From NCBI GenBank assembly GCA_905479685.1, contig CAJQNJ010000133.1, positions 1 to 59,393 on the forward strand: a stretch of DNA of 59,393 nucleotides. Direction: 5' to 3'. Each line of letters starts with the position of its first letter. The stretch's first letter is position 1. The DNA is from an uncultured Acidimicrobiales bacterium (GTDB taxonomy: Bacteria; Actinomycetota; Acidimicrobiia; Acidimicrobiales; SHLQ01). Of the stretch, positions 1 through 59,393 are shown in pieces. The translations under genes and the position numbers were made by a program. The notes beneath the pieces were generated by a model. It was not told the origin of the DNA and did not search any database. It saw nothing but the letters and a program-made list of their open reading frames with translations.

Positions 1-36
1 GGCTCCTGTCCAGACGACGGCTCCTGTCCAGACGAC
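1..36 (+). repeat. 18-bp perfect tandem repeat GGCTCCTGTCCAGACGAC x2 (encodes APVQTT)
   Basis: Directly visible; may continue beyond the window start. Confidence 0.9.
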
Positions 37-187
37 GACGCCATCTACGACAGCGGCGCCGGACACGACGATTTCCCTACCAGCCACGGCGGCACCCACA
101 TCGACCGTTGCGCCGACGACCACGGTCGTGACCACCTCGTCGACGACAAGCACGACCCTTCCACCGCTCACCGGTGGAAGCAGCTAG
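2..187 (+). CDS. 3' end of a gene truncated by the window edge; Thr/Pro/Ala-rich low-complexity tail (APVQTTAPVQTTTPSTTAAP...TTSSTTSTTLPPLTGGSS*)
   Basis: Frame 2 is open from base 2 to TAG at 185-187, directly abutting the GTG of the ApbE ORF; composition is typical of linkers in actinobacterial surface proteins. Not in the ORF track. Confidence 0.75.
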   Translation, partial: APVQTTAPVQTTTPSTTAAPDTTISLPATAAPTSTVAPTTTVVTTSSTTSTTLPPLTGGSS

Positions 188-1108
188 GTGCCCATGGTGA
201 CCGACCTCGGCCTGCACGAGACCACTTTTCGAGCGCTCGGGTCGCGCTGTCGAATCGTTGCTGACATCGAGCGCCCAGTTCACGCTGCGGTGCATCGACT
301 CGAGGATCTGGAAGCTCGGTGGAGCCGCTTCATTCCCACGAGCGAGGTCTCCACGCTCAACATGCTCGCAGGTGAATGGACGGAGGTCTCCGAAGTGACC
401 CACCTGTTGGTCCGTCGGGCAGCCGAGGCGAGACACCGCACCGACGGTGTGATGAACCCACTGCTCCTGAACGAGTTGATCGCATGCGGGTACGACCGCT
501 CGCACGAAAAGCTTGTTTCCGCGATCGGTACCATGCCCACGAGTCAGTCCGAGGTAGCGGGCGCGGCCCCTCACATCAAAGTCGGGGACATCGCCTTGGA
601 GAGTGGCCGAGTCCGAATTCCGTCCGGGGTGGCGTTCGATCCCGGGGGTGTCGGCAAGGGGTTGGCCGCAGATCTCGTGATGGATGACCTGCTGGATGCA
701 GGGGTGACCTGGGCAATGGTGTCGCTTGGTGGCGATCTGCGATTCGGCGGTGCGGACCTTGCCGACCACGGGTGCGAGACACACATCGAGGATCCGTACG
801 ACCGCGGCTCGGTCTGGGGAACCATCCGGGTGCGCGGTGGAGCGGTGGCGACCAGCAGCACCCTTTCTCGTCGCTGGGCTCATGCTGGACGAATGCAGCA
901 TCACTTACTCGACAGCACTTCGGGACGGCCGTTCGAGGGGCCGCGGGTGGCGGCGACCGTCCATGCCGATGAAGGATGGTGGGCTGATGTTGTCGCAAAG
1001 ACGCTGGTCCTCGACACAGCGGTCGGAAACGAACAACTGGCCGAATGGGGAGCGCGGGCGCTCGTATTCGAGTCGCACGGAGCCGCCAACTTTGGGCTGC
1101 TCGCATGA
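188..1108 (+). CDS. apbE: FAD:protein FMN transferase (ApbE family); start may be ATG at 194
   Basis: Motifs WSRFIPTSEVS, FDPGGVGKGLAAD, SLGGDL, ATSS, HHLLD and AD..AK are characteristic of ApbE. Confidence 0.9.
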   Translation: MPMVTDLGLHETTFRALGSRCRIVADIERPVHAAVHRLEDLEARWSRFIPTSEVSTLNMLAGEWTEVSEVTHLLVRRAAEARHRTDGVMNPLLLNELIACGYDRSHEKLVSAIGTMPTSQSEVAGAAPHIKVGDIALESGRVRIPSGVAFDPGGVGKGLAADLVMDDLLDAGVTWAMVSLGGDLRFGGADLADHGCETHIEDPYDRGSVWGTIRVRGGAVATSSTLSRRWAHAGRMQHHLLDSTSGRPFEGPRVAATVHADEGWWADVVAKTLVLDTAVGNEQLAEWGARALVFESHGAANFGLLA

Positions 1109-1734
1109 CGGCTGGAGACGTCGTCGTCGTTGATGAGATCTGGTGGTACGTCAGTCGCGCCGCAGGGATCGTGGCCTGGGTCCTCCTCAGCGCATCGGTG
1201 ATTGCTGGGCTGTCCCTCTCGACCCGCGGCTCGCGTCGGCTGCCGACCGGTTGGCCCATCGATCTCCATCGATTCCTGAGCACCCTGGCTCTTGTCTTCC
1301 TCGGGGTTCACATCGCAGCGCTGGTGCCAGACAATTTCGTGGAGTTCAGCTGGGCAGAACTTTTCGTGCCGCTGGCTTCGACGTGGAGACCATGGGCCGT
1401 GGCGTTCGGAGTCGTGGCCTTCTGGCTGGTCGTGGCGGTGGAGCTCACCTCGGTGATCCGTCGGCAGCTTCCAACTCGCCTCTGGCGGGCTGTACATTTG
1501 CTGAGTTTCGTCGTGTGGCTTTCTTCGACCATCCATCTGTTTCTGGCAGGCACCGACGTTGCGTCGTTCGCCTTTCGAGTAGTCCAGGTGGTAGCGATTG
1601 CTGCGGTGTCTTTGCTGTTCGTGCAGCGAATGCTCGTCGGTCGCGCGCGGCGACGAACGAGGTCAGCTGGTGGTGTTTCGCTGCCGATCGAGGAATCGGT
1701 AGACGTCGACGAGGTCTACGCCGGGGAACGGTGA
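1105..1734 (+). CDS. Ferric-reductase-like / MsrQ-like transmembrane heme-b protein
   Basis: ATG 1105 overlaps the apbE stop (ATGA). About 5-6 TM segments, WYVSRAAG N-terminus, four spaced His (LHRFL, VHIAAL, WRAVHLL, IHLFLAGTD). Confidence 0.8.
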   Translation: MTAGDVVVVDEIWWYVSRAAGIVAWVLLSASVIAGLSLSTRGSRRLPTGWPIDLHRFLSTLALVFLGVHIAALVPDNFVEFSWAELFVPLASTWRPWAVAFGVVAFWLVVAVELTSVIRRQLPTRLWRAVHLLSFVVWLSSTIHLFLAGTDVASFAFRVVQVVAIAAVSLLFVQRMLVGRARRRTRSAGGVSLPIEESVDVDEVYAGER

Positions 1735-3117
1735 GAACTCGCCGCTCGATGGGGGAAGAGCGGTGAGTACATGGCTTCTCTGAGCGGCGGACGGCCATGC
1801 GACAGATTCCCATCGCTCGACGAGTTCTGGGTCCGGTGCTGTCCGCGACGATCGTGCATCGAGGCGGCGAATGGTGTCGCCTCCACGAAAGTGTGTCGCA
1901 AGCTCGGAAGTCGTTCCGATGCTGACCGCATAGGGATTGTTGGAAGCATCCTCGATGTATGTTGCGCACCACCACTCACCGCCATCGGTGATCGTGTGCT
2001 GATAGTGCAGCATGAAACTCTGACTGGCCTGCCAGGCCTGTCGCACGCCCCACTGTCGCGAGACGCGCATTCCTTCGACAGTTCCGTCCTTGTCGGCGGG
2101 GTAGTCGATGCCGTCGTTTTCGTATGCCTTGGAGACGACCCCTTCCGGGTTGCATCGAAGGAAATGCACCGGGATTCCGAGGTGCTGGGTGGCCAGATTG
2201 GTGAAACGATGTGCGGCCATCTCGTATGACACGTAGAAGGCTTCCTTCAAGTCTTCGATCGACAGGTCGTTCTGCTCGAAGCTCCTCTTCAGGAGATCCA
2301 CTGCTGGGGCCTCCGGGATCAACGCCGCCGCAGAGAAGTAGTTCGATTCCACGCGCTGGCGAAGGTAGTCGCCGAAGTCACGTGTGGACGAATGCTCCAA
2401 GGCGTAGTGACCAAGGGTCTGGAGAACGACCGAGCGCGCCGCGCGCATGTCCACCTCTTCACGCAACGGGATGTAGATGATGCGGTTCCTCTGGTCGGTC
2501 ACCGAGCGCGCACTGCTCGGCATGCCACGTGCGCGTTCGACCCGAAAGCCGAAGTGAGAAGCCAGCTCGGTGATATGACGTTCCGAGAGTGGGCCAGAGC
2601 CCTGATAGTCGGTCGAGGCCATCGCCTCTGCCACGATCGATTCGATCTCGGAGAAGTAGTTGTTGGTCTCGCGCATTTCGCGTCGTAGTTCTGCGTTGGC
2701 GAGTCGTGCCTTGTCCTCTGCGCGGAGCGCGCGACCGCTGTCGGATTGCGGGACGCGGTTCCACAGTGCGACCACATGCTCGAGCACGTCGTCGCTGATC
2801 TTCGCGTTCGGTTTCAGGTGGGGCAGACCGAGCGCCTTGTATTGCGGATGCTCCTGCGCGTGCGCCAGATCGAGTTCGAGTTGAGCTCGTCGATTCGGTG
2901 GTGTCGCGTCGACGAGATCGGACATGGTCACGTCGAGGGTTTCGGCCAGATTGTTGAGTAACCCTATTTTGGGTTCGATCCGACCATTTTCGAGCTGCGA
3001 CAAGTATGGAACGGGCTTGTCGACACCTGCGCTGAGGTCAGCAAGCGTCATCTTTTGACGTTTGCGGAAGTGACGGATTCGGTGTCCGAGGACTCCGAGA
3101 TCGAGTGTGTCCGACAT
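1663..3117 (-). CDS. XRE-family HTH regulator with IrrE-like middle domain (ScfR / RamB-PrpR-like short-chain acyl-CoA regulator)
   Basis: N-terminal HTH (LGHRIRHFRKRQKMTLADL...YLSQLENG), NNYFSEIE, ESNYFSAAALIP, FYVSYEMAAHRFTNL. 3' end overlaps the convergent gene by 72 bp. Confidence 0.8.
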   Translation of the reverse strand: MSDTLDLGVLGHRIRHFRKRQKMTLADLSAGVDKPVPYLSQLENGRIEPKIGLLNNLAETLDVTMSDLVDATPPNRRAQLELDLAHAQEHPQYKALGLPHLKPNAKISDDVLEHVVALWNRVPQSDSGRALRAEDKARLANAELRREMRETNNYFSEIESIVAEAMASTDYQGSGPLSERHITELASHFGFRVERARGMPSSARSVTDQRNRIIYIPLREEVDMRAARSVVLQTLGHYALEHSSTRDFGDYLRQRVESNYFSAAALIPEAPAVDLLKRSFEQNDLSIEDLKEAFYVSYEMAAHRFTNLATQHLGIPVHFLRCNPEGVVSKAYENDGIDYPADKDGTVEGMRVSRQWGVRQAWQASQSFMLHYQHTITDGGEWWCATYIEDASNNPYAVSIGTTSELATHFRGGDTIRRLDARSSRTAPDPELVERWESVAWPSAAQRSHVLTALPPSSGEFSPFPGVDLVDVYRFLDRQRNTTS

Positions 3118-3276
3118 ACCTTGGCTCCCTACGCTCGCAACTTCGTGCGTTCTTTCGATAATGGCGGTGCTTTGATCAGTTTATCCCATAGATCTCTCTA
3201 GCTGAAGGGCGAAAATGGCGAGATTCTGTAATCGGGTAGCGCGGCGGGCGTTCCCGCGGCAAGAAGGAGATAGGCC

Positions 3277-3906
3277 ATGGCGGTCACCGATCAGACAACA
3301 CGACCACGACACGAGTTCGTGGCGCAGCCGTTCTCCGGAGCTGTTCCTGGGGTGGAGATCGTTCTACCAACCGCCAACAACCAGGGCATGGATCTCCTCG
3401 ACCCACGGACGCTGAAGTTGATCGGGTCCCTTCACCGCCGCTTCTGGTCGCGGCGTAAAGAGCTCCTCATGGGTTGCGCGCAGTCCGACCAGTCGGTTGC
3501 ACCGCGAGCCGCGAGTTCTGGATCGCTCGTGTACGCGATCGATCTCACGGGATCGTTGGCGAAAACGTGGGATGGTCGTATTGGTCTCCACAAGGACCTG
3601 CGCGAGATGGCCGAGGCGGACCCCACGCCCGAGGCGACGCCTCTCGTCGCGATTCGTGGATGGGGAGAGACCGAACCCGGTGTCCTTGTCGATGGCCGCT
3701 CGGTACCTGCGTGTATCTTCGACCTCGCGCTCGCACTTCGATCCGGCGCCGACTTGTTTCGACGAGAGGAACGGCCGTTCTCGATCAGCATTCCGGCTTC
3801 GGCGTGTGCAGAGGAGCAGCGCCTGTGGATAGATCTGTCGAACCTGGCCCACGATCGCACGGGGATCGACAGAGGGACCGTCGAGATCGGCGTCGACACG
3901 TATTGA
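3277..3906 (+). CDS. Truncated, divergent malate synthase A-like protein (209 aa)
   Basis: AAGGAG RBS. Segments LHRRFWSRRKELL, IRGWGETEPGVLVDGRSVPACIFDLAL and EEQRLWIDL...GIDRGTV align in order with AceB N-terminal/barrel motifs; the C-terminal half is absent. Confidence 0.65.
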   Translation: MAVTDQTTRPRHEFVAQPFSGAVPGVEIVLPTANNQGMDLLDPRTLKLIGSLHRRFWSRRKELLMGCAQSDQSVAPRAASSGSLVYAIDLTGSLAKTWDGRIGLHKDLREMAEADPTPEATPLVAIRGWGETEPGVLVDGRSVPACIFDLALALRSGADLFRREERPFSISIPASACAEEQRLWIDLSNLAHDRTGIDRGTVEIGVDTY

Positions 3907-3966
3907 TCGCTCGCTCCGATCCGATAGCGATCGGTTGGTGAGCAGAAGCTGCGGTACTACTGGTAC

Positions 3967-4656
3967 ATGGGAATTTTGAACGTCGACCGGGGCAGTGACG
4001 AACGCTCGGACGCGCTTCGTACGAGGCGAGACGTCATAGGGACGTATCTCTCCCACAAGTCCCCTCAGGTCATCCTCACCGGTGTCACGATCATCGCCGT
4101 TGTTCGGCTGCTCGTCGGTTCCGCCAGCTGGGGCGATCTTGTCGTGGTCGGCCTGACGATTCTCTTGACCGGATTCGTGGAGTGGTTCTTGCACCTCGTG
4201 TTACTTCATGCGCCAGAGGACTCGAAACGTATGACGAAGTTCGGCACGGGTTCTGGGCACCGTGAACACCATCTCGACCCGCTGAATGTCGGCTGGATCA
4301 TGCTTGGACCTCAAGACGCATTCATCTTCTTGTTGTTGCTCATGGGCTGGACCGCGGCATGGTCTCTGCCGCTCATCGCGTTGATCGGCGTCCCGTTCGT
4401 GGCCACGTATCTCACGGCTCTACTAGCCGCCTATCTCACGCTGGCGCACTACGAATGGGTGCATCTCTTGGTGCACACCCGCTACCGGGCCCGTAGTCGC
4501 TACTACCGACGCCTCGCAGCGAACCATCGGCTCCACCACTATCGCAACGAGCACTACTGGCTCGGGGTCACCTCGAACCTGGGAGATCGGATGCTTCGAA
4601 CCCTGCCAGCGGACAAGTCCGATGTCGCTCTCTCCGATACCGCCCGAACGCTATAA
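3967..4656 (+). CDS. Sterol desaturase / fatty acid hydroxylase superfamily membrane protein
   Basis: Hydrophobic segments with His boxes EWFLH, HREHH, EWVHLLVH, HRLHHY. Confidence 0.85.
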   Translation: MGILNVDRGSDERSDALRTRRDVIGTYLSHKSPQVILTGVTIIAVVRLLVGSASWGDLVVVGLTILLTGFVEWFLHLVLLHAPEDSKRMTKFGTGSGHREHHLDPLNVGWIMLGPQDAFIFLLLLMGWTAAWSLPLIALIGVPFVATYLTALLAAYLTLAHYEWVHLLVHTRYRARSRYYRRLAANHRLHHYRNEHYWLGVTSNLGDRMLRTLPADKSDVALSDTARTL

Positions 4657-4659
4657 CAA

Positions 4660-4749
4660 CCGCACTCGGCTTCGCCGATGCGGCTCCCTAGCGGCCGTTC
4701 GGCTCCTAGGTTCTTCCCCCGCACTCGGCTTCGCCGATGCGGCTCCCTA
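4660..4749. repeat. Two identical 31-bp REP-like palindromic units (4660-4690, 4719-4749)
   Basis: CCGCACTCGGCTTCGCCGATGCGGCTCCCTA occurs twice; each folds as CCGCA-c-TCGGC-ttc-GCCGA-TGCGG. The 28-bp spacer contains a degenerate copy (GCCGTTCGGCTCCTA). Confidence 0.8.
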
Positions 4750-4776
4750 TCGGTACGGCATGGGTAGCCTTGGTGG

Positions 4777-6453
4777 GTGACCGACAACGCTGCTGAACCG
4801 TCGACTGATTTCGTTCGGGAGAAGATCCGCAACGACAACACCTCGGGTTTGTACAGCGGTCGCGTACAAACGCGATTTCCGCCGGAGCCGAATGGATACC
4901 TCCACATCGGACATGCAAAGTCCATCGCGCTCAACTTTGGCATCGCCGCCGACTTCGATGGCATCTGCAACCTTCGATTCGACGACACCAATCCAGAGAC
5001 CGAGGACCAGGACTATGTGGACGGCATCGTCGAGGACATCGAGTGGCTCGGATACACGCCGCATTCGGTGGTCTACGCCTCGGACTATTTCGAGCAGCTC
5101 TACGCCTGGGCTGAATCCCTGATCGAACGCGGTCTCGCGTACGTCGACGACCAGGATGCCGAGATGATCTCTGCGCAACGTGGAGGGTTCACGACACCGG
5201 GTGTCGACAGTCCGTTCCGGGAGCGAAGCGTGGAGGAGAACCTCGAACTGTTTCGCAACATGCGAGCTGGCGCCTACGCAGAAGGCGAGCGAGTGCTCCG
5301 AGCGAAGATCGACATGAATCACGAGAACATGCAGATGCGTGATCCCGTCCTCTACCGAATTCGTCAGGCGCACCACGTCCGCACCGGTGACACCTGGGTG
5401 ATCTATCCGACCTATGACTGGGCGCACGGCCAGTCCGATGCCATCGAGCGGGTGACCCACTCGATCTGCACGCTCGAGTTCGACGCCCACCGACCGTTGT
5501 ACGACTGGTGTTTGGAGCACCTCGATCTGCCAGCCGAGAAGCCCGAACAAACCGAGTTCGCACGTCTCAACCTGACCCATACGGTCACCTCGAAGAGAAA
5601 ACTGCGACAGTTGGTTGAAGACGGCAGCGTCGACGGCTGGGACGATCCGCGGATGCCGACGCTTCGAGGGATCCGACGTCGGGGATACCCACCGGCTGCC
5701 ATCCGAGCGTTCATGGACCACATCGGTGTTGCCAAGAGCAACAGCACCCATGACATCGAGCTGCTCGAATCGTTCATACGTACCGAGCTCAACCGAACTG
5801 CACTTCGCCGAATGGCAGTTCTACGACCGCTCAAGGTCATCATCACCAACTGGCCCAGTGGCGCCGATGATCTGCGAGAGGCGATCAACAACCCAGAGGA
5901 TGACACCGCTGGGACTCGATTGGTGCCGTTCTCCGGAGAGCTCTGGATCGAAGAGGACGACTTCAAACTCGATCCGCCCCCCAAGTATTTTCGCCTGACG
6001 GTTGGTCGCGAGGTACGCCTCCGTGCGGGCTACTTCATCACGGCACATGACGTCGCAACCGATGCCTCGGGCAAGGTCACCGAGGTGTACTGCACGTACG
6101 ACCCAGAGACTGCCGGAGGCCAGGCTCCAGATGGTCGAAAGGTGAAGTCGACGATCCACTGGGTCTCGGCGGCTCACGCAATCGACGCCACGGTGAACCT
6201 CTACGAACGACTCCTTCTCGACAGCAACCCCGGCGCCGATGGGTCGGACCCGCTGTCGAGCCTGAACCCCAATTCGCGCGAGCAGCTCTCGAACGCGAAG
6301 CTCGAGCCTGCGCTCGCCGAGGTGGAGGTTGGACAAGTCGTCCAGTTCGAGCGCCTTGGATACTTCGCCGTGGACCTCGACGACACGAGCGTGTTCCATC
6401 GCACCGTTGGCCTCCGTGACGAGTGGGCCAACATCCAGAAACGAAAGCAATAG
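4777..6453 (+). CDS. glnS: Glutamine--tRNA ligase (GlnRS)
   Basis: TRFPPEPNGYLHIGHAKS (HIGH), LRFDDTNP, MRDPVLYRI, IYPTYD, VTSKRKL, DGWDDPRMPTL, QFERLGYF. Confidence 0.95.
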   Translation: MTDNAAEPSTDFVREKIRNDNTSGLYSGRVQTRFPPEPNGYLHIGHAKSIALNFGIAADFDGICNLRFDDTNPETEDQDYVDGIVEDIEWLGYTPHSVVYASDYFEQLYAWAESLIERGLAYVDDQDAEMISAQRGGFTTPGVDSPFRERSVEENLELFRNMRAGAYAEGERVLRAKIDMNHENMQMRDPVLYRIRQAHHVRTGDTWVIYPTYDWAHGQSDAIERVTHSICTLEFDAHRPLYDWCLEHLDLPAEKPEQTEFARLNLTHTVTSKRKLRQLVEDGSVDGWDDPRMPTLRGIRRRGYPPAAIRAFMDHIGVAKSNSTHDIELLESFIRTELNRTALRRMAVLRPLKVIITNWPSGADDLREAINNPEDDTAGTRLVPFSGELWIEEDDFKLDPPPKYFRLTVGREVRLRAGYFITAHDVATDASGKVTEVYCTYDPETAGGQAPDGRKVKSTIHWVSAAHAIDATVNLYERLLLDSNPGADGSDPLSSLNPNSREQLSNAKLEPALAEVEVGQVVQFERLGYFAVDLDDTSVFHRTVGLRDEWANIQKRKQ

Positions 6454-6502
6454 ACGTATACGAAGGTGCAACACGCCTTCACCAGCGGATTACTGTGGCC
6501 GC

Positions 6503-6997
6503 ATGAGTCATCTCATCGGTCCAGAGCACTTTCGCGCCGTGATGGGCCAGGTTCCTACCTGTGTCACCGTCGTCACCGCAATGGTCGATGACGAACCTCA
6601 GGCAATGGTCATCGGCAGTTTCGTGTCCGTATCGCTCGACCCGCCCCTGGCCGGATTCTTCTGCACTACGGCATCGGAGACATGGCAGGCCTTGCGACGT
6701 GCCGAGGTCCTCGGCGTGAACGTGTTGGGCGAGCACCAGATCGACATCAGCAATGCGTGCATGCGTGCCCCCGAAGAACGCCTCGATGGCCTCGATTGGT
6801 CGATGGTCGATGGCGCTCCCCGAATCGCCGGAACGTCAGCGTGGATCTCGCTGACCTTGCACCAGGTGGTCGACGCCGGCGATCACGAATTCGCGCTGTG
6901 CAACGTGGTCACGATGGACGTGCCCGACGACCCGCTCTCGCCGGTTGTCTTCTACGCCGGGGCCTATCGGCGACTCGCAGACGTTACGAACGACTAG
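6503..6997 (+). CDS. Flavin reductase family protein (HpaC/RutF-like)
   Basis: FRAVMGQVPTCVTVVT, SFVSVSLDPPL, DAGDH. Start set at ATG 6503, which is preceded by TACTGT 6 nt upstream. Confidence 0.9.
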   Translation: MSHLIGPEHFRAVMGQVPTCVTVVTAMVDDEPQAMVIGSFVSVSLDPPLAGFFCTTASETWQALRRAEVLGVNVLGEHQIDISNACMRAPEERLDGLDWSMVDGAPRIAGTSAWISLTLHQVVDAGDHEFALCNVVTMDVPDDPLSPVVFYAGAYRRLADVTND

Positions 6998-7003
6998 CCG
7001 CTG

Positions 7004-8035
7004 ATGCACATCGTCCGTAGTGACGCACACCGGGCGCACTTCCCGGCCGGCGAGATCTACATGGGAGAGCTCGTTCGACCCTTCGAGTGCCCGGAGCGTT
7101 GGGACTACATCGTCGCTGCGCTCGTCGAGGCGGGACTAACCGATGTGGTCGAGCCAGAAGCGGTCGAGGAGTCGGTGCTGCATGGTGTCCACGAGACCGC
7201 GTATCTCGACTTCCTGCAGAGCGCGTGGGCTCGGTGGACGGACACCGGAGCGTCCGGCGACATGATTCCCACCTGCTTCCCGGTCCGCGGCATGGTCCAG
7301 GAGATGCCGATCGACATCGATGGCCAACTCGGGTTCTTCGCATTTGCTGCCGAGACCGCCATCACGGGCGGAACATGGTCAGCGGCACACGCTGCAGCCT
7401 CGATCGCCCGCACCGCGCAGCGGCTGGCGTCGGCACCCAATTCCACGTCGTTTGCGTTGTGCCGACCACCTGGGCACCACGCTGCCCGCAACTACTTCGG
7501 CGGCTATTGCTTCATCAACAATGCCGCAGTCGCAGCACAGGGCTACCGCTCCGACGGCGCCGAACGCGTCGCCATCCTCGATGTCGACTTTCACCACGGC
7601 AACGGGACGCAGGACATCTTCTATGAACGCAGCGACGTCTTCTTCGCCTCGCTCCACGGCGACCCCCGTCACGAGTTTCCACACTTCCTCGGCTTCGCCA
7701 ACGAAACGGGTGAAGGGCCAGGCGAAGGATTCAACGCGAACTACCCGCTGCCTCCGGGGACCACGTTCGACGTGTGGTTGGAGGCCCTCGAACATGCCTT
7801 GGCCCGCATCTCTTCGTTCGGCCCGGACGCAGTGGTCGTTTCCCTCGGTGTCGACACCTTCGAAGGCGACCCGATCAGCAGCTTCAGGCTGCGATCCGAA
7901 GACTTCAAAGTAATCGGAAACCGCATCGGTGAGCTCGCAGCGCCAACCGTCTACTGCATGGAGGGCGGCTATGCGGTTGCCGAGATCGGAACGAACACGG
8001 TGAACGTGTTGACCGGTCATCTGGACCACTCGTAG
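7004..8035 (+). CDS. aphA: Acetylpolyamine amidohydrolase (histone deacetylase family)
   Basis: FECPER, LCRPPGHHA, GGYCFINNAA, LDVDFHHGNGTQDIFY, SLGVDT, MEGGY. Confidence 0.88.
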   Translation: MHIVRSDAHRAHFPAGEIYMGELVRPFECPERWDYIVAALVEAGLTDVVEPEAVEESVLHGVHETAYLDFLQSAWARWTDTGASGDMIPTCFPVRGMVQEMPIDIDGQLGFFAFAAETAITGGTWSAAHAAASIARTAQRLASAPNSTSFALCRPPGHHAARNYFGGYCFINNAAVAAQGYRSDGAERVAILDVDFHHGNGTQDIFYERSDVFFASLHGDPRHEFPHFLGFANETGEGPGEGFNANYPLPPGTTFDVWLEALEHALARISSFGPDAVVVSLGVDTFEGDPISSFRLRSEDFKVIGNRIGELAAPTVYCMEGGYAVAEIGTNTVNVLTGHLDHS

Positions 8036-8062
8036 ATCGGGCACGTCAGTAGCCTGGTGCGC

Positions 8063-9379
8063 ATGCTTCGCCAGCTCACCTGGAACTCGATGACGATCGT
8101 CGAACGCGATTGGATTCACCGACGCGGTGAGGCCTCGGAGGCAGCGACCGAGTTGCGTGCTTCCATACGGTCCCTCGTCGAGGATGTGCGCATCCGAGGA
8201 GATCAGGCACTCATCGACGCGCTTGCGCGTTTCGATGGTGTCGAGGTCGAGGCCGCAGGTCTACGTGTCAGCGACGACGAGTTCGCCAAGGCGAAGGCGA
8301 GTCTCGACCCGAACGTCCACGCGGCGATCCGGCAGATGCTCGCAAACATCCGAGCGTTCAATGAAGCATTGCTCGAACGACGGTCGAGCTGGACTGCCGA
8401 GATTGCTCCCGGCCATGTCGTGGGGGAAAAGGTCGGGCCGGTGGCAAGCGCTGCATTGTTCTGCCCCAGCGGGAAGGCCAGCTATCCATCGGTCCTCGCG
8501 CAGGTCGCGACTCCTGCCGTCGTTGCCGGGGTGCCCCAGATCACGGTCATCGTCCCGCCCGTTCCGGGTGGAGGTGGTTCGATCGACGACGCAGTGCTGG
8601 TCGTCGCTGACGAACTCGGCCTTCGCGATGTTGTTCGGGTCAACGGTCCGGCCGGAATTGCTGCAGCGGCCTTCGGGACCGAGTCGATCCCAGCCCATGG
8701 GATGGTCGTTGGTCCGGGTAGTCCCCCGGTCGCTCTCGCGCAGCTCGAGGTGCGGGCATATGGCGTCGACACCGTGGTTCTCGGTCCGACCGAATCGCTC
8801 GTTGTGGCCGACCGGAGCGCCAATCCAGTCCTCTTGGCAGCAGATCTCTTGAATGAAGCCGAGCACGGCACGGATTCGACGGTTCTGCTCGTCACGCCAT
8901 ACCGAAGTGTGATCGATGCGACATTGATCGAGCTCGAGCGGCAGGCCCGCGATCTACCAGAGGTCCGTCGACTCGCCGCGGCATCTGCACTTGGAGTGAA
9001 CGGCGGTGCAATCCTGGTCGACTCGATGGATGTGGCCGTCGAGGTAGCCAATTGGTTCGCGTCAGAACATTGCCAACTCGCGGTCGAAGATCCGTGGAGT
9101 GTTGCTGAGGGCATCGAGCACGCTGGCGAGATCCTGCTCGGTCAACACACGCCCTTTTCCGTTGGCAACTTCACCCTGGGTGGGCCGGCAGCCTTGCCGA
9201 CCGGTGGATTCGCCAATCGCGCTGGTGGTATCACAGTTGAGCAATTCATGAAGTCCGCAGCGATCGGGCACCTCGATGCCGGGGCACTCGCAGCCGTGGC
9301 GGCGAGCACGATTGCGTTGAGCGAGCACGAAGGCTTCAATGCCCATGGCAACGCCATCCGCATACGTGGGTTCGACTAG
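8063..9379 (+). CDS. Histidinol dehydrogenase-like protein (divergent HisD paralogue)
   Basis: HisD fold motifs (DVRIRGDQAL, PAVVAGV, VGPG, GPTESLVVAD, AADLL.EAEH, SEH, AGEILLG, LPTGG, EGFNAH), with several active-site substitutions. Confidence 0.8.
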   Translation: MLRQLTWNSMTIVERDWIHRRGEASEAATELRASIRSLVEDVRIRGDQALIDALARFDGVEVEAAGLRVSDDEFAKAKASLDPNVHAAIRQMLANIRAFNEALLERRSSWTAEIAPGHVVGEKVGPVASAALFCPSGKASYPSVLAQVATPAVVAGVPQITVIVPPVPGGGGSIDDAVLVVADELGLRDVVRVNGPAGIAAAAFGTESIPAHGMVVGPGSPPVALAQLEVRAYGVDTVVLGPTESLVVADRSANPVLLAADLLNEAEHGTDSTVLLVTPYRSVIDATLIELERQARDLPEVRRLAAASALGVNGGAILVDSMDVAVEVANWFASEHCQLAVEDPWSVAEGIEHAGEILLGQHTPFSVGNFTLGGPAALPTGGFANRAGGITVEQFMKSAAIGHLDAGALAAVAASTIALSEHEGFNAHGNAIRIRGFD

Positions 9380-9591
9380 CGAGTCTTCTTCGCAGCGCGG
9401 GCCGCCTTGCGCGCCTGCGACCGTTCCCACTTTCGCTGCCGGCTCCGACATGCCTTGCGACAGAACTGATGGTTCGACGTGCGAGTCTCGAAGAGCTCGC
9501 CGCAACGCCAGTAGTGACAAACCTGTAGCCGTTCTGGGTCGACGTCATCGTCGAAGTCCTCGGGAAGATCGCCGGGTAGCGGTTCGATCAC
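9376..9591 (-). CDS. Small putative zinc-finger protein (71 aa; C-x4-C...C-x3-C with basic tail)
   Basis: CHYWRC...FCRKACR pattern, acidic N-terminus, basic C-terminus; starts 6 nt after the stop of the upstream co-oriented gene. Confidence 0.65.
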   Translation of the reverse strand: MIEPLPGDLPEDFDDDVDPERLQVCHYWRCGELFETRTSNHQFCRKACRSRQRKWERSQARKAARAAKKTR

Positions 9592-9597
9592 CGGAAC

Positions 9598-10380
9598 TCA
9601 GGTTCGGCCATAGAAGGTCTGCTTCGCCGACTCGGAAAGGCCGATACCGGGCTCGGTGTTGAAGGCGAACACAACGAGGATCCGTGTCCGATCTCCTTGG
9701 CTCGGGGTGACACGGTGCATGGAGTTGCGCCCCCGGAATATGACCAGATCGCCCGGCTCGAAGTCGAGTTGGTGCACATTCGTTGCGTTGTCGACCGCAT
9801 CTCGTACGCCATCGAAGTTCTGCTCATCGAGCGCTGCGTCACGTAGCTCGGGGACGTACTCGAACACTCCTCCATCTTTCGGTGGAGTGATCAGGGTGGT
9901 GATGGCGAACGAACTGTTGTCGAAGTGCCAACCCAATTCTTCTCCGTCTCGATGGAAGTGCACATTGACCGAGGAGAGGTCGTCCGCGTACGGGTACACC
10001 TCAGCGACGCCTACAACCGAAGCGATGAACTCGCGGACGGAGGGGTCGTCATAGACCGCTCGGAGGGCAGAGGTCGATGAGACCTGATCGTCTGCGAGCA
10101 GACCTTTGGTGCTGACCATCTGGCGGTTGAAGGTGTGATCTTCGGCGTAGTTCGGGTCCGGAGGCGTGAGCCAGATGTTGTGGGTGCTCGAAGCGAAGAA
10201 TGCCTCGGGCTCCCGGCCGGTCGATTCTTTGCGAACCGAGTCGACGAATACGTCGGTGAAGAACGAGCGAAGGACAAGAGCGCCCTCAGCGTCGAGCCGT
10301 TTGGCGCACCGATCTCGGTAGTCTGGATCGGTCAACCGATGTGTGTCGATGTCGACAAATTGGCGTATGCCTGTCGTCAT
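9598..10380 (-). CDS. Fe(II)/2-oxoglutarate-dependent oxygenase
   Basis: LGWHFD...GGVFEY...FRGRNSMHRVTP...R facial-triad pattern; ATG 10380 overlaps the upstream stop (ATGA). Confidence 0.85.
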   Translation of the reverse strand: MTTGIRQFVDIDTHRLTDPDYRDRCAKRLDAEGALVLRSFFTDVFVDSVRKESTGREPEAFFASSTHNIWLTPPDPNYAEDHTFNRQMVSTKGLLADDQVSSTSALRAVYDDPSVREFIASVVGVAEVYPYADDLSSVNVHFHRDGEELGWHFDNSSFAITTLITPPKDGGVFEYVPELRDAALDEQNFDGVRDAVDNATNVHQLDFEPGDLVIFRGRNSMHRVTPSQGDRTRILVVFAFNTEPGIGLSESAKQTFYGRT

Positions 10381-11264
10381 CGGGGGGTATGCCACAACGT
10401 GGGGAAGAGGTGTTCGGGCATCGGCTCCCCCACGCGGACTCCGAGATCGCCCAGTGGCGGAGATGTGATTCCGGGTCGCTCGACGTAGCGAACGTCTTCG
10501 CCCAACCATCGCGTCGAGAACGCTCGCCGTCTGGATTGGATTCGTACGTCGGTTGTTCCGTGCAATGTTCGGAAGTCGAAGACGATGGCGTCGCCTGCCA
10601 CCAGACTTCGGCTGATGACCCGATGTGGGGACTCGGTTTCGTCAGATGGGGCGGACACCATGGACTCGTCTTCTTGCGGGTAGTCAGCACCCGATAGAAA
10701 GCGGCGAGGCGTGTACGTGTTTCCGTCGCGATGTGATCCCCCGAGAAACCTCACCGCCGTCTCCTCGTCGGTGTCATCGAGGGCGACGTACACGCTTGCG
10801 GTCTGTCGCCCGTCGACGCAGTAGTAGGGCAGATCGTGATGCCATGGCGTCTTCTTCTCGGTCCCGGACTCTTTCGCGAAGACGTGTTCGTGGAAGAACT
10901 GCGCGGTGGGTGATTGCATACATTGTGCCGCGATAGCGGCGGCCGACGAGGTCAGTGTGTACAGGAGGAACTCGGGTACCCGCTGCCAGTTGCAGTAGGC
11001 GTCGAAGAAGCGGCCAGGCTCGTCCTCCGCGGCGCTTTCGTTCGGGAATGCGAAGTCCTGCGGGGTTCGCATCATGCGTTCGAGGCCCGCCCGTAGCGGA
11101 TCGACCCAGTCGACGAACGCTCCAGGCAGATAACACACCCCGAGTTCGGCGAACGCATCGATGCACGAGTCGGGAACCAACGCCGGCTGACGAACAGTCG
11201 CGGATACAAGTGGTGCGACATCGTCCATGACGTTCCACTGTGTCGTGCTCGTTCTACCGACCAT
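10377..11264 (-). CDS. Phytanoyl-CoA dioxygenase (PhyH) family protein
   Basis: FFHEHVFAKE, TPWHHD, FLGGSH, GDAIVFDFRTLHG, RRRAFS; GGAGG RBS before ATG 11264. Confidence 0.88.
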   Translation of the reverse strand: MVGRTSTTQWNVMDDVAPLVSATVRQPALVPDSCIDAFAELGVCYLPGAFVDWVDPLRAGLERMMRTPQDFAFPNESAAEDEPGRFFDAYCNWQRVPEFLLYTLTSSAAAIAAQCMQSPTAQFFHEHVFAKESGTEKKTPWHHDLPYYCVDGRQTASVYVALDDTDEETAVRFLGGSHRDGNTYTPRRFLSGADYPQEDESMVSAPSDETESPHRVISRSLVAGDAIVFDFRTLHGTTDVRIQSRRRAFSTRWLGEDVRYVERPGITSPPLGDLGVRVGEPMPEHLFPTLWHTPR

Positions 11265-11329
11265 TCGTCCTCCCGCAACGTGGCCTCAACTCTTGCACAC
11301 CAGCAGTTCGCTCCCGAGGTGTAGTGCAC

Positions 11330-14300
11330 TCATTCCAACAGCGCGAGCGCGAGTGAAAGCCGGGACCGAAAGATTTCGACGTTCGCCAGTTTGATGCCCT
11401 CGTAGCCGCGCACGACCTCTGGTAGTTCAGCGATCGCAATGGCGTCAGCATGGTTTTCGGACGACAGCCGAGAGAGCACGGTCTCGACTGCTTGGCGATA
11501 TTCGACAGGAAGTTCTCGCTCCACCCGCCGAACCTCTGCACGCCCGAATGGATCGAGAGCCGTTCCCCGGAGGCGTTTCCCGCGCGCAAGAGCCTCCACC
11601 GCAGGTGTCGCCCAGGCGCCAATCGTGATCTTGCGGTTCATCCCGAGCGCCCGAAGGAGTGGAGGATGAAGCTTCCACGCGATCGATCCCGATGCTTGGG
11701 CGACTTCACGTGCGGGGTCGAGACCTGCCTCGAGCGTCATGAGCCGGGCGACCTCGTACTCGTCCTTGTAGGCGGTCAGTTTGAAAAGCCCGGCCGCTAC
11801 CGCGGCCAATAGGTTGGTGGACTCCGTGACCGAACGTTCCTTTTCGGCGACTCGATCGAGCATGTCGAACCAACTGGCAGTCGTACGTTCGTCGCCCCAC
11901 GCGGTCAGTTCTGCGGCGAACATCGAGAGCTGGTCGCGCAGTGCTCCATCGACGCCGAGTTGATCGAGTCGGTCGGGCGAGTGCTCAGGTGTCGAGACGG
12001 AGGAACTCCGTGTGTGCCCACGAGCATCATCGACAGATTCGGGATCTGCGATCCATAGACGTCCCCATCGGAAGGCCTCGATGTTGGCCTCGACTGCCAC
12101 ACCATTCAGCGTCACTGCAGCTTCGAGGTGGGCGGGCTCGATGGGAAGCACGCCTGCCTGCACGGCCATACCCACCACGAAGAGGTTCGCTGTTGTCGAC
12201 GAGCCAAAGATGTCCGTGGTGATCGCATGTGCGTCGGCCCAGTGGTGGTCGGGCCGGGTCCCGCTTCCGATCCGGTCTGCGAGCTCGTCCGGTGAGGGCA
12301 TCTCGAGTGATGGGTGCGTGATCATCGAACCGGTCGGAGTTGACGATGAGGATCCCACGACATATGTGGCATCAGCATCAGAGGTGAGTTCACCAATCGG
12401 CGATGCGGCCACCAGCTGATCAAAGGCCAAGAGGAGATCTGCTTGTCCCTGCCCGAGCCGGTTCGTATACGAGGGGCGCCGCTTGGAGAGCCGAATGTCG
12501 CTCACGACCGGGCCAGCTTTTTGAGACAATCCGATCTGATCGAGACCTCGGACGTGGAAACCCTCGAGCATCGCAGCGGTACCGAGTACCTGGGCGACCG
12601 TCACCACACCAGTTCCGCCGATTCCCGTGATCCGCATTGCGAAGTCATCCGAAGACACCAACACCCGCGGCGCCGGGATCTGACGACCCTCGATGTCCGG
12701 ACGCACGTCGTCAGACACATCGCCGGTGACCCTGGGCGTATCTCGCTGAAGGCCGAGCAATGATCGAATTCGAGAGGGCTCCTTGGTGGTCACCGTCATG
12801 AACGAGGGGCAATCGCCTTCGAGGCAGCTGAAGTCGAAGTTGCAGGTCGTCTGGTCGATCTCGGTCTTGCGGCCGAAGGGTGTTTCCACCGGCTGCACCG
12901 ACAGGCAATTGCTCACCTGACCGCAGTCTCCGCAACCTTCGCAGATCCGAGGGTTGATGACGACCCGTTGATTTGGGGTTTCCACCAGCCCACGTTTCCG
13001 GGCACGACGGGTCTCGGCCGCACATGCTTGGTCATGGATGAGAACGGTCACGCCGGGTATGTGTGCCAGCGTCTCCTGTGCTTCGATCAGGCGTGTTCGA
13101 TCCCAGACATCGACAGCACGCGGAAGTGATCGATAGCTCGAGTTCTTGGGGTCGTCCGAGGTGACGAGCACCTTTGCGACTCCTTGGGTGAGGAGGATCT
13201 TGGCGACGCTGGCCACCCGAAGTTGACCCGCGGGATCTTGGCCGCCCGTCATGGCAACAGTGCCGTTGTAGAGGAGTTTGTAGGTGATGTTCACTTTGGC
13301 GGCGATCGCGGCCTGTATTGCCAGCTGACCCGAATGGAAGAACGTGCCATCGCCGAGGTTCTGGATCAGATGCGGGTGTTCCACGAACGGAGCCATCCCG
13401 ATCCACTGGGTTCCCTCGTTACCCATACATGTCAGACCAGCAATGTCGCCGACGCGGTCTTCGTCCATGAGCAGCGTCATCGTGTGACAGCCGATTCCAG
13501 CACCGACGAGCGATCCAGCAGGAACCTCGGTGCTTCGATTGTGTGGACAGCCTGAACAAAATGCTGGCGCCCGTGCGACGCTCAACGAGATGGGAATCCG
13601 AACTCGTTTGGGTCTTGCAGGGATGAGCCGGTCTCCGAGGCGCCCTTCGAGACGTCTGCGAAGGACAGGAACGATCGTGTCGGCATCGAGAGCCCCCCAT
13701 GCCGGAAGCATGATCTGTCCCGTCTCGTCGTGTTTGCCGACGATGATCGGACGTTCAGGTGCGGCATAGAGCGCATCCTTGAGAAGCGACTCGATGTTTG
13801 GTTGCTTCTCCTCGAGCACGAACACTTCCTCGAGACCGCGTGCGAACGTTCGCATCGTGGCTGGGTTGAACGGCATCGGCATGCCCATCTTCAACAGACG
13901 GATCCCGGCAGCATGGACGGCGTCGTCGGTCTCCAATCCGAGTCGAGCGAGGGCCTCGCGCACTTCTCGGTAGGTGATGCCCGATGCGATGAGCCCTATC
14001 CACGCATCACCCGGGTCGACCGTCACATGGTTGAGTTTGTTGTCTGCGGCGTAGCTTCTCGCCAGTTCGTAGCGGACCTCGAGGATTTCGCGCTCGATCT
14101 CTACGCTGTGCGGGGTCAGGAGACGGCCGTCGGGAACATGGCGATACGGAACTCCGTCGATCAACGGAACGATCGGTCGAACCCGGTCGGGGTCGAGGTC
14201 GATGCTCGCGGAGGCGTCCGCCACATCGGCCACGATTTTCAGCGCCGACCACAGCCCGGTGGCTCGGGACAACGCAATGGCGTGACGTCCGAGGTCCAGG

Positions 14301-14839
14301 GCCTCGACCGGATCGCCCGGATACAGAAGCGGCATGTGCATGCTCTGCAACAGGCCTGCCGACGAGGAAGGTACGGTCGATGACTTTGCATTGGGGTCGT
14401 CGCCGACGATGGCAACTGCACCACCGAGCATCGATGTTCCGGCGAACACGGCGTGTCTCAGCGCATCGGCAGCACGATCGACTCCGGGTGCCTTGCCGTA
14501 CCAAAGGCCGACGATGCCGTCATACGTACAGTCGGCCTGCGCTGCCGCAAGCTGTGACCCCATCACCGCTGTCGCTGCGTACTCCTCATTGAGCCCGGGT
14601 GAGAACGTCAGGGGGAGATCTGGATCGTTCTTCGCTGCAGCTTTGACCGCTTCGCCATACCCGCCGAGGGGCGATCCCTGGTACCCGGACACGAACGCGG
14701 CGGTTCTATGGCCTGCGCGTCGGTCAGCTCTCAGTTGTTCCAGCGGAAGTCGAGCAAGCGCGTTGATTCCAGTCAAGAACACCGTGCCGGTATCGGCGGT
14801 GTATCGCTGCTCGAGGCGGTAGTCGTCGATGAGAGCCAT
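11330..14839 (-). CDS. Fused indolepyruvate:ferredoxin oxidoreductase (IorAB-type, single polypeptide)
   Basis: SGYQGSPLGG, GLNEEYAATA, WYGKAPGVDR, FCSGCPHN, TPP motif GDGTFFHSG, ferredoxin CEGCGDC, GIGGTGVVT, YKDEYEVARL; GGAG RBS favours ATG 14839. Confidence 0.92.
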   Translation of the reverse strand: MALIDDYRLEQRYTADTGTVFLTGINALARLPLEQLRADRRAGHRTAAFVSGYQGSPLGGYGEAVKAAAKNDPDLPLTFSPGLNEEYAATAVMGSQLAAAQADCTYDGIVGLWYGKAPGVDRAADALRHAVFAGTSMLGGAVAIVGDDPNAKSSTVPSSSAGLLQSMHMPLLYPGDPVEALDLGRHAIALSRATGLWSALKIVADVADASASIDLDPDRVRPIVPLIDGVPYRHVPDGRLLTPHSVEIEREILEVRYELARSYAADNKLNHVTVDPGDAWIGLIASGITYREVREALARLGLETDDAVHAAGIRLLKMGMPMPFNPATMRTFARGLEEVFVLEEKQPNIESLLKDALYAAPERPIIVGKHDETGQIMLPAWGALDADTIVPVLRRRLEGRLGDRLIPARPKRVRIPISLSVARAPAFCSGCPHNRSTEVPAGSLVGAGIGCHTMTLLMDEDRVGDIAGLTCMGNEGTQWIGMAPFVEHPHLIQNLGDGTFFHSGQLAIQAAIAAKVNITYKLLYNGTVAMTGGQDPAGQLRVASVAKILLTQGVAKVLVTSDDPKNSSYRSLPRAVDVWDRTRLIEAQETLAHIPGVTVLIHDQACAAETRRARKRGLVETPNQRVVINPRICEGCGDCGQVSNCLSVQPVETPFGRKTEIDQTTCNFDFSCLEGDCPSFMTVTTKEPSRIRSLLGLQRDTPRVTGDVSDDVRPDIEGRQIPAPRVLVSSDDFAMRITGIGGTGVVTVAQVLGTAAMLEGFHVRGLDQIGLSQKAGPVVSDIRLSKRRPSYTNRLGQGQADLLLAFDQLVAASPIGELTSDADATYVVGSSSSTPTGSMITHPSLEMPSPDELADRIGSGTRPDHHWADAHAITTDIFGSSTTANLFVVGMAVQAGVLPIEPAHLEAAVTLNGVAVEANIEAFRWGRLWIADPESVDDARGHTRSSSVSTPEHSPDRLDQLGVDGALRDQLSMFAAELTAWGDERTTASWFDMLDRVAEKERSVTESTNLLAAVAAGLFKLTAYKDEYEVARLMTLEAGLDPAREVAQASGSIAWKLHPPLLRALGMNRKITIGAWATPAVEALARGKRLRGTALDPFGRAEVRRVERELPVEYRQAVETVLSRLSSENHADAIAIAELPEVVRGYEGIKLANVEIFRSRLSLALALLE

Positions 14840-14913
14840 GATCATCTCCGTGGTCGTGTGTGCAGATGTTGCCTCCCAAGTATTCGGTATGTTCTGCCGT
14901 CGTATGAAGAAGT

Positions 14914-14926
14914 CGAATAAAATTCG
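14914..14926. promoter_or_regulatory. Candidate Lrp/AsnC binding site CGAAT-AAA-ATTCG
   Basis: Perfect 5-3-5 palindrome with A/T core, in the AT-rich gap between the oxidoreductase and the divergent Lrp gene. Confidence 0.45.
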
Positions 14927-14998
14927 TCAAAGTCCTCGAATTTGGGCATATCTTCGGATGTGACCCCTAACACACCACAGAATTCGAACGGATGAATC

Positions 14999-15469
14999 AT
15001 GGCGGAGCGACTCACATCGGAGGCCGATCTCGTTCTCGTGTCCGAACTGCAACGAGATGCGCGCCAAACGAACCGGGCATTGGCGAAGAAGTCGGGTCTT
15101 GCGCCCTCGACAGCACTGAACCGTATTCGCGATCTCGAACAACGCGGAGTTGTCAGGGGGTATCACGCCGACATCGATCTTGCGGCGCTTGGACGGACCC
15201 TCCAAGCGCTCGTGTTCGTCCGCCTGCAACCAAAGAGTGACGATGTCATCGATGGGTTTCTCGGGCACATGTGGAATCTTCCCGAGACGATCGGGCTCCA
15301 TCTGATCACCGGGGTCGAAGACGCCGTCATTCATCTGGCCGTGACCGATGCCGAGTCGTTGCAGCGCGTGATCATCAACGAGATCAGCAGCTTCCCCGGC
15401 GTCTTTGACGAACGGACGTCGCTTCTGTTCGAACATCGTCGAAAACACGACATCGGCCCGCTCGCCTAG
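14999..15469 (+). CDS. Lrp/AsnC family transcriptional regulator
   Basis: LQRDARQTNRALAKKSGLAPSTALNRIRDLEQRGVVRGY HTH plus RAM domain. Confidence 0.93.
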   Translation: MAERLTSEADLVLVSELQRDARQTNRALAKKSGLAPSTALNRIRDLEQRGVVRGYHADIDLAALGRTLQALVFVRLQPKSDDVIDGFLGHMWNLPETIGLHLITGVEDAVIHLAVTDAESLQRVIINEISSFPGVFDERTSLLFEHRRKHDIGPLA

Positions 15470-15501
15470 TTCATCGACACCTCGCGACCTGGTGCAGAAG
15501 C

Positions 15502-15549
15502 ACGTTGTCCTGTCCGCGCCCCGATGGGGAACGCGGACAGGACCAACGT
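15502..15549. terminator. Stem-loop between convergent genes (probable bidirectional terminator)
   Basis: ACGTTG-TCCTGTCCGCG-CCCC gat GGGG-aa-CGCGGACAGGA-c-CAACGT inverted repeat. Confidence 0.7.
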
Positions 15550-15557
15550 TGGTTCGA

Positions 15558-16661
15558 CTACCCCTTCGCTCGTGTGAAGGCGTCTGCGTAGCTGGTCTCG
15601 AAGTCGCCCGTATCGGCGATCGATTCGACGCTGTCCAACCCTCCGACCAACACGGCTGGGTCGGTGAGGAACGCATTCAGCTCCTCGTCAAGGCCATCGA
15701 TCGCAGCTTCGTTCGGCGTGCCGTAGTAGTTCCAGTTCGACAACGTCGCACCCTCCTCGGCGTCGAGCAACCAGTTGATGAAGGTGTGCGCGGTGCATGG
15801 ATGAGGAGCATCGAATGGAATGGCCATGTTGTCGATCCAACGAGTGCCACCCTCTTCGGGCACGAAGAACGCGTAATCATCAGGGTTGTCTGTCTCGAGG
15901 AATTGCGTGAACATGTCGCCCGAGTAACCATGCGCGATCACCGTTTCACCGCTGGTCAGGAGCTCGTCGGACGAGTCGGTGTTGAATGCAGCGAGGTTGT
16001 CCTTTGCGTCGCTGATCAGGGCCTGTGCCTCATCGAGCTCTCCCTGGTCGGTGGTATTGAGCGAGTAGCCGAGTGACTTGAGAGCTGCGCCGAGTGTCTC
16101 GCGGGGATCATCGAGCAACGTGATCTGACCGCTGTAGTCATCGGCGTAGTCCCCAAAGACGATGTCCCACGAGCGTGGGTAGTCGTCGCCGAGCACGGCA
16201 GTGTTGACGGCGAGGCCGGTATAGCCCCACTGGTACGGCACCGAGTACTTCCCGTCTGGGTCATAACTCGGGTTCGAGAAGTCCTCGCTGATGTTCGACA
16301 GGTTGGGCAGCAGGTCTTGGTTCAGTTCTTGGATGTGTTCGCCGGCGATCAGAATGCCCACCATGTAGTCCGAGGGCACGATCACGTCGTAGCCAGAGTT
16401 CCCGGCTGCGATCTTGGGCTGCATGACCTCGTTGGACTCGTATGTGTCCATCGTGGCGCTGATGTCGAATTCCTCTGCGAACGCTGCCAGGTGTTCCTCG
16501 TCGATGTATTCGGCCCAGTTGTAGAGCGCGAGGTCCCCGTCGACTTCGTCGACGGCGCATTCGCCTGCGGATGATTCTGATCCATCGCTACCGCACGCGG
16601 CAGCGATGAGTGTGATGGCAAGGACTGAGCCGATACGGCCCAACCACTTCTTGGTCTTCAT
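15558..16661 (-). CDS. potD: Spermidine/putrescine ABC transporter substrate-binding lipoprotein
   Basis: Lipobox IAAACG; LYNWAEYID, GYDVIVPSDYMV, YSVPYQWG, LLDDPRE, PEEGGTRWIDNMAIP. Confidence 0.9.
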   Translation of the reverse strand: MKTKKWLGRIGSVLAITLIAAACGSDGSESSAGECAVDEVDGDLALYNWAEYIDEEHLAAFAEEFDISATMDTYESNEVMQPKIAAGNSGYDVIVPSDYMVGILIAGEHIQELNQDLLPNLSNISEDFSNPSYDPDGKYSVPYQWGYTGLAVNTAVLGDDYPRSWDIVFGDYADDYSGQITLLDDPRETLGAALKSLGYSLNTTDQGELDEAQALISDAKDNLAAFNTDSSDELLTSGETVIAHGYSGDMFTQFLETDNPDDYAFFVPEEGGTRWIDNMAIPFDAPHPCTAHTFINWLLDAEEGATLSNWNYYGTPNEAAIDGLDEELNAFLTDPAVLVGGLDSVESIADTGDFETSYADAFTRAKG

Positions 16662-16717
16662 TTGGATTCCCTCCTAGTCGAGCCGAAGCTCGGTTTCTGA
16701 ATTGATGGTGTAGATGA

Positions 16718-17542
16718 TCACTCGATCTCTGCAGATTCTCCTCGCGCACGGTCGGTGAGCAATGAGAGAGCGACAAGTCCCATGGATGCAACGAGCATGA
16801 CCACCGAGATCGCGTTGATCAGCGGAGTCACGCCCTTGCGGATCAGACCGAACACGTAGACGGGAAGTGTCGTCCAGCCCGGTCCGGTGACGAACTCGGT
16901 GATGACCACGTCGTCGAGCGACAGAGTGAATGCAAGGAGAGCTCCCCCGATGATGCCGGGCATGATCAGCGGAAGCGTCACATGACGAAATGCTTGCCAC
17001 TTCGTGGCATAGAGATCGACTGCGGCTTCTTCGAGTTTGTCGTCCATCCCCGCCAGTCGAGCCCGGACGACAATCGAGACGAAGCTGATGCTGAACGCGA
17101 TGTGCGAGAGCGTGATCGTGGCGAATCCCTTGGAGAACCCGAAGATGTTGGCCGCCTCGGAGAAGAACAGAAGGAGCATCACCGCCATCGTCACGTCGGG
17201 GATGATGATCGGCAGGTAGAGCAGCGCATCGAAGACCTGTTTGCCTCGGAAGGTGAACCGTTCGAGAGCCAGCGCAGAAATCGTGCCGAGCACCACAGCG
17301 ACGATGGTCGACACGACAGCGATTTTGAGTGAGTTGGACAATGCTCCCTTGGCGGCACTCGAATCGCCAAAGTCGCGGTACCAATCCAGGGTGAAGCCGC
17401 CCCATGCGCCGACATTGCGGCTGTCGCTGAAGGAGTAGATGACCAGAACCAGGATTGGTGCGTAGAAGAAGAGGTAGACCAGCCAGATGTTTGCTTGGAG
17501 AACACGTTTGGTCGTGCTTCGGGGCTCGGTGATGCCGCTCAC
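16718..17542 (-). CDS. potC: Polyamine ABC transporter permease
   Basis: FFYAPILVLVIYSF, EAA motif LEEAAVDLYA, FTLSLDD, TLPVYVF. Confidence 0.9.
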   Translation of the reverse strand: MSGITEPRSTTKRVLQANIWLVYLFFYAPILVLVIYSFSDSRNVGAWGGFTLDWYRDFGDSSAAKGALSNSLKIAVVSTIVAVVLGTISALALERFTFRGKQVFDALLYLPIIIPDVTMAVMLLLFFSEAANIFGFSKGFATITLSHIAFSISFVSIVVRARLAGMDDKLEEAAVDLYATKWQAFRHVTLPLIMPGIIGGALLAFTLSLDDVVITEFVTGPGWTTLPVYVFGLIRKGVTPLINAISVVMLVASMGLVALSLLTDRARGESAEIE

Positions 17543-18444
17543 AACGTCCGACCTCCCTTACGGAAATAGACGATGGTCGACGTGAGCATCACGGCCATCA
17601 ACACGAACGAGAGGGCTGCTCCGAACGGCCAATCTCGAGCAGACAAGAACTGCGTGACGATGTAGCTCCCGAGGAGCGTCGTTTTTGCTCCACCGAGGAT
17701 CGCCGGGGTCACATAGGCACCCAAGCTCGGGACGAACACGAGGATCGAACCCGCCACGACGCCAGGCATCGACAACGGAAGCAGAACGTGTCGGAACGAC
17801 TGGAACCCCGACGCGTAGAGATCACGGCTTGCCTCGAGAAGCCGACCGTCAATGCGTTCTATCGCTGCATAGAGCGGGAGGATCATGAACGGTAGGAACC
17901 CGTAGACCAGCCCCAAGATCACCGCGACGTTCGTGAAGAGAAGCCGTCCCTCACCAAAGCCGATCGCTTCGGAGAGCCGACTGTACGGCCCGTCGCTTCC
18001 GAGAATCACTCGCCAGGCATAGTTGCGAACGAGAAAGTTCGTCCAGAACGGGATCATGACGAAGACCAGCATCAGGTTGCGGGTCTTCTCTGACCGAGTC
18101 GACATGTAGTACGCGAACGGATATGCGAGCAGGAGACAGATGAGCGTGGTGATGACGGCCAGGGTCGTCGAGCGAAGCAAGATGTCGCGGACCAACGGGT
18201 CGCCTAAGCGCCGGTAGGAGTCGATGTTCCACCCCGAGAGCTCGGTGCCGAACCGTGTTCGGGTAGCGAACGAATACACGATCACAATGACAAGTGGAAT
18301 GACGAAGAAGACGAACAAGTAGAGGTAGGCGGGCAGCGCCATGAACAGGCCCTGACGTCGTTTCTGCTGTTCGCGAGCAGCCTCGAACTCGGGCGTGGCG
18401 ACGTCGGCGTCGATGGAAGCTTCCGGTTCCAGGGTGGCCGTCAT
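17539..18444 (-). CDS. potB: Polyamine ABC transporter permease
   Basis: PFWTNFLVRNYAW, LPFMILPLY, LLEASRDL, DWPFGAALS; start ATG 18444 overlaps the potA stop. Confidence 0.9.
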   Translation of the reverse strand: MTATLEPEASIDADVATPEFEAAREQQKRRQGLFMALPAYLYLFVFFVIPLVIVIVYSFATRTRFGTELSGWNIDSYRRLGDPLVRDILLRSTTLAVITTLICLLLAYPFAYYMSTRSEKTRNLMLVFVMIPFWTNFLVRNYAWRVILGSDGPYSRLSEAIGFGEGRLLFTNVAVILGLVYGFLPFMILPLYAAIERIDGRLLEASRDLYASGFQSFRHVLLPLSMPGVVAGSILVFVPSLGAYVTPAILGGAKTTLLGSYIVTQFLSARDWPFGAALSFVLMAVMLTSTIVYFRKGGRTL

Positions 18445-19511
18445 CAGTCGGCCACAACCCAGTCCGAGGTGCGGTCCCACCACACGGCGACCTCGTCGCC
18501 GGGTTGGAACCGCTGCTCGGCATGTACTGCGTCCGCGCGAACCTCGAGGTCGATCCAGCCGATCTTGACCGTGTAGTCGAGTGCGTGGCCCAGGTACGTC
18601 ATCGATTCGACGACACCCTCGAGGCTTGTCTTTTGGTGCTCAGCGGGAACGGTTCCTCGTGGTCCAATGTCGACTGCTTCGGGGCGAAGGCTCATCGCGA
18701 CCTTCGTGCCTGGAGGCAGTGGGTTCGGCGCCATCAGGCGGGTGCCGTTCTCGAGAATGATCATGTCGTCGTCCTCGACGACAGCGTCGAGCAGGTTCGT
18801 CTGACCGATGAAATCGGCGACGAAGCGGTTGGCGGGCCGTTCGTAAATGTCCTCTGGGGTCCCGACTTGGAGGAGCTTGCCGTTGTGCATGACCGCGATG
18901 CGATCTGCCATCGTGAGCGCTTCTTCCTGATCGTGCGTGACGAAGACGAAGCTCACTCCGAGTTCGCGTTGTAGCGACTTCAGCTCTCCTTGCATTTCCT
19001 GGCGAAGCTTCAGATCGAGGGCACCGAGCGGCTCGTCCAGCAGAAGCACTTTCGGCTCGTTGACGAGAGCGCGTGCCAGCGCGACACGTTGTTGCTGGCC
19101 ACCGGAGAGCTGTGAGGGCCGCCGCTTCTCCATGCCGCTGAGTTGCACCAACTCGATCAGCTCATGGGCCTTCTTTGCTGCGGTGGTCTTGTCGACCTTG
19201 TTCATCCGTAGACCGAAACTCACGTTGTCGAGGACGCTCATGTGTGGGAAAAGTGCGTAGTTCTGAAAGACGGTGTTGACGGGCCGCTTGTTCGGTGGAA
19301 GCGTCCCGACTTCCTCGCCGAAGATCTTCAGGCTGCCCATCGTCGGGAACTCGAGGCCGGCGATCATGCGAAGTGTGGTGGTCTTCCCACAACCACTTGG
19401 GCCGAGCATCGCAAAGAACTCGCCGTCGGCGATGGAGAGATCGATGTCATCGACGGCATAGACGTCGTCGAAACGTTTGGTGACCCCTTTGATGTCGACT
19501 GCTGCTGTCAC
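18444..19511 (-). CDS. potA: Polyamine ABC transporter ATP-binding protein
   Basis: [41 protein letters not shown]-terminal TOBE; GTG 19511 has a GGAGG RBS. Confidence 0.92.
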
Positions 19512-19551
19512 GACAAATCCTCCGGTGGAACCCTCTCCAAGGCTGAAGCGC

Positions 19552-20010
19552 TCACATCGTGCCCCAGTCATATTGCTGTTTCATAATTCGGAGGTATGTC
19601 AGCGTCTCTACTGTTCGCACTCCCGAAACATGTCTGATCTTCTCATCGATCACGCCGAGCAGATGGTCGGCATCCCGGCAGACGACTTCGGCAAGCACGT
19701 CGTATCGACCTGCAGCGATGACGACGTACTCGAGTTCGTCGATCTGACCGAGCTTTCCAGCCGTCTTCACAACCTCGTTGTCGATCGAGATCCCGAGCAT
19801 GGCCTGGTAGCCATATCCGAGGGCCAAGGGATCGGTCACTGCGACGATCGACACGACACCCCGTTCGGTCAGGCGATTCACGCGTTGTCTCGTGGCCGCT
19901 TCGGAGAGTCCAACGATGGGTGCCAACTGTGCATAGGGCATCCGTCCATCCACCTGGAGCTGGCGAATGATCGCTTTGTCGGTTTCGTCGAGCTCCACGG
20001 CTCGAGTCAT
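19552..20010 (-). CDS. Lrp/AsnC family transcriptional regulator
   Basis: LDETDKAIIRQLQVDGRMPYAQLA...GLSEAATRQRV; ATG 20010 overlaps the upstream stop. Confidence 0.92.
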   Translation of the reverse strand: MTRAVELDETDKAIIRQLQVDGRMPYAQLAPIVGLSEAATRQRVNRLTERGVVSIVAVTDPLALGYGYQAMLGISIDNEVVKTAGKLGQIDELEYVVIAAGRYDVLAEVVCRDADHLLGVIDEKIRHVSGVRTVETLTYLRIMKQQYDWGTM

Positions 20011-21392
20011 GTAGAAGCGCCCATCCGAGCCATTGCCTCCGTGAGCGTTTGGTGAATGATCGTCGTCATCGTCTCGAATTCCTCGGGCCCAGCGATGATC
20101 GGAGGGGCGAGTTGGATGACAGGGTCTCCGCGGCTGTCGGCACGGCACAACAGTCCGAGGTCGGCTAGACGAAGGGAGAGGAATCCGCGGATCAGACTCT
20201 CGGCTTCCTCGTCGGTGAAGGCAACTCCGGACTCGGCGTCCTTCATGAGTTCGATGCCATAGAAGTACCCCATGCCCCGGACCTCTCGGACGATGGGCAG
20301 GTCCGTGAGCTGGTCGAGGGATGCGCGAAACGCCGCTGCATTCGTCGTCACGTTGTCCAGCATGTGCTCGTTCTCGATGATGTCGAGATTTGCCAGCGCA
20401 ACAGCGCAGCTGACCGGGTGACCAGCGAAGGTGAATCCGTGTTGGAACACGTGGTCGGTGTCAGCGAACGGTTTTGCGACCCGGTCGCTGACGAGTAGCG
20501 CGCCGAGTGGGGAGTGACCAGAGGTGAGACCCTTCGCCGTTGTGATCATGTCAGGCTGGTAGTTGAGCGCCTGTGAACCGAACCACTCTCCAAGTCGACC
20601 GAAGGCACAGATGACCTCATCAGAAACCAGCAGAACGCCGTGGGTGTCGCAGATCTCGCGAACCCGTTGGAAGTACCCAGCCGGAGGTACGAAACATCCA
20701 CCAGAGTTCTGCACGGGTTCGAGAAACACTGCGGCGACAGTCTCGGGCCCAGCGGCGATGATCGCATCCTCGATCTCGTTGGCTGCTGCAATTCCGAGGA
20801 GCTCAGGGGGACCGGCGTAGGCCTGGGCGAAGTCGTTCGTGTTCGAGACCTTGAGCGCGCCCGGTACCAACGGTTCGAAGGGTGTCTTGGCGAACTCGAG
20901 GCCGGTGATCGAGAGTGCCCCCATGGTGGTTCCGTGGTAGGCGAGATTGCGGCTGATGACCTTGATGCGCTCCGGCTGGCCGATCTCTTTGAAGTATTGG
21001 CGAGAGAGTTTGAACGCGGACTCGACGGATTCAGATCCGCCACTGGTGAAGAAGACGCGGTTCAAGTCGCCGGGCGACAGATCGCTCAGTCGATTGGCCA
21101 GCTCGACCGCCTTTGGATGGGCGTAGGTCCAGATCGGGAAGTAGCCGAGCTTGAGCATTTGGTCGTGTGCAGCGTCAGCGAGTTCTCTTCGCCCGTAGCC
21201 AACCTGGGTCGTGTAGAGGCCAGCGAGGCCGTCGAGATACCGCTTTCCATGGTTGTCCCAGACGTAACAACCGTCGCCACGTTCGATGATCGAGGTGCCG
21301 TCCACGCTCTTGCCGAGCGACGAGAAATGACCCCACAGGTGACGATCAGCAAGTGACTCGAGCGGTTCGTTGGGTGATCGGTGCGCGGACAT
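20007..21392 (-). CDS. Class-III PLP aminotransferase (putrescine/omega-amine transaminase-like)
   Basis: YLDGLAGL, FFTSGGSES, AYHGTT, FLEPVQ, DEVICAFGR, TTAKGLTSG, HGFTFAGHP. Confidence 0.92.
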   Translation of the reverse strand: MSAHRSPNEPLESLADRHLWGHFSSLGKSVDGTSIIERGDGCYVWDNHGKRYLDGLAGLYTTQVGYGRRELADAAHDQMLKLGYFPIWTYAHPKAVELANRLSDLSPGDLNRVFFTSGGSESVESAFKLSRQYFKEIGQPERIKVISRNLAYHGTTMGALSITGLEFAKTPFEPLVPGALKVSNTNDFAQAYAGPPELLGIAAANEIEDAIIAAGPETVAAVFLEPVQNSGGCFVPPAGYFQRVREICDTHGVLLVSDEVICAFGRLGEWFGSQALNYQPDMITTAKGLTSGHSPLGALLVSDRVAKPFADTDHVFQHGFTFAGHPVSCAVALANLDIIENEHMLDNVTTNAAAFRASLDQLTDLPIVREVRGMGYFYGIELMKDAESGVAFTDEEAESLIRGFLSLRLADLGLLCRADSRGDPVIQLAPPIIAGPEEFETMTTIIHQTLTEAMARMGAST

Positions 21393-21476
21393 GACAACGG
21401 ATTCAACACCATATGGGCCAAAAGATCAACTGAATCAGTTGCGAGATGTCGAGTTGTCCACCAGTATTCAATTTCT

Positions 21477-22565
21477 ATGAAGCGTCCTCCCCTTCGCATA
21501 CTCGACCTTTGTGGCGGGCCTGAGCAGCGGGGGGCTGCGCATGGTCGCACGCACGCCACTGATATCCGTGCGTACCTCGATGAACGTATGCAGCTCGTCA
21601 CGTCTGGGCTGTGGTCCGGTGGCCCAATGTCGGCGGGGGCCATCATCGAATTGGCAGAAACGATGCTCCCGGCACACGAGGCGCACAACGCCGATCTCTT
21701 CGCCGAAATGTCAGCGATGGCCGGTTCGGCTGGAATCACTCCGGCTGAAGCAATCGTTGTCGGCGGGTTCACCGACTTCGTGGACACGGTTCGAGCTGTT
21801 GTCGGAGGTGAACATCCGGCATCGGTCATCGAGGACGATTGCACGGCGTTCATCGTGCCGAACGATCGAGCCGAAGGAGGTATGGGACTCTTCGCACAGA
21901 CCTGGGACATGCATGACACGGCGACCGACCATGTTGTTCTGCTTCGGGTCGCTCCCACGGAAGGTCCATCGGCCATCGTGTTCACCACGGTTGGAGCCCT
22001 CGGTCAGATCGGTATGAACGAGCTCGGGGTATGCGTCGGAATCAACAACCTGACCGCCACCGATGGCGTGGCCGGCGTGACCTGGCCTCAGGTCGTCCGA
22101 GCAGCGCTGTTGTGCGAAACCGCGGACGAGGCTCGGGATGTGATTCTCGATGCTGATCTGGCCGGTGGGCACAACTACTCGGTCTTCGACGCGGAAGGCG
22201 CCGGTTGGAACATCGAGGGAATGCCTTCGGTTCGGCCGGTCACAAAGCTCGGCGCCGACGCCCTGGTGCACACCAACCACACACTCTCGCCAGAAACCCA
22301 GGCGGTCCAGGGCCAGCGCACTGGTGTTCTGCAGGACTCGTCGATCAAGAGGTTGAAGATCGCAAGGGAGTTCCTCGATGATGATGGTCTCGGGGTGGAA
22401 GACATGATGAAGCTGACCCGGACCCCGACCGTGTGCCAGATAGCTGTAGAGCCGTACCACATCGAATCGAGTGGTGGTGCCGTGATGAGACCATCGACCC
22501 GAGATTTCTGGGCGGTATGGGGTCTGCCGAGCGAAAACGACTACGAACGGATCGAGTTCTTGTGA
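21477..22565 (+). CDS. Peptidase C45 family Ntn-hydrolase (acyl-CoA:6-APA acyltransferase-like)
   Basis: RGAAHG N-terminus, autoprocessing site D|CT, AQTWD, GMNELGVCVGINNL, HTNH. Confidence 0.85.
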   Translation: MKRPPLRILDLCGGPEQRGAAHGRTHATDIRAYLDERMQLVTSGLWSGGPMSAGAIIELAETMLPAHEAHNADLFAEMSAMAGSAGITPAEAIVVGGFTDFVDTVRAVVGGEHPASVIEDDCTAFIVPNDRAEGGMGLFAQTWDMHDTATDHVVLLRVAPTEGPSAIVFTTVGALGQIGMNELGVCVGINNLTATDGVAGVTWPQVVRAALLCETADEARDVILDADLAGGHNYSVFDAEGAGWNIEGMPSVRPVTKLGADALVHTNHTLSPETQAVQGQRTGVLQDSSIKRLKIAREFLDDDGLGVEDMMKLTRTPTVCQIAVEPYHIESSGGAVMRPSTRDFWAVWGLPSENDYERIEFL

Positions 22566-23203
22566 GCGAAATCGAATACGTCAATCTTGCGGCCTCGCAT
22601 GCCAAGGCATGCGAAGAGCTGGAGCTGTCGGTGTTTGCGACCATCGACGCACAGGACCTGTATCACGAGGCGGAGCTGATCGAACTGGCCGCGGCATTTC
22701 CCGAGGGCAACTTCGTGGCGCTCGACGATGGCCGGCCGATCGGAATGGGATTGGGGATCTTGCTCGAGTTCGACTTCGACAATCCCAACCACACACTTCG
22801 AGACATCGAGGGTGAAGGGGGACTTGGCGATCACGACCCTGACAGCCCGTGGTACTACGGCACCGACATCAGCGTGTATCCCGAGTATCGGGGCCGAGGG
22901 ATCGGTCGGGAGCTCTACCGTCTTCGCAAGGACTATGTGCGGTCGGCCAACAAACGCGGGATCGTTGCCGGAGGCGTATTGCCCGGGTACGCGAATCACA
23001 TCTCCGATATGACGGCGCAGGAATACATCGACAAGGTGCGGGCGGGGAAGCTCACGGACCCGACCCTCACCTTTCAGATGTCGAATGGATTTGAGCCTCG
23101 CACGGTGCTTCCGGGATATGTCACGGACCCGACCGTCGGAAACAACTCGGTCCTGATCGTCTGGGAGAACCCAGACTTCGATGCCGAAGCTGAGTCCGCG
23201 TGA
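22562..23203 (+). CDS. GNAT family N-acetyltransferase
   Basis: DISVYPEYRGRGIGRELY motif A, DPTLTFQMSNGF; GTG 22562 overlaps the upstream stop. Confidence 0.88.
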   Translation: MSEIEYVNLAASHAKACEELELSVFATIDAQDLYHEAELIELAAAFPEGNFVALDDGRPIGMGLGILLEFDFDNPNHTLRDIEGEGGLGDHDPDSPWYYGTDISVYPEYRGRGIGRELYRLRKDYVRSANKRGIVAGGVLPGYANHISDMTAQEYIDKVRAGKLTDPTLTFQMSNGFEPRTVLPGYVTDPTVGNNSVLIVWENPDFDAEAESA

Positions 23204-24609
23204 GGGAGTATCGCTCTCTGTCTCTGTGGCTCGATCGGCTGCCGGACGCGATCGAACCACGCCCGGCGCTCGGCGGTGACATCGACGTCGATGTGGTGAT
23301 CATCGGAGGTGGGTTCAGCGGATTGTGGACCGCCTATTACCTGTCGAATCGCGCGCCGGAGCTGAACATCGTCATCGTCGAACGTGAAATCTGCGGGTTT
23401 GGAGCGTCGGGACGAAACGGCGGATGGTGCGAGGGTGAGTTGGCCGCAAGTGTGGAGAAGTATGCAAAACATGGGTCGATGGCCGATGCGATGCGGCTCA
23501 TCAGGGCAATGCACGGAGCGGTCGACGAGGTTGGCCGAGTGGCCGATGCCGAGGGGATCGACTGTGGCTTCACAAAGGGTGGCGCCGTCTATTTGGCCCG
23601 AAATGCTGCGCAGGAAAAGCGGCTGATCAAGTCGGTCGAGCACGAACATTCGCTCGGATTCTCCGACGAGGACATCCGCCTCTTGAGCGCGCAGGAAACA
23701 ACTGCGCGGGTGAACGCCACGAACGTGCGACGCGGGGCGTTCTTTGCGCACAACGCTGCGATCGACCCGGCGCCACTGGTACGCGGCTTGGCCGACGCAG
23801 TGGAGCGCCGCGGTGTCACGATCTACGAACACACCGCAGCGAACACGATCGACGCTGGTGTCGTCACGACGCCACACGGTGTTGTTCGGGCCCCGATCGT
23901 TGTCCGTGCCACAGAGGGATACACGAGCGAGTTGCCTGGCGAGAAGCGAAGTATGGTCCCGCTGTACTCGCTCATGGTTGCAACTGAGCCGTTGTCGAGA
24001 GCTCAGCTCGACGTCGTGGGCCTGAATGATCGCCCCACGTTTGCCGACGGTCGCTACGCGGTCATCTACGGCCAACGAACCGCTGACGATCGGATCGCGT
24101 TCGGCGGCAGGGGCGTGCCCTATCTGTTCGGGAGCAGGATCGACCCCGCCACCGAGCTACACGAGCCGACCCACGAATTGGTCGCCGACACGTTGGTCGA
24201 ACTCTTTCCCGTTCTCGCCGACGTTGCGATCACCCATCGTTGGGGTGGTGTGCTGGGCGCACCGAGACACTGGACCCCCTCGGTCAACTTCGACCGTGTG
24301 TCAGGCATGGCACATCTTGGGGGATACGTGGGCGAGGGTGTGTGCGCCTCCAACCTCGCAGGACAGACGCTCGCCGAGTTGATCACCGCGTCGATCGACC
24401 CAGCCGAAGCCTCGCGGAAGGCGTCGTCGGTGAACACCGATCTCACGACACTTCCGTGGGTGAATGTGGGCGTGCGCAAGTGGGAGCCCGAACCATTGCG
24501 ATGGCTCGGTGTTTGGGGAACGCGACGGGTGATGCAGCGCGCCGATGGTGTCGAGTACTCGAGCGACAAGACCTCGAAGGCTGGTGCGCTCGCCTCCCGT
24601 TTGTTGTGA
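23200..24609 (+). CDS. FAD-dependent oxidoreductase (DAO family, PuuB/OrdL-like)
   Basis: DVVIIGGGFSGLWTAYYL, GFGASGRNGG, ATEGY, YGQRTAD, WGG, GYVGEGV. Confidence 0.88.
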   Translation: MREYRSLSLWLDRLPDAIEPRPALGGDIDVDVVIIGGGFSGLWTAYYLSNRAPELNIVIVEREICGFGASGRNGGWCEGELAASVEKYAKHGSMADAMRLIRAMHGAVDEVGRVADAEGIDCGFTKGGAVYLARNAAQEKRLIKSVEHEHSLGFSDEDIRLLSAQETTARVNATNVRRGAFFAHNAAIDPAPLVRGLADAVERRGVTIYEHTAANTIDAGVVTTPHGVVRAPIVVRATEGYTSELPGEKRSMVPLYSLMVATEPLSRAQLDVVGLNDRPTFADGRYAVIYGQRTADDRIAFGGRGVPYLFGSRIDPATELHEPTHELVADTLVELFPVLADVAITHRWGGVLGAPRHWTPSVNFDRVSGMAHLGGYVGEGVCASNLAGQTLAELITASIDPAEASRKASSVNTDLTTLPWVNVGVRKWEPEPLRWLGVWGTRRVMQRADGVEYSSDKTSKAGALASRLL

Positions 24610-24617
24610 CGCGACGA

Positions 24618-25979
24618 TCAGCCGAGAGACTCGGCCAGATCGAGCAGGACGTGTTCGGATCCGAGCGCCGCCGAGAGTTGGACGCCGATGGGCATGCCGT
24701 TCGAGTTTTCTCCTGCCGGGACCGACATCGAAGGCCATCCGCTCACGTTGAACAGGTAGTTGTACGCGAAGATTTCGTCGTTGAGGCGAAGGTACTCGTC
24801 GTAGTCGTCGACGTCGCCTGCGAGTACACCGATCGGAATCTCGGATCGAGCAAGTGTGGGAGTGAGCAGCAGATCGAATCCCTCCATCGCCCGCTCGAGG
24901 TCCATGGTCAGTTCGCCCCCAGCAACTTCGGCTTCGAGGGTGTCCTCCATCGTCAGCCGTCGTAGCCGCGCGAGTACCCGACGCGTGAGTGGCTCGAGCG
25001 TCTCGTCGCTCTCGACCCCACCGGACGCTACGAGCCGATCGACATCGTGCACGATCCATTTGTGGAAGAGGGCAAGGAACGTGCCCATGAGCTTTTCGTA
25101 GTCGACCGGCGGTGGAACGACGACGATCTCGTGACCCAGGCTGCGCAGGCGATCGGCGGTGGCTCGGGTGGATGCGACCACCTCTTCATCTTCGTCGGCT
25201 CCACTCCAATGATCGGTGTTCATCGCAATTCGGAGTGGCCGATCGGGAGTCGCCGAGTACGGTCCGTCGCCGAGGACGTCGAGGAACAGACGGCTGTCAC
25301 GTACGGTGCGCGACAACACGAATTCGTTGGCGATGCCACCCCACCCGCCATCATCGAGTCGAATCCGTTGCAGCCCCGGCTTGAGCCCGACGAGGCCGCA
25401 GGTCGCCGCGGGGATACGAATCGATCCGGCGCAGTCGCTTCCGTGAGCGACGGGGACAACGCCAGCTGCGACCGCTGCGCCAGCGCCACCCGAGGAACCC
25501 CCAGGCGAACGCTCCAGGTTGTGTGGGTTCCGGGTGATGCCGTTCAGCTGGCTCTCGGTCGCACCGTGCTGTACGAATTCGGGAGCTGCCGTACGGCCGA
25601 GGATCTGTGCCCCAGCATCTTGGAGACGAGAGATGAATCGCGCGGTGGTCGTCGCTCGGTTGTTGACTCCGAGTCGGCTGCCCATCTGCACCAGCCGACC
25701 TGCTTCGGCCGAGCCATAGTCCTTGACGAGAAACGGTACGCCGGCGAGAGGCCCCGTTGTCGTGGAGACCGGTGTTGGGTCCGTGTACCACTCGACGATC
25801 GCATTCAGGTCGTCGTTGGTGGCGAGGTATCGTTCGCGGGCAAGTTCGGCGAGCTCGGCAGGAGAGACGTCACCGGATCGCACCGAAGCGGCAAGATCGG
25901 TGGCGTCGAGTTGTTGATAGTCGGATCTGTCTTTGTCGGGACTTCTGCCCGACATCCGTGTTTGCTTGGTTGAATCCAT
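24618..25979 (-). CDS. Amidase (amidase-signature family)
   Basis: GPLAGVPFLVKD, TRNPHNL, SPGGSSGG, GSDCAGSIRIPA, GMPIGVQL. Confidence 0.92.
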   Translation of the reverse strand: MDSTKQTRMSGRSPDKDRSDYQQLDATDLAASVRSGDVSPAELAELARERYLATNDDLNAIVEWYTDPTPVSTTTGPLAGVPFLVKDYGSAEAGRLVQMGSRLGVNNRATTTARFISRLQDAGAQILGRTAAPEFVQHGATESQLNGITRNPHNLERSPGGSSGGAGAAVAAGVVPVAHGSDCAGSIRIPAATCGLVGLKPGLQRIRLDDGGWGGIANEFVLSRTVRDSRLFLDVLGDGPYSATPDRPLRIAMNTDHWSGADEDEEVVASTRATADRLRSLGHEIVVVPPPVDYEKLMGTFLALFHKWIVHDVDRLVASGGVESDETLEPLTRRVLARLRRLTMEDTLEAEVAGGELTMDLERAMEGFDLLLTPTLARSEIPIGVLAGDVDDYDEYLRLNDEIFAYNYLFNVSGWPSMSVPAGENSNGMPIGVQLSAALGSEHVLLDLAESLG

Positions 25980-25982
25980 CGT

Positions 25983-27635
25983 TTACTCGTCCGGCAGTTC
26001 GATAGGGCCGATGTCGGCGTAGACGTCTCCGGGCCCCGGGTTGTCCGGCGATGTTCGTCCACCGAACGTGTTGGCGATGCCCCACACGGCGTTCAGTGCG
26101 GTGTGTACCGCTCCTTCGGCCCACCCTGGAGTCCAAGACACATCGTCGCCCGCGAGAAAGATGCCTTGCTGCTCGGCAGGCATCTCGGCTTGCATGAAGT
26201 GGCTGTGCATGCGGCGGTTGTATCGATAGTGGCCGGGCAACGCTCCCTTGAACGCGCCGAGGAAGTGCGGGTCGGCTTCCCAGCTGACCGTGATTGGTTC
26301 GCCGATGATGTGTCCTCGGAGATCGGTGTTGAGGTAGATCGCCTCGAGGGTTTCGATCGCCAACTCGGCACGTTCGCCCGCGGTCATTGCGAGCACCTTC
26401 ATTGCATCGGCCTGCCAGGCGTAGCTGAGCACGATGACGCCAGGTTCGTCGTCGCCGTTGTCGATCAGATACGTACCACGCGTGTTGCGGTCGGTGAGCG
26501 TCATGCTCATCTTGGGGCGGCCGGTCTGCGGGTCGATCTCCTTCCAGAACGGGCGGTCAACCATCACGAAGGTCTTCGACGCCTGCATGTACTTGGTGCG
26601 GTCGAGCGCCATCCAGACCTTCTGGCTGAAGAGTGTCTCCTCGACGTCGATCGACGTCGTGAGCAGCCAACTCTGCACGGTGAGCAGCGCTGCTGGGTAG
26701 GTGCGGGTCTGACCCCAGCGGTCTTCGATCTCGAGTTGGCTGCCGGCGCGTCGAATACCGGTGACACCAGGACGTGGCGCCCCGCTGTGCAGGGATGCGA
26801 CCGTCGTGCCTGGCTCCCAGTGCGCAATGTTGTCGGGAGCATGGTTCCACAATCCGCGAGGGACCTGTTCGGCTCCACCGACGATGAAGTGCTGGTCCTC
26901 CTCGAAACCAGCCATGACCACGCGGAAGATTTCGAGCATCGAGTTCGGGAAGTCCGAGTCCCAACCGCCGGTGCCGAAACCGACCTGGCCGAAGATCTCT
27001 CGATGGCGAAAGCTCAGATCAGCAAACGCAGGTGATGTGGCGACGAAGTCATAGAACGTTCGATCGTCCCAATCATCGACGAGCTGTTGCCAGATCTCGC
27101 GAACCGCTGACGAGTCCTTTCGGATCATCGCTGCCTGGATTTCGGAGAGGTGGGCAACCTCGTCGAGCGCGCGGTGCCATGCATCGGAAACCTCGGCGAA
27201 GACCCCTGGTAAGTCGCTTGCGGACTCGGCGAAGAACGAGTGGCCTTCGAGATCGATGACCGTCGTGGGTGCTGCAGGAGTGAGGGGGTTCGGGAAGTCG
27301 CGGGTCTCGAGTCCGAGCAGATCGATGTAGTGCCACAACGCCGTACCACTCTTGGGAAATCTCATGCCTCCGAGTTCGGCAACGATGTGGGGTGCTGCGT
27401 CGAACGGTTCTGAACGCAGGCGGCCACCGATGCGACCGACCTCGTAGACGACCGGCTTGAGACCGAGTTTCATCAATTCGTATGCGGCGACCATGCCTGC
27501 AACACCAGCACCGACCACGGCAACTTCGCTGCCCAGGGCATCGCTCGGGATCGCTCCGAGTCCTTCGGGATGTTCGAGCCAATCGTCGAATGCAAACGGA
27601 AAGTCTGGTCCGAATGCGGTCAGCCGATCTTTCAT
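25983..27635 (-). CDS. Amino acid 2-monooxygenase (DavB lysine / IaaM tryptophan 2-monooxygenase family)
   Basis: FGPDFPFAFDDWLEHP, GAGVAG, AELGGMRFP, GQVGFGTGGWDSDFPNSMLEI, GAFKGALPGHYRY, GWAEGA. Confidence 0.88.
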   Translation of the reverse strand: MKDRLTAFGPDFPFAFDDWLEHPEGLGAIPSDALGSEVAVVGAGVAGMVAAYELMKLGLKPVVYEVGRIGGRLRSEPFDAAPHIVAELGGMRFPKSGTALWHYIDLLGLETRDFPNPLTPAAPTTVIDLEGHSFFAESASDLPGVFAEVSDAWHRALDEVAHLSEIQAAMIRKDSSAVREIWQQLVDDWDDRTFYDFVATSPAFADLSFRHREIFGQVGFGTGGWDSDFPNSMLEIFRVVMAGFEEDQHFIVGGAEQVPRGLWNHAPDNIAHWEPGTTVASLHSGAPRPGVTGIRRAGSQLEIEDRWGQTRTYPAALLTVQSWLLTTSIDVEETLFSQKVWMALDRTKYMQASKTFVMVDRPFWKEIDPQTGRPKMSMTLTDRNTRGTYLIDNGDDEPGVIVLSYAWQADAMKVLAMTAGERAELAIETLEAIYLNTDLRGHIIGEPITVSWEADPHFLGAFKGALPGHYRYNRRMHSHFMQAEMPAEQQGIFLAGDDVSWTPGWAEGAVHTALNAVWGIANTFGGRTSPDNPGPGDVYADIGPIELPDE

Positions 27636-27648
27636 GGCCGCACGCTAC

Positions 27649-28551
27649 TCATCGCGGAGGTCTCGGGATGAGGATTGGTGTGGATGCCTTGTATGCCTCG
27701 TAGTCCGACTGGCCGCCCCACTTCTTGTCGGCTCGTCGCTCGAGCATGGGGAGACCACTGACGCGGGTGAGGAGAACGGTCACGAAGATCGGGGAGATGA
27801 GCGTTGCGTACTGCCAGCCTTGGAGCGCAGGAAACGCCAGTATCGCCATGCCGGTCCAGAGGGTGATCTCGCCGAAGTAGTTGGGGTGGCGTGACCAGGC
27901 CCAGAGCCCCGAGCCGATGAACGCCCCGTCATTGGTCGGGTCGTTCTTGAATGCGGTCTTTTGTGCATCGGCTGTCACCTCGATCGCAAATCCGATCAGC
28001 CAGAGGACCAGTCCGATCGCACCGACCACGCCGAATGTGGTCTTGGCGCCCGAGGTGATTGCGGCAAGCGCTGCGCCTGCGGTGAGGATGACCCACAGAC
28101 CCTGCACCACCCAGGCCATGAGAAAACGAATCCAGCTCTGCTTGATCTGATCGAATCGTCCGTCCCCGCCTGCACGTTTGACACGTCGGAACAGGAACGA
28201 GCCGAGGCGTCCGGCCCAGATCAGCACCAACACTGCGGCGATGATCGCTCGCGCATCGAGATCGCTGGACAGGAGCACGGCCAGAACGATGACCGTGAGG
28301 TAGGTCACCGAACCGGTGATGTCGTAATAGTGCTCGGTGCGGGCTCGATACGAGGGAACGAACGCAAGGACGTTGATCGCGAACGCAGCGATCGTGACGA
28401 CCGCGAACACGGAGACCCCGCCGACCCTGTCACCACCGTCGCCACCTGCCCAGCCGAGCAACGCACCGAGAAGCGCGGCAATCAGAATTCCGATGGCAGC
28501 GTTTCGTTCGGCCTCGGTGTTTCGTGAACTGTTCTCGGTGGAACTGGTCAT
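27649..28551 (-). CDS. DUF1295 family membrane protein (steroid 5-alpha-reductase-like)
   Basis: YYDITGS, GDGRF, ADAQK, GLWAWSRHPNYFGE, SGLPMLE. Confidence 0.85.
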   Translation of the reverse strand: MTSSTENSSRNTEAERNAAIGILIAALLGALLGWAGGDGGDRVGGVSVFAVVTIAAFAINVLAFVPSYRARTEHYYDITGSVTYLTVIVLAVLLSSDLDARAIIAAVLVLIWAGRLGSFLFRRVKRAGGDGRFDQIKQSWIRFLMAWVVQGLWVILTAGAALAAITSGAKTTFGVVGAIGLVLWLIGFAIEVTADAQKTAFKNDPTNDGAFIGSGLWAWSRHPNYFGEITLWTGMAILAFPALQGWQYATLISPIFVTVLLTRVSGLPMLERRADKKWGGQSDYEAYKASTPILIPRPPR

Positions 28552-28617
28552 GCGCGAACCCTACGAGACGAGCCGATCACGAGCACGCTCCCACGGCTTC
28601 GCTCTGAAGAGGCTCGT

Positions 28618-29583
28618 TCAGGTAACGGTCGAGCGGAACTTGTCCATCAGGTGCCTACCGGCGTACACCGGCTCGTGAAGAGGGTGCGCCCCTTCATCCA
28701 CAATGCATTCGATTCGAGCATCCCAGTTCGCGTTGTGAAAGAAGGGCATCGTCAGTCGCCGCTTGTCGTGGCGCCCCGCCGGGACCACGACACGATGCAT
28801 CGTCGAACGCCAACGATCGTTGGTCCAACGCTGCATGAGGTCGCCGAGGTTGACGACGAGGGCACCATCGGGCGCTTCGACGTCGAACCAGTTGCCTTCG
28901 AGGTCTCGCACTTGCAGTCCTGGTTCGGCGTCGAGGCGAAGGATCGTGAGCGTGCCGTAATCGGTGTGCGCCCCCGCACGCAGCGCCCCAGGGTCGGGGG
29001 CACTCGAGAGCGCCGGGTAGTGCGCGAGCCGTAGCGCCGATCCGTGTTCATCGATGAACGGATCGAACCAGCCATCGCCGCGGTCGAGCGCATACGCGAA
29101 CGTGTTCATCACCGTTCTCGCCAGATCTGCCATCGCGAAGTAGTAGCGCTCGAGGCTCGGTCGGAGACTGGGCATCGCCGCGGGCCACAGTGTCGGAGCC
29201 CACACAGCACGCTCGTTCACATCGGTCATCTCATCCAATGGCCGGGGAGGTTCGGCCAAGGGCCCGACGCTGTACGCCTCTTTGAGATCAGGGACGCTCG
29301 ATCCGCCAATGGAACGATTCAGCGCCTCGGTCGAGAATGGCGCGTAGCCGTAGGGGTAGGTCGGATCAGGTTTGGCCGCTCCCATGCGGTCGTCGAGCGG
29401 CATGTCGAAGAACTCCAGCGCTGCCGCGTGTGCCTCGTCGATGATCTGTTGATCGATGTCGTGACCGACGACCGAGAAGAAACCCACCTCGACACATGCC
29501 CTGTCAACGCGGCGTCCAACCGCGACGCGGGCTGCTTCAGATCCCGTCGAGAAGCCGGCGAGGTCGATAACCGGAATAGTCAT
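28618..29583 (-). CDS. Isopenicillin N synthase family 2OG-Fe(II) oxygenase
   Basis: IPVIDL, ACVEVGFF, DLKE, LRLAHYP, GAHTDYGTLTIL, NLGDLMQRWTN, STMHRV. Confidence 0.9.
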   Translation of the reverse strand: MTIPVIDLAGFSTGSEAARVAVGRRVDRACVEVGFFSVVGHDIDQQIIDEAHAAALEFFDMPLDDRMGAAKPDPTYPYGYAPFSTEALNRSIGGSSVPDLKEAYSVGPLAEPPRPLDEMTDVNERAVWAPTLWPAAMPSLRPSLERYYFAMADLARTVMNTFAYALDRGDGWFDPFIDEHGSALRLAHYPALSSAPDPGALRAGAHTDYGTLTILRLDAEPGLQVRDLEGNWFDVEAPDGALVVNLGDLMQRWTNDRWRSTMHRVVVPAGRHDKRRLTMPFFHNANWDARIECIVDEGAHPLHEPVYAGRHLMDKFRSTVT

Positions 29584-29833
29584 GTCCGCAGTGTAGGAGG
29601 CACTCCAACGGCGCTCAGAAACCAGAACTGCCTCGCGGCGAGTTCCGCGAGCACGCATCTGGTCGAATACGTCACGTTGCATTCAGGTGGCCGATGATCA
29701 TGCGCGACTCGGAATCCGACCTACCAGGGAGTAACTTTGGCTCATCCGTCTGTAAGTGGGTTTCGCAGGGACACCAGTTTTGACGTCCGGTCGAGAAGTG
29801 CGCTCGTTTGCAGAACAGCTTTGGAGGAAGAAA

Positions 29834-31555
29834 ATGAAATTGTCCACGATGCGCTTATTGCGCGTTCTCGCCGCGCTCATGGCGCTGTCGTTGATTGCCG
29901 CTGCGTGCGGTAGCGACGACGCAGACGAGACAACAACCGACGATGCTGCAGTCGAAACCGACGATGAGGGAACGGCCGAAGAGGATCCAGAAGAAGATCC
30001 CGCCATGGAAGAAGAAGAGGATCCAGAAGAAGATCCTGCCATGGAAGAAGAGGCGACCGATGCAGCAGGAGGCGGCAACGTCAGCTACGGCATCGTCGAG
30101 CCTTCGTGGATCGATTCGTTCAACACCCAGGACTCCGAGGGCTTCGAAGTCGCTCGTCTGCTGTTCGACGGCCTGACCGATTACGGTGAAGACCTCAGCC
30201 CGGTTCCAGCAGTCGCAACCGACTGGTCGTCTGACGACAACATCACATGGACATTCAACCTTCGCGACGACGTCACATTCCACGACGGCACGCCAGTGAC
30301 GGCCCAGTCGTTCGTCGACGGATTCAACCGAGTCGCAAACCCGGACAACCTGTCCGACGTGTCCTACCAGGGTTCCTACTCGGCTGGTGTTGCAGGTTGG
30401 GGCGACGTCGAAGCTGGCGACGCTACGGAGATCTCCGGCTTGGCCGCGATCGATGACACCACCCTCGAGATCACCCTCGAAGGGCCGCTTGCGACCCTCC
30501 CGAAGATCCTCTCGCACCCCGTCTTCTCGCCGGTCAACATGGCCGCGGTCGAAGCAGGTGGCGACAGCTACACCGATGCCCCCGTGGGTAACGGACCGTA
30601 CAAGATGGTCGGTGCGTGGGAGCACGATGTGCGCATCGAGCTCGAGCGATACGCAGACTATTACGGCACGGCTGGACTGCCTGACACGATCACGTTCGGC
30701 ATCTACGACTCGCAAGAGACGATGTACCTCGAAGCACAGGCTGGAAACCTCAACATCTCCGAGGTTCCACCAGAGAACATCACGACCGCAACTGACGACT
30801 TCGATGGTCGTTACATCGAAGTCGCAACCGGTGTGATCAACTACCTCGGCTTCCCAACGCAGCAGGCACCATTCGACAACCCTGACATCCGCAAGGCGCT
30901 GTCGATGGCGATCGATCGCGACACGATCATCGATGCTGTGTTCGCTGGCACCCGTGCTCCGGCTGCCGGATTCGCTCCACCACTTGCGCCAGGCGCAATC
31001 GGTGGATGTGCGAACACCGAGTACAACCCTGACATGGCCAAGGAAATGTTCGACGCCGCAGGTGGCATTCCGGGCAACACCGTCACCTTCTGGTTCAACA
31101 CCGGCGGCGGACACGAGGTGTGGACCGAGGCCGTTGCAAACGGTTGGCTCCAAGTCCTCGGGCTCGAAGCCGAGTTCGTTGGTCAAGAGTTCTCGCCGTA
31201 CCTCGATCAGCTTCAGGCTGGCGAAGTGGATGGTCCATTCCGACTGGGCTGGGGCTGGGATTCACCCACCGCAGAGAACTTCCTCTCGCCGATCTACGGC
31301 AGCGAGTCGAGCGACAATTACTCGGGGTACTCGAACGCTGACTTCGATGCAGCAATCAGCGAGTTCAAGACGTCTCCAACCGAGGCTGACGGTTTCCCTG
31401 CGCTCGCAACAGCTCAGGAGATCCTCTGCGAGGACATGCCCGTCGCTCCGATGTTCTTCAGCCGTGGTCAGAAGGTCTACACGGAGAACGTCGACAACGT
31501 GATCCACAGCGTCTTCGGATTCACACTGCTCGAACAGGTCGAGATTCTCGGCTAG
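29834..31555 (+). CDS. oppA: Peptide/oligopeptide ABC transporter substrate-binding lipoprotein (family 5)
   Basis: GGAGG RBS, lipobox IAAACG, TWTFNLR..VTFHDGTPVTA, PVGNGPY, RKALSMAIDR. Confidence 0.9.
   Translation: MKLSTMRLLRVLAALMALSLIAAACGSDDADETTTDDAAVETDDEGTAEEDPEEDPAMEEEEDPEEDPAMEEEATDAAGGGNVSYGIVEPSWIDSFNTQDSEGFEVARLLFDGLTDYGEDLSPVPAVATDWSSDDNITWTFNLRDDVTFHDGTPVTAQSFVDGFNRVANPDNLSDVSYQGSYSAGVAGWGDVEAGDATEISGLAAIDDTTLEITLEGPLATLPKILSHPVFSPVNMAAVEAGGDSYTDAPVGNGPYKMVGAWEHDVRIELERYADYYGTAGLPDTITFGIYDSQETMYLEAQAGNLNISEVPPENITTATDDFDGRYIEVATGVINYLGFPTQQAPFDNPDIRKALSMAIDRDTIIDAVFAGTRAPAAGFAPPLAPGAIGGCANTEYNPDMAKEMFDAAGGIPGNTVTFWFNTGGGHEVWTEAVANGWLQVLGLEAEFVGQEFSPYLDQLQAGEVDGPFRLGWGWDSPTAENFLSPIYGSESSDNYSGYSNADFDAAISEFKTSPTEADGFPALATAQEILCEDMPVAPMFFSRGQKVYTENVDNVIHSVFGFTLLEQVEILG
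29978..30049 (+). repeat. 36-bp in-frame tandem duplication encoding EEDPEEDPAMEE x2
   Basis: Units 29978-30013 and 30014-30049 differ at one synonymous position. Confidence 0.9.
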
Positions 31556-31571
31556 CACCAGCAATGCACTG

Positions 31572-31630
31572 AACGCGTGAACGGCGGGGTGGTCTGGCTC
31601 TCGGGCTAGGTCGCCCCGCCGTTGCGCGTT
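31572..31630 (+). terminator. Long intra-operon stem-loop after oppA (mRNA stabiliser or attenuator)
   Basis: AACGGCGGGG/CCCCGCCGTT arms, inner stem relying on several G-U pairs, outer AACGCG/CGCGTT. Confidence 0.65.
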
Positions 31631-31647
31631 TAGGGTTCCCGTACCCC

Positions 31648-32574
31648 ATGTTTCGCTACTTCATTCGTCGACTTCTGCAGCTGATTCCCGTCTTCTTCAT
31701 CAGCACGTTCCTGATTTTCTTGGTCATTCGAATCATTCCCGGCGACCCGATTCAGGCACAGTTCGGCGAGCGACGCATCCCGGACAACCTGCGCGAGGCA
31801 TACGTCGAGCGGTACCACTTCAACGAGCCGCTGTGGAAGCAGTACTTCCTCTACATGAAGGACATCTTCCAGTTCGATCTGGGCGACTCGATCGCCAATC
31901 AACGCCCGATCAACGAGATCTTCAGGGAGTCGCTGCCTCGAACAGCGACGCTGGCGACGATGTCGGTCTTCTTCATTGCACTGTTCTCGATTCCTCTCGG
32001 GATCTTCTCAGCACGCAAGAAGGACACCTTCGCCGACAACTCCTTCCTGGTGATCACATTGATCATGTTGTCGATTCCACCGTTCGTGCTGGGCCTACTC
32101 GCACAACTTTTCGTCGGCGTGAAGTGGGGGATCCTGCCGGTCTCTGGTGTCGAGGATGGCCTGAAGAGCTACATCCTTCCCTCGTTGGTCATCGCCACGT
32201 CGCTCATGGCCGTGGATGCTCGGTTGATGCGCACCACCTTGCTCGACACGTTTCGTGAGGACTATCTACGAACGGCCAGAGCGAAAGGCCTGACGGAACG
32301 GCGCGTGTTCACCGTCCACGCACTGCGCAACGCTCTGATTCCTGTTGTCACCGTCTTGGCCATCGATCTCGGAGCGCTGCTCGGTGGCACAATTGTGACC
32401 GAATCGGTGTTCAACATCCCCGGTATCGGCTTCCGGATCACCCGAGCGGTCGTGCAGCGCGACACCACGATGATCACGGGCGTCTCGATCTTTCTCGTGA
32501 TGGCATATTTGTTCATCAACCTGATCGTCGACATGATCTACGCGTGGCTCGACCCGAGGATTCGTTATGACTGA
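31648..32574 (+). CDS. oppB: Peptide ABC transporter permease
   Basis: YFIRRLL, PGDP, FDLGDS, EDYLRTARAKGL, HALRNAL, ESVFNIPGIG. Confidence 0.92.
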   Translation: MFRYFIRRLLQLIPVFFISTFLIFLVIRIIPGDPIQAQFGERRIPDNLREAYVERYHFNEPLWKQYFLYMKDIFQFDLGDSIANQRPINEIFRESLPRTATLATMSVFFIALFSIPLGIFSARKKDTFADNSFLVITLIMLSIPPFVLGLLAQLFVGVKWGILPVSGVEDGLKSYILPSLVIATSLMAVDARLMRTTLLDTFREDYLRTARAKGLTERRVFTVHALRNALIPVVTVLAIDLGALLGGTIVTESVFNIPGIGFRITRAVVQRDTTMITGVSIFLVMAYLFINLIVDMIYAWLDPRIRYD

Positions 32575-33493
32575 GCCAAAAACGGTCGACCTCGAAGCTG
32601 TGGCTGCAATCGACCCAGCGCGCCGCACATTCTGGGGTGACGCGTGGCGTATCCTGCGACGTCGTTGGCTGTTCTGGGTGAGCCTTTTTCTCATCGTGAC
32701 TTTTGTGGGGATGGCGATTGTTCCCGGTTTGTACGTGTGGCCCTCGCCGGGGCCCGACGACCCGAGCGGTCTCTATTGCTTCTTGGCCGACGCCCGACAG
32801 GGCCCGTCGTCCGAGCATTGGTTCGGGACCGACGTGCAAGGATGTGATTACTACGCACAAGTCACCTACGGCGCACGGGTTTCACTCGTAGTTGCGCTCT
32901 TCGCGACGATGATCACCGTGGTCGTCGGCATCGTCCTGGGTAGCCTCGCCGGTTATTACGGTGGAGCGCTCGACTCGGTCATCTCGCGAACCGCCGACGG
33001 GTTCTTCGCCCTTCCGTACCTCGTGGGTGCGATCATCGTGCTCAGCGCTCTGACGACCCAAGAGGGCCGAGAGATCTGGCACGTCACGGTGGCCATCGGT
33101 TTCTTGGGTTGGCCATCTGTTGTGCGTTTGTATCGCTCGACGGTGTTGCAGGTGAAGGGGCTCGAGTACGTACAAGCGGCGAAAGCGTTGGGTGCCGGTG
33201 ATGGGCGCATCATCTTCAGACACATTCTTCCCAATGCGATCGCCCCGACTCTCGTCTACTCGACGATCAGCATGGGCGGCATCATTTCGGTCGAAGCCAC
33301 CCTGTCCTTTTTGGGCATCGGTCTTCCGATCGACTCGATTTCCTGGGGCAACATGATCAGTGAAGCTGGTACCCGGATCCAACAGTCGCCACATCTGCTG
33401 TTCTTCCCTTCCGCCTATCTCATCTTCGCGAGTCTGGGGTTCGTGTTGATGGGTGAACAGCTTCGAGAAGCCTTCGACCCGAGGTTCCGCTGA
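32567..33493 (+). CDS. oppC: Peptide ABC transporter permease
   Basis: HWFGTD, YGARVSL, EYVQAAKALGA, HILPN, LSFLGIG, LREAFDP. Confidence 0.92.
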   Translation: MTEPKTVDLEAVAAIDPARRTFWGDAWRILRRRWLFWVSLFLIVTFVGMAIVPGLYVWPSPGPDDPSGLYCFLADARQGPSSEHWFGTDVQGCDYYAQVTYGARVSLVVALFATMITVVVGIVLGSLAGYYGGALDSVISRTADGFFALPYLVGAIIVLSALTTQEGREIWHVTVAIGFLGWPSVVRLYRSTVLQVKGLEYVQAAKALGAGDGRIIFRHILPNAIAPTLVYSTISMGGIISVEATLSFLGIGLPIDSISWGNMISEAGTRIQQSPHLLFFPSAYLIFASLGFVLMGEQLREAFDPRFR

Positions 33494-34482
33494 TGGCTGT
33501 CCCGCTGCTCGTCGTCGAAGATTTGAGTGTCGAGTTCCACACTGACGAAGGCATCGTCAAGGCTGTGTCGAATATGTCGTGGGAGCTCGCCGCGGGCGAG
33601 ACCATGGCGATCCTGGGCGAGTCCGGATCTGGAAAGTCAGTCTCTGTCCAAGCGGTCATGGGCTTGTTGCCGATGCCGCCCGCCGTGATTGCGGGCGGGA
33701 GCATTCGGTATGGGGACACCGAATTGATCGGCTCTGAGCCGTCGGTCCTCCGCAACATCCGCGGGCCCGAGATCGCCATGATCTTCCAGGATCCCCTGAG
33801 CGCACTGAATCCGGTCTATCGAGTCGGCTGGCAGATTGCGGAGATGTTCCGCATGCACGAGGGAGCGTCTCGAAGCGAAGCTCGAACTCGATCGATCGAT
33901 CTGATGCAGCGGGTCGGGATCCCGAACCCGGAGATCCGGTTCCGGCAGTACCCGCATGAATTCTCCGGTGGCATGCGGCAGCGGGCAATGATCGCCATGG
34001 CTCTTGCGTTGAACCCGAAGGTGCTGATCGCCGACGAGCCGACGACCGCACTCGATGTGACGGTGCAGGCACAGATCATGGATCTGTTGGGCCAGATCCA
34101 GGCCGATACCAACATGGGCCTGATCCTGATCACGCACGACCTGGGAGTCGTCGCGTCAGTGGCCGATCGAGTCATCGTGATGTACGCCGGCCGTACAGTC
34201 GAGACCGGAGATGCGGAATCGTTCTATCGCAGGCCGGCACACCCGTACTCAAAGGGCTTGATGCGGTCCGTCCCGAGAATCACTGGTCCGCTCGAGCGGC
34301 TGCACTCCATCGACGGGACACCGCCGAGCGTCGTCGATCTTCCAGCTGGCTGCGCGTTCGCAACACGATGTCCAGAGGTGCACGATCGTTGCACGGAGCG
34401 GCCAGCGCTCATCCAGATCGGTGACCGAACACGGACGGCCGCATGCCACCTCGTCGGCGAGCCAGTGGGGGAGGCGGTATGA
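33493..34482 (+). CDS. oppD: Peptide ABC transporter ATP-binding protein
   Basis: [32 protein letters not shown], Cys-rich C-terminus. Confidence 0.92.
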
Positions 34483-35480
34483 CCATTGAACCCCTCCTCG
34501 ACGTCAGGGGTCTGGTGAAGGAGTTTCCCCAGAGTGGCGGAATCATTCCGGGCCGCCTGAGCCCCATCCGGGCCGTCTCGGGTGTCGACGTGCAAGTCCT
34601 GCCAGGGCAGACTCATGGCCTCGTTGGTGAGTCGGGCTGTGGCAAGTCGACGGTGGCCCGAACAATTCTCCAGCTCGACAAGCCAACTGCTGGTGAAGCG
34701 ATATTCGAGGGCAGGGACCTGTTCAAGCTCAACAAGTCTGATCTACGCGAAGCTCGCAAAGACATCCAGATCGTGTTCCAGGATCCGTTCTCTTCGCTGA
34801 ACCCTCGAATGACGGTTCAGTCGATCATCGAAGAACCGTTCGTGATTCATGGAGGGGCGCACAAGTCCGAGCGCGAAGCCGAGGTCAAACGACTATTGAA
34901 GCAGGTCGGACTGAACCCCGAACACGCCGCCCGGTATCCACATCAGTTCTCCGGAGGTCAGCGTCAACGCGTCGGTATTGCCCGTGCTCTTGCGCTGCAG
35001 CCAAAGCTGATCATCGCCGACGAGCCTGTGTCGGCCCTCGACGTCTCCATTCAGGCTCAAGTCGTCAACCTGATGCGCGATCTGCAGAGAGAGCTCAACG
35101 TGAGCTATCTCTTCATCGCACACGACTTGGCTGTCGTTCGGCACATTTCTGACGTCGTGTCGGTGATGTACCTCGGCAAGATCGTCGAGACCGGCAGTCG
35201 TGACGACATCTACGAGAACCCAACTCATCCGTACACACAAGCACTGCTCTCAGCTGTTCCCGAACCCGATCCGATCCTGGAGCGCATGCGTGAGCGACGT
35301 GTGCTGGTCGGCGACCTTCCGTCGCCTGCCGATCCACCTTCGGGGTGCCGCTTCCGGACCCGTTGTTGGAAAGCAACCGAGCTGTGCGCTGAGGAGGAGC
35401 CGGCATTGGAAGATCCTGGGGTTGGGCATTCGGTCGCCTGCCATCATCCAGAGGTCGAGGTAGCGATCTCTTCACGCTGA
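34479..35480 (+). CDS. oppF: Peptide ABC transporter ATP-binding protein
   Basis: [40 protein letters not shown]; ATG 34479 overlaps the oppD stop. Confidence 0.92.
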
Positions 35481-35492
35481 GCCGTGTGCCGG

Positions 35493-36932
35493 TCAGCGCA
35501 ACACAGTGTTCAGCGCTCGATTCGCTGCGCCGAAGCCGCTCATGCCATGTACGCCGGCACCCGGCGTGGTGCTGGCGCTTCCGATGAACATGGTGTCATC
35601 TGGAGTGTCGTATGGGTTCGTCTGGGCTCGCGGACGCGCGAAGAGCTGCATGCCTGCGTAACTTCCGCCGCCCACATCACCTCCGACGAGGTTCATGTTC
35701 TGGGCTTCGAGATCTGCAGGTGAGGTGACGTGTCGTGCGCGCACGATGTCTCGAAACCCGGGCGCGAAACGTTCGAACTGTCGCTCGATCGCGGCTGTCT
35801 GATCGACGGTTGAACCATTCGGGGCGTGGCAATACGCCCACGCAGTGTGCACACCTTCGGGAGCTCGGGTGGGGTCGAATCGGCCGTGCTGCGCGACGAG
35901 TACGAACGGTCGTTCCGCGTGACCGCCCGAAGCGACGAGTGCTTCGGCCTCGGTGATCTCATCGAGTGTTCCACCCAGATGTACGGTCCCGGCCATCGCG
36001 ATGTCGGGGTGTGTCCAGGGGATCGGGCCATCGAGGGAGTAGTCGACCTTCCACGCGGCCGGGCCGTAGCGAAACCGCTGCAAGGCCGAGCGATACTTGG
36101 CCGGGAAACGTTCGCCGACGACCTCGTCGACCTGCCGGGGTGTGAGCGCGAAAATCGTTGTGCGCGCCGGAGGAAGATCGGCCAGTGATCGCACGGGATG
36201 CCCGGTCCGAATCTCGCCACCGAGTGACCTGAAGTATGAGGCCATCGCATCGCTGATCGACTGTGCTCCGCCAACAGGAAACCCCCAACCAACGGTGTGG
36301 ACGAGCGAGCCGAGAAGTAACCCAAACGATGAAGTGAACGGCTGGGTAAGGGGAAGAATTGCATGGGCGGCGTGACCGGCGAACATGGCTTGGGCCTCGT
36401 CAGACTTCCAGACGCGACGTGCCGTGGTCGCGGCCGGCAGTGCTGCCGTGGCCCCGAAACGAGCAGAAAACAGTGGTCGCTTCGGGAGGCGTAGCAGCGG
36501 ATTCAGCGCAAGGTCGACGAGGTCATCGATGTTCTCGACCCACGGTTGGAAGTAACGCAGGTAGGCACGGGCGTCGGTTCCGAGTGCTTCACATGTGCGA
36601 GCGAGCTCGTTCCATGCCACAGCGGCGCGACCGTCGTCGAGCGGGTGCGCCACAGCAGCTGGAGGTGTGACCCACTCGAGTCCATGCTCATGCAAGTTGG
36701 ACTCGATGGTTCGGAAGAATGGTGAGGCCTTGACCATCGGATGGATTGCGGACGCGATGTCGTGACGAACTCCAGGTTCGGTCAGTTCAAGGGTTCGGGC
36801 GCCGCCACCGATCGTCGTGTTGGCTTCCACGACGATGACGGACCGGCCTGCCCGCGCAAGGGTTATTGCGGCGGCGAGGCCGTTTGGTCCAGCGCCGACA
36901 ACGACGGCATCGGTCTGAGCATCTGGAGACAT
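35493..36932 (-). CDS. Phytoene desaturase-like NAD(P)/FAD-dependent oxidoreductase
   Basis: DAVVVGAGPNGLAAA, IGGGART, HTAWAYCH, STTPGAGVHGMSG. Confidence 0.88.
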   Translation of the reverse strand: MSPDAQTDAVVVGAGPNGLAAAITLARAGRSVIVVEANTTIGGGARTLELTEPGVRHDIASAIHPMVKASPFFRTIESNLHEHGLEWVTPPAAVAHPLDDGRAAVAWNELARTCEALGTDARAYLRYFQPWVENIDDLVDLALNPLLRLPKRPLFSARFGATAALPAATTARRVWKSDEAQAMFAGHAAHAILPLTQPFTSSFGLLLGSLVHTVGWGFPVGGAQSISDAMASYFRSLGGEIRTGHPVRSLADLPPARTTIFALTPRQVDEVVGERFPAKYRSALQRFRYGPAAWKVDYSLDGPIPWTHPDIAMAGTVHLGGTLDEITEAEALVASGGHAERPFVLVAQHGRFDPTRAPEGVHTAWAYCHAPNGSTVDQTAAIERQFERFAPGFRDIVRARHVTSPADLEAQNMNLVGGDVGGGSYAGMQLFARPRAQTNPYDTPDDTMFIGSASTTPGAGVHGMSGFGAANRALNTVLR

Positions 36933-36977
36933 GTGCTGAGCGTACGACTTGTTCGCTCGGTCGGGTATGCTGTTTGG

Positions 36978-37901
36978 ATGTCGATCATCGTGAACCCGTG
37001 GGGCCGACCTGACGAGTGGATGGCCGAGTTCGGTCGGATCATGCCGGGCGACACATTCGAACTGTGGCCCGATTGTGCTGATCGAGCAGCGGTTGAATTC
37101 GTCGTGGCGTGGCGCATGAAACGAGCCGACTTGGCTTCTTTCCCCAGCCTTCGTGCGATCTTGTCACTCGGCGCGGGCGCCGAGCAGTGGCAAAACGATG
37201 GCGTACCCGACGTCGACGTCGTGCGGTTGGCCGATCCTGCCCTGTCAGATGAAATGGCGACGTATGCGTTGCACTGGGTGATTCGCCTTCAACGTCATTT
37301 CGATGTGATGGCGGCGGGCCAAGAAGCCGTGAAGTGGGAGGAGGTCGAGTATGTACAGGCATCCAACTACCGCGTGGGGATACTTGGTTACGGGACGATC
37401 GGCCAACGCGTGGGTCGTGCGTTCACCGATCTCGGCTATCGGGTGAACGCCTGGTCACGCAGCGGTTCGGACGACCCTTCGATCACATCGTTTCGCGGCC
37501 TCGACGAACTCGAAACGTTCCTCGCGACCAGTGATGCGGTGATAAATGTTCTTCCGAACACTCCGGCAACTCGAGGATTACTCGACGCGGAACGACTCGC
37601 TCAGTTCGCTGATGGATCGGTGTTCATCAACATCGGCCGCGGCTCCGTACTGTCCAGCGAAGCCGACCTGGTAGCGGCGCTCGACGACGGCCCGCTACGA
37701 ACCGCAGTACTCGATGTGACAGAGCCCGAACCACCCACTGCTGATTCGCCGCTCTATCGCCATGGATCAGTGCATCTGACGCCTCACATTGCGGGCAGCA
37801 CACAGGTCGTCACCGCAGCGCGACTGATCGCTGACAACATCGGGCGGATTCGTGTCGGCGAGCGACCCTTTCCGCTTCTCGATCGTTCCCTCGGATACTG
37901 A
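36978..37901 (+). CDS. ghrA: D-2-hydroxyacid dehydrogenase (glyoxylate/hydroxypyruvate reductase A-like)
   Basis: SLGAGA, GILGYGTIG, LPNTPAT, INIGRG, LDVTEPEP, LTPHIA. Confidence 0.82.
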   Translation: MSIIVNPWGRPDEWMAEFGRIMPGDTFELWPDCADRAAVEFVVAWRMKRADLASFPSLRAILSLGAGAEQWQNDGVPDVDVVRLADPALSDEMATYALHWVIRLQRHFDVMAAGQEAVKWEEVEYVQASNYRVGILGYGTIGQRVGRAFTDLGYRVNAWSRSGSDDPSITSFRGLDELETFLATSDAVINVLPNTPATRGLLDAERLAQFADGSVFINIGRGSVLSSEADLVAALDDGPLRTAVLDVTEPEPPTADSPLYRHGSVHLTPHIAGSTQVVTAARLIADNIGRIRVGERPFPLLDRSLGY

Positions 37902-37952
37902 CGCCGGCCGCGGCTCCGGCACACATCGCTTGGATTGTTTCGTACCCCTGAA

Positions 37953-38477
37953 TCAGAGATCGATGAGCGCGTGCACTGTTCGAACGTTGCGCCCCGTCAG
38001 CGTGCAGCCGGCAGCTCGCTCGAGCTGGTCGACAGACAGCTTCGACTTGCCCTGGCCGTTCTCGTACGACACGTAGACGGCGTCGACACTTGCAGAGATC
38101 TCGTCGCCGGGCCAGCGTTCTGGGTCCATTGCGTCAACACCAGCGACGTCGACAGCAGCACCAGGGAAGTACACCAACTGACGTGTTGGGTCGCCGTCGT
38201 CGTCGAATGGACTTGCGTCCAGGATGGCAGCGATCGTCGACTGTTCGACCACCACGACGGGAACGCTCAGTTCAAAGTATTCGGCGAGAAGATCTTCGAC
38301 CAAAGAGACCATGTCGCGCGGGTCGAGCTCGGAGTCGAGTGCGATGTTGCCACTCTGGATGTAACTGGTCACGCTGGTGCCACCGGCGCCCTCGAGTTCC
38401 GATCGCAACTCGGCCATTGGCACCGTGTTGCGGCCGCTGACGTTCACCCCCCGGAGCAAGACGATCAGTCGACGCAT
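37953..38477 (-). CDS. DUF1697 family protein
   Basis: LLRGVNVSG, MAELR, SYIQSGN, TGRNVRTV. Confidence 0.85.
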   Translation of the reverse strand: MRRLIVLLRGVNVSGRNTVPMAELRSELEGAGGTSVTSYIQSGNIALDSELDPRDMVSLVEDLLAEYFELSVPVVVVEQSTIAAILDASPFDDDGDPTRQLVYFPGAAVDVAGVDAMDPERWPGDEISASVDAVYVSYENGQGKSKLSVDQLERAAGCTLTGRNVRTVHALIDL

Positions 38478-38505
38478 GAGCAAACCATAGGCAACCTCGG
38501 CGCGA

Positions 38506-39291
38506 TCATGGGCCAATGAGCGCGCTGGACCGCTCCTCGACGATGTCGAGAAGTTCGGCACCGAGTGTTGGGAGTAGGTCTTGGGAGAAGCGGTAGCTCG
38601 GTCCGTACACGCTCACCGTGGCTCGAAGCTCGCCCACTTCATCGAGAATCGGAACGGCAAGTCCGTTGACCCCGAGGTCGAGTTCTTGATCGGTCCATGC
38701 GTACCCGGTCGTTCGAATGCGACGCACCCGTTGAAGAAGCGCTCGAGACGATGTCACCGATGTAGGGGTTGGGCCGTCCAGTTCGGTTGCGAGGTACGCG
38801 TCGAGCCGTGCCTTTGGCCACCAGGCCATCGTCAACAACCCCGGCGCGACGAGATGAAAGGCATGTCGTTCGCTCGTGACATCGGGGACAGATACGGGAT
38901 TCTGTGAGCGGACCTGCGCGAGGTACAGCAGAGAGTCCCCATCATCGATCGAAAGTGCTGCGTTCTCTCCAATGGTCGATGCAAGTTCTGACAAGAGCGG
39001 TCGGAGCTGATCGCCCAGCATTGGTTTGGCTGCGTCAGGCTGCAGCGTGACGAGTGCGGTGCCGGGAAGGACCGACCCATCTGCAGCTCGCGAGACCATC
39101 CCGAGGTCGGCAAGCGTGCCAACGTGGCGGGCCACCGTCGAGCGGGGGAGTCCGCTCCTTCGACTGAGCTCTCGGATTCCGACCGATTCACCAGCGGCCA
39201 CGACGGTCTGGAGCAGCCGAAAGGCACGATCGATTGGACTCTCACCCGGCCCCTGCTGCGATGGTGTTGACTGCGCCTCGGTGGAAACCAT
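38506..39291 (-). CDS. IclR family transcriptional regulator
   Basis: IDRAFRLL, ELSRRSGLPRSTVAR, GYAWTDQE, LAVPI. Confidence 0.9.
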   Translation of the reverse strand: MVSTEAQSTPSQQGPGESPIDRAFRLLQTVVAAGESVGIRELSRRSGLPRSTVARHVGTLADLGMVSRAADGSVLPGTALVTLQPDAAKPMLGDQLRPLLSELASTIGENAALSIDDGDSLLYLAQVRSQNPVSVPDVTSERHAFHLVAPGLLTMAWWPKARLDAYLATELDGPTPTSVTSSRALLQRVRRIRTTGYAWTDQELDLGVNGLAVPILDEVGELRATVSVYGPSYRFSQDLLPTLGAELLDIVEERSSALIGP

Positions 39292-39315
39292 ACGATTGAA
39301 ACCTAGCAGATAGGA

Positions 39316-39334
39316 CGTCCCGTTCAACGGGACG
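39316..39334. promoter_or_regulatory. Perfect palindrome CGTCCCGTT-C-AACGGGACG; candidate IclR operator
   Basis: 9-bp inverted arms in the 60-bp gap between the IclR gene and the divergent dioxygenase. Confidence 0.55.
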
Positions 39335-39351
39335 CGGGTTGAGGGGGACTC

Positions 39352-40563
39352 GTGGAAAAACCGATCATTCCAACTCCCGACTTCTATGCGTACCCGTCGT
39401 CACCGCTCGATTCGGTACTCCTCGACGACCGGTTTGCTCTGCTCGGATGGGCCGACGGCACAACGCTCGAGGCCTTCGACTTCTGGCTGCGAGAAAACGC
39501 AGTGGGCGCTGGGGGCGTCGACCTTGCCACACGCGAGGGTCTGCTCGACCCTGCCGAGTTGCACGACGGCATCAGAATGCTCGATGCATCGATCGGCGAC
39601 GATGGCTCGCTGCACATTCGCTGGGCACCCGATGGCGTGGAGGCCACCTATCACTCCGGTTGGCTCCGCCACGTCGCCGATGGCAATCATCGGCCCGATA
39701 GCTGGTTGCCCGACCCGGTGCTGTGGACCGCTGCCACATTGCCAGAACCGCCAACCCACGAGGGTGCGGTAGTACTCGAGGACGACGAGATGTTCGGTAG
39801 ATGGCTGGAGGACCTGATGCGCTACGGCCTCTCGCGCCTGCGCCACTGCCCTACGGATGAACACTTCAACATCGAGTTCTCGCGCCGTATTGGTGCCGTC
39901 CGCGACACGAACTTCGGTCCGATATGGGACGTCAAGGCAGATGTGCAGATGGCTGGCCATGCCGACACGAACAGCACCGCGAACACCAACCTTCGTCTCG
40001 GGCCGCACACCGATTTGCCTACTCGAGAGACTCCTCCCGGATTCCAGTTTCTGCACTGCATCGAGAACGAGGCGGGTGGGGGCTACTCGACGATGGCTGA
40101 TGGAGCGGCGGTGGTCGAGGCGCTCGAGGTCGAGCACCCAGAGCACTACGAGGCCTTGACCACACTCAACTGGATCTTCTTCAACCGCGGTCCCGGTATC
40201 GACCATCGATGGTCCGGGCCGTTCATCGATCATGGGGTCGCGGGTTCACCCCTGACGCTTCGAGCGTTCTACCCCGTCAGAGGATTTCCCGACATGGATC
40301 CCCACGACATGCCGCGTGCCTACGCGGCGATGACATGTTTCAGCCAAATGGCAGCAAGCGATCGGTTCCAGATCGCCTACCCATTCGAGCCAGGTGATCT
40401 CGTCGGTTTCGACAACCGGCGTATTCTTCACGGCCGTGAGGCGTTCGAGACCGGAGGCAAGCGCCATCTGCGCGGCATCTACATCGACCAGGACGAGGTT
40501 CGGTCCACTGCACGAGTCACGAGCCGACGCCTCGCCGCCCACCACAGATCTGTGCAGGTGTAG
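39352..40563 (+). CDS. Gamma-butyrobetaine dioxygenase-like (TauD/TfdA family)
   Basis: N-terminal GBBH-like domain (WLREN...WLR), RDTNFG, LGPHTDLPTRE, FLHC, FDNRRILHGR; adjacent to carnitine catabolic genes. Confidence 0.82.
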   Translation: MEKPIIPTPDFYAYPSSPLDSVLLDDRFALLGWADGTTLEAFDFWLRENAVGAGGVDLATREGLLDPAELHDGIRMLDASIGDDGSLHIRWAPDGVEATYHSGWLRHVADGNHRPDSWLPDPVLWTAATLPEPPTHEGAVVLEDDEMFGRWLEDLMRYGLSRLRHCPTDEHFNIEFSRRIGAVRDTNFGPIWDVKADVQMAGHADTNSTANTNLRLGPHTDLPTRETPPGFQFLHCIENEAGGGYSTMADGAAVVEALEVEHPEHYEALTTLNWIFFNRGPGIDHRWSGPFIDHGVAGSPLTLRAFYPVRGFPDMDPHDMPRAYAAMTCFSQMAASDRFQIAYPFEPGDLVGFDNRRILHGREAFETGGKRHLRGIYIDQDEVRSTARVTSRRLAAHHRSVQV

Positions 40564-40640
40564 GTGTCAGACAGGCACCTGGTGCTGCACAGATCCGTAA
40601 GTCCGACGAACGACCCAATGAAGAGATAGAGAGAGTCGAT

Positions 40641-41558
40641 ATGCCAGAACAGATTCACGCCGGGACAAAACATGAGGGTGTGTTCATCACCTGCGCAGTC
40701 ACAGGTGGTGGCGCGACCACACACAAATCCGACAAGGTGCCAGTCACCCCCGAACAAATTGCGAACAGTTGCATCGAGGCCGCCAAGGCAGGTGCCGCAA
40801 TCACCCACATCCATGTCCGCGAAGACGATGGCTCGCCGTCTCGAGATGTCGGAAAGTATGCCGAGGTCGTCGAGCGCGTCCGGGAGAGCGACACCGATGT
40901 CGTCCTCAACTTGACCGCCGGCATGGGCGGAGACATCGTGCTCGGCGGCGTCGAGACGCCCCTGCCACCCGCCGTCGATGGCACCGACATGGTTGGTGCG
41001 ACCGAACGAGTCGAGCACGTCCGGCAACTGAAACCCGAGATCTGCACGCTCGACTGCGGAACGATGAACTTCGGCGAGGGTGACTACGTCATGACCAACA
41101 CGCCCAGTCAGCTCGAAGAGATGGCTCGGCAGATGACCGAGATCGGCACCCGTATCGAGATCGAGGCGTTCGACACCGGGCACCTCGCCCATGCGAAGGC
41201 CTTGGTGCGACGAGGCATCATTCCCGAGCCTGCGATGGTGCAACTCTGTATGGGTGTCCCGTGGGGTGCACCCGATGACCTGAACACCTTCATGGCCATG
41301 CGCAACAACATCCCCGACGATTGGACCTTCTCCGCGTTCAGCATCGGCCGCAACCAACTGAGGTACGTTGCCCTCGCCGCCTTCGCTGGTGGCAACGTTC
41401 GTGTCGGTCTCGAGGACAACATCTATCTCGACCGCGGCGTCCTCGCCACCAACGGCGAACTCGTGGAGCGAGCTGCGACGATTCTTCACGCGCAGAACTA
41501 CACCATCCTGACGCCGGCACAAGTTCGTGAGAACCTGCAACTCACCAAGCACGGCTGA
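40641..41558 (+). CDS. cdhC: Beta-keto acid cleavage enzyme (BKACE/DUF849), likely 3-dehydrocarnitine cleavage enzyme
   Basis: ITCAVTG, HIHVR, NLTAGMGG, PEICTLDCG, RVGLEDN; directly upstream of carnitine dehydrogenase. Confidence 0.82.
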   Translation: MPEQIHAGTKHEGVFITCAVTGGGATTHKSDKVPVTPEQIANSCIEAAKAGAAITHIHVREDDGSPSRDVGKYAEVVERVRESDTDVVLNLTAGMGGDIVLGGVETPLPPAVDGTDMVGATERVEHVRQLKPEICTLDCGTMNFGEGDYVMTNTPSQLEEMARQMTEIGTRIEIEAFDTGHLAHAKALVRRGIIPEPAMVQLCMGVPWGAPDDLNTFMAMRNNIPDDWTFSAFSIGRNQLRYVALAAFAGGNVRVGLEDNIYLDRGVLATNGELVERAATILHAQNYTILTPAQVRENLQLTKHG

Positions 41559-41563
41559 CGGAC

Positions 41564-42547
41564 ATGGATGACATCGAACCGATCTCGATTCAGCAGGCTG
41601 CTGTCGTAGGGTGCGGCGTCATCGGTGCCGCGTGGGCGAGTCGAATGCTGCTCAATGGGGTGAACGTGGCGGTTTCGGACCCCTCGCCGAACGCCGAGCA
41701 GATTCTGCAGGAGGTGCTCGCCAACGCGGTTGCCGCATACGACGAGCTTGGTCTTCCCACCGATCGCCAGGGCAGGTATCGCATCGCATCATCGATTGCT
41801 GATGCCGTAGAAGATGCCCAGTTCATCCAGGAGAGTGTGCCCGAGCGTCCCGACATCAAGGCTGCGGTCCTGGCCGAGATCGAAGCCGCGGCGCCGGTCG
41901 ATTCGATCATCGGGTCGTCGACTTCGGGCATCAAACCAACGGTGATGCAAGCAACGATGACCCACCCCGAGCGGCTCGTCGTCGGACATCCCTACAACCC
42001 GGTCTACCTCTTGCCCGTGGTTGAAGTCGTGGGAGGCGAACACACGCCGATCGAGAACATCCGGCATGCCCAGGCGATCTATGCGGGCATCGGAATGCGA
42101 CCGATCCATGTGCGCGTCGAGATCGATGCGTTCGTGGGTGACCGCCTGCTCGAAGCGGTGTGGCGCGAAGCCCTGTGGCTCGTCAACGACGGTGTGGCGA
42201 CCACACAAGAAATCGACGACATCATGACCCACGGCTTCGGGCTGCGATGGGCGCAGATGGGACTCTTCGAAACGTACCGAGTAGCGGGTGGCGCTGGTGG
42301 CTTCCGACATTTCATCGAACAGTTCGGCCCCACGCTCGAGTGGCCGTGGACCAAGCTGATGGACACGCCGGACTTCACACCCGAGTTGGTCGACACCCTT
42401 GTGGCGCAGTCCGACGCACAGTCGGGCATGCACTCGGTTCGTGCCCTCGAACGTACGCGAGATCAAAACGTGGTTGGGTTCCTCAAAGTGCTCGAAGCCA
42501 ACGATTGGGGTGCTGGAAGAACAATCGCCCAGCATCGCTCGAGGTAG
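41564..42547 (+). CDS. cdhA: L-carnitine 3-dehydrogenase (3-hydroxyacyl-CoA dehydrogenase family)
   Basis: GCGVIGAAWA, IQESVPE, SSTSG, HPYNPVYLLP, DRLLEAVWREAL, GLRWAQMGLF, WPWTKL. Confidence 0.85.
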   Translation: MDDIEPISIQQAAVVGCGVIGAAWASRMLLNGVNVAVSDPSPNAEQILQEVLANAVAAYDELGLPTDRQGRYRIASSIADAVEDAQFIQESVPERPDIKAAVLAEIEAAAPVDSIIGSSTSGIKPTVMQATMTHPERLVVGHPYNPVYLLPVVEVVGGEHTPIENIRHAQAIYAGIGMRPIHVRVEIDAFVGDRLLEAVWREALWLVNDGVATTQEIDDIMTHGFGLRWAQMGLFETYRVAGGAGGFRHFIEQFGPTLEWPWTKLMDTPDFTPELVDTLVAQSDAQSGMHSVRALERTRDQNVVGFLKVLEANDWGAGRTIAQHRSR

Positions 42548-42586
42548 CCACACCGGGGCTGCCAGGCGCGGAGGGTTTGGATACAT

Positions 42587-43351
42587 ATGAGAATCACCAC
42601 GTTTCTCGGGACAACGCTGCTCGTGCTGTTGGGTACGGTCGCCTGTGGGTCGACGACGTCAGCGGAGGTGCGCGAGACTCCAGATGTGCCCACGACCCCA
42701 CCGGTGATCGAGCCTGGCACGACGGCGGTCGGTGCCGTAGAGATCGACGGGGTGATGATCGACTACGTGACCTTCGTACCCGACGGCTTCAGTATTGGCG
42801 ATGAGGCTCCGCTGCTTCTGGCCCTTCCGCCAGGCGGACAGGATCTCGACCTTGCGCGAGGGGTGATGATCGGTACGTACACACCCGAGGCGACCAGGCT
42901 CGGATGGGTCGTCGTCTCTCCCGCCGCTCCCAACGGTGAGCTGTTTTTCCAGGGTTCGGAGTCGCTGCTACCCGGATTCCTCGATTGGGTGGAGTCCTGG
43001 GTCGCCCCCGAGGGCGGTTCGCCACACGTCGCTGGCGTCAGCAACGGAGGCATCAGCACGTTTCGCTACGCTGCGCAGAATCCGGATCGGGTGTTGTCGA
43101 TGATCACCTTCCCAGGATTTCCACGGTCCGATGATGACAAGGCCGCCCTCGACCAGTTGACCGACGTGCCGATCCGGATGTTCGTAGGTGGCATCGATAC
43201 GGACTGGATTCCTCCAGCCGAGGAGACCGTGGCAACGTTCACTGACCTCGGCGGCGACATCGAGCTCACGATCTTCGATCGCGAGGGACACGTCATGCGA
43301 TCGATGTCTGACGGCGTACTTCTCTTCGAACAGCTCGAGAGCTTCCGCTAG
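42587..43351 (+). CDS. Putative lipoprotein alpha/beta hydrolase (esterase-like)
   Basis: Lipobox TVAC, nucleophile elbow GVSNGG, downstream D and GH candidates. Confidence 0.7.
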   Translation: MRITTFLGTTLLVLLGTVACGSTTSAEVRETPDVPTTPPVIEPGTTAVGAVEIDGVMIDYVTFVPDGFSIGDEAPLLLALPPGGQDLDLARGVMIGTYTPEATRLGWVVVSPAAPNGELFFQGSESLLPGFLDWVESWVAPEGGSPHVAGVSNGGISTFRYAAQNPDRVLSMITFPGFPRSDDDKAALDQLTDVPIRMFVGGIDTDWIPPAEETVATFTDLGGDIELTIFDREGHVMRSMSDGVLLFEQLESFR

Positions 43352-44259
43352 CGACGTGAGGTCACGACCGGGTCCCGGTTGCCCACAAAGAGGTCTGACC
43401 CCCCGAAATCCCCACCGAAATCGAGTTCCTTTCGTGCAGGATGCATCGCCAAGAGTTGTTGCGCGCGTTGGATGTCAACAACGGTGTCATCGGTCCTTTG
43501 GCACCCTTCGCACCAGATCGTCCGTCGATTCCACGGGCAGTTCGAACCGGACCTCCGATGCAAGATCGAACCACAGATCGGGCAATCCCGACGTGTTGTC
43601 CCCAGTATCCACTGATCAGATGTCGAGAGCTTGCGTCCCGTCGTGTTCTGTGGGCCGAGTCGGGCATTTGCTCGGATGAGTGCCGCGCCGATCGAAAGCA
43701 GCGCGTCGAGGCCGTCGATCGTGCCCACGGTCGTCATCGGGGCGATGCCACAGATGAACGGAACCTCCACTGCATAGACGTTCCCGAATCCAGCCACGTT
43801 GCGTTGATCGAGGAGTGCGGCACCCAGGTGAGCATCGGAGTCTGCGGCAACTCGGTCGATCGCAACATCGAGGTCGAGTGCCCCACAAAGATCTGGGCCA
43901 AGGTGTCCGATGAAGTCTCCGGTTTTCGACGTCGGGATGAGGTGAAGAAGCGGAATGTCGACACCGGTGAGCGTCTTGCCCTCGAACTCGATCTCGAACC
44001 GTCGGCGCCACTCCTCTGCAATCGGTCGGCGTCCGAGATGAACCTGTCCCTGCATGAGGAGGTGGATGTGTAGGGACCGGTCATCGTCCCAGTTCAAGAA
44101 CAGGTGCTTGCCATGTGAAGTGGCGCCGATGAGTACACGACCCGAGAGATCGGCCGTCGCGAGACGAGGGTGTCGAAAGATCGATGCCAACGCTCGCGCT
44201 CCCGAGAGCCGCTCGTTGATCTTCGAGGCGAGACGAAGGATGGTGTCGCCCTCTGGCAT
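43348..44259 (-). CDS. Fpg/Nei family DNA glycosylase
   Basis: N-terminal MPEGDT, HGKHL, HLLMQG, H2TH LLDQRNVAGFGNVY, zinc finger CPIC...WCEGCQ; GGAGG RBS. Confidence 0.92.
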   Translation of the reverse strand: MPEGDTILRLASKINERLSGARALASIFRHPRLATADLSGRVLIGATSHGKHLFLNWDDDRSLHIHLLMQGQVHLGRRPIAEEWRRRFEIEFEGKTLTGVDIPLLHLIPTSKTGDFIGHLGPDLCGALDLDVAIDRVAADSDAHLGAALLDQRNVAGFGNVYAVEVPFICGIAPMTTVGTIDGLDALLSIGAALIRANARLGPQNTTGRKLSTSDQWILGTTRRDCPICGSILHRRSGSNCPWNRRTIWCEGCQRTDDTVVDIQRAQQLLAMHPARKELDFGGDFGGSDLFVGNRDPVVTSRR

Positions 44260-44446
44260 GGCCTCCTCCTCGGTTCAGAATCTGTTCATCGTAGCCATGG
44301 TGACCACTGCGTCCCAGAGCCTCAGACCCTCCTTGCCCGGGAGTGCGGGTGAGGGGTGGTCGAGACGAGGCGTAGTACTCACTCCTCAGAATTCCACGAT
44401 ACGGAAGCCAATATTGAGGACTTCCACAACCAGGTAAGGTCAGAAG

Positions 44447-45169
44447 GTGGCTGTGCAGAGCGTGGATCGAGCGTTGCGACTACTCGAGGCCATTGGAGAA
44501 AAGCCCTGTGGTCTGGCAGAGGTCGCCGAACGTGTTGGGTTGCCACTCAGCACCACGTCACGAATCCTGTCCACGCTCGAAGCGCGTGAAGCCATCGCTC
44601 GACGATCCGATGGCGTGTATGTCGTCGGTGCCATGGTGCAGAAACTGGCTGGCGCGGAGTCGGCGACCACCTCGAGTATCCAAGCCGCTGCGCACCCAGA
44701 GCTCGTAGCGCTGTCCGACAAGCTTGAGGAGGCGGCAGGTCTGTCCGTGCCCATCGGGCACCAGACGCTGACACTTCTACAGGTTGATGCGCCGAAGCCA
44801 GTGCAAGCGCAGGATTGGACGGGACACCGTTGGGCGATCACCGGCGGGGGTTCTGGTGCGGTCATGATGTCGACCTGGCCCGCGTCTCGAGTGGACCCGC
44901 TGCTCGAACACCTTCCGGCAGCGGAGCGAACCGAGCTACGTCGCGAGATCGCCGAAGCCCGCCGTCGGGGTGTGAGTTGGAGTCACGGCGATTACGTCGA
45001 TGGTCTGACGAGTGTGGCCGCTCCCGTGCTGATGTCGAACGGTCAAGCGGTAGCCGCGGTACTCGGGTACGGACCGTCCTATCGGTTCCCATCCAAGGGA
45101 GCGGTTCGACAAGTAGAGAAACTCGTCGTCCTCGCGGCTCGTGGCGTCTCGAAGCATTTGGAGTCGTGA
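44447..45169 (+). CDS. IclR family transcriptional regulator
   Basis: VQSVDRALRLL, VAERVGLPLSTTSRIL, SVAAPV. Confidence 0.9.
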   Translation: MAVQSVDRALRLLEAIGEKPCGLAEVAERVGLPLSTTSRILSTLEAREAIARRSDGVYVVGAMVQKLAGAESATTSSIQAAAHPELVALSDKLEEAAGLSVPIGHQTLTLLQVDAPKPVQAQDWTGHRWAITGGGSGAVMMSTWPASRVDPLLEHLPAAERTELRREIAEARRRGVSWSHGDYVDGLTSVAAPVLMSNGQAVAAVLGYGPSYRFPSKGAVRQVEKLVVLAARGVSKHLES

Positions 45170-46687
45170 ATGGTACGTAGAGGGCGAGCGCGGTCGACAG
45201 CGCTCGAGCCCGTGATCCATCAGCTGCCGTGGCGTCAGGTCGAGAACAGCCATGGGCCGCTGCCGATCCTGGATCCAGAGGGAGTTGAACGCATCCATGA
45301 GGCCTCGCTGCGGGTGCTCGAAGAACTCGGCATCGAGCTGTGGAGCGCAGAGGCACGCAAACTCTTCGCAGATGCGGGTGCATCGGTTGACGGCGAGATC
45401 GTTCGGGTGGGCCGTGACGTGATCGAAGCCGCGCTCGTGAGTGCGCCACGGTCATTCACGCTCACGTCACGCAATCCCGAGAAAGCTCTCGAGATCGGGG
45501 GCAACAAGATCGCGTTCGGTTTGGTCGCTGGTCCGCCCGCCGTGCACGACGAGGTGAACGGGCGCCGCTCATCGAACATGGAGGACTACGAGAACTTCAC
45601 CCGCCTCGCGCACTACTTCAATGCGATCCACATCCTCGGCAATCAAGTGGCAGCCCCACTCGAACTTGCAGCAAACAACCGCCATCTCGACACCTACCGG
45701 GCGAATCTCACGCTCTCTGACCTCTGCTTTCATTGCAGCGCGATCGGCAGTGGCCGGGCGCTCGACGGCATCGAGATGATGGCGATCAGTCGCGGAATCA
45801 GTGTGGAGGAGATCGCTCGGTCACCCGGAGTGATCACGGTGATCAACGTCAACTCCCCTCGTCGCTTCGACGAGGAAATGGCGAATGGGCTGATGACGAT
45901 GAGCCGTCATGGTCAGGCCGTTTCGGTCACTCCGTTCACCCTCATGGGAGCGATGACGCCCGTGACGCTTGCGGCCGGGCTGACGCAGCAGAACGCGGAG
46001 GCGCTCTTCGGCATTGCGCTGACCCAGCTCGCCAATCCCGGAGCCCCCGTCGTCTACGGGTCGTTCACGTCGAATGTGGACATGCGCTCTGGAGCACCTG
46101 CGTTCGGCACGCCAGAACACGCGAAGGCGAACGTTGCCTCAGGTCAGCTGGCGCGGCGCTACAACCTTCCCTACCGGTCCTCGAATTCGAGCGCGTCGAA
46201 CGTCGTCGACGCACAAGCCGCGTACGAAACCCAGATGTCGCTCTGGGGAAGTGTGCTCGGCGGGACGAACCTGCTGTACCACGCGGCTGGCTGGATGGAA
46301 GGTGGCCTACAAGCCAGCTACGAGAAGTTCATCATCGATGTCGAGATGCTCCAGCAGATGATGGAGTTCTTGACACCGATCGATCTGAGTGACGCAGCGC
46401 TGGCGTTCGACGCAATGGAGCGAGTGCCCACCGGCGGACACTTCTTCGGTGACGAACACACCCTCGAGCGGTACGAGCATGCGTTCTACTCGCCACTCGT
46501 GAGCGATTGGCAGAACAATGGCGCATGGCGGGACGCAGGATCGAAAACGGCGACGCAACGGGCGACAGAGGTCTGGCAAGCTGCCCTAGGCGATTATGAG
46601 CAACCACCCATGGACGGTGCCATCCGTGACGAGCTCGACGAGTACGTGGCTCATCGCAAAGAACAGATCGGATCCGGAGATCCATGA
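45170..46687 (+). CDS. Trimethylamine methyltransferase (MttB) superfamily protein, non-pyrrolysine (MtgB-like)
   Basis: IHEASLRVLEELG, NVNSPRRFD, GAMTPVTLA, SNVDMRSGAPAFGTPE, DAQAAYE, HAAGWMEGG, GGHFFG; no in-frame amber codon. Confidence 0.9.
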   Translation: MVRRGRARSTALEPVIHQLPWRQVENSHGPLPILDPEGVERIHEASLRVLEELGIELWSAEARKLFADAGASVDGEIVRVGRDVIEAALVSAPRSFTLTSRNPEKALEIGGNKIAFGLVAGPPAVHDEVNGRRSSNMEDYENFTRLAHYFNAIHILGNQVAAPLELAANNRHLDTYRANLTLSDLCFHCSAIGSGRALDGIEMMAISRGISVEEIARSPGVITVINVNSPRRFDEEMANGLMTMSRHGQAVSVTPFTLMGAMTPVTLAAGLTQQNAEALFGIALTQLANPGAPVVYGSFTSNVDMRSGAPAFGTPEHAKANVASGQLARRYNLPYRSSNSSASNVVDAQAAYETQMSLWGSVLGGTNLLYHAAGWMEGGLQASYEKFIIDVEMLQQMMEFLTPIDLSDAALAFDAMERVPTGGHFFGDEHTLERYEHAFYSPLVSDWQNNGAWRDAGSKTATQRATEVWQAALGDYEQPPMDGAIRDELDEYVAHRKEQIGSGDP

Positions 46688-46803
46688 GTGATCTCGACTC
46701 AACCGAATTCGGACGGGCCTTGCTGGCCTCGGCCGGAATCGTCACCGTGATCCTGGCGGGCGGAATTTCCCATCTCGTGATCTTCTACCGGTCGCAGGAT
46801 TGA
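46684..46803 (+). CDS. Putative 39-aa single-pass membrane peptide (MSDLDSTEFGRALLASAGIVTVILAGGISHLVIFYRSQD)
   Basis: ATG overlaps the mttB stop (ATGA); the ORF fills the gap to 7 nt before the next gene; hydrophobic core of about 20 residues. Below the ORF-track length cutoff. Confidence 0.55.
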   Translation: MSDLDSTEFGRALLASAGIVTVILAGGISHLVIFYRSQD

Positions 46804-46810
46804 GCCAGCA

Positions 46811-48157
46811 GTGGTGACTCCGTCAGAGTTCCCGACCCGCGTGATCGACTTCGTGTTGAACGCACGCTTCGAGGATCTGCCTGACCACGTTGTCAGATTC
46901 GCACAGCGGTGCCTGCTCGACCTCCTCGGCGTGGCTGCGGCGGGGCGGACGACGGAGTTGTCGTCGATCATCTCCCAACATGCGACATCTCATTTTGGTG
47001 GCGGTCTGAAGTCGGCTCCGATCCTTTTCGACGGCCGGCTGGTGAGTCCTGTGGGTGCAGCGCTCGCGAACGGTATGACGATCGATTCGATCGACGCACA
47101 TGATGGCCACAAGATCACCAAGGGACATACCGGCTGTCATCAGCTGCCTGCTCTGATGGCTTTCAGCGCAGCAGAGCATCGGGATGATCCCCGCACCTTT
47201 CTTGCCGATCTGGTCGTCGGGTACGAGTTCGCGACACGGGTTGGTATCGCGTTGCACGCAACAGTGCCCGACTACCACACGTCGGGAGCCTGGGGCGCCG
47301 TCGGCTGCGCAGCACTCGGTGCGCGGATTCTGGGCCTCGATCCCGCTCCGACCTTCGAGGCGATGGGGATCGCCGAGTACCACGGCCCACGCAGCCAGAT
47401 GATGCGTGTGATCGATCATCCAACGATGCTCAAGGACGGCTCGGGCTGGGGCGCAATGGCAGGTGTGTCCGCTGCCTATCTCGCGGCCGAGGGCTTCACC
47501 GGATCTCCTGCTGTCACGGTGAACGACCCCGAGATCGCTTGGGTGTGGGACGACATCGGTGCCCGGTGGCTCATCGAAGATCAGTACTTCAAGCCCCACC
47601 CGGTCTGTCGGTGGGCCCAACCTGCGGTGGAGGCTGCGCTCAGTCTGTGTCGGACTCATTCGATCGGCCCGGCCGATGTCGAACGTGTCGAGGTGTCGAC
47701 GTTCCACGAGGCTGTGAGGCTGGCCACGTCGCTTCCGGAAACGACCGAGGAGGCGCAGTACAGCCTGCCCTTTCCGGTGGCTGCGGCGATCGTCCGCGGT
47801 CGTCTCGGCCCGCTCGAGATCGGTGCGGCAGCGCTGGCAGATGACCAGATTCGAGCGATCTCGACTCGAGTGTCGATCGTCGAGGACGTGACCCACAACT
47901 CGGCGTTTCCGCAACATCGGTTCGCGCGCGTTGCCATCCGACTCACCGATGGGCGAACGGTTGTTTCGGACGACACCGAACCTCGAGGTGACCCTGAGGC
48001 CCATCTGAGCGATCGGGAGATTCGTGACAAGTTCTCCGAGTTCGCGACGCCGGTGTTGGGCGCCGAGCGCACCTCGGCCATCGAGGAGGCGGTGGACCAG
48101 CTTCCCGAGGCGAACTCCCTGACCACTCTGCTCGATCTCATCGTCGCACCGCTCTAG
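46811..48157 (+). CDS. MmgE/PrpD family protein
   Basis: RCLLDLLG, AALANG, DAHDGH, VVGYE, GAWG, YFKPHPVCRW, AQYSLPF, RGDPE. Confidence 0.9.
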   Translation: MVTPSEFPTRVIDFVLNARFEDLPDHVVRFAQRCLLDLLGVAAAGRTTELSSIISQHATSHFGGGLKSAPILFDGRLVSPVGAALANGMTIDSIDAHDGHKITKGHTGCHQLPALMAFSAAEHRDDPRTFLADLVVGYEFATRVGIALHATVPDYHTSGAWGAVGCAALGARILGLDPAPTFEAMGIAEYHGPRSQMMRVIDHPTMLKDGSGWGAMAGVSAAYLAAEGFTGSPAVTVNDPEIAWVWDDIGARWLIEDQYFKPHPVCRWAQPAVEAALSLCRTHSIGPADVERVEVSTFHEAVRLATSLPETTEEAQYSLPFPVAAAIVRGRLGPLEIGAAALADDQIRAISTRVSIVEDVTHNSAFPQHRFARVAIRLTDGRTVVSDDTEPRGDPEAHLSDREIRDKFSEFATPVLGAERTSAIEEAVDQLPEANSLTTLLDLIVAPL

Positions 48158-48205
48158 AGTCACGCTCCTAGACTCACGTCACCCCCAACTACGAGAGGTC
48201 CCATC

Positions 48206-48676
48206 ATGGACTTTCATGACATCACAATGGAGTCGATCACCGGAGAGTCGGTCGATTTCTCACAGTTCGCTGGTCAGCATCTGCTCATCGTCAACGTCGC
48301 GAGTTTTTGAGGTTCCACGCCGCAGTATGCAGGTCTGCGTACGCTCCACCACGACGTCGACGGATTGAGCGTTCTCGGCTTTCCGTGTAACCAGTTCGGC
48401 AACCAGGAGCCCGGCTCGAACGAAGAGATCCTCGAGTTCGTGACAACGAAGTACGACATCGACTTTCCGATGTTTTCCAAGATCGATGTGAATGGCGATG
48501 GCGCCGCGGATCTGTATTCGATGCTGAAACAGCAGCAACCCGGTGGCGATGACTCAGCCGACATCAAGTGGAACTTCGAGAAGTTCCTCGTCGACGGGGA
48601 CGGTACGGCAGTGGCTCGATGGGGTACCAAAGTCACCCCCGAAGAGATACGAGCCGAACTGCCCGACACCATATAG
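48206..48676 (+). CDS. gpx: Glutathione peroxidase, putative selenoprotein (Sec at codon 35, TGA 48308-48310), 156 aa
   Basis: Reading through TGA gives MDFHDITMESITGESVDFSQFAGQHLLIVNVASF-U-GSTPQYAGL...LGFPCNQFGNQEPG...IKWNFEKFLVD. The TGA occupies the peroxidatic Cys position of NVASxCG. GAGAGG RBS; SECIS-like hairpin follows. Confidence 0.9.
48322..48344 (+). promoter_or_regulatory. Bacterial SECIS-like hairpin
   Basis: GC-a-GUAUGCA-GGUC-UGCGUAC-GC stem-loop; the main stem starts 14 nt after the UGA and the apical loop begins with GG. Confidence 0.8.
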
Positions 48677-48761
48677 TTCGGTCCTCTCGATAGTTCGATC
48701 TTCTCGGAGCCGTAGGAGCCGAGGTCGACGCAACCCGAGTTCTCCGTGGCAAGCTGAAATC

Positions 48762-50219
48762 ATGACGAACGATCAGCTCCTCGACCGCCGAAACTTCTAT
48801 ATCAATGGAGCCTGGGTGGCCCCCACCATCGCCAACGACTTCCTCGTCATCGACCCATCGACAGAGGACGCGTGCGCCGTGATCTCTCTCGGTGACGAGG
48901 CGGACACGAACGCGGCCGTGGCAGCAGCCAAAGCAGCCTTTCCGAGCTGGAGCGTGACAAGCAAGGAGGACCGCATCGCGCTCCTCGAAAAGTTTCTCGA
49001 TGTGTACAAGTCGAGGAGCGACGAGATGGCTCAGGCGATCTCGATGGAGATGGGTGCTCCGATGTCTCTCGCAAGCACCGGACAGGTTGGTGCCGGCGCC
49101 GGACACACCAAGAGCATCATCCGTGCGCTGAAGGCGTTCGAATTCGAACGTCCCCTGGGACCTCATGCACCGGACAACACGATCCTCTACGAACCGATCG
49201 GTGTGGCAGCACTCATCACCCCATGGAATTGGCCTATGAATCAGGTGGCCCTCAAAGTTGTCCCGGCTCTTGGAGTTGGCTGCACGATGGTCCTCAAGCC
49301 GAGCGAGGTCGCACCGCTCAGCTCGGCGTTGTTTGCCGAGATGATGGACGAAGCCGGGTTCCCCCCGGGAGTCTTCAACTTGGTCAACGGCGATGGGCCT
49401 GGTGTGGGATCACAGCTCTCCGGCCACCCCGATGTCGACATGGTGTCCTTCACGGGCTCGACCCGAGCTGGCGTCGCGATCACCAAGAATGCAGCGGACT
49501 CGGTGAAGCGAGTTGCGCTCGAACTCGGCGGCAAAGGCGCCAACATCATTTTCGCCGATGCCGACGAAAAGGCGGTGGTGCGTGGTGTACGACAGTGTTT
49601 CAACAACTCGGGTCAGTCGTGCAACGCGCCGACGCGCATGCTCGTGGAACGATCTCGGTATGACGAGGCTGTTGCTACGGCACAAGAGGTCGCCGAGAAG
49701 ACCGCAGTCGACATCGCTGCCAAAGAGGGTCGTCACATCGGCCCCGTGGTCAGCGAGCTCCAATGGGACAAGATCCAAGCTCTCATCGCCAGGGGCGAAG
49801 AGGAAGGAGCTCGGTTGCTCGCTGGTGGCACCGGTCGACCAGAAGGACTCGACGCCGGCTACTTCGTGAAGCCCACGGTGTTTGCCGATGTCACGCCGGA
49901 CATGACCATCTCTCGCGAAGAAATCTTCGGTCCCGTCTTGTCGATGACTCCCTTCGACACCGAGGAAGAGGCGGTTGCGCTGGCCAACGACACCGCCTAC
50001 GGCCTTGCCAACTACGTGCAGACGACCGATCGCGAACGCGCACGTCGAGTGGCTCGCCAGCTCCGCTCGGGCGTGGTCGAGATGAACGGTTTGCCTCGAG
50101 GCGCGGGCGCTCCCTTCGGTGGCTACGGCCAGTCCGGCAATGGACGCGAAGGCGGCGAGTGGGGCATCGAGGAGTTCCTCGAGGTCAAGGTGGTCAGCGG
50201 GTGGAATTCCGCTGAGTAG
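48762..50219 (+). CDS. NAD(P)-dependent aldehyde dehydrogenase
   Basis: FYINGAW, ITPWNWP, LKPSE, SFTGST, LELGGK, NSGQSC, EEIFGPV, PFGGY. Confidence 0.93.
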   Translation: MTNDQLLDRRNFYINGAWVAPTIANDFLVIDPSTEDACAVISLGDEADTNAAVAAAKAAFPSWSVTSKEDRIALLEKFLDVYKSRSDEMAQAISMEMGAPMSLASTGQVGAGAGHTKSIIRALKAFEFERPLGPHAPDNTILYEPIGVAALITPWNWPMNQVALKVVPALGVGCTMVLKPSEVAPLSSALFAEMMDEAGFPPGVFNLVNGDGPGVGSQLSGHPDVDMVSFTGSTRAGVAITKNAADSVKRVALELGGKGANIIFADADEKAVVRGVRQCFNNSGQSCNAPTRMLVERSRYDEAVATAQEVAEKTAVDIAAKEGRHIGPVVSELQWDKIQALIARGEEEGARLLAGGTGRPEGLDAGYFVKPTVFADVTPDMTISREEIFGPVLSMTPFDTEEEAVALANDTAYGLANYVQTTDRERARRVARQLRSGVVEMNGLPRGAGAPFGGYGQSGNGREGGEWGIEEFLEVKVVSGWNSAE

Positions 50220-50285
50220 CACCGTGCATTCGGTTTGTCGGGGGAATCGCTGGACGATCGTTCAAACCAGTCGTAGCGTTCAGGA

Positions 50286-51215
50286 ATGACACGTGTCGTT
50301 GCCCCCATCGAGCGCGAGCTCCCCGCATTGACACATCCGCAGGGAGCGTTGATCGTCTTTGGGACTGGCATCTTCTTCAGCTTCGGCGGTCTGGCCTTTC
50401 GCTCGGTCGAAGACGTGGGCGCCTGGGAGTATCTGTTCTTTCGTGGCCTCGGGATGTTGTGTGTTGCGGCTGCCGTTCTCGCAGTGCGCTATCGAAAGCG
50501 TTATGACGTACTGATCAGCGGCATCGAACACGGCCATCTCATGGCGGGACTCGTCCTTGGATTGATGAACATCCTGTTCATCGTCTCCTTGTCCTTCGCA
50601 TCGGTGGCCTTCGTGCTCGTACTGCAGACGATGGCGCCGCTTGCCGCGGGATACTTCAGTTGGCTGCTCATGGGAGAACGTCCGAGCTCGTCTGTGCTCG
50701 TGGCGACCGCCATCAGCGTCGTGGGTGTGTTCGTCATGGTGCGAGGTTCAATCCAGAGCGACCTCTCGCCGTATGGTCTGCTCGCTGCGTTGATCCCGCT
50801 CGGGTTTGGCTACTACAGCACACTCATCCGATCGGCCAGAAGGATCGATCCGTCGGTTCCTCTCGTGGTTGCCGGGGTCGCGATCGTCTCATCCGGTGCA
50901 GTGGTGGTGCTGCTCCGAGGTGGGTTTCACGCAACACCACGAGAAGCGGCAATCGGACTCTTCGCTGGCAGCATTCTCTTGGCCCTGCCGCTTGCCGTCT
51001 TCAACATCGCACAACGAGTTGTGCCGTCCCCCGAGGCGTCGATTCTGATCATGAGCGAGATCATCCTTGCTCCAATCTGGGTCTGGGTTTTTGTTGGCGA
51101 GAAGGCATCGGCATCGACTCTGCTCGGCGGCGCGATCATCCTTGCGGCAGTGATCTGGGTGACGCTCAACCGGGTACCGAGACGAGGACGCCGGCCGATC
51201 ACCAGTCGAGGTTGA
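50286..51215 (+). CDS. DMT/EamA family transporter
   Basis: About 10 TM helices, duplicated EamA pattern (LMGER...VGEK), SEIILAPIWVW. Confidence 0.85.
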   Translation: MTRVVAPIERELPALTHPQGALIVFGTGIFFSFGGLAFRSVEDVGAWEYLFFRGLGMLCVAAAVLAVRYRKRYDVLISGIEHGHLMAGLVLGLMNILFIVSLSFASVAFVLVLQTMAPLAAGYFSWLLMGERPSSSVLVATAISVVGVFVMVRGSIQSDLSPYGLLAALIPLGFGYYSTLIRSARRIDPSVPLVVAGVAIVSSGAVVVLLRGGFHATPREAAIGLFAGSILLALPLAVFNIAQRVVPSPEASILIMSEIILAPIWVWVFVGEKASASTLLGGAIILAAVIWVTLNRVPRRGRRPITSRG

Positions 51216-51267
51216 TCGTTCTCGAGGAAATTGTGGGACTCCCGATGGGCGGGTCTATCGTGACGTG

Positions 51268-52092
51268 ATGTCAATCCTGCTGCTGGCGTTCGCCATCTTG
51301 GTGATCTCCCTCATCGGTGGGCTTGCACCACGAGCTTTTGCAGGTCGATTGAGTGGCGAGCAGCTCGAGAGCATGACCGGAATTGCGTCGGGTCTGCTGT
51401 TGGCGTCGGCCCTTCTGGTCGTCATTCCGGAGGGGTTTCACACTGCGGCCGAGACAGCCGAAGACGGAGAAGCGTTCGCCTACGAACCCGCAGTTCTCGG
51501 TCTGACCGTTCTTGCAGGGTTCGTCGCGATGTTGTTGCTCGAGGGTTTTGGTGTCGGCCACGCCGTACACGAGGAACACCATGATCATGCGCGAGGGCAC
51601 GGACATCCGCACGTCCATCATCCGACCTCGATCTCGGTCCTTGCCGCTGGGCTGTCGGTCCACGCGCTTGCTGATGGGCTCGCCATTGGCTCGGCTGCCG
51701 TCGCTGGTGATGCTGCCTTTTCCGTATTGGTGACGATCGCTGTCTTGCTGCACCGGATTCCAGCCGCCTTCAGCCTGGGAATGTTTGCCCTACACACGAC
51801 CGAGGACGCCCCAGCAGCGGTTCGGGGCCTCATCGCCTTTGCGCTCGCAACGCCAATCACGATGGTGGTGTCGTACCTTCTCCTGGACGAAGCTGACGAA
51901 CGACTGATTGCGCTCACGCTGTTATTTTCGGCGGGCACATTTGTCTACGTCGCTACGGTCGACACGCTGCCGGCTGTGCACAATCCAGAGACCGGCCGTC
52001 GATCGGTGCTGAATGTGCTCATCGGAGCTGGACTCTTCACGATGCTCCTCTTCGGTGCTGACGCCGCGGGACTTCTCGACCACGCGCACTGA
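51268..52092 (+). CDS. ZIP family divalent metal transporter
   Basis: IPEG, His-rich loop HAVHEEHHDHARGHGHPHVHH, HALADG, LHRIP, SAGTFVYVA. Confidence 0.88.
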   Translation: MSILLLAFAILVISLIGGLAPRAFAGRLSGEQLESMTGIASGLLLASALLVVIPEGFHTAAETAEDGEAFAYEPAVLGLTVLAGFVAMLLLEGFGVGHAVHEEHHDHARGHGHPHVHHPTSISVLAAGLSVHALADGLAIGSAAVAGDAAFSVLVTIAVLLHRIPAAFSLGMFALHTTEDAPAAVRGLIAFALATPITMVVSYLLLDEADERLIALTLLFSAGTFVYVATVDTLPAVHNPETGRRSVLNVLIGAGLFTMLLFGADAAGLLDHAH

Positions 52093-52102
52093 GCGGCCGC
52101 TG

Positions 52103-53617
52103 CTAGAGACGAGGAAAGCGTGTCCGGGGTCCGACCTCGGACCAGATCATGTGATTACGGACATATTCGTTGGCTGCATCGCGTGTCGGGGCGAAGTCCC
52201 ACGAGGTTCGGGCACCGTGTTCCATGGCGGAATGAAGGGCCCGGCGCGCACGTTGGGAAGCGATCACTGCAGTTCGAATGGAGTCGGAATCCCATCGTGT
52301 GGAGATCTCGGCGGCAAATGCGTCGGCGCGTGAACGTTGTGAGGCCTCCTGTGCGAGGTTGGCCCGCTCGAGCGGATCGTTTTCGATATCGAACAGGAGC
52401 GCTGGGTCGGAGTCGCAGTGAATGTACTTGTACCGTCCACGTCGGATCATGAACATCGGGTGCGACAACATCTCACCCGTGTACTCCCCAAACGTTTCAT
52501 CGACGTCGTCCTGGCCCCCTGTGGCAAGTTCCCACAGGCTTCGCCCCGCCAGGTCGGCGCCCAATTCAGGCCATGGTCCACCGTCGGTGGCGATGTCGAG
52601 CAGCGTTGGGAGGATGTCGAGGTGTGAGTTCACGTTGGTTGCGATTCCCTGGGCGATTCCGGGTCCCGCCATGATCAGCGGCACTCGGGCTGATCGCTCA
52701 TGAAACGACATCTTGAACCATGCGCCTCGATCACCGAGCATGTCTCCGTGATCGCTGGTCACGATGACGACCGTGTTCGACCGTTGCCTTGTTTCCTCGA
52801 GCACTGTGACGAGCTGTCCGATCCAGTCATCGAAGTAGCTGGTGTTCGCGTAGTACCCGTGGCGACTGTTGCGAACCTGTTCATCGGTGTATCCGACCGT
52901 GTCTGCCTGGATGCCATGGCGGATGCGTTTGGTGTGCGGATCGAGGGTTTCGAGATCGGGGACATCGGGCATGTCGATGTCATCGTGGTCGTAGAGGTTC
53001 CACCATTCAGGGCGAGCGACATAGGGATCGTGGGGGTGGATGAACGATGCGACCATGAAGAACGGGCGTTCGTCGATGTCGCGGGCAAAGTCGAAGAGCC
53101 GACGTTTGGCAGCGTGACCAACTTCTTCGTCGTACTCGATCTGGTAGCTCATCGCGGCGTGACCGGCCTCTTTGAGCGTGTCCATACCGTGATACCACTT
53201 GTCGATTCGTTCGCCCGCCGCATCCCAGTTCGGGGTCCACGCGAAGTCGGCCGGGTAGATGTCTGTGGTGAGCCGCTCCTCGAATCCGTGGAGTTGGTCG
53301 GGGCCGACGAAGTGCATCTTGCCCGATAGTGAGGTCCGGTAGCCCGAGGTCCGCAAGTAGTGGGCCAAGGTAGGTACCGACGCGGGAAATTCCGCAGCAT
53401 TGTCCCATGCCCCGATCGCGGAGATGGGCTGCCCTGCCAGGAAGGAGAACCTGGCTGGTGCACACAACGGCGAGTGGCAGTAGCTGGCATCGAAACGCAT
53501 TCCGCGCTCGGCCAGAGCGTCCATCGCCGGCGTCTTCACGAGCCGATGGCCGTACGTTCCGGTGTGATGCGGGGCGAGTTGATCGGCCATGACGAGGAGG
53601 ATGTTGGGCGCGGACAT
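52103..53617 (-). CDS. betC: Choline-sulfatase
   Basis: PNILLVMADQL, formylglycine motif CAPAR, GKMHFVGPDQLHGFEERLTTDIYPADF, HPHDPY, SDHGDMLG, YVRNH. Confidence 0.9.
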   Translation of the reverse strand: MSAPNILLVMADQLAPHHTGTYGHRLVKTPAMDALAERGMRFDASYCHSPLCAPARFSFLAGQPISAIGAWDNAAEFPASVPTLAHYLRTSGYRTSLSGKMHFVGPDQLHGFEERLTTDIYPADFAWTPNWDAAGERIDKWYHGMDTLKEAGHAAMSYQIEYDEEVGHAAKRRLFDFARDIDERPFFMVASFIHPHDPYVARPEWWNLYDHDDIDMPDVPDLETLDPHTKRIRHGIQADTVGYTDEQVRNSRHGYYANTSYFDDWIGQLVTVLEETRQRSNTVVIVTSDHGDMLGDRGAWFKMSFHERSARVPLIMAGPGIAQGIATNVNSHLDILPTLLDIATDGGPWPELGADLAGRSLWELATGGQDDVDETFGEYTGEMLSHPMFMIRRGRYKYIHCDSDPALLFDIENDPLERANLAQEASQRSRADAFAAEISTRWDSDSIRTAVIASQRARRALHSAMEHGARTSWDFAPTRDAANEYVRNHMIWSEVGPRTRFPRL

Positions 53618-53730
53618 ACCCAACACCTACTGCAAGTTGTACAAACGTTCAAACCATGTGCTTGATGGAGACGGCGATGTCATCGATGGACGGTTCGTCG
53701 ACTCCCCCAACCCGTCGATAGCGTCGGTGA

Positions 53731-54633
53731 GTGACCAAACCCGACGAGTCGATCAATTCGCTCGGTGTGTTGGCTGCACTGATCGCGGTCTCGGCCTGGG
53801 GCCTGTCCGGCGTGATCGCCAAGGACATCGACATGGGCAGCCTTGCGATTGGTGCCTATCGATTCGCCGTGTATGGGCTGGTCGTCGGCGCTTTCATGGG
53901 TCTGCGAGGGCATCGCATCGGACTGCATGTCCTGAGGGAATCGATGTGGGGCGGCATTGCGCTGGCGTTGGACGTCGCATTCTTCTTCAGCGCCATCAAG
54001 CTGACGACGATTGCAAACGCGACTGTCATCGGTGCGCTGCAACCAGTGGTCGTCAGCGTTGCGGCGGCCAGGTTCTTCGGTGAACGGATCTACCGCCGAG
54101 ACATCGTCCTCGCCGCGGTTGCCCTGGTCGGCGTGGTTCTCGTGGTGCTTGGGGCAAGCGGTTCGCCCGATTGGAGTCTCACCGGTGACTTGTTGGCTGC
54201 TGGTGCGCTCATTGCCTGGTCGGCCTACTTCATCTTCGCGAAGCGCGCAAAGAGTCGCATCAGCTCGAACGAATACACGGTTGGCGCGGCGTTGTGGACC
54301 GCGGCGATCAATTTGCCGCTCGCACTCGCCTTCGGCCAGAGCCTCGCGTGGCCCTCGCTCAACTCATGGATCGGGCTGCTCGTCCTGGCATTCGGCGCCG
54401 GGATCCTTGGACACTCCTTGATGAACTGGTCGATCCAACAGATCCCGCTTTGGATCAGCTCGACCTTCACGTTGCTGATCCCCGTGGTGTCTGCATCTGC
54501 GGCGTGGATCTTCCTGGACGAGCCACTCACCACACTTCAGGTGTTCGCTATGGGAATCGTGCTGGTTGCCCTCGCTGGCATCGTCGCCCGTCAGTCCGGA
54601 ATCGGCGCTCGGCCCAGGCCGCTTCGACGTTGA
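53731..54633 (+). CDS. DMT/EamA family transporter
   Basis: About 10 TM helices, TTIANAT, FFGER, GDLLA, LDEP. Confidence 0.85.
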   Translation: MTKPDESINSLGVLAALIAVSAWGLSGVIAKDIDMGSLAIGAYRFAVYGLVVGAFMGLRGHRIGLHVLRESMWGGIALALDVAFFFSAIKLTTIANATVIGALQPVVVSVAAARFFGERIYRRDIVLAAVALVGVVLVVLGASGSPDWSLTGDLLAAGALIAWSAYFIFAKRAKSRISSNEYTVGAALWTAAINLPLALAFGQSLAWPSLNSWIGLLVLAFGAGILGHSLMNWSIQQIPLWISSTFTLLIPVVSASAAWIFLDEPLTTLQVFAMGIVLVALAGIVARQSGIGARPRPLRR

Positions 54634-54662
54634 AGATCGGACCGACCGTCTAGCGTGAAGAC

Positions 54663-55577
54663 ATGCCAGCCAAAATCATCGATTGGGGTACGAAAGAACG
54701 TGTGCTGACCGAGTCGGTGAGCGTGCTGCAAGGCGCGATGTTCGGGTCATACCCAAGTGGAAACTCGGTGGTCGTACGCGGACGCGCGGAGACCGTCATC
54801 ATCGACCCCTCGGTGACAGTCGTTGCCGAAGGTGGGGCCCCTGTCAGAGTCGACGCGGTGATCAACTCTCATGCCCACGAGGATCACTTGCCTGGCAATG
54901 GGCTTTTCACGGACGCTCGGGTCCACATTCACGAGGACGACCTCGCGGGGGCGCGGAGCCTCGATGGCCTGCTCGATGTGTTCGGTTTCGATGCCACGAC
55001 CAGGGCCGAGCAGGCAGTCAGCTTTGTCGAGGAATTGCACTACGCGCCGCGCCCCGACGCAGAGGGCTTCACCGATGGCCACGTCTTTGATCTGGGAGGC
55101 ATGTCGGTGACAGCGATGCATCTTCCTGGCCATACTCGTGGTCACAGCGGCTTTCACATCGATGGCGGCGTCTTCTTCTTGTCCGATATCGATCTGACTG
55201 GCTTTGGTCCCTATTACGGCGACGTCTGGTCCGACCTCGAACAGTTCGAGAAGAGCCTGCATGTCGTCCGCGATGTAGAGGCTGAGTTCTACGTGACCTT
55301 TCACCAAAGGGGTGTCATCGAAGGGCGAGCGAGCTTTCTCGAGTTGTTGGACAAGTTCCATGCGGTCATCGGACGCCGCCACGAGGAGATGCTGGTATTC
55401 CTCGCCGAACCCCACTCACTCGACGAGATGGCCGCTCGGCGCTTCGTGTACCGCCCCCATGTCGACATTCCGTTTGTGCACACGGTCGAACGACGTACCG
55501 CAGATCTCCATGTTGCTCGGATGCTGCATCGGGGTGAGGCGGTTGAAGTCGAACCGGGGTTGTTCAAAACCGTGTGA
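54663..55577 (+). CDS. MBL-fold metallo-hydrolase
   Basis: SHAHEDH, PGHTRGH, SDIDL, TFH. Confidence 0.88.
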   Translation: MPAKIIDWGTKERVLTESVSVLQGAMFGSYPSGNSVVVRGRAETVIIDPSVTVVAEGGAPVRVDAVINSHAHEDHLPGNGLFTDARVHIHEDDLAGARSLDGLLDVFGFDATTRAEQAVSFVEELHYAPRPDAEGFTDGHVFDLGGMSVTAMHLPGHTRGHSGFHIDGGVFFLSDIDLTGFGPYYGDVWSDLEQFEKSLHVVRDVEAEFYVTFHQRGVIEGRASFLELLDKFHAVIGRRHEEMLVFLAEPHSLDEMAARRFVYRPHVDIPFVHTVERRTADLHVARMLHRGEAVEVEPGLFKTV

Positions 55578-55591
55578 CCTAGTCTGGCCGG

Positions 55592-56821
55592 ATGTTCAAT
55601 TGGGCCGGCAACCACGAATACGGCGCGGAGCACGTGATCGAATTGACTTCGGTTTCCGCGCTGGCTGAGGAGCTCGCCAGGACTCCCAAGGTGCGAGCGC
55701 TCGGAACCCGCCACTCCTTCAACGACATCGCAGACGGACAGGTCATCGTCGACACATTGGTGGCACGCGAACACCTCGAGATCAATGCGGATCGAACCGA
55801 GGTCACGGTCAACGGCTCGATGACGTACGGCAGGCTGGCAGAGTTGCTCGAACCCCTCGGATTCGCGCTGCACAATCTGGCATCCCTGCCCCACATATCG
55901 ATCGCCGGGGCGATCAGCACGGGGACGCATGGTTCTGGCGTGAACAACAAGAGCCTTGCCGCAGCGGTCACGGGCATAGAACTCGCCACCTCGAGCGGCG
56001 AGGTCGGCAGGCTGGTTCGCGGTGACGCCGACTTCACCGGATCGGTGGTTGGACTCGGGGCGCTCGGGGTCATGACCAAGGTGTCTCTCGAGATCGAGCC
56101 TGCGTACGAGGTTGCCCAGTTCGTGTATGACGATCTTCCGCAGGAGGTGTTCGGTGCGAACATCGACGAGATCATGGGTCTTGGGTACAGCGTGAGTGGG
56201 TTCACGACGTGGGGTGGGAGTGTCGAGCAGCTGTGGGTCAAGCATCGCCTCCCCCTGCACGTCGACATGCCCGCGACGATCTTTGGCGCGACGATTGCGA
56301 GCGAGGATCGGCATCCGATTCGTGGCCACGCCGCAGGCGCCTGTACGGCGCAACGTGGTGAGGCTGGCCTCTGGTCCGATCGGCTGCCGCACTTTCGCAT
56401 CGACTTCACACCGAGTGCGGGCGACGAGATCCAGTCGGAGTTCTTCGTCGAGTGGTCACATGCCAGCGATGCGCTCGATGCCCTGCACCGAATCGGCGAA
56501 CAGATTGCCGGTGCGCTGCTCGTCAGCGAGATTCGAGCTGTGGCGGCCGACGACCTCTGGATGAGCCCGCACCATGGACGAAAATCACTCGCCCTGCACT
56601 TCACGTGGGGCCCCGATAAGGCGGCCGCGGAGACGTCGGCCGAGCTTGTCGGAGACATCTTGGCGGAGTTCGATGCTCGAGTGCATTGGGGCAAGGTGTT
56701 CGCGCCCCACCACGTGAACCTCGCAAGTTTCGACCGTCTCGACGACTATCTCCATCTGATCGATCGCTTCGATCAGCGACGGGCGTTTCGAAACGACTGG
56801 TTCGATCGTCTCTTCGATTGA
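55592..56821 (+). CDS. Alditol/xylitol oxidase-like FAD-linked oxidase
   Basis: NWAGN, GTRHSFNDIAD (covalent FAD His), LHNLASLPHISIAGA, RLPHFR, QSEFFV, HFTW, HWGK. Confidence 0.87.
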   Translation: MFNWAGNHEYGAEHVIELTSVSALAEELARTPKVRALGTRHSFNDIADGQVIVDTLVAREHLEINADRTEVTVNGSMTYGRLAELLEPLGFALHNLASLPHISIAGAISTGTHGSGVNNKSLAAAVTGIELATSSGEVGRLVRGDADFTGSVVGLGALGVMTKVSLEIEPAYEVAQFVYDDLPQEVFGANIDEIMGLGYSVSGFTTWGGSVEQLWVKHRLPLHVDMPATIFGATIASEDRHPIRGHAAGACTAQRGEAGLWSDRLPHFRIDFTPSAGDEIQSEFFVEWSHASDALDALHRIGEQIAGALLVSEIRAVAADDLWMSPHHGRKSLALHFTWGPDKAAAETSAELVGDILAEFDARVHWGKVFAPHHVNLASFDRLDDYLHLIDRFDQRRAFRNDWFDRLFD

Positions 56822-56838
56822 TTGTTGACTGACGCCAG

Positions 56839-57855
56839 CTACATCGCGATGGTGCCGTCCTCGTCCCACAGGTCCTGCCATTTTTGACCCTCGTTCCACA
56901 AGAAGACCTGCCCCTTGATCATCCGACAGTTCCGGTCCGCGGCCGTGATTGCTTCCATCTCGTCGTCCGCGAGCGGAGCGGAAACCGTGGCCTCGAGATT
57001 CGCACGTATGTTCCGCGGATTGGTGGAGAACGGTATCGGGGTGTGCCCGCTCTGGACCGCCCACTTCACGCACAGTGTCGCGGGGTGGACGCCGTGAGAC
57101 GCGGCGATCTGCTGTAGGACGGGGTCGTCCACGGGCGAGGTGTCATCTGGGGTTCGGTCTCGCTCTGGCCGGTGGGGTGAACCGATCGGACAGAACCCGA
57201 TCGCTTCGATGTTGTTCTCGCGCAGGTACGTGCGTAGCTCCGTTTGTTGCAGATGGGGATGGAGTTCCATCTGGTTCACCGACGGCCGAATCGACGCGTC
57301 GGCGAGAACGAGATCGAGCTTTGCCACCGTCATGTTCGACGTTCCGATGTGTCGGACGAGTCCCCGACTGACGAGTGCCTCCATCTGCGTCCAGGTCTCC
57401 ATGAAGTCTTCGTGGCGATACGGAACGGCGTCGGGGTTGCGCTCGTCGACCGAACAGTGTGGAGGGTGGAAATTTGGAAATGGCCAATGCACGAGGTACA
57501 TGTCAAGTACATCGATCCCGAGATCTGCGAGAGAACGTTCACATGCAGACTCCACAGCTCGATGGCTGTCGTTCCAGACCTTCGAACTGATCCAGAGCTG
57601 GTTTCGCTCGACGGTTTGCCCGATGTTCTTGGTGAATACCTCTCCGATCAGCGCCTCGTTGTCGTAGACCGACGCGCAATCGAAGTGGCGGTAGCCGATT
57701 TCAATTGCCGCATCGACGGCGTTGGCGACCTGACCATGTGGAATGTGATCTGATCCGAAGGTGCCGAGTCCGATGCCGGGCATGACAGCGCCGGTCGAGA
57801 GTGAACGTTCCGGAACTGCAGCGGGATCGATCCGGTCACCGGCGGCTGGGCTCAT
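56839..57855 (-). CDS. Aldo/keto reductase
   Basis: MPGIGLGTF, GYRHFDCASVY, SKVWN, YLVHWP, IGTSN, NQMELHP; start probably ATG 57855. Confidence 0.9.
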   Translation of the reverse strand: MSPAAGDRIDPAAVPERSLSTGAVMPGIGLGTFGSDHIPHGQVANAVDAAIEIGYRHFDCASVYDNEALIGEVFTKNIGQTVERNQLWISSKVWNDSHRAVESACERSLADLGIDVLDMYLVHWPFPNFHPPHCSVDERNPDAVPYRHEDFMETWTQMEALVSRGLVRHIGTSNMTVAKLDLVLADASIRPSVNQMELHPHLQQTELRTYLRENNIEAIGFCPIGSPHRPERDRTPDDTSPVDDPVLQQIAASHGVHPATLCVKWAVQSGHTPIPFSTNPRNIRANLEATVSAPLADDEMEAITAADRNCRMIKGQVFLWNEGQKWQDLWDEDGTIAM

Positions 57856-57899
57856 GTCGCACAACGATAATCTGCGGCCTCGATGGTGGGCTCGCAGAT

Positions 57900-58370
57900 C
57901 TAGCGCTTCTCGAGATCGAGGGCTGTCGTGTCGATGACCGTTCGGATCGCAAAGCTGCTTCGGATACTGGTGACGCCCGGTAGGACCGCCATGTGTTCGC
58001 GATGGATTGTCTCGTAGTCGGCAACATCTGCACATGTCACGTGTACGAGATAGTCGGCGTTTCCAGCCATCAGGTGACAGCTCATGACATGCGGGATCTT
58101 GCTCACCGCAGCCTCGAAGGAGTCGAGAAGTTCCTCCCGTTGGCTCTCGAGTGAAACCTCGACGAACACCGAGACTCCGCGTCCGACGAGTTCCCGGTTG
58201 ACGATGGCCACGTATCGATCGATGACCCCGTCGTTCTCCAGTCGACGCACCCGTCGATGACACGCCGATGCTGACAGTCCGATCTTCTCGGCGAGGTCGG
58301 CGTTGCTCAGGCGGCCATCTTCCTGGAGTGTGGTCAGGATCGAATGATCTAACTCATCGAGAACAATCAT
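57900..58370 (-). CDS. aldR: Lrp/AsnC family regulator (AldR-like, divergent from ald)
   Basis: LQEDGRLSNADLAEKIGLSASACHRRVRRLE; classic position opposite alanine dehydrogenase. Confidence 0.82.
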   Translation of the reverse strand: MIVLDELDHSILTTLQEDGRLSNADLAEKIGLSASACHRRVRRLENDGVIDRYVAIVNRELVGRGVSVFVEVSLESQREELLDSFEAAVSKIPHVMSCHLMAGNADYLVHVTCADVADYETIHREHMAVLPGVTSIRSSFAIRTVIDTTALDLEKR

Positions 58371-58521
58371 TCGAAGATTCTATGACAATTTGGTCCACAA
58401 ATGTGAGAAACGTGCACCGAGCATAGATCCCATGCACAAACTTGCATGCATCTTCGACCGATCGACGAATACCGTGTGATGCACGACACAGGTGCCGTTT
58501 GGTGAGGACGAGGAGATCAAC

Positions 58522-59393
58522 ATGTTGGTCGGGTTGCCCAAAGAGATAAAGAACAACGAGATGCGCGTGGGTCTGACGCCGGCCAGCGTCAGCGAACTGA
58601 CTCAGCTCGGTCATTCTGTGATTGTTGAGACGGGCGCTGGGCTCGGAATCGGAGCAAGCGACGATGACTATGGCTCGGCGGGCGCCGAAATCGCCGGTGA
58701 TGCCGCAGCGGTCTTCGGCGCAGCGGAGTTGATCGTGAAGGTCAAGGAGCCGCAGTCTGTTGAACGTGCCATGTTGCGCGAAGGACAAACCCTGTTCACC
58801 TACCTCCACCTCGCGCCCGATGCGGACCAGACGAAAGATCTCGTCGCCAGTGGTGCGACCTGCATTGCATACGAGACGGTGACCGATGATGCCGGGGGCT
58901 TGCCACTGCTGGCTCCAATGTCGAAGGTTGCTGGTCGAATGTCGATACAGGCCGCTGCCAACTTCCTCCAGGCACCGAACGGTGGCGCGGGTCTGCTGAT
59001 CGGTGGGGTGCCAGGTGTGCCACCAGCAAAGGTGGTGATCATCGGTGGCGGCGTGGTCGGTCAACATGCAGCCGAGATGGCGATCGGTCTCGGCGGCGAC
59101 GTGAGCATCGTCGATCGAAACAACCTCGTGCTCGACGCGTGCGAGGTGCGCTGGGGTGCTGCGGTCACGACCGTGTACTCCACGGGTTCTGCCCTACAGG
59201 AGTTGGTCGCCAACGCTGACGTCGTCGTCGGTGCGGTGCTGGTCAAGGGTGACAAGGCGCCCAAACTCGTCACGGCAGAAATGGTCAAGACGATGCGGCC
59301 CGGTTCGGTGCTCGTCGATGTCGCGATCGATCAGGGTGGGGCGTTCGAGACATCACATGCGACCACGCATGAAGATCCGGTGTACATCGTCGA
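58522..59393 (+). CDS. ald: Alanine dehydrogenase (3' end truncated by the window edge)
   Basis: AGGAG RBS; MLVGLPKEIKNNEMRVGLTP, VKVKEP, LFTYLHLA, IAYETV, LLAPMSKVAGR, GGGVVG, VDVAIDQGG. Absent from the ORF track because it has no stop in the window. Confidence 0.95.
   Translation, partial: MLVGLPKEIKNNEMRVGLTPASVSELTQLGHSVIVETGAGLGIGASDDDYGSAGAEIAGDAAAVFGAAELIVKVKEPQSVERAMLREGQTLFTYLHLAPDADQTKDLVASGATCIAYETVTDDAGGLPLLAPMSKVAGRMSIQAAANFLQAPNGGAGLLIGGVPGVPPAKVVIIGGGVVGQHAAEMAIGLGGDVSIVDRNNLVLDACEVRWGAAVTTVYSTGSALQELVANADVVVGAVLVKGDKAPKLVTAEMVKTMRPGSVLVDVAIDQGGAFETSHATTHEDPVYIV

What the first reader, a model, noticed from the sequence alone, without database searches (positions are those of the whole stretch)
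48206..48676. Hidden selenoprotein: glutathione peroxidase with UGA at the catalytic Cys
Seen: the ORF track has only a 103-aa fragment (48365..48676). The same frame extends up to ATG 48206 (GAGAGG RBS) with a single TGA at 48308-48310, giving NVASF-[TGA]-GSTPQY. The other GPx motifs (FPCNQF, WNFEKF) are intact and there is no frameshift. Known: the GPx peroxidatic residue lies in NVASxCG and is Sec in animal GPx; most bacterial GPx use Cys, and Sec use is patchy in Actinobacteria. Inference: a genuine Sec-GPx in a probable Acidimicrobiia genome that standard pipelines would call truncated or a pseudogene. It implies selA/selB/selC/selD and possibly more selenoproteins elsewhere in the genome.
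Basis: partly seen in the sequence, partly recalled or inferred. Interest (0 to 1): 0.9.

Follow-up and report, generated by a model that had tools for sequence, protein, structure and literature searches.

The report
Selenocysteine glutathione peroxidase with SECIS hairpin
This gene makes a peroxide-detoxifying enzyme whose active-site residue is selenocysteine encoded by a recoded stop codon; it is real and conserved across a whole group of marine actinobacteria, but belongs to an already known kind of bacterial selenoprotein that gene callers routinely truncate.

Summary
The frame ATG 48206 to TAG 48676 (+) has one in-frame TGA (48308-48310, codon 35) and is a full-length GPx-family protein (PF00255, E 1.5e-38). 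The TGA is in 39 other genomes (24 of 25 of the genus, 11 of 11 others of the family, 4 of 24 other families of the order). It sits at the same codon in 30 of 30 fetched loci. More distant homologues carry TGC/TGT there (63 of 80). Both halves are under purifying selection. An 18-nt hairpin with a GGUC loop (48325-48342) follows the TGA. Its six codons are frozen at synonymous sites (pS 0.013 against 0.62), and its apex matches 11 nt of the E. coli fdhF stretch after its TGA. The genome has selA and selB, tRNA-Sec and five more candidate selenoproteins. selD was not found in this 85%-complete assembly, but a contig break lies where the closest relative has it. Bacterial Sec-GPx is already in print (Treponema denticola, GOS). 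This is a new clade of a known kind, in Ilumatobacteraceae and related Acidimicrobiales.

The parts
48193..48198 (+). Shine-Dalgarno-like GAGAGG, 7 nt before the ATG
   Evidence: Read directly. Consensus likeness only, not tested.
48206..48676 (+). Full coding sequence of the Sec-containing GPx-family peroxidase (156 aa plus TAG stop)
   Evidence: PF00255, 131.1 bits, cut-off 27. The start Met is shared by orthologues. PDB GPx chains align over residues 3-152 (E 2.4e-39).
48308..48310 (+). UGA read as selenocysteine (U35), the peroxidatic residue
   Evidence: Same codon is TGA in 30 of 30 fetched orthologues. It is TGC/TGT in 63 of 80 wider homologues. It aligns with the Cys of the ...ASKCG... 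motif in solved GPx chains.
48309..48323 (+). Possible lower hairpin that includes the GA of the UGA (weak)
   Evidence: helix 1: 85.1% of cells paired. One pair (alignment columns 12-18, two third-codon positions) covaries: CG 11, GC 6, AU 1, GU 1, UG 1, unpaired 8. In the window itself two of the six pairs are broken. Tentative.
48325..48342 (+). bSECIS hairpin: 7-bp stem (G-C, U-A, A-U, U.G, G-C, C-G, A-U) closing the tetraloop GGUC at 48332-48335
   Evidence: helix 2: 100% paired in 28 distinct sequences; the six codons Q40-R45 use one codon each in 30 of 30 (TAT once, in the window, which keeps a U.G pair); pS 0.013 against 0.62 in the flanks; 11 nt are identical to the apex of the E. coli fdhF stretch after its TGA.
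48404..48406 (+). Gln67 of FGNQEPG (GPx catalytic tetrad)
   Evidence: Invariant in alignment A3 and aligned to the same Gln in PDB GPx chains. Its role is recalled from the GPx literature.
48569..48574 (+). Trp122-Asn123 of KWNFEKF (GPx catalytic tetrad)
   Evidence: Invariant in A3 and aligned. The role is recalled.
48365..48676 (+). The 103-aa fragment that table-11 gene callers report in place of the whole gene
   Evidence: The same 103-aa protein is in the protein collection (P0002).

Best explanation
The locus encodes a 156-aa GPx-family peroxidase whose peroxidatic residue (codon 35) is selenocysteine. During translation the UGA at 48308-48310 is recoded. The mRNA hairpin 15 nt downstream (48325-48342, GGUC loop 24 nt after the U of UGA) is bound by the elongation factor SelB carrying Sec-tRNA(Sec) (anticodon UCA). 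SelB delivers the tRNA to the ribosome, so Sec is inserted instead of termination. The enzyme then reduces hydroperoxides through a selenol/selenenic-acid cycle, using the conserved Gln67, Trp122 and Asn123. It has no Cys at the positions where the Cys of Hyr1 and poplar GPx5 align; I recall those Cys as the resolving ones. It is therefore most likely recycled by an external thiol. Shown here: the conserved UGA, the hairpin under selection, and the presence of selA, selB and selC. Inferred: SelB binding, Se incorporation, peroxidase activity and the reductant. The reductant is perhaps mycothiol/mycoredoxin or thioredoxin rather than glutathione.
For: Family: PF00255 full length; PDB GPx chains at E 2.4e-39.

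Conserved UGA: 40 of the 57 match rows have exactly one TGA, the window's own row and one partial match in G010 included. That covers 24 of 25 other genomes of the genus, 11 of 11 of the family's other genera, and 4 of 24 other families of the order. The TGA is at codon 35 in 30 of 30 fetched loci. In seven of those orthologues the gene itself ends in TGA.

Sec/Cys alternation: of 80 genome-contig loci, 17 have TGA and 63 have TGC/TGT at that codon. All 16 loci at 59% identity or more have TGA.

Selection: pN/pS is 0.44 for codons 1-34 and 0.30 for codons 46-152, over 435 pairs.

SECIS: 30 of 30 orthologues carry the same 18 nt, with one C>U in the window that keeps a U.G pair. The stem is 100% paired. 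Invariant four-fold-degenerate residues elsewhere in the gene use 3-4 codons each, whereas Q40-R45 use one each. pS is 0.013 against 0.62. The apex shares 11 nt with the E. coli fdhF stretch after its TGA, with the loop 3 nt (one codon) further from the UGA. Cys-form homologues have no such hairpin and have E/Q where the Sec forms need R45.

Machinery: SelA at 381.7 bits (cut-off 267.9) and SelB at 280.5 bits (cut-off 242.25), side by side on C38. SelB has the winged-helix domain PF09107. tRNA-Sec.

Other candidates in the genome have a stem closing a loop that begins GGUC 21-24 nt after the TGA: an FdhA-like protein, two CMD/AhpD-like CxxU proteins, an AhpC-TSA UxxC protein and a MerB-like protein.

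TGA is otherwise the main stop: 1,099 of 1,586 long frames end in it.
Against: selD was not found in this assembly. The family search gave a best score of 36.1 bits against a cut-off of 125. tblastn with the closest relative's SelD found nothing at E 1e-3. Without selenophosphate no Sec-tRNA can be made. This is mitigated: the MAG is 85.3% complete, 22 of 25 other genomes of the genus have selD, and contig C179 starts about 1.25 kb from where selD lies in the syntenic contig of G004.

The hairpin is no more stable than shuffled sequence (z 0.34 for 81 nt; z -0.49 for 40 nt).

The stem never covaries, because it is invariant, so pair counts alone say nothing for it.

Rfam gave no SECIS match.

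There is no protein-level or Se-labelling evidence.
Confidence: 0.93

Rival explanations
1. The UGA is read through without selenium in this organism. If selD is truly absent from this strain, Cys (or Trp) is inserted, or translation mostly terminates. The gene would then be a Sec gene by descent but not in present use.
For: selD was not found in G000. Three of the 25 other genomes of the genus also gave no selD match.
Against: selA, selB and tRNA-Sec are retained intact. Five other candidate Sec genes are retained. A contig break lies at the expected selD position. The three relatives without a selD match are assemblies of about 72-93% completeness. The hairpin is intact in the window.
Confidence: 0.04
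2. Pseudogene: a nonsense mutation at the catalytic Cys codon killed the gene, and only a functionless 103-aa remnant ORF is left.
For: Under table 11 the frame is broken. Databases hold only the fragment (P0002).
Against: The same TGA is present in 39 other genomes down to 58% identity. Purifying selection acts on both sides of it. The hairpin is under synonymous-site constraint. The start codon is conserved.
Confidence: 0.01
3. Sequencing or assembly error, or a genome-wide reassignment of TGA (code 4 or 25).
For: Some database proteins of this clade show W at the position (7 of the 17 database proteins I aligned), as if called under code 4.
Against: Contigs of independent studies carry the same letters. 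TGA ends 1,099 of 1,586 long frames in this genome, and the neighbouring genes 45170-46687 and 50286-51215 end in TGA. The only tRNA found that reads UGA is tRNA-Sec. The position is the catalytic Cys, where W or G would kill the enzyme.
Confidence: 0.01

Closest known systems
Bacterial GPX-like selenoprotein family (PF00255, motif UxxT; type example WP_010957027.1, Treponema denticola)
   Same: Same Pfam family. Sec is at the peroxidatic position and the motif U-G-S-T fits UxxT. The family is listed in the review table I read (PMC13188914, passages), in PMC9312934 (passages) and in the tables of PMC1794560 (passages). The table read in PMC2398784 lists 40 Sec-GPx against 3,287 Cys homologues in the GOS metagenome.
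   Different: This is a different lineage (Ilumatobacteraceae and other Acidimicrobiales, not Spirochaetes). I did not compare sequence with the Treponema protein. In the passages and search listings I saw, no paper names this actinobacterial clade or its SECIS.
E. coli fdhF (formate dehydrogenase H) SECIS
   Same: A stem-loop directly after the UGA inside the coding region with a GGUC apical loop. Eleven nucleotides around the loop are identical, and they code A-G-L in the same frame. That this fdhF hairpin binds SelB is recalled knowledge.
   Different: The loop lies 3 nt further from the UGA (positions 25-28 against 22-25, counting the U as 1). The lower part of the element differs. The bulged U of the fdhF element (recalled) has no obvious counterpart; here the stem is continuous.
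Animal GPx4 (monomeric Sec-GPx)
   Same: Full-length alignment to GPx4 chains (for example 2obi_A, E 1.8e-33, residues 3-153). Sec is at the same position, and the Gln/Trp/Asn residues are conserved.
   Different: The eukaryotic SECIS lies in the 3' UTR and uses SBP2/eEFSec (recalled; stated for eukaryotes in the abstract of PMC1802603). The reductant here is unlikely to be glutathione: no gshB over the cut-off (63 bits against 299).
Thioredoxin-dependent Cys-GPx (yeast Hyr1/Gpx3, poplar GPx5) and E. coli BtuE
   Same: Among the best PDB matches: 3cmi_A at E 1.6e-37 and 2p5q_A at E 3.2e-37. The best NCBIfam match is the BtuE-type model NF007900.
   Different: In the alignments the Cys of Hyr1 (..qfCq..) and of GPx5 (..fvCt..) align with V79 and T80 here. 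That these are the resolving Cys is recalled. The NF007900 score of 153.3 is under its cut-off of 270, and TIGR02540 scores 116.2 under 207.3.

Membership tests
Glutathione peroxidase family (Pfam PF00255 GSHPx) | Full-length domain match above the gathering score | tested here: met
   131.1 bits against 27, covering model positions 1-108 of 108.
Glutathione peroxidase family (Pfam PF00255 GSHPx) | Peroxidatic Sec/Cys in the N-terminal (N)VAS-x-[UC]-G motif | tested here: met
   (NVASF-U-G). It aligns with the Cys of solved GPx chains and with the Cys of 63 homologues.
Glutathione peroxidase family (Pfam PF00255 GSHPx) | Gln, Trp and Asn of the catalytic tetrad (definition recalled) | tested here: met
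   Q67, W122 and N123 are invariant in A3 and aligned.
Glutathione peroxidase family (Pfam PF00255 GSHPx) | Hydroperoxide reduction with a thiol reductant | not testable with these tools
   This needs an enzyme assay.
Bacterial selenoprotein (SelB/SECIS-dependent UGA recoding) | In-frame UGA conserved among orthologues and replaced by Cys codons in homologues | tested here: met
Bacterial selenoprotein (SelB/SECIS-dependent UGA recoding) | Stem-loop inside the coding region directly 3' of the UGA, with a G/U-containing apical loop | tested here: met
   Caveats: the folding energy is not exceptional, and Rfam holds no model that matches.
Bacterial selenoprotein (SelB/SECIS-dependent UGA recoding) | selA, selB and tRNA-Sec in the genome | tested here: met
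Bacterial selenoprotein (SelB/SECIS-dependent UGA recoding) | selD (selenophosphate synthetase) in the genome | tested here: inconclusive
   Not found in G000. The assembly is 85.3% complete. A contig break lies about 1.25 kb from the syntenic selD position. selD is present in 22 of 25 other genomes of the genus.
Bacterial selenoprotein (SelB/SECIS-dependent UGA recoding) | Selenium in the polypeptide | not testable with these tools
   This needs 75Se labelling or mass spectrometry.
BtuE-type glutathione peroxidase (NCBIfam NF007900, equivalog) | Score over the curated cut-off | tested here: not met
   153.3 bits against 270.
Gpx7 (TIGR02540, equivalog) | Score over the curated cut-off | tested here: not met
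   116.2 bits against 207.3.
2-Cys thioredoxin-dependent GPx (Hyr1 / plant GPx5 type) | Resolving Cys in the helix after FPCNQF (position recalled) | tested here: not met
   V79 and T80 align with those Cys. The only Cys in the protein is C61.

The most novel reading that the evidence does not exclude
The Acidimicrobiales Sec-GPx clade is a one-Sec peroxidase recycled by mycothiol/mycoredoxin or thioredoxin. That would make it the first selenoperoxidase of Actinomycetota working without glutathione. Its 18-nt SECIS is frozen across a whole family and identical at its apex to E. coli fdhF. This may reflect a SelB recognition code shared between Proteobacteria and Actinomycetota, strict enough to dictate the protein sequence (A-G-L-R) of the enzyme. 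If so, the element should work unchanged in E. coli.
Probability: 0.3. Interest if true: 0.5.

Novelty: new member of a known kind. Interest (0 to 1): 0.35.

Why it matters
It corrects an annotation error that recurs across a whole family of common marine, estuarine and sediment actinobacteria. Databases hold the gene as 99-125 aa fragments or with Trp at the active site, so antioxidant capacity and selenium dependence of these organisms are under-counted. The clade offers a clean natural example of an RNA signal constraining a protein sequence: six codons are frozen, and Arg45 is required by the 3' arm of the stem. It also points to two cultured carriers in which Sec insertion and the reductant could be tested. 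It does not change what is known about how Sec is decoded.

Tried and rejected
Folding energy as evidence for the SECIS. The z-scores are unremarkable, so I relied on synonymous-site conservation instead.

Rfam scan of 48100-48800 at E up to 10. The only match was a chance hit to sR18 (E 4.3). No SECIS model matched.

selD. The family search of the own genome gave only 36.1- and 26.2-bit hits. tblastn with the SelD of G004, with X at its Sec, gave no hit. Synteny with the single-contig relative G009 was not informative. Synteny with G004 was.

Genome-wide scan for TGA plus hairpin. It gave 491 candidates, mostly noise, and ranking by GC3 did not separate genes. I then kept the 58 with a loop beginning GGT and 4-5 nt long and picked five by eye for Pfam. 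The other 433, and the 52 remaining of the 58 (the GPx itself being one of the 58), were not tested, so the list of selenoproteins is a minimum.

RNA evidence. The one RNA run laid (X20) has a 172-nt contig on 48578-48749 only. It does not reach the TGA, and an RNA library can hold DNA. This is no evidence of expression.

Careful maximum-likelihood tree. It did not finish in 288 s, so the quick tree was used.

Reductant. MshC-like (424.6 bits against a cut-off of 485.1) and MshA-like (392.7 against 462.5) frames are full length but under their cut-offs. gshB was not found (63 against 299.05). This is suggestive of mycothiol and nothing more.

Supplementary files were not asked for; the supplements of PMC1794560 and PMC2398784 may list actinobacterial GPx entries that I could not see.

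Not done: structure prediction, complex prediction, the search of protein representatives and the protein-atlas search. They were not needed for a protein with clear solved relatives.

Full report
WHAT IS THERE. On the + strand an ATG at 48206 opens a frame that runs to TAG at 48674-48676 with one in-frame TGA at 48308-48310. GAGAGG lies 7 nt upstream of the ATG at 48193-48198. Under table 11 only a 103-aa piece (48365..48676) is listed. Read through, the 156-aa product matches Pfam GSHPx over the whole model (E 1.5e-38, 131.1 bits, cut-off 27). It aligns end to end with solved glutathione peroxidases (best 6vpd_A, E 2.4e-39, residues 3-152). The TGA falls on the Cys of the ...AS-x-C-G... motif of those chains. 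Q67, W122 and N123, which I recall as the rest of the GPx catalytic tetrad, are invariant in alignment A3.

IS THE TGA MEANT? I searched 60 relatives' genomes in six frames with the read-through protein. Of the 57 match rows, 40 have exactly one TGA, including the window's own row and one partial match. Sixteen rows have no stop and one has a TAG. By kinship, the TGA form is in 24 of 25 other genomes of the genus; the 25th, about 87% complete, gave no match. It is also in 11 of 11 genomes of the family's other genera and in 4 of 24 genomes from other families of the order. Of the other 20 of those 24, 13 have only a homologue without a TGA at 50% identity or less (one of them with an in-frame TAG), and 7 gave no match.

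In all 30 loci fetched the TGA is at the same codon, 35. Seven of these orthologues end their own gene with TGA. In the window's genome TGA closes 1,099 of 1,586 stop-to-stop frames of 350 codons or more. So TGA is a normal stop here and is recoded only in this context.

In a separate scan of named genomes the best 80 loci have TGA 17 times, TGC 41 times and TGT 22 times at this codon. All 16 loci at 59% identity or more have TGA. All 63 Cys forms are at 56% identity or less.

Uncorrected pN/pS over 435 pairs is 0.44 for codons 1-34 and 0.30 for codons 46-152. Both halves are therefore kept as protein.

Contigs from two further studies cover the TGA without any differing letter. Pseudogene, sequencing error and code change are thereby excluded for practical purposes.

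THE RECODING SIGNAL. From 15 nt after the TGA, all 30 orthologues carry the same 18 nucleotides. The single difference is a C>U in the window itself, which turns a C-G pair into U.G. The 18 nt fold into a 7-bp stem closing the tetraloop GGUC (window 48325-48342, loop 48332-48335; predicts the same stem). On the alignment the stem is paired in 100% of 28 distinct sequences. Five pairs never vary and two vary on one side only, keeping the pair.

Because the stem is invariant there is no covariation, so pair counts cannot prove it. The hairpin is also no more stable than shuffled sequence. The strong evidence is elsewhere. The stem is made of the codons Q40-Y-A-G-L-R45, and each uses one codon in 30 of 30 sequences (TAT once). 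Every other invariant four-fold-degenerate residue of the gene uses three or four codons. The synonymous difference is 0.013 in these six codons against 0.62 on either side.

The Cys-form homologues vary freely at these codons. They have Glu or Gln where the Sec forms have Arg45, whose CGU makes the 3' arm of the stem.

I fetched E. coli K-12 fdhF. Eleven nucleotides around its GGUC are identical to the window's, and they are read in the same frame (A-G-L). Counting the U of UGA as 1, the loop is at positions 22-25 in fdhF and 25-28 here, one codon further.

A second, lower hairpin that would include the GA of the UGA (48309-48323) is only weakly supported. It is 85% paired, with one pair of third-codon positions that covaries. 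Two of its six pairs are broken in the window.

THE MACHINERY. The window's genome is a 3.2-Mb, 246-contig assembly, 85.3% complete. selA (381.7 bits, cut-off 267.9) and selB (280.5 bits, cut-off 242.25) lie side by side on contig C38. By Pfam they are SelA and a SelB with its C-terminal winged helix. A tRNA-Sec with anticodon TCA is on contig C6 (65.1 bits against 47; ARAGORN).

selD was not found. The best family score was 36.1 bits against a cut-off of 125, and tblastn with the SelD of the closest relative found nothing. This is the one defining part that is missing.

I read it as an assembly gap, for two reasons. First, 22 of 25 other genomes of the genus have selD. Second, in the closest relative (G004) selD lies at about 137-1198 of a contig whose positions 2470-5085 are collinear with the first 2.6 kb of the window genome's contig C179. 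C179 therefore begins about 1.25 kb short of the expected gene. This is suggestive, not proof.

OTHER SELENOPROTEINS. A crude scan of the genome looked for a TGA in a long open frame followed by a hairpin. It gave 491 candidates, of which 58 have a 4-5-nt loop beginning GGT. By eye, five besides the GPx looked like real proteins, and I sent those five to Pfam.
- A molybdopterin oxidoreductase of the formate-dehydrogenase type (C151; PF00384, E 5.3e-70).
- Two carboxymuconolactone-decarboxylase/AhpD-like proteins with C-x-x-U (C8, over the cut-off; C236, 21.1 bits, just under 23).
- An AhpC-TSA protein with U-x-x-C fused to a DsbD_N domain (C11).
- A MerB-like domain fused to a nucleotide cyclase (C78).

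In all six genes, the GPx included, a 6-7-bp stem closes a loop that begins GGUC 21-24 nt after the TGA. The scan itself required a loop beginning GGT, so this agreement is only partly independent. The rest of the candidates were not tested.

WHO HAS IT. Named relatives are Ilumatobacter nonamiensis YM16-303, an Ilumatobacter MAG, Salinilacustrithrix flava, and Ilumatobacteraceae, Acidimicrobiaceae and Acidimicrobiales MAGs.

On a quick maximum-likelihood tree of 107 distinct rows (45 Sec, 62 Cys), 44 Sec forms make one clade (SH-aLRT 97). The careful search did not finish. The 45th Sec form, from Enhygromyxa salina, sits among Cys forms and has a different hairpin after its TGA. This fits one origin of the Sec form in Acidimicrobiales and a separate one in a myxobacterium. 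The tree is unrooted and quick, so I claim no more.

Metagenomic proteins with a real-looking Cys at 60-63% identity exist. They were not placed on the tree. Some shown with C may in fact bear U, since the tools print U as C.

HOW IT PROBABLY WORKS. SelB with Sec-tRNA(Sec) binds the hairpin as the ribosome reaches the UGA, and Sec is inserted. This is inferred from the anatomy and from the presence of the parts.

The enzyme is a monomer-type GPx whose only Cys is C61 in FPCNQF. At the positions where the Cys of yeast Hyr1 and of poplar GPx5 align, it has V79 and T80. I recall those Cys as the resolving ones. A thioredoxin-type 2-Cys cycle through that residue is therefore not available, and an external thiol must reduce the selenenic acid.

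The genome has full-length MshC-like and MshA-like frames just under their cut-offs and no glutathione synthetase. Mycothiol/mycoredoxin or thioredoxin is therefore more likely than glutathione. This step is the least supported.

WHAT IS KNOWN. Bacterial Sec-GPx is an established family.
[quoted passage not shown] The window's U-G-S-T fits that motif.
- PMC1794560 (passages and tables read) lists one GPx selenoprotein, in Treponema denticola, and calls Actinobacteria a selenoprotein-rich phylum.
- PMC2398784 (table passage read) counts 40 Sec-GPx sequences against 3,287 Cys homologues in the GOS marine metagenome.
- A 2026 preprint on Actinomarina, another order of Acidimicrobiia, reports Sec machinery and about five predicted selenoproteins per genome. 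'Glutathione peroxidase' does not occur in its text (0 occurrences).

My three literature searches listed no paper on Sec-GPx in Ilumatobacteraceae or on this SECIS. That is three keyword searches of an open-access library, not proof of absence, and supplements were closed.

ANNOTATION STATE. Of the 120 best database proteins, 16 are 99-125 aa long. These include the window's own 103-aa piece and a 121-aa 'MAG: glutathione peroxidase [Actinomycetota bacterium]'. I aligned 17 of the 120. At the Sec column seven show W and one shows R; the W entries look like calls under a TGA=W code. Six show C, and three start after the TGA.

VERDICT. It is a new, well-conserved actinobacterial clade of a known family, not a new kind of thing. 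The interest is moderate. It is useful for annotation, and it is a neat case of an RNA element constraining a protein.

Noticed in passing
G000 contigs: C151:25951-27933 (+), C8:2091-2795 (+), C236:6430-7227 (+), C11:12507-13739 (+), C78:8886-9785 (-): Five further open frames, each with one in-frame TGA followed by a hairpin whose loop begins GGUC. They are an FdhA-like molybdopterin oxidoreductase, two CMD/AhpD-like CxxU proteins, an AhpC-TSA UxxC protein fused to DsbD_N, and a MerB-like domain fused to a nucleotide cyclase. They are likely selenoproteins that table-11 callers split.
   Followed up: partly
Relatives' genomes, for example G004:C55:179-1096, G009:C1:1921385-1922302, G007:C7:34854-35747: selD comes in two forms within the genus. 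One is about 350-aa with an in-frame TGA (a Sec-SelD; 10 match rows in 9 genomes). The other has no stop and in 11 of its 13 match rows lies in an open frame of 730-836 aa, suggesting a fusion protein. In seven genomes (G007, G015, G017, G018, G022, G024, G025) this long form lies 5.5-15 kb from the Sec-GPx gene on the same contig.
   Followed up: no
L091 (Enhygromyxa salina SWB007, NZ_PVNL01000147.1): A GPx homologue at 52% identity also has TGA at the catalytic codon. It has a different downstream hairpin (6-bp stem, 5-nt loop containing GGU) and sits among Cys forms on the quick tree. It looks like an independent Sec-GPx in a myxobacterium.
   Followed up: partly
Database proteins P0003, P0004, P0006, P0008, P0012, P0013, P0026 (W) and P0007 (R): Public gene calls of this clade show Trp (seven) or Arg (one) at the Sec position. 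The Trp entries look like TGA read under code 4 or 25 on short metagenome contigs. This is an annotation artefact that hides the selenoprotein.
   Followed up: no
L059 (CAXMRH010000058.1), L070, L072: Record titles place three carriers of the Acidimicrobiales-type Sec-GPx in Chthoniobacterales, Pseudomonadales and Kofleriaceae. L059 is the same contig as G004:C58, which the genome tool places in the window's own genus. At least that title looks like a mislabelled MAG. The other two could be mis-binning or gene transfer.
   Followed up: no
window 45170-46687 (+): A 505-aa uninterrupted member of the trimethylamine methyltransferase MttB family (PF06253, E 1.6e-202) has no in-frame stop under table 11. 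It is thus a non-pyrrolysine MttB-superfamily member. It is followed by an MmgE/PrpD-family gene (46811-48157), and an aldehyde dehydrogenase (48762-50219) lies after the GPx.
   Followed up: partly
window 48307-48343 and 48566-48602: In the laid contigs the summed depth jumps over the SECIS hairpin (X18: 81 against 4.6 beside it; X1: 35.8 against 20.4) and over the WNFEKF codons (X18: 375; X1: 297). That is, many short contigs of other community members match these two stretches at 90% or more. This is in keeping with the extreme conservation of the hairpin.
   Followed up: no
G000:C167:10443-12790 (-): Two adjacent CysS/MshC-like frames (424.6 and 280.7 bits to the MshC model, both under the 485.1 cut-off) and an MshA-like frame on C33 (392.7 bits against 462.5). 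A mycothiol pathway is possible in an Acidimicrobiia genome but not established.
   Followed up: no
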